A stretch of DNA of 17,158 bases, taken from contig VJWM01000405.1 of the NCBI GenBank assembly GCA_010909165.1, positions 1 through 17,158 of the forward strand, written 5' to 3'. Positions within the stretch are counted from its first letter, which is position 1, and each line of letters begins with the position of its first letter. The notes below the pieces were generated by a model, which was not told the origin of the DNA, did not search any database, and saw only the letters and a program-made list of their open reading frames with translations. This DNA comes from Anthoceros angustus. Its lineage: Eukaryota; Plantae; Anthocerotophyta. The position numbers and the translations under genes are program-made. Shown in pieces: positions 1-17,158 of this stretch.

Positions 1-718
1 CGAGGCACACACAAAGCGGTACATCTTGGTGGCAACGGACTCGCACGGTGGGTGGAGCGGTGCTACTAGGGCGGACTCTGACGGTGGCCAAATTCCTCTG
101 AAAACATCATCACAAGGTGCAGGGTGTCGTTGCGGTAAGTAGCGATAGGGGAACTCATTTCCTCAATGATGTGATAGCAATGACGGACTATTTTGGCATC
201 ACACATCGTAAAAGCGGCCCCAAAGGCCAGCGGATTGTGGAAGACCAGCGGACTTATCGCGCATCCTGAATAAGCTACGGTCAATTATGCATACGGTAGG
301 ATACAAAGCTACCATCGGGCTATATGGGCCGGGAGGAGGTAACAGAACTCATTACTAGCCTATGGGCACTCACCCGTTATGCGGTGAGTTTGAGGTGCCA
401 ACACTCCATCATGATGGAGGCGCAACGGATGAAGAGCCAATGGGCGCTTGCTAGGGTTTGTTCAGCATACGGAGGGTCGAGAAGAGGCGAGAGAATGCAA
501 GGCTGTGCATCGTTGTGGCGGAGGCTCGGGAGAGTATGTGAAGGAGGAGATTTGGCCCTTCTTTGACGGCCGCCATATGCACTTCCGGGTAAACTCCACT
601 TGCGATGGATGGACCTTACCGGTGAATGCGGTATCGCCAATGGGTCCGTTCAACGGCGTTGGATGGTGAGCTGCCCACTCGTGTGAGCGGGTGGCGGGTG
701 AAAAAGTATCATGCCTAG
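1..718 (+). mobile_element. Ty3/gypsy integrase core and C-terminal GPY/F region, degenerate and 5'-truncated by the window edge
   Basis: Frame-jumping translation gives KRYILVATD...TVAKFL-ENIITR...SDRGTHFLNDVIA.MTDYFGITHRKS...LPS..WA, then DLALLFDGRHMHF-GKLHLRWM-PYRV..VSPNG...LDGELPTRVSGWRVKKY, with a stop at 716-718. No chromodomain is evident. Confidence 0.9.
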
Positions 719-1385
719 TGTTGGCGGAGGAGATGAGAAGGGAGTATGTGGGCTACGGACTTCCCTTGGGGTTAGAAATAAGTGGGGTTTTGTTTTTTCG
801 TAGGTTGAATAGTAAAATAAGGCGGAAAGGAGGAATAAGCGGATGGTGCTCGGGCTCGGAGTATACTCGGACTCGGGAGGGTGCGGACCGTACCACTATG
901 GCCGACTCGGCCGGGAAGGATAAGTCCGGACCCACTCCGGTCAAAGCAGGATAAATCGCAGAAGTAATTTGGAAGTTGAGTCGTGAGGACGGACTAAGCG
1001 GTGGGCGGCTGAGTGGAGGTCGGGCATGCAGCAGGTGAGTAACCTTGCGAGGCCGTTATAGCAGTGTATTGCCCCATGCGGCGTGGAGGCGGGGCGGCGT
1101 AAGGCAGTGCAGGCGTAAGGTCGAGTAAGCCATGCAAACCTCTGGCGATTCTACAGACGGGGAAGAGGCACCTTCCGCCAGTTACTCCAAGCGGCCGGCG
1201 AGGGTCATTTCTGCATGCGACCTCGAGACAATTCTCGCGTCTCTTGCGCTCACGGCTCTCTGGCGCTATCTCTTTGAATGCTCGGCATCTTGGCGCGGCT
1301 CACCGTTTGGGGTTGGGCGTGAGCGGCGAAGGCGCGCCGTGCGGCGGTCTCCGTGGCAGCTCTGACGTGAAGGGAGAAGAAGGCG

Positions 1386-1800
1386 ATGGCACCCAAAAAG
1401 GCTGCGGAGGTCTGGGAGCCATGGAACCTGGTAGAGCGCAACATTGTGACCCGGCGCTATCCGGACTTTGGGCCATGGCTGGAGGCGGGAGGATTAGTCG
1501 AGGAGTGGCACTTAGACGTGTTCCGGTGCGGACGTTTGACAGTGTCACTCTGGTCCGGGAGTTCGCCCGGAAGATGTTGGCTGCGGCCAACAAGGAGTTC
1601 GGTCCAAGAACCTCGGGAGGATCAGAGATGGACCTTGGAGGTCTGACGACTACAACCGCCCGGAGGAGGATGGGGGCGTGGTCCCGAGCCCCTCAAGGCG
1701 AAGATAGAGGCCGCAAGGCGGCGATCTTGAGGCCGGGCAGGCGGACAACCCAGTTGATTTGGTTGATATCGGACGGCCAGTGGCATAGCGGATCATCGTC
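1386..1800 (+). pseudogene. Frameshifted accessory ORF of unknown function downstream of the gypsy integrase
   Basis: Starts MAPKKAAEVWEPWNLVERNIVTRRYPDFGPWLEAGGLVEEWHLDVFRC and continues across frames (VTLVREFARKMLAAANKEFGPR...DDYNRPEEDGGVVP). Its position matches the extra 3' ORFs of some plant gypsy lineages. The end coordinate is approximate. Confidence 0.4.
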
Positions 1801-2431
1801 CACGGAACTTGCTCACCAAGGTGGATCACCTTGTGATAATTTCTTGTGTTCACACATGCGTTGCGGCGGGGGAAGAGGGAGGAAGGATCATCTTGGCAGT
1901 TGGAGAGGCCGCAGGCCGAGAGAAGCCCTCGCATCGGACTATCCCCATACCGATCCATGTATGGGGACATTTAGCTCTGAAGGATGGGGAGATAGGCGGG
2001 CGCTCGGAAAGGTTGGCGGCCCTACGAGTGGAGGCAGGCAAGGGCGGGAGGAGGCCCCCTAGGCCAAGCGGTCGGGAGGAGGGCAGCAGGAAGGATATCG
2101 GACTCCATACGTGCGAGCGGACCCCTCACCACCCGAGCAGTGTGGGAAGATATCCCGCTTCCTCCTCCCGTGCCTCATGGGAACAGCAGTCAAGAAGCGA
2201 GGCAGGGCCCAGCGGCAGGCCCACCACCACCGGCCACAGCGTGAGAGGATTGGACTTGGGCTTCGCCTCCTCTCCTTGGCCTTGGGTGGGCTTCTCTCCT
2301 TGGCCTTGGACTTGGTCCCCTCTCTAGTCCTCAAGCCTTGGGACTTGGGCCTCTCCTTTGGCCTTGGGCCCCTCCCTAGGCCTCAAGCCGTGGGCACACT
2401 TTAGAGAGTCCCTTGCCTACTTGTTTAAAGA

Positions 2432-2552
2432 GCTAGTGTCGCCTCGCCTAGCACGGCCTAGCATCGCCTAAGGTCGCTTAGCATCACCTAGCATCGCCTA
2501 GTGTCACCTAGCATCGCCTAGCATCACACTAAGCCTAGCACGGCCTATCTAG
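2432..2552. repeat. 10-bp tandem repeat, consensus GCATCGCCTA, about 8 in-register copies plus degenerate flanks
   Basis: 2451-2530 reads gcacggccta gcatcgccta aggtcgctta gcatcaccta gcatcgccta gtgtcaccta gcatcgccta gcatcacact. Confidence 0.9.
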
Positions 2553-2821
2553 TGTACACACACGAGATCATAGCTTGTAACAACAGGAGGGAGTAGCTCG
2601 CGCATCGTGGCACAAACACACTCTCCCCACGAGAACAACACACAAATTCCTCACACATTGCTCTCGGAGTCATGGCTTTGGCCTCCTCATAACACCCTTG
2701 CATTGCATCTAGAGGACAAGCTATGATCTGAGCTTGTCCTTAATGGAAGGGTTTGTATATACTAGCCCTTGGCATCGGCATATTCCTAAGATATCCTATT
2801 GGCATCAGCATATGCTGGAAA

Positions 2822-2962
2822 TATCCTAAGAATACACTATAATATGCAAGGAATATGCTAAATCATATTACTTGAGCTTATCCACTTAGCTATTGTATCC
2901 TAAGAATACACTATAATATGCAAGGAATATGCCAAAGCATATTACTTGAGCTTATCCACTTA
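2822..2962. repeat. Direct duplication of about 67 bp with a 74-bp period, in an AT-rich LTR-like region
   Basis: tatcctaagaatacactataatatgcaaggaatatgc...catattacttgagcttatccactta occurs at 2822-2888 and 2896-2962 with few mismatches. Confidence 0.9.
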
Positions 2963-3094
2963 TATATTACTAACCATGTTTAATTAACACTAATCAATGC
3001 TTAATGAACATAAGCACCTTAGATTAATTAATACTAATTACTTACTTAAAGATAAGTAATTAGATTAATTAATGATAATCAAACACTAAACCCA

Positions 3095-3480
3095 AGTGCA
3101 GAGATTAGTATCACACGACATGACATCGAGGAGTTCCCTTGTGATGCGGAGCTCCTCCCTAAGTCCTCTAGCCACGTTATCCCATTCCTGCTTCTCACTT
3201 GCTAGACCATCGGATTTCCCTTTGTAATACTCCTTCCGTTTGTCCATGGCTAGCAATCTCTTCTGTAGGAGGTCCTTTTCATCTTCAAGGTCATTCCGGG
3301 CCTTGCTGGCTTTGGTAGTAGCTGCCTCCTTCTCTCAATTCACCTCTCCTACCCTTTTTAGGGCCGTTCTCAAACGTTCCTCCACCTGATTCTTGGTGGC
3401 TTCCATTTCCTTAGCCTTCTTGGCTGAACTGGCTTCCCTCCCTAAGACTTGGTGTATCATCTCCCACACTTTGACCAGCT
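3095..3480 (-). pseudogene. Coiled-coil ORF fragment, probably a retroelement accessory protein
   Basis: The minus strand reads SKLVKVWEMIHQVLGREASSAKKAKEMEATKNQVEERLRTALKRV, then after a frameshift EKEAATTKASKARNDLEDEKDLLQKRLLAMDKRKEYYKGKSDGLASEKQEWDNVARGLREELRITRELL. It is charged and helical, with no recognisable domain. Confidence 0.45.
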
Positions 3481-3483
3481 TTG

Positions 3484-3855
3484 ATCGCATTCTGCCCAAT
3501 GGAGTGACGCCGCACTCTACCAAGGTTTAGGCCATCCTTCAAGTCAAGGAGCCTACCAATGTTTCGGCGCTACGAGCTTTCTTGGGTCTATGCAACTACT
3601 ACCGAGTATACATCCAAAGCTTCAGCCGAATAGCCAAGCCCCTAAACGACCCGCTGCGCAAGGATGTCAATTGGGAATGGACAGAGGCGGTTCGCCAAGC
3701 CTTCAATCCTTGAAGGCAAGGTGGCCGAGGCACACGCCATGGCTGTGCTGATTTGGGAAGCCCTTTGTGGTCCACGACGACTAGAGCATCTTGGGACTTG
3801 AGCTGGCCGGCCCAATTAGATGAGGAAGGGTAGGAGCGAGTGATCGCCATGCCCA
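3484..3855 (+). mobile_element. Ty3/gypsy RT C-terminus, connection domain and start of RNase H (decayed)
   Basis: Translates as ILPNGVTPHSTKV*AILQVKEPTNVSALRAFLGLCNYYRVYIQSFSRIAKPLNDPLRKDVNWEWTEAVRQAF..LK, then KPFVVH.D*SILGL....QLDEEG*ERVIA.A. It contains in-frame stops. Confidence 0.9.
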
Positions 3856-4883
3856 AGAGGCCTCAGATTAGAGAGGAATTGTCAGAGCCACTAATGAGGA
3901 GCTTCCTAGAGAAAATCTTAGTGATCAATGGTCTGCAAGAATCCCTGGAGCTGCCTAGTTGAGGTGGGCCTACGGGATATTTGAGGACGAGAGTAAGGGC
4001 TTTGAGGGGGATCATTGAGTTTATGGTACGCCACAAGCCTTGTATTGAGAGAGTCGTGGAGAGCCTAGCTAGTGAGTTTGTTGTCGAGTGAAGGGCGAGC
4101 CAATTGGGTGTAGATAGCCGACTCAAGTGTGTATTCTATGAATAAAGAGCACCTTGAGGAGGTGGCCTACGAGTCGATGGACAACGGCTACTGGAGCCTA
4201 GGTTGCGCCTTGAGATTGAGAGCTCGAAAGTTGTGCTCGGTGGAGTGATTGACGAAAGTCCTAAGACCGTTGGAAGCCAGCACTTACCGCTTCTCACCGG
4301 CTGCCTAGTGAGGGGCGTTAAAGGTAGTGAGTAAAGTATTCAGTGATTGCCCACGGAGTTGAATAAGCTAGATATTCAGATTTCTTTATGGCAGTCTCTA
4401 CTTTTCCTGCCTGTATTTAGCAAGAGCGTCGATCTACCCTGATTGCGTTGTGTGTCATAGCTTGCTTTGACCAAGGAGGGCACTCGAATGAATGTGGTAC
4501 TTGAGTTTTAGGTGGCGAGCTATTCAGTAGAGGTAAAAACAATGGGCTTCACTTGTTGGCATCGTCGTTTTGTCTCTCTGCGCGTGATTCTCTGCACAGA
4601 GTTGGCTGGGCAAGCCCTGTGCGCCCTTCCACGCCTGCGAAGCCTGTGATGGATCTGTCGCTGTTGAATCGAAATTCGCTATCTGAATAGTTTAGAAACC
4701 ACAGTGCGATGGGTTTCCGGTCCTTACATTACGGATAAAGGTCCTTGGACTTGAGGACCAGGATGGGAACTGCTATTTCGGCATACCGTTCATCGGTCCG
4801 CTGATTGCACTGGATGTAACTGTAGTAGACCGCTTGTTGGTGGCTATGTTGTCGAGAATAATCGCCAGCTCAGCACCGGAAGG

Positions 4884-7800
4884 TTGGCCGCAAAATGGTG
4901 GGGACGCTCGAGCAGCAGTTTAGTCCGCCCCACGACGGTGTTCGCCAGTCAGGGCCGAAGATTTGGGAAAATGTGGTGGTACAACCAATTACTGGTCCTA
5001 TGGTTTATTGTGGGGTTCTGCAGCTCTGTGTTCTTGTATCATCATCTCGATACTTCAAATCTGGAGCGCCGACAGGAGACTCTCTCAAGTATGTGCGATG
5101 AACGGGCCCGGATGCTGCAAGATCAATTTGTTGCAAGTATGAATCACGTCCGAGCGCTTACAGCACTGGTCACTACCTTTCATCTTGAAAACAGCCATCA
5201 GCATTAGACCAGGTGAGAATTGTATCAGCTAGGTTCGTCTCCTGCTGTCGATAACACGAAATTGGGTACCTACCAGACAACGTGCATTTTGGACTTTACT
5301 GAGAATTGGCCAAGGGCTCCTCAGTTCTCAACTTCCCTGATACGGTCTCGCTTGTGTTGTTGCGTTTGCGCAGAAAACTTTATACCTACGCTGCCAGGAC
5401 AGCGTGTGAACGGCCACTTATGAGTGGAGTAGCGTATGCGCAAAAGTGCTTCATCAGGAAAGAGAGGCTTTTGAAAAGGAGCAAGGGTGGAGTATTGAAA
5501 GATGCACCCAGGGACTGGCAGCTTGTAGAAGATGAGTATGCGCCTGCTACCCTGACACAGGATACAGTTGGGTATTTGACATCGCTAGACCTCATGTCGG
5601 GCCAGGTAATATACTTGAGTGGTTCGTAGTCGGCTCTTGAGGTTCTGGCTAACCATCTTATGATAACACGTTATCATGGTTATGTAGGAGGATAGGGAAA
5701 ATATCTTACGTGCCAGAGCGTCAGGCAAGGGTGCATTGACAAGTCCCTTCAGGCTTCTTACAAACCACTTGGGGATTGTATTTACTTTCGCTGTGTATAC
5801 GGACGATCTCCCTCCAGATGCCACCCCTGAACATCGGATTGCACATTGTGCTGGGTAGGTGCTTTGTCCACTTATAACACAAGGATGCCTAATGTGCGCA
5901 TGTAGACAGAACTTTTCTTCTATGACTCAGCACATCAAGCACTTCGTTTTCCACTGTGCTAGAGGTCACAATTTGTGTTCGGTGAATGTTGCAGCTATCT
6001 TGGTGGGGCATTTGATGTGGAGTCCCTAGTGGAAAAGTTACTGCGGCAGCTTGCTGGAAGTTCCACAATTGTGGTTAACGTTTATGACACTACCAACCAT
6101 TCACTTCCACTTGTCATGTATGGATCCTCTCCTGACAATGAGAACCACTACGTTAGCAGCTTGACTTCGGAGATCCTTTACGAAAGCATGAAATGCGATG
6201 CAGGTAAGTATGGTGAAAGAAGCCTGTAGATTTATTACAGTTCTGTCTGGATAATTGACCCTGCGTCACTGTACAGGTTTGTGGACCCACGACCTGTGCC
6301 ATGGTCAGCCGTATGGGCATCTGTTGGGCTTTTTGTAATCTTCCTGCTACTTGGTCAAATCGGGTTTGCAGCTTATGCGAAGAATTTCCCAGGTGGAGGA
6401 GGACTATAAGAAGATGGAAGAATTGAAGCTACGAGCAGAATCTGCTGATGTTGCTAAGTCTCAGGTGAGGTGCATCCACCAGTCCACATGTGTTGCTTTT
6501 ATAGTTGCGGTGCTGACTCTCAACATGTTTTACTCTTGCCTGATGTGGGCTACTGTGCTGAACCTTATGCAGTTTCTGCAACAGTCTCCCATGAAATTCG
6601 TGACCCAATGAACGGAGTACTTGGTAAGCAGAGCGAAAACTGAGTGTCTTGTTTGACCTCTTGAGTAGCTTGGTGATAGTCAATCAGTGATAAGACCTAA
6701 AAGGCTGCATGTTGTACAGGCATGCTGCAGATGCTTATGGACACAAGTCTAGATTCGACTCAGATGGATTATGCGAGAACAGCTCAAGCTAGTGGGCAGG
6801 CATTGATCACTCTTATAAATGAGGTTCTGGATCAAGCGAAGATTGAATCTGGACGGCTTGAACTCGAGGCTGTCCCTTTGATTTAAGTGCCATTCTTGAT
6901 GACGTTGTGTCTTTGTTTTCATCCAAGTCACGCCGACAAGCACCTTTGAGGTTCTTCCTCACTCTACTTGTTTGGAGGACATAAACTTTTGTTATGTGGG
7001 TTTCCTTGAAGTCTTTTGAGCTTGCACGTGCCTCTGATTTTTTCCTGGACCGTTTGCAAGCTATTGATGGAGTGAATGCTTATTTTAAAGTGGTTGGTGT
7101 GAGCAGCTTGCGGTCTTTGTTCGGACAGGGTGCCTCAGATGTTGGTAGGAGATCCAGGGTTCCGGCAGATTATCACTAATCTAGTGGGGAACTCTATAAA
7201 GGTCAGTGGTTGTTCGGATGGCCATCTTCGGTTTGATTGTGGTGATGTTGTGCACTTGTATGTCTGAAAAAGTAGCTAGTAGGCCGGCTATGTGTTGACT
7301 CAGTTGTTTAACCTCATAACTGGGTCACTCGGCCAGACTCTGTTGAATCATCGAGGTGCGCCACATTGGTCTAGGTGTCGAGCTCCTTGATCTTTGAGAC
7401 CATCACCCAATTAGCCTGCTGGGACCTTTCTGCTTACTATTTTCAGAGGATGCTAACATTTTTGTCATTAGTGGACCAAACTTAAGATTCTAGGTCTGGG
7501 AGATACTGCTTTGCATACAGGCCTTCACTGCATCGTTTCTCTTAGGCCCAAAATGGGAACTAAGGGAGTTGATTACGCTAGAGGTGATTAGAAATGACTG
7601 ACGCAACTTGCATGCAGTTCACCGGACGTGGACACATTTTCCTTTGTGTGCACTTAGCTGAAGATATGGATACGGTGATGGAGGCATTGGAGCATGATAG
7701 CACCAGTCTCTGTTGTGAAGAGGGTACAGACGGTGTAATCCGAAAGTCTTGTGACTCGCTCAGTGGGTTTGAAGCTGCAGATGGCCGAAATTGTTGGAAC

Positions 7801-9463
7801 ACATTCAACCTCCTGCTACAGAAAGGGGCCCATCGAGGGCAATCACAGATACATCTGGTAGTTCAGATGATAAAGTCACCTTGTTTGTTAGTGTGGAAGA
7901 CACTGGTGTGGGATTCCTCTTCATGCGCAGGAACGTGTGTTCACCCCTTTATGCAAGCAGACAGCTCCACGCACGTATGGAGGAACGGGATTGGACTGAG
8001 TATCAGCAGATGCCTTGTCGAATTGATGAGCGGCGAGATGAGCTTCATCAGCCAACCAGGAGTTGGAACAACGTTCACATTTACTGCAGTGCTTCGAAAG
8101 GCAGCATCTGGCATGCATGAGGGCTTGAGGTACCCATTGCAGGTTTCAAACCAATTCACGGGTAAAAGAGCTCTTGTTGTGGATGGGAGGCCTGTCCGGG
8201 CACATGTGACTCAGCAGCACTTGCGGCGGCTGGGAGTTCAGGTGGATATAGCCATCGATATTCCCTCTGCCATGTCGTTCTTCACGTGGCAAGCAGACAT
8301 TGTATCATCAACAAACAGTCGGTATGCCATTACATATCCTAAGTAGGCTCTTTCCTTTGCTGTTTGCATGCCGTATTGCCAGCATAGATCTTCAAACTGA
8401 GGACAGCTTTTTTGTTCTGATACAAGGTGGAGACTGTGTGTAGATAGTTACATTCCCAAGTGCAATCGAGTGTGTGAACTTGACTCTTTACGACCTTGTT
8501 CTTTGCCTTATTCTCTTTCAGGTCAACAAGCACTGTCGATATGGTTCTGGTTGACAAAGATTCCTTTGGTCCTGGTACTGGCCTTTCTTTTCCTCGACAT
8601 ATTCTACTATCAAATTTTAGGTCTGGGTCGTCTGTCAAACTGCCTGTCCTTATTCTTGTTGCCACCTCACTCACTGATGAGGAGCTACAACACGCAAGAC
8701 ACGGCTGGATATGAAGACTTTGTTATTCAAAGCCTCTGGCGAGCATGCTTGCTACCAGTCTTGAGCTGGCTTTAGGATTGCTCAGCAAGGGTGACCAAGG
8801 AGGAGCTCTCTCAAAGTTTCCTAGCTCTTCAGAAACTTCTTTCTGGAAAATGTATTCTGGTGGTGGATGATAACATAGTCAATCGCAGAGTAGCTGGAGG
8901 ACACTAAGTATGGAGCCAAAGTTGAATGTGCTGAAAGTGGAAGGCTGCAATCAAGATGCTTCAACCACCCCATGACTTTGATGCCTGCTTTATGGATGTT
9001 CAAATGCCTGAGATGGATGGGTAAAATCACGAGCCTCCTTTTGCTAGGCGATTAAGTCGTCATTGTTTTGCCATTTCCAAGGCTGTCATCCAATTCCAGC
9101 TGTGAAGCTAGTTCACATCATCCAGCTGATTATATTTTGAGATTGTTCGGTTTCTAGCTTATATCTGGGCTGACATAGCCGGCTTGTTTCTCATCTTGTG
9201 ATCGCATGCAGTTCTCAAGCCACGAGACACATTCGTAAGGCGGAGTGGGCAATCATGCAAGGACTCACTAGTGAGATGAATGGAAACATAGTGCGGAAGT
9301 CTGATACATGGCATACACCGATACTGGCAATGACTGCTGATGTAATACAAGCCACACATGAGGAATGCTTGCGCTCTGGTATGGATGGCTATGTTGCTAA
9401 GCCTTTGACGAGGACCAGCTGTTTAAAGCCATTATCACAGTTTTTCAATCTTCCAAAGTGTGA
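4884..9463 (+). CDS. CHK: CHASE-domain hybrid histidine kinase (cytokinin receptor, AHK4/CRE1/CHK family), 11 coding exons; start codon uncertain (~4650-4971)
   Basis: Approximate exons, all with GT-AG introns: <4884-5212, 5374-5605, 5688-5854, 5995-6203, 6277-6464, 6573-6623, 6720-6950, 7107-7201, 7618-8321, 8522-9020, 9212-9463. Motifs in order: TM LLVLWFIVGF; CDERARMLQDQF..SMNHV; DEYAP; EDRENILRARASGKGALTSPFRLL; YLGGAFDVESLVEKLL; second TM; AKSQFLATVSHEIR.PMNGVLGM (H-box); NLVGNSIKFT (N-box); VEDTGVG and GGTGIGLSIS (G-boxes); pseudo-receiver ALVVDGRPVR; receiver ILVVDDN.VNRRV, FMDVQMPEMDG, PILAMTADVIQATHEECLRSGMDGYVAKPF. Confidence 0.96.
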
Positions 9464-9478
9464 AGATTTTTATTGATT

Positions 9479-9506
9479 GATTGGATATGTTGTTAAGCCT
9501 TTGACG
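9479..9506 (+). repeat. Short imperfect duplicate of the CHK C-terminal coding segment (DGYV.KPFD) just 3' of the stop
   Basis: 9384-9410 gatggctatgttgctaagcctttgacg versus 9479-9506 gattggatatgttgttaagcctttgacg. Confidence 0.75.
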
Positions 9507-9844
9507 GAAACTTCCTTCACTTCACAAAACTAAGGTTTACGACGAAGACCAGCGGTTGAACCTGCAGATCACTTTTTACTCCACTGATTGAGAATATTTT
9601 CTCTTACGTTGAAGAGTTTGTTACAAGGAACTGGGTGTTCCTTCCCTTGAAACCATGACCGCGGTGAGAACTTTGTACACCAAATCTGAACACTGGTGTA
9701 TTACATTTTTTATGAGAGTCGTCCTCGTGTCACTCCCAGGTTGGACCGGACTCATGAAAGGATGTGGAAGACTCACAACTACATTATAAAGCATTCCTCC
9801 CTACACGCTGAACCTGTAAATGATCATGAGTGACAACAATGAAG

Positions 9845-10155
9845 ATAGCTTAGGATCCTCCGGAGCATAGCTGGTGATCGTTGGAAGAAGAGTGAAGGAA
9901 GCATTGGGTCTTCACCAAGAAAGGTTGAAGGAAACCAAGTGGAAGATCCAGACCGCAGCCGGGACCACAGAGCATGTGTTGGGGGTGACGAGGTACAAGC
10001 TAAAGGTTTCATTCAAACCAAGATCATCTGATTTATCTTGGTCGAGGTACACTGCTTGGTCACTGATGCAAACACATTTGATGTCTTGCTGGGAGCGGAC
10101 GCTTTGTACAAACCTGGAGTCATGGTGGATTTGTGGACGGAGACAATCTACTAAT
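9845..10155 (+). mobile_element. Ty3/gypsy-type retropepsin (aspartic protease), decayed
   Basis: Translates as LGSSGA*LVIVGRRVKEALGL...WKIQTAAGTTEHVLGVT (remnant of the D-S-G-A active site plus flap). After a frameshift it reads VEVHCLVTDANTFDVLLGADALYKPGVMVDLWTETIY, the C-terminal D-V-L-L-G motif. Confidence 0.8.
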
Positions 10156-10399
10156 ACGTGCTTGAACCTCTTGGGGTGTGTCTAACAACCGCAGCTGACA
10201 TAATGGAGGATTTCGACGAGGAGGAGGAAGACAAGCTAGGGTTGCAACTACCCTCAGAGGAGGTTCTTCAAGTCAGCCGGACGGAGCTGGTGACTACAAT
10301 GAATGAGTGCAAAGTTGTGGAGGATGGTGCAAGAGGACCGGTTCTATGAGCCGAGAAGGCCAGAAGTTCTTGTCTAGGGTTGAGCCTGCTTTGTGAAAC

Positions 10400-10625
10400 A
10401 CCAAGTGATCACATGGCGACCTGGAAGACAACAACATAGTGCTGGTGGAATTTTTGAGGTATCAAGATGCTTGAAAGCGATCTTGAAATGTGGCATCAAA
10501 GTACAAAGATAAGTGCATTGTGACCCGGATCTGAAAGCAAGGATTGTGTCACTGAAGCGCGTAAAGGACTTGATGGGGGAGTACCCTAACCTCATGACGT
10601 GGGAGTCAGTGAAGGGTTACCAGAA
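10400..10625 (+). pseudogene. N-terminal part of a C5 DNA-cytosine methyltransferase (DNMT3-like) domain within the gypsy polyprotein, truncated by the copia insertion
   Basis: With small indel corrections at the TTTTT run (10451-10455) it reads NIVLVEF(F)GGI..CL.AILKCGIKVQR*VHCDPDLKARIVSLKRVKDLMGEYPNLMTWESVKG. This resembles motif I (F-x-G-x-G) and the motif II acidic residue. The catalytic PCQ motif is absent because the sequence is cut at 10625. Confidence 0.7.
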
Positions 10626-10891
10626 TGATGAAATATATGTAGTTTAGGGCACTATTTATTAGGGCACCTTTACTTAAACATTAGTTTCCATCTAGGGCTT
10701 TAAGTAGTTATTTAATTAGTTGCTCTAGGTGTAGTTGTTATATTAGTTGCAACTACCTAGTGGTTACAACAACTTATGGTTGTAACCACTAACCACCTAA
10801 CCACCTAGCCTATATAAAGGCTTGCACTCTTTACTTTCTTAATTCAATTGTATTGTAGCACTTTGTGCCTAAGAGCTATTGATTCTCATCA
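10626..10891 (+). mobile_element. 5' LTR (266 bp) of a Ty1/copia element
   Basis: Starts TGATGA and ends TCATCA (6-bp terminal inverted repeat), contains TATATAAA at 10811-10818, is AT-rich, and is immediately followed by a PBS. Confidence 0.88.
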
Positions 10892-10903
10892 TGGTATCGA
10901 GCC
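10892..10903 (+). promoter_or_regulatory. Primer-binding site complementary to initiator tRNA-Met
   Basis: TGGTATCGAGCC lies directly after the LTR CA; the canonical site is TGGTATCAGAGC (one base missing). Confidence 0.85.
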
Positions 10904-11071
10904 AGCAGCTCTCTATGCTTGAGCTCTACACTCCCTTCCGCCCAATGCTACTCTAGCTTCCTTCTATTGCTAATTATGCATCGTGGAGACTTCATTCTGG
11001 GCAGCAATCGAGTGTAGCATCAAGTGTTCTAAGGATGCACAATTTGTGCATCCATCTCCTGTTCGCTCTCA

Positions 11072-11911
11072 ATGGATTCTCTCAATCCTAGCGAACATGG
11101 AAGAAGGTGGAAAGTTAAGACACAGAGAAGGAGGAGGCAACAACAAAACTTCATAGAAGTATCATCAGAGGAATTTGATACTTACTCCCCTATTGAATAT
11201 GATATGCTTGAAGTCCATGTTGGTAACCTTATATTTGCTCTCTCTGAGTCTGAACACGAAGCAAAGTCCATCTCCCTAGCTAGAAGAACTTTGCTTTCAA
11301 CATTTAGTCTTTATCAAATAGGATGTATTGAGTCCGCAATTATTCAATTCATCAACAAAAGACTACAACTTTCTTCCCAAATCCGGATAAACTGTAAAAC
11401 ACTCAACTCCATTAGATCAAGCTATTCAAATATATACTTCGATGAGAGATTGATTATCTTACCCAAGAGATACATTTAATCTCTACACGTTGAGAAACTA
11501 ATCAAAAGAAGTTGATACTCGACCTTCGTTGGAGCAATACAAATACTTGCAAAAGAACAATGAAGAAATGCAGCACGTGCTCACGCGTCATTCCCAAAGT
11601 TATTAAGAGAACTCCGCGTCAAGCACGATCCAGCTATCTTCATTGATATTGAACATCACCTGCAATGTTTGAGGAGCAAGTAGTTGACGAAGTTACAAAT
11701 TCAGACGCAGACGTCGATAAACTTAAAAAATGGCTTGCTGAAGAAAGAGCCAAATGGGAAGAAGAGTGGAAAAGAAAGACTTCTGACTCTGCACATACAA
11801 CTGTGGTTCATGGAGAAGGCTTCAAGGAGAAAGATAGATTCAATGGAAAAGGATATGACGTTTGGCAAATACGTGCCAAAGGAGTATCATGACAACGTGA
11901 CTTATGGGATA
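11072..11911 (+). mobile_element. Copia gag, N-terminal part, possibly with a long N-terminal extension
   Basis: ORF pieces 11072-11479 and 11665-11892. The latter ends FKEKDRFNGKGYDVWQIRAKGVS*QRDLWD, resembling the copia gag N-terminal motif (xKLNGxNYxxW...DLWD), and is cut at 11911. Confidence 0.7.
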
Positions 11912-14449
11912 AACATTATAATTTTGAAGGGTGAATAATCTCAAAGGGGTTTTCCAGAATAATCTCTCAAGGGGTTTTTGATGGGCCCTAAAACAACGCT
12001 CAAGGCATTCCGGAAAACATCTCCAAAAAAGGGTGTCACCACTAAAGTTCCTACTTTCCATCCAAAGAATGTTTCATCGAATGGTGGTTGCAAACTCGAA
12101 CCTATGGGATTAATGCAAAGTAGGAGCGGTGAGGAAGGCCGTTCCTGCCGGGAAGAGACGATAGTTTGGGAGGAAAATGTGGTTTAGTAAGGACAACAAA
12201 AGCCACGGATGTAGTATTTCCAAAACACAAAACATTTGGAACCGATGTTCAACATTCACCCTCGGGACAAACCGTGATTTCGCCACTCATCAGAGTTCAA
12301 TCCTTCGTCATCACTTGGTCCAAATTTTCTCCAAAGATTGTCATCACTATCTTCGGCACTTTGACTCGCAGTTGTATGAAGCGCAACTCGCAGAGCTTAT
12401 CCCTTATCGCTTTTTGTCCACCATACACATGTTTCGCGCTCAACACAAACCCATAATACATGTTTCATTCTACAAACACCTCAGATGTTTTTGGGTAATG
12501 GACCTTATTCCCTTTTTCCCCAGACGACCGTATGGGTTACACTGACGACTATGTATTCCTACACATATCTCCCTTCATACGATCCGTGGTGCTCGGTCCG
12601 ATACCGGATAAGAAAGTGAGGTCGTGGTGCATCTAGCTTCACACAATGACTCTCCCAATCCGAATGGCCTGTGTGTATCCATAGTGCACGGCGGAAAACA
12701 TCCTTGATTTCCATTATGTCCCCATTCATCGCCATTCCCATCGTTGCCTTCCATTTTGATATGCCCCCAAGTACATATCACTGGGAGGTCCTCAATAATG
12801 CCTCATCTAGCAAAGCTTCATCCGCACTTGAAGTGGTCAGTCAGATGATCCACTTCGCACGTGAAAACCACTTCCAAGGACGTGTAGCACTAGCCCAATG
12901 TTATTCTCCACAATGATAGCAATCTCCTTCCGTCCACCCAAAAGGCTTCCCACCACTTGTACTCTTCAATACCACCTATGGACGCAAATCTTTTAACCCT
13001 TCCCCGCAATGGGCCACACCTTCCATCGGTGATAGGATACCCGCTGCCCTTCTTGTCCCCCCTAGCTTCACCCAGATGCACTGAGGATGGTGCAGGAGGG
13101 CACCGGCCGCGCCCCCAAGATGCTCGCCATGGGCCGGCCGCCCCCCACGCTACCATGCCCATGCGCCCGGCGGTCCCCAACAGCCCACCATGCCATGGGC
13201 GCCTGCCCCCACCCCCAACACACTGCCACGGCCGCCTCCTAGCACACTCGCCCATGGGCCGGGCCCCCCCAGCACACCGCCCATGGGCGCCGCCGCCAAC
13301 GCCCTAGCACACCCCGCCCATGGGCGCCGCCGCCGGCGCCTCAGCACACTCGCCCATGGGCGCCGGCGAGCCCCCCCCACACGCCTTGCCCCGCCATGCC
13401 GGCCGGCGCCCCTAGCACACCCGCCTACCCATGGATGCGCCGCCGGTTTTTAAGCGAGCTCCAACAATATTCAACTGCCGTCAAATGGCTTAGTCCAAAT
13501 GGCACACATACGAACGCCATGGCCTACACTACAAGCGCCCGGATGGGTACCTAGAGAGGAATTTAGCGCCTAGTTTACCCATGGAGCGCCGAGTACCTCC
13601 CATGGCAGTCGAGTGGACTTCAAATAATTTTTTTGTTTGTTTGTTTGTTTGTTGGTCGAGTGTTTGGGAAAAAAGTGTAGTAATGAGTAGGTCTCGTGTT
13701 CAAAACCCATATCCCCTTGGCAACTTAAATTTGTTGATTTTAAGGATGCTTACATGGGCGCATGGGCAACTAACTTTGTTCATTTTAAGGACGCTGCCAT
13801 TGCCTTAAAGCCCAAGTGGTTGCATTGAGTGCCAAAAGAGGTTGAAGACCACGACTGGCGACCTTTTGGATGAGGGTCCAGAGACCCTAGATGTCAGGTG
13901 GCGCCGACACGGACGCTAGGCCCAAGAATGGTACTATTGAAGACGAGCAAGCAATGGAGGAGAACGACAACTTTGAGGCGGAGGATATGGACCGCCTAAT
14001 ATGGCGGTGGTACTTGACTGGCCAGGCAAGGCATGGATGAGTCGCCAGGCCGCACTCTTGAATGACTATTGTCGATGCTGATGACCACTTCCTCCTTTAG
14101 CAGTTGTTTGTTGCAATGTCCTCACGACTATTGAAATGAAACTCCTGCTACTATAGGATTATTTTCATTGTGTTCCACCACTTGAAAGTAAAAGTTTTCG
14201 GTTGTAATAAACATATGAAAATGGCAGCCCTCTATGCATTCTACAAAAAATGCAGACGGGCCCACACCCTAATGTGCTCCAGCCTCGTGTAGACTTGAAA
14301 GTGCGTCTTTTATCAAAGGTATGACCTCGTAAAGGGTGCGCAATTATCAAAGTAGGCGATAGACATGGGAAGGTGTACATCGTGACAAAGGGGTGTTGTC
14401 TCGACCGAAGGAGGTTACTATATTCCCCCCCTTCAAAAATTATCATGTT
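11912..14449. mobile_element. 2538-bp TIR DNA element, apparently non-autonomous, with GATA target-site duplication, inserted in copia gag
   Basis: Left end aacattataattttgaagggtgaata (11912-11937) and right end tattcccccccttcaaaaattatcatgtt (14421-14449) are imperfect inverted repeats. GATA flanks both sides (11908-11911 and 14450-14453). Removing the element restores tta tgg gat att gtt agc = LWDIVS. Confidence 0.85.
13190..13445. repeat. GC-rich minisatellite of ~30-37 bp, core AGCACAC(T/C)CGCCCATGGGCGCC
   Basis: AGCACAC recurs at 13241, 13271, 13306, 13343 and 13414, with repeated CCATGG and GGCGCC palindromes. Confidence 0.85.
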
Positions 14450-16510
14450 GATATTGTTAGCCATGATATTGATCGTCCCCTCTGGAATCAGGACTCTAAA
14501 GCAAAATGGGACATCAAGGATCAGAAGGCTCAAGATATCATCATAAGTGGACTTACCGAATCAATGGTTCGACAAGTCTCAGAAGCATATACCTCCAAGG
14601 AAATGTGGGACCGTCTTGCTCAAATATATGCTTCAAATGATGTGATGAGCATATTGACGGCCACCCGAAATTTCTAGAATCTCAAGATGAGAGAAAACGA
14701 TTCCATTGAGAGCCATATTAGTACTTTTAGATTGGCTAAAATAACCTTGAAGCGATCCGGCGAAAAATCCGAAAAGAATGCATTCATTAGTCTCTTATCC
14801 ACTCTACCACCTTCCTATCGGGCGTTCGTGACAACATAAAATGCCGTCCTTCGTAATGCACAGAAGACAATGGCATCTGACGGTTCCTCAACGTTGGATA
14901 TCAGCTTAAATGAGCTCATAGGAGCCATAATACAGGAGGACTCCTGCCATCGTCACGACACTCGCTCCACCAGACAACAAGTGATGTTCACTGGAAGAGG
15001 CAGAGGTAGAGGCCGAGGCCGTGGCCAAGGCAGAAGACCCAATACCTCTCGCCCATATATCAACTTCCCTCATGGAGAATCTACATCTTCTTCAACGCAA
15101 AAGGTAAAAAGAAGATTGGAGTTATTTGTAATTGGTGTAGAATACAATCATATGGAGAAGGATCAGAATAAGAAGAAGAATGGCGAGCCTAGAAAGGAGG
15201 CCGCACCTGGAGCACATATTGCTGTGAAGAAACAATCTTCGTCAACACCATCAGCTCTCACTGTATGCTTGGCATCATCAAGCCAACAAACCCATATTGG
15301 TACTTGGACTGGAGCTACATCACACATCCGAAACTCTTTTGAGTCCTATTCGCCACAGGACACCGCATCGCCCCATCATGGCGACCACAACCTCCCATCT
15401 CTAGTGTCTCCTTTACGTTTCTCGATGTTCTTCGTGCCAAGTTCTCTCTCTCTCTCATGTCCTTCATGTACCATCCATGTGTAAAAACTTAGTGTTTGCT
15501 GCTAGCTTATGTTTAGAACATAGTATGCAAGTCATTTTAAACGCAGATAGTCTTATCTTATCTTCCGAGTAAGTCACACACCATCTCGCACTTTAGAGGA
15601 CGGTCATATAAACTGTGTCCAAGTGGGTTCTTACATGATAGAATACATGAAGCCCAAAATTCTCAACATCCTCCAACACCATACTTTGGCATTGCCGCTT
15701 ACGTCATCCTAACAGCCAAAACTGCTTCAAATGTCTAAGGGAAATCTCTATAGAAGTCCTTCCTTTCCATGATAGAACCACTATCCTCGTGTGAAGCTAT
15801 GTCGTAACCAAAAGACATCAAGCTCCCTTCCAAAATAACTCTCCACATGGGCTATATCACCCTTGAGTTAGTTCACATAGACATTTGCGGCCCGTCGCAC
15901 CATCCTTAGTGGTTGTAAATATTTCCTTACTTTCATTGATGATTTCTCCTGCTTCACCTCAACATATATCCTTAAACACAAAAGTGAAGCTTTTCAGTAC
16001 TTTAAGGACTACATGATGTGGCGGAGAGACTTACGATAAGAAACTCAAGACCCTCCGTTCCGACAATGGCGGCAAGTTTACTTCACATGCCTTTCGATTT
16101 TTGTCGAGCTCAAGGCATTGCTCAACAACTCACATTGTATATACGCCTGCAAAATGGGGTAGCGTAAAATAAGAACTTACGCCTTCAAGAGATCGCAGTT
16201 GCTTGCTCTCCCGTGCCAAATTAACCAAATCATATTAAGTGTAAGCAATGCTTACAAAGAATATCTCATTAATCGAATGCCAACCTCTGCTAAAGGTATG
16301 ACACCTTATGAAGCATTCACCGCAAAAGCCTTCTATAGATCTTGGATTTTATCGTATCTGCTTTATGTTTTATTCCTAAAGCACGCAAGAAACTAGATGA
16401 TAAGGTCGCCAAGTATACTTTTATTGGCTACATCAAGGCATTAAAGGATACAAATTATTTGATCTTGTTACCAAGAGACCAATATACTCTAGGAGGCTAC
16501 CTTTCATGAG
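14450..16510 (+). mobile_element. Copia gag (UBN2-type)-zinc knuckle-protease-GAG-pre-integrase-integrase, decayed; no RT or 3' LTR in the window
   Basis: Motifs in order: WDIKDQKAQDIIISGLTESMVRQV...SKEMWDRLAQIY; LLSTLPPSY; GRGRGRGRG; C-x2-C knuckle remnant; HIWYLD-GATSH (~15290-15330); VLHVPSMCKNL; LELVHIDICGP; KYFLTFIDDFS; KTLRSDNGGKF; QNGVA; INRMPTS; RKKLD; FIGY; GYKLFDL. Confidence 0.93.
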
Positions 16511-16606
16511 TCTCCAATACTATCTCCTTCTGGATTCTCTGCCTCTTCCACGATGAGAATCATCTGCCTCGTTTTGATGATGACCGCTGTGAAGCATGAA
16601 AAGTTT

Positions 16607-16734
16607 GGGACTACCGGTGTCCCGAGTATGAGCTTGTCCCGGGCAACTCCACCAATCTTATTTGTGAGGACTATGGGACGCTTGTCCCATAGGGATAGTC
16701 CCGGCAGTCCCTGGCCGTGGGATTGCCATGTCCC
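16607..16734. repeat. Cluster of GGGAC/GTCCC inverted repeats (several hairpins)
   Basis: gggac-taccggt-gtccc (16607-16623); ctatgggac-gctt-gtcccatag (16671-16692, perfect 9-bp stem); ggga-tag-tccc; ggcagtccc-7nt-gggattgcc (16703-16727); ends in gtccc at 16730-16734. Confidence 0.8.
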
Positions 16735-17158
16735 ACCGGGTTGATGGGGCTGGCGAACGGGTTTCTGGCGCTGTTCGTGCTGCGGCTCGGGTGCGGCATG
16801 TTCGAAGCCGGGGCGTACCCGCTGGCGGCGGGTATCGTCCGCACCTGGATGCCACCTTCCGTCCGCGGGTTCGCCAGCGGGTGCGTGTCGGTCGGCGGGC
16901 GGCTGGGGCCATCGCACCGGTGCTGACTATCGCGCTGGCAGGGGTGGCGACGGCGGAAGCGTTCGGCGCCGTGTTGGGCGGGCCGGGGATGATTCCCTCC
17001 ACCGACGGCTGGCGGCGGCCGTTCTTCGTATGCAGGATGATCAGGGTGGCCGGGGCGATCCCGTTCTGGCTGTGGTACCGCAACCGCCCGCGGGAACACC
17101 CGGCGGTGAACGCGGCCGAGGCCGACCTGATTGACGGCGGTCAGCGGCCCGCTCAATC
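16735..17158 (+). CDS. Fragment of a bacterial-type MFS transporter (ACS/ExuT-GudP-like), lacking its N-terminus and running off the window
   Basis: Translates as TGLMGLANGFLALFVLRLGCGMFEAGAYPLAAGIVRTWMPPSVRGFASGCVSVGGRLG, then after a frameshift AIAPVLTIALAG...GWRRPFFV...FWLWYRNRPREHPAVNAAEADLI. It is intronless, visibly ~70% GC and GC3-rich. Confidence 0.85.

What the first reader, a model, noticed from the sequence alone, without database searches (positions are those of the whole stretch)
9845..10625. Gypsy retrotransposon remnant carrying a DNA-cytosine methyltransferase after its protease
Seen: a retropepsin is followed on the same strand by an acidic linker (EDFDEEEEDK) and then IVLVEF(F)GGI..CL.AILKCGIKVQR(Y)VHCD...ARIVSLKRVKDLMGEYPNL. 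The ORF track does not show this because it is split by indels and a stop. Known: C5-DNMTs begin with motif I (F-x-G-x-G), and DNMTs captured by retrotransposons have been reported in dinoflagellates and the charophyte Klebsormidium (de Mendoza et al. 2018), where they were proposed to methylate the element's own cDNA. Inference: this is a protease-DNMT-(RT) element in a land-plant genome, i.e. a TE that may write its own epigenetic marks. I cannot tell whether it is described for this lineage.
Basis: partly seen in the sequence, partly recalled or inferred. Interest (0 to 1): 0.85.

Follow-up and report, generated by a model that had tools for sequence, protein, structure and literature searches.

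The report
Dead retrotransposon stub with DNMT3 start
This is a broken, cut-off piece of a plant jumping gene whose relatives carry their own DNMT3-type DNA-methylating enzyme, likely used to mark their new copies; the kind is described in print from a green alga, and this copy likely extends it to a further land-plant lineage.

Summary
Window 9856-10625 is a ~770-bp stub: retropepsin, linker, then the first ~75 codons of a DNMT3-type cytosine methyltransferase (motif I), cut at 10626 by a Copia LTR. Direct searches found nothing, but 120 Gypsy loci fetched by an RT motif settled it. 52 of 56 with enough upstream DNA carry a DNMT between protease and RT, and both window pieces match them in order (profile E 1.5e-6, 6.7e-11, 2.4e-11). 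Their DNMT passes PF00145, is closest to DNMT3A/B and is under purifying selection. The window is an error-rich long read: a short-read contig lacks the motif I frameshifts but lists no change at the stop codon. The copy is dead, and its catalytic motifs are absent. It is a third subfamily, about as far from the two fetched ones (24-40%) as they are from each other (26-47%). One fetched subfamily puts the DNMT in Gag-PR-DNMT before a UAG-CARYYA readthrough signal. Closest known: KnitGypsy-Dnmt3 of Klebsormidium. Nine paper searches on the topic found no land-plant report. This scan noted the same kind before on other DNA (16 notes, moss- or liverwort-like). Self-methylation is inferred, not shown.

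The parts
9856..10160 (+). Retropepsin (aspartic protease) remnant, split over two frames, with a stop and no readable catalytic Asp
   Evidence: tblastn to the protease of fetched Gypsy loci, E down to 4.7e-7; profiles iE 6.7e-11 and 2.4e-11
10161..10401 (+). Linker with the acidic tract EDFDEEEEDK; not conserved in relatives
   Evidence: protease-to-motif I distance 580 nt here against 662-672 nt in 13 loci
10402..10625 (+). N-terminal ~75 codons of a DNMT3-type C5 cytosine methyltransferase: pre-motif ITWxP, motif I (SAM-binding loop), second strand and the family's extra helix
   Evidence: the frameshifts are absent from the X1 contig
10510..10512 (+). In-frame TAA stop inside the DNMT piece
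   Evidence: the X1 contig covers it and lists no other letter there
10626..10891 (+). 5' LTR (TG...CA, TATA box at 10810) of a Copia element that cut the DNMT
   Evidence: another X1 contig starts matching exactly at 10626 with unrelated letters before it (table 7)
10892..10903 (+). Primer-binding site of the Copia element (TGGTATC..., initiator-Met type; type recalled)
11653..16590 (+). Copia gag/pol remains, with a nested insertion at about 11920-14480; no 3' LTR and no DNMT remainder in the window
   Evidence: Retrotran_gag_2 E 1.7e-13 at 14363-14674
4487..9790 (+). Neighbouring host gene: CRE1/AHK4-type cytokinin receptor, spliced, ending about 65 bp before the stub (context, not part of the element)
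   Evidence: Receiver_CRE1 E 4e-14 and HATPase_c; ten joints in X1 contigs, most read as GT..AG

Best explanation
The stretch is a dead, truncated copy of a Ty3/Gypsy-type retrotransposon whose polyprotein carries a DNMT3-type cytosine methyltransferase right after the protease, and active members of the family likely use that enzyme to methylate their own cDNA. Shown: the protease and the start of the DNMT are collinear with relatives that read Gag-zinc finger-protease-DNMT-RT-RNase H-integrase-PHD; this copy lost everything after DNMT motif I to a Copia insertion and holds a stop, so it makes no enzyme. Inferred: in live copies the protease would release the DNMT inside the particle, where it would methylate new cDNA (probably CG, as shown for the dinoflagellate Dnmt3 domains), so that a new insertion arrives already marked. 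The C-terminal PHD finger seen in relatives would steer integration by histone marks.
For: Window pieces match relatives in order and at similar spacing. The loci were fetched by an RT motif alone, yet 52 of 56 with at least 2400 nt upstream hold a DNMT (43 of 45 distinct). L034 ORF1: PF00145 E 1.8e-13, above the cut-off, after an aspartyl protease match; ORF2: RVT_1, RNase H, integrase, PHD. The best PDB matches are DNMT3A/B (E 3.7e-8 for a single protein, 3.8e-12 for the profile), ahead of DRM2 and M.HhaI (1e-5 to 1e-4), with motifs I, IV, VI, VIII, IX and X aligned. dN/dS over the DNMT is 0.11-0.14 in 3 of 3 pairs. The family is repeated in the host: five short X2 contigs at depth 80-664 cover 10489-10552 against about 9.6 for the single-copy gene, and a second diverged copy continues upstream with a motif I-like end. 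Dinoflagellate retro-Dnmt3 domains methylate CG in yeast (PMC5890265).
Against: The window piece alone has no Pfam, PDB or protein-database methyltransferase hit (the two hits are TPR repeats). Identity to the nearest relatives is only 24-45%. Motifs IV-X and RT are not in the window, so this subfamily's catalytic state and RT linkage are untested. The large fetched subfamily (113 of 120 loci) has WECQ and ENT in place of PCQ and ENV. KnitGypsy-Dnmt3 gave no methylation in yeast, which the authors call inconclusive. CpG observed/expected of the stub (0.54) is no lower than that of the host gene (0.57). Two of the three dN/dS pairs are near saturation (dS 1.35-1.45). The predicted model of L034's domain was weak (pLDDT 46.6).
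Confidence: 0.85

Rival explanations
1. Same identity, but the DNMT domain is kept as a non-catalytic or differently specific module that binds DNA, RNA or SAM inside the particle and does not write 5mC on the cDNA.
For: The large fetched subfamily has WECQ/ENT variants of motifs IV and VI. The Klebsormidium domain was inactive in yeast. There is no extra CpG depletion in the stub.
Against: The catalytic Cys, the motif VI Glu-Asn and both motif VIII Arg are kept in both fetched subfamilies, and L034/L014/L079 have canonical PCQ/ENV. dN/dS is 0.11-0.14 across the domain.
Confidence: 0.3
2. A piece of the host's own DNMT3 gene (a pseudogene or captured exon) landed by chance next to an unrelated protease remnant.
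For: The stretch is a patchwork of nested insertions. The linker does not match relatives and is about 80 nt shorter. No plant DNMT3 sequence was available for a direct comparison.
Against: Protease and DNMT pieces match the same loci in the same order. The piece shares the ITWxP lead-in and the long helix after the second strand with the retroelement DNMTs, where DNMT3A has gaps. It is multi-copy in X2. Plant DNMT3s carry DUF3444 (PMC6453930), and the relatives show no such hit.
Confidence: 0.04
3. The motif I resemblance is chance in decayed repeat DNA, or an artefact of an error-rich read.
For: No hit of the piece alone in Pfam or PDB. The window has about one indel per 50-100 nt.
Against: Profile iE 1.5e-6 at exactly the expected place. 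z 9-17 against shuffles. A short-read contig spans the place, including the LTR junction, and removes the frameshifts.
Confidence: 0.02

Closest known systems
KnitGypsy-Dnmt3 of the charophyte Klebsormidium nitens (de Mendoza et al. 2018, PMC5890265; parts 1-4 of 7 of the text and passages read, reviewer file and species table searched; figures and the main supplementary PDF not seen)
   Same: Intronless Dnmt3-type domain inside a Gypsy polyprotein, unrearranged motif order, purifying selection on the domain, streptophyte host.
   Different: The host here is most likely a land plant, and this copy is a dead stub. In L034/L079/L014/L073 the DNMT lies before an in-frame stop, in Gag-PR-DNMT, not in one ORF with RT as described for Klebsormidium. 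No DIRS-like repeat arrangement was seen in L034 or L079 (the loci may be cut short). No Klebsormidium sequence was available, so common descent is untested.
SymbioDIRS-Dnmt3 and SymbioLINE-Dnmt (same paper); EpiLTRs of Cymbomonas and Euglena (bioRxiv 10.64898/2026.05.21.726589, passages read)
   Same: Retrotransposons that carry a C5 DNMT; SymbioDIRS-Dnmt3 methylates CG de novo in yeast.
   Different: Other retroelement classes, hosts and domain positions; the EpiLTR DNMTs are sister to DNMT4 and come with an adenine methylase and a chromodomain.
Host DNMT3 of non-flowering plants, PpDNMT3a/b (Yaari et al. 2019, PMC6453930, passages read)
   Same: DNMT3-type catalytic domain.
   Different: A cellular gene with a C-terminal DUF3444, not part of a retroelement polyprotein.

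Membership tests
Gypsy-DNMT3 elements (KnitGypsy-Dnmt3 kind) | Intronless Dnmt3-type domain in the coding region of a retroelement | tested here: met
   Window: protease then DNMT start, collinear with relatives. Relatives: PF00145, best PDB hits DNMT3A/B.
Gypsy-DNMT3 elements (KnitGypsy-Dnmt3 kind) | Gypsy domain order PR-RT-RNase H-integrase | tested here: inconclusive
   Met in L034 by Pfam and by its close match L079. The window copy is cut before RT, so it is assigned through its protease.
Gypsy-DNMT3 elements (KnitGypsy-Dnmt3 kind) | DNMT in the same ORF as RT | tested here: inconclusive
   Met in L033, where one ORF runs from motif VI into RT. Not met in 4 of 4 loci of the other subfamily that reach the place: TAG-CARYYA lies 126 codons before the RT motif. 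Not testable on the window copy.
Gypsy-DNMT3 elements (KnitGypsy-Dnmt3 kind) | Conserved catalytic residues (motifs IV, VI, VIII) | tested here: inconclusive
   Canonical in L034/L014/L079; WECQ/ENT variant in the large subfamily. Absent from the window copy through truncation.
Gypsy-DNMT3 elements (KnitGypsy-Dnmt3 kind) | [quoted passage not shown] | tested here: met
   0.107-0.144 in 3 of 3 pairs of relatives; not the window copy.
Gypsy-DNMT3 elements (KnitGypsy-Dnmt3 kind) | DIRS-like arrangement of terminal repeats | tested here: inconclusive
   No long terminal repeat pair in L034 or L079, but the contigs may end inside the repeats; the window copy has no termini.
Gypsy-DNMT3 elements (KnitGypsy-Dnmt3 kind) | DNMT and RT group with the Klebsormidium sequences in a tree | not testable with these tools
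C5 cytosine DNA methyltransferase (PF00145), functional enzyme | Complete motif set I-X in an open frame | tested here: not met
   The window copy has motif I only, a stop at 10510 and a Copia LTR at 10626; no PF00145 hit.
Host plant DNMT3 (PpDNMT3 type) | Stand-alone gene with C-terminal DUF3444 | tested here: not met
   Relatives are polyproteins without a DUF3444 hit; the window piece follows a retropepsin.

The most novel reading that the evidence does not exclude
Gypsy elements with a working DNMT3 are one ancient clade that has been inherited from charophyte algae into several land-plant lineages. This window is a third deep branch, in a small-genome non-seed plant (a hornwort or lycophyte would fit). 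In at least one branch the enzyme is made at Gag level, ahead of a leaky UAG-CARYYA stop, so each particle would be loaded with many methyltransferases that pre-methylate the cDNA before a PHD-guided integrase inserts it.
Probability: 0.35. Interest if true: 0.75.

Novelty: new member of a known kind. Interest (0 to 1): 0.5.

Why it matters
In plants cytosine methylation is the host's main tool against transposons. A retroelement clade that has kept its own DNMT3 under selection across deep plant lineages would show the element writing that mark for its own ends, or limiting itself. In print I found the plant case only for Klebsormidium, where activity was not shown. Intact relatives with canonical motifs in moss- or liverwort-type DNA would make the open question (does the element methylate its own cDNA, and to what effect) testable in tractable bryophytes. 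The window copy itself adds only range and depth: it is a dead 75-codon stub.

Tried and rejected
Pfam on the window pieces: no methyltransferase or protease hit. Word-based protein searches with the DNMT piece and with the protease-linker piece: nothing. phmmer against 1.84 billion representatives: 2 hits, both TPR-repeat proteins, rejected as repeat artefacts. PDB and phage searches with the piece: only chance hits. Protein-pattern scans of metagenome and viral contigs with the piece or with P0003: nothing confirmed; the RT pattern in viral contigs: none. No whole genome is held. The ESM Atlas gave no result. blastn of the window against the 120 loci: no hit, so no close DNA relative was fetched. 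AlphaFold of L034's DNMT: pLDDT 46.6; its Foldseek hits are DNMT3A/B but with rmsd about 16 A, so they carry little weight. CpG depletion is not informative. Expression: no RNA holder listed; X1 is only guessed to be RNA, so its contig over the stub does not show transcription. Look-ups of earlier notes by sequence and place: none for this DNA. Rows dropped: for the motif I profile, 22 of 31 segments were kept (duplicates and rows with more than 2 stops removed); for the protease profiles 13 of 17 and 22 of 31. The tree used the 9 loci that had all three segments.

Full report
Observation. There is a retropepsin in two pieces (9856-10035, 10035-10160) and an acidic tract near 10200-10232. A motif I-like string is spread over three frames at 10402-10509, followed by a TAA at 10510-10512 and 37 more codons. 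At 10626 a 266-bp LTR begins (TG...CA), followed by a TGGTATC primer-binding site at 10892, and a Copia gag follows downstream (Retrotran_gag_2, E 1.7e-13). An X1 contig that starts matching exactly at 10626 supports that boundary. No 3' LTR and no further DNMT motif lie in the window.

Quality of the window. Short-read contigs show that the window is an error-rich long read. One X2 contig of 3147 nt over the neighbouring gene has 4 substitutions and 32 gaps. That gene, a CRE1/AHK4-type cytokinin receptor, looks broken in the window but is spliced across ten joints in X1. An X1 contig spans 10246-10689, including the LTR junction. Over motif I it differs by indels at 10426, 10452, 10455 and 10468 that add up to a multiple of three, plus seven substitutions at 10465-10483, and it lists no change at the TAA. 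So the frameshifts in motif I are most likely read errors, while the stop and the truncation are real. Five short X2 contigs cover 10489-10552 at depths of 80-664, against about 9.6 on the single-copy gene, and one further contig continues upstream in a diverged motif I-like sequence. The tool warns that depth is no copy number, but the family is plainly repeated in the host.

Finding relatives. Direct searches with the 55-65 residue piece failed. A second Gypsy remnant in the window (RT/RNase H, 3486-3710) gave P0003 at 59% identity. The selection used RT only. Both pieces of the finding then hit these loci in order: the protease about 2050-2350 nt and motif I about 1560-1680 nt upstream of the RT motif. 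Profiles built from the loci hit the window only at the expected places, in six frames of 17 kb: motif I region iE 1.5e-6 (10402-10617), protease iE 6.7e-11 and 2.4e-11. Frameshift-aware alignment to 5 relatives scored 62-81, against shuffle means near 24 (z 9-17).

What the relatives are. 52 of 56 loci with at least 2400 nt upstream hold a DNMT (43 of 45 distinct). L034 is uninterrupted: ORF1 of 1369 aa (Gag-like region, CCHC fingers read by eye, protease, PF00145 E 1.8e-13) and ORF2 of 1047 aa (RVT_1, RNase H, integrase, PHD). The domain is closest to DNMT3A/B among solved structures, ahead of DRM2 and M.HhaI, with motifs I, IV, VI, VIII, IX and X aligned. dN/dS over the domain is 0.107-0.144 in 3 of 3 pairs, two of them near saturation. 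Two subfamilies appear. Type A (L014, L034, L073, L079 and short pieces) has PCQ/ENV in the three loci that hold the domain. In 4 of 4 type A loci that reach the place, an in-frame TAG followed by CARYYA lies 126 codons before the RT motif. Stop-CARYYA is the consensus plant readthrough signal (PMC5397192, passages), so the DNMT would be made at Gag level and RT-integrase by readthrough (inferred). Type B (113 of 120 loci) is decayed in the copies examined, has WECQ/ENT, and runs from the DNMT into RT in one frame in L033. The hosts of these contigs are not named; the labels peat moss and liverwort come from earlier notes of this scan and I did not test them.

Where the window copy sits. Over three segments it is 32-36% identical to type A and 24-40% to type B, while A and B are 26-47% identical to each other. 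In an unrooted tree of 10 rows it has its own long branch. There is no blastn match to any of the 120 loci. It is therefore a third, deep subfamily; read errors and decay inflate its distance somewhat. The host is most likely a non-seed land plant: the intron-rich CRE1-type receptor is shown, and the non-seed type of its sequence is from recall. X2 holds 97.6 million letters of contigs at single-copy depth near 10, and the receptor's introns are short (median 155 nt). A small genome such as a hornwort's or a lycophyte's would fit (recalled genome traits); a charophyte is not strictly excluded.

How it likely works. Shown: the anatomy above and the death of this copy. Inferred: in live members the protease frees the DNMT in the particle, the DNMT methylates new cDNA, and the PHD-bearing integrase places it. 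De Mendoza et al. proposed cDNA self-methylation and showed CG activity for the dinoflagellate Dnmt3 domains but not for the Klebsormidium one, a result they call inconclusive (PMC5890265). I put the identity at about 0.9 and the self-methylation mechanism at about 0.55. A non-catalytic role is the main rival.

What is known. KnitGypsy-Dnmt3 is the closest described element. A 2025 paper and a 2026 preprint cite the kind only as found in streptophytes, pointing back to the 2018 paper (PMC12344493; 10.64898/2026.05.21.726589; passages read). Nine searches on the topic turned up no report of such elements in a land plant; I judged most listed papers by title and abstract start only. Passages of the REXdb paper (PMC6317226), a Tat survey (PMC13468544), a land-plant TE review (PMC9033089), the hornwort chromatin paper (PMC10952607) and PMC11982613 mention none. 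The library lacks most subscription papers. The main supplementary PDF of the 2018 paper and the preprint's supplements could not be read and may show the domain order or more hosts. This scan has noted the same kind before: 16 notes held all my search words, and those shown describe moss- or liverwort-like DNA. None looks like this sequence.

Verdict. A real but dead stub of a Gypsy-DNMT3 element: a new, divergent member of a known kind, probably in a further land-plant lineage. The interest lies in the family (its apparent spread in land plants and the readthrough layout), not in this copy.

Noticed in passing
L034:5083-5091, L079, L014, L073: A conserved in-frame TAG followed by CARYYA separates Gag-PR-DNMT from RT-RNase H-integrase-PHD in 4 of 4 type A loci that reach the place: a likely stop-codon readthrough placed after the methyltransferase.
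   Followed up: partly
L012, L021, L023, L044, L067 and other type B loci: The large subfamily has WECQ in motif IV and ENT in motif VI instead of PCQ and ENV, while the Cys, Glu-Asn and motif VIII arginines are kept; the effect on activity is unknown.
   Followed up: partly
L034:8040-8180 (end of ORF2): A PHD finger (PF00628, E 2.6e-10) ends the integrase in place of a chromodomain; L079 has a similar end.
   Followed up: partly
window 4487-9790: An intact, spliced CRE1/AHK4-type cytokinin receptor gene that looks like a pseudogene only because of read errors; its transcript contig ends about 65 bp before the retroelement stub.
   Followed up: partly
window 16600-17158: Abrupt switch to GC 0.68, bacterial-looking MFS transporter sequence, held in X2 at depth 2.5 against about 9.6 for the host gene: probably a chimeric read or contaminant joined to the Copia integrase.
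   Followed up: partly
window 3486-3880: A second Gypsy remnant (RT end and RNase H start) of the same broad clade as the DNMT-bearing loci (43% to L061, 59% to P0003); whether it belongs to the same family as the stub is unknown.
   Followed up: partly
window 1-700 and 2300-3080: An integrase-like decayed frame read by eye, and a repeat-rich high-depth stretch with 10-, 30- and 74-bp tandem units, probably the 3' end and LTR of another retroelement.
   Followed up: no
window 11920-14480: A high-depth insertion nested in the Copia gag, with a GC-rich 37-bp tandem array at 13267-13365; class not determined.
   Followed up: no
window 10626-10891: The Copia LTR has no CpG and no CHG site at all (observed/expected 0), which suggests heavy methylation-driven decay.
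   Followed up: no
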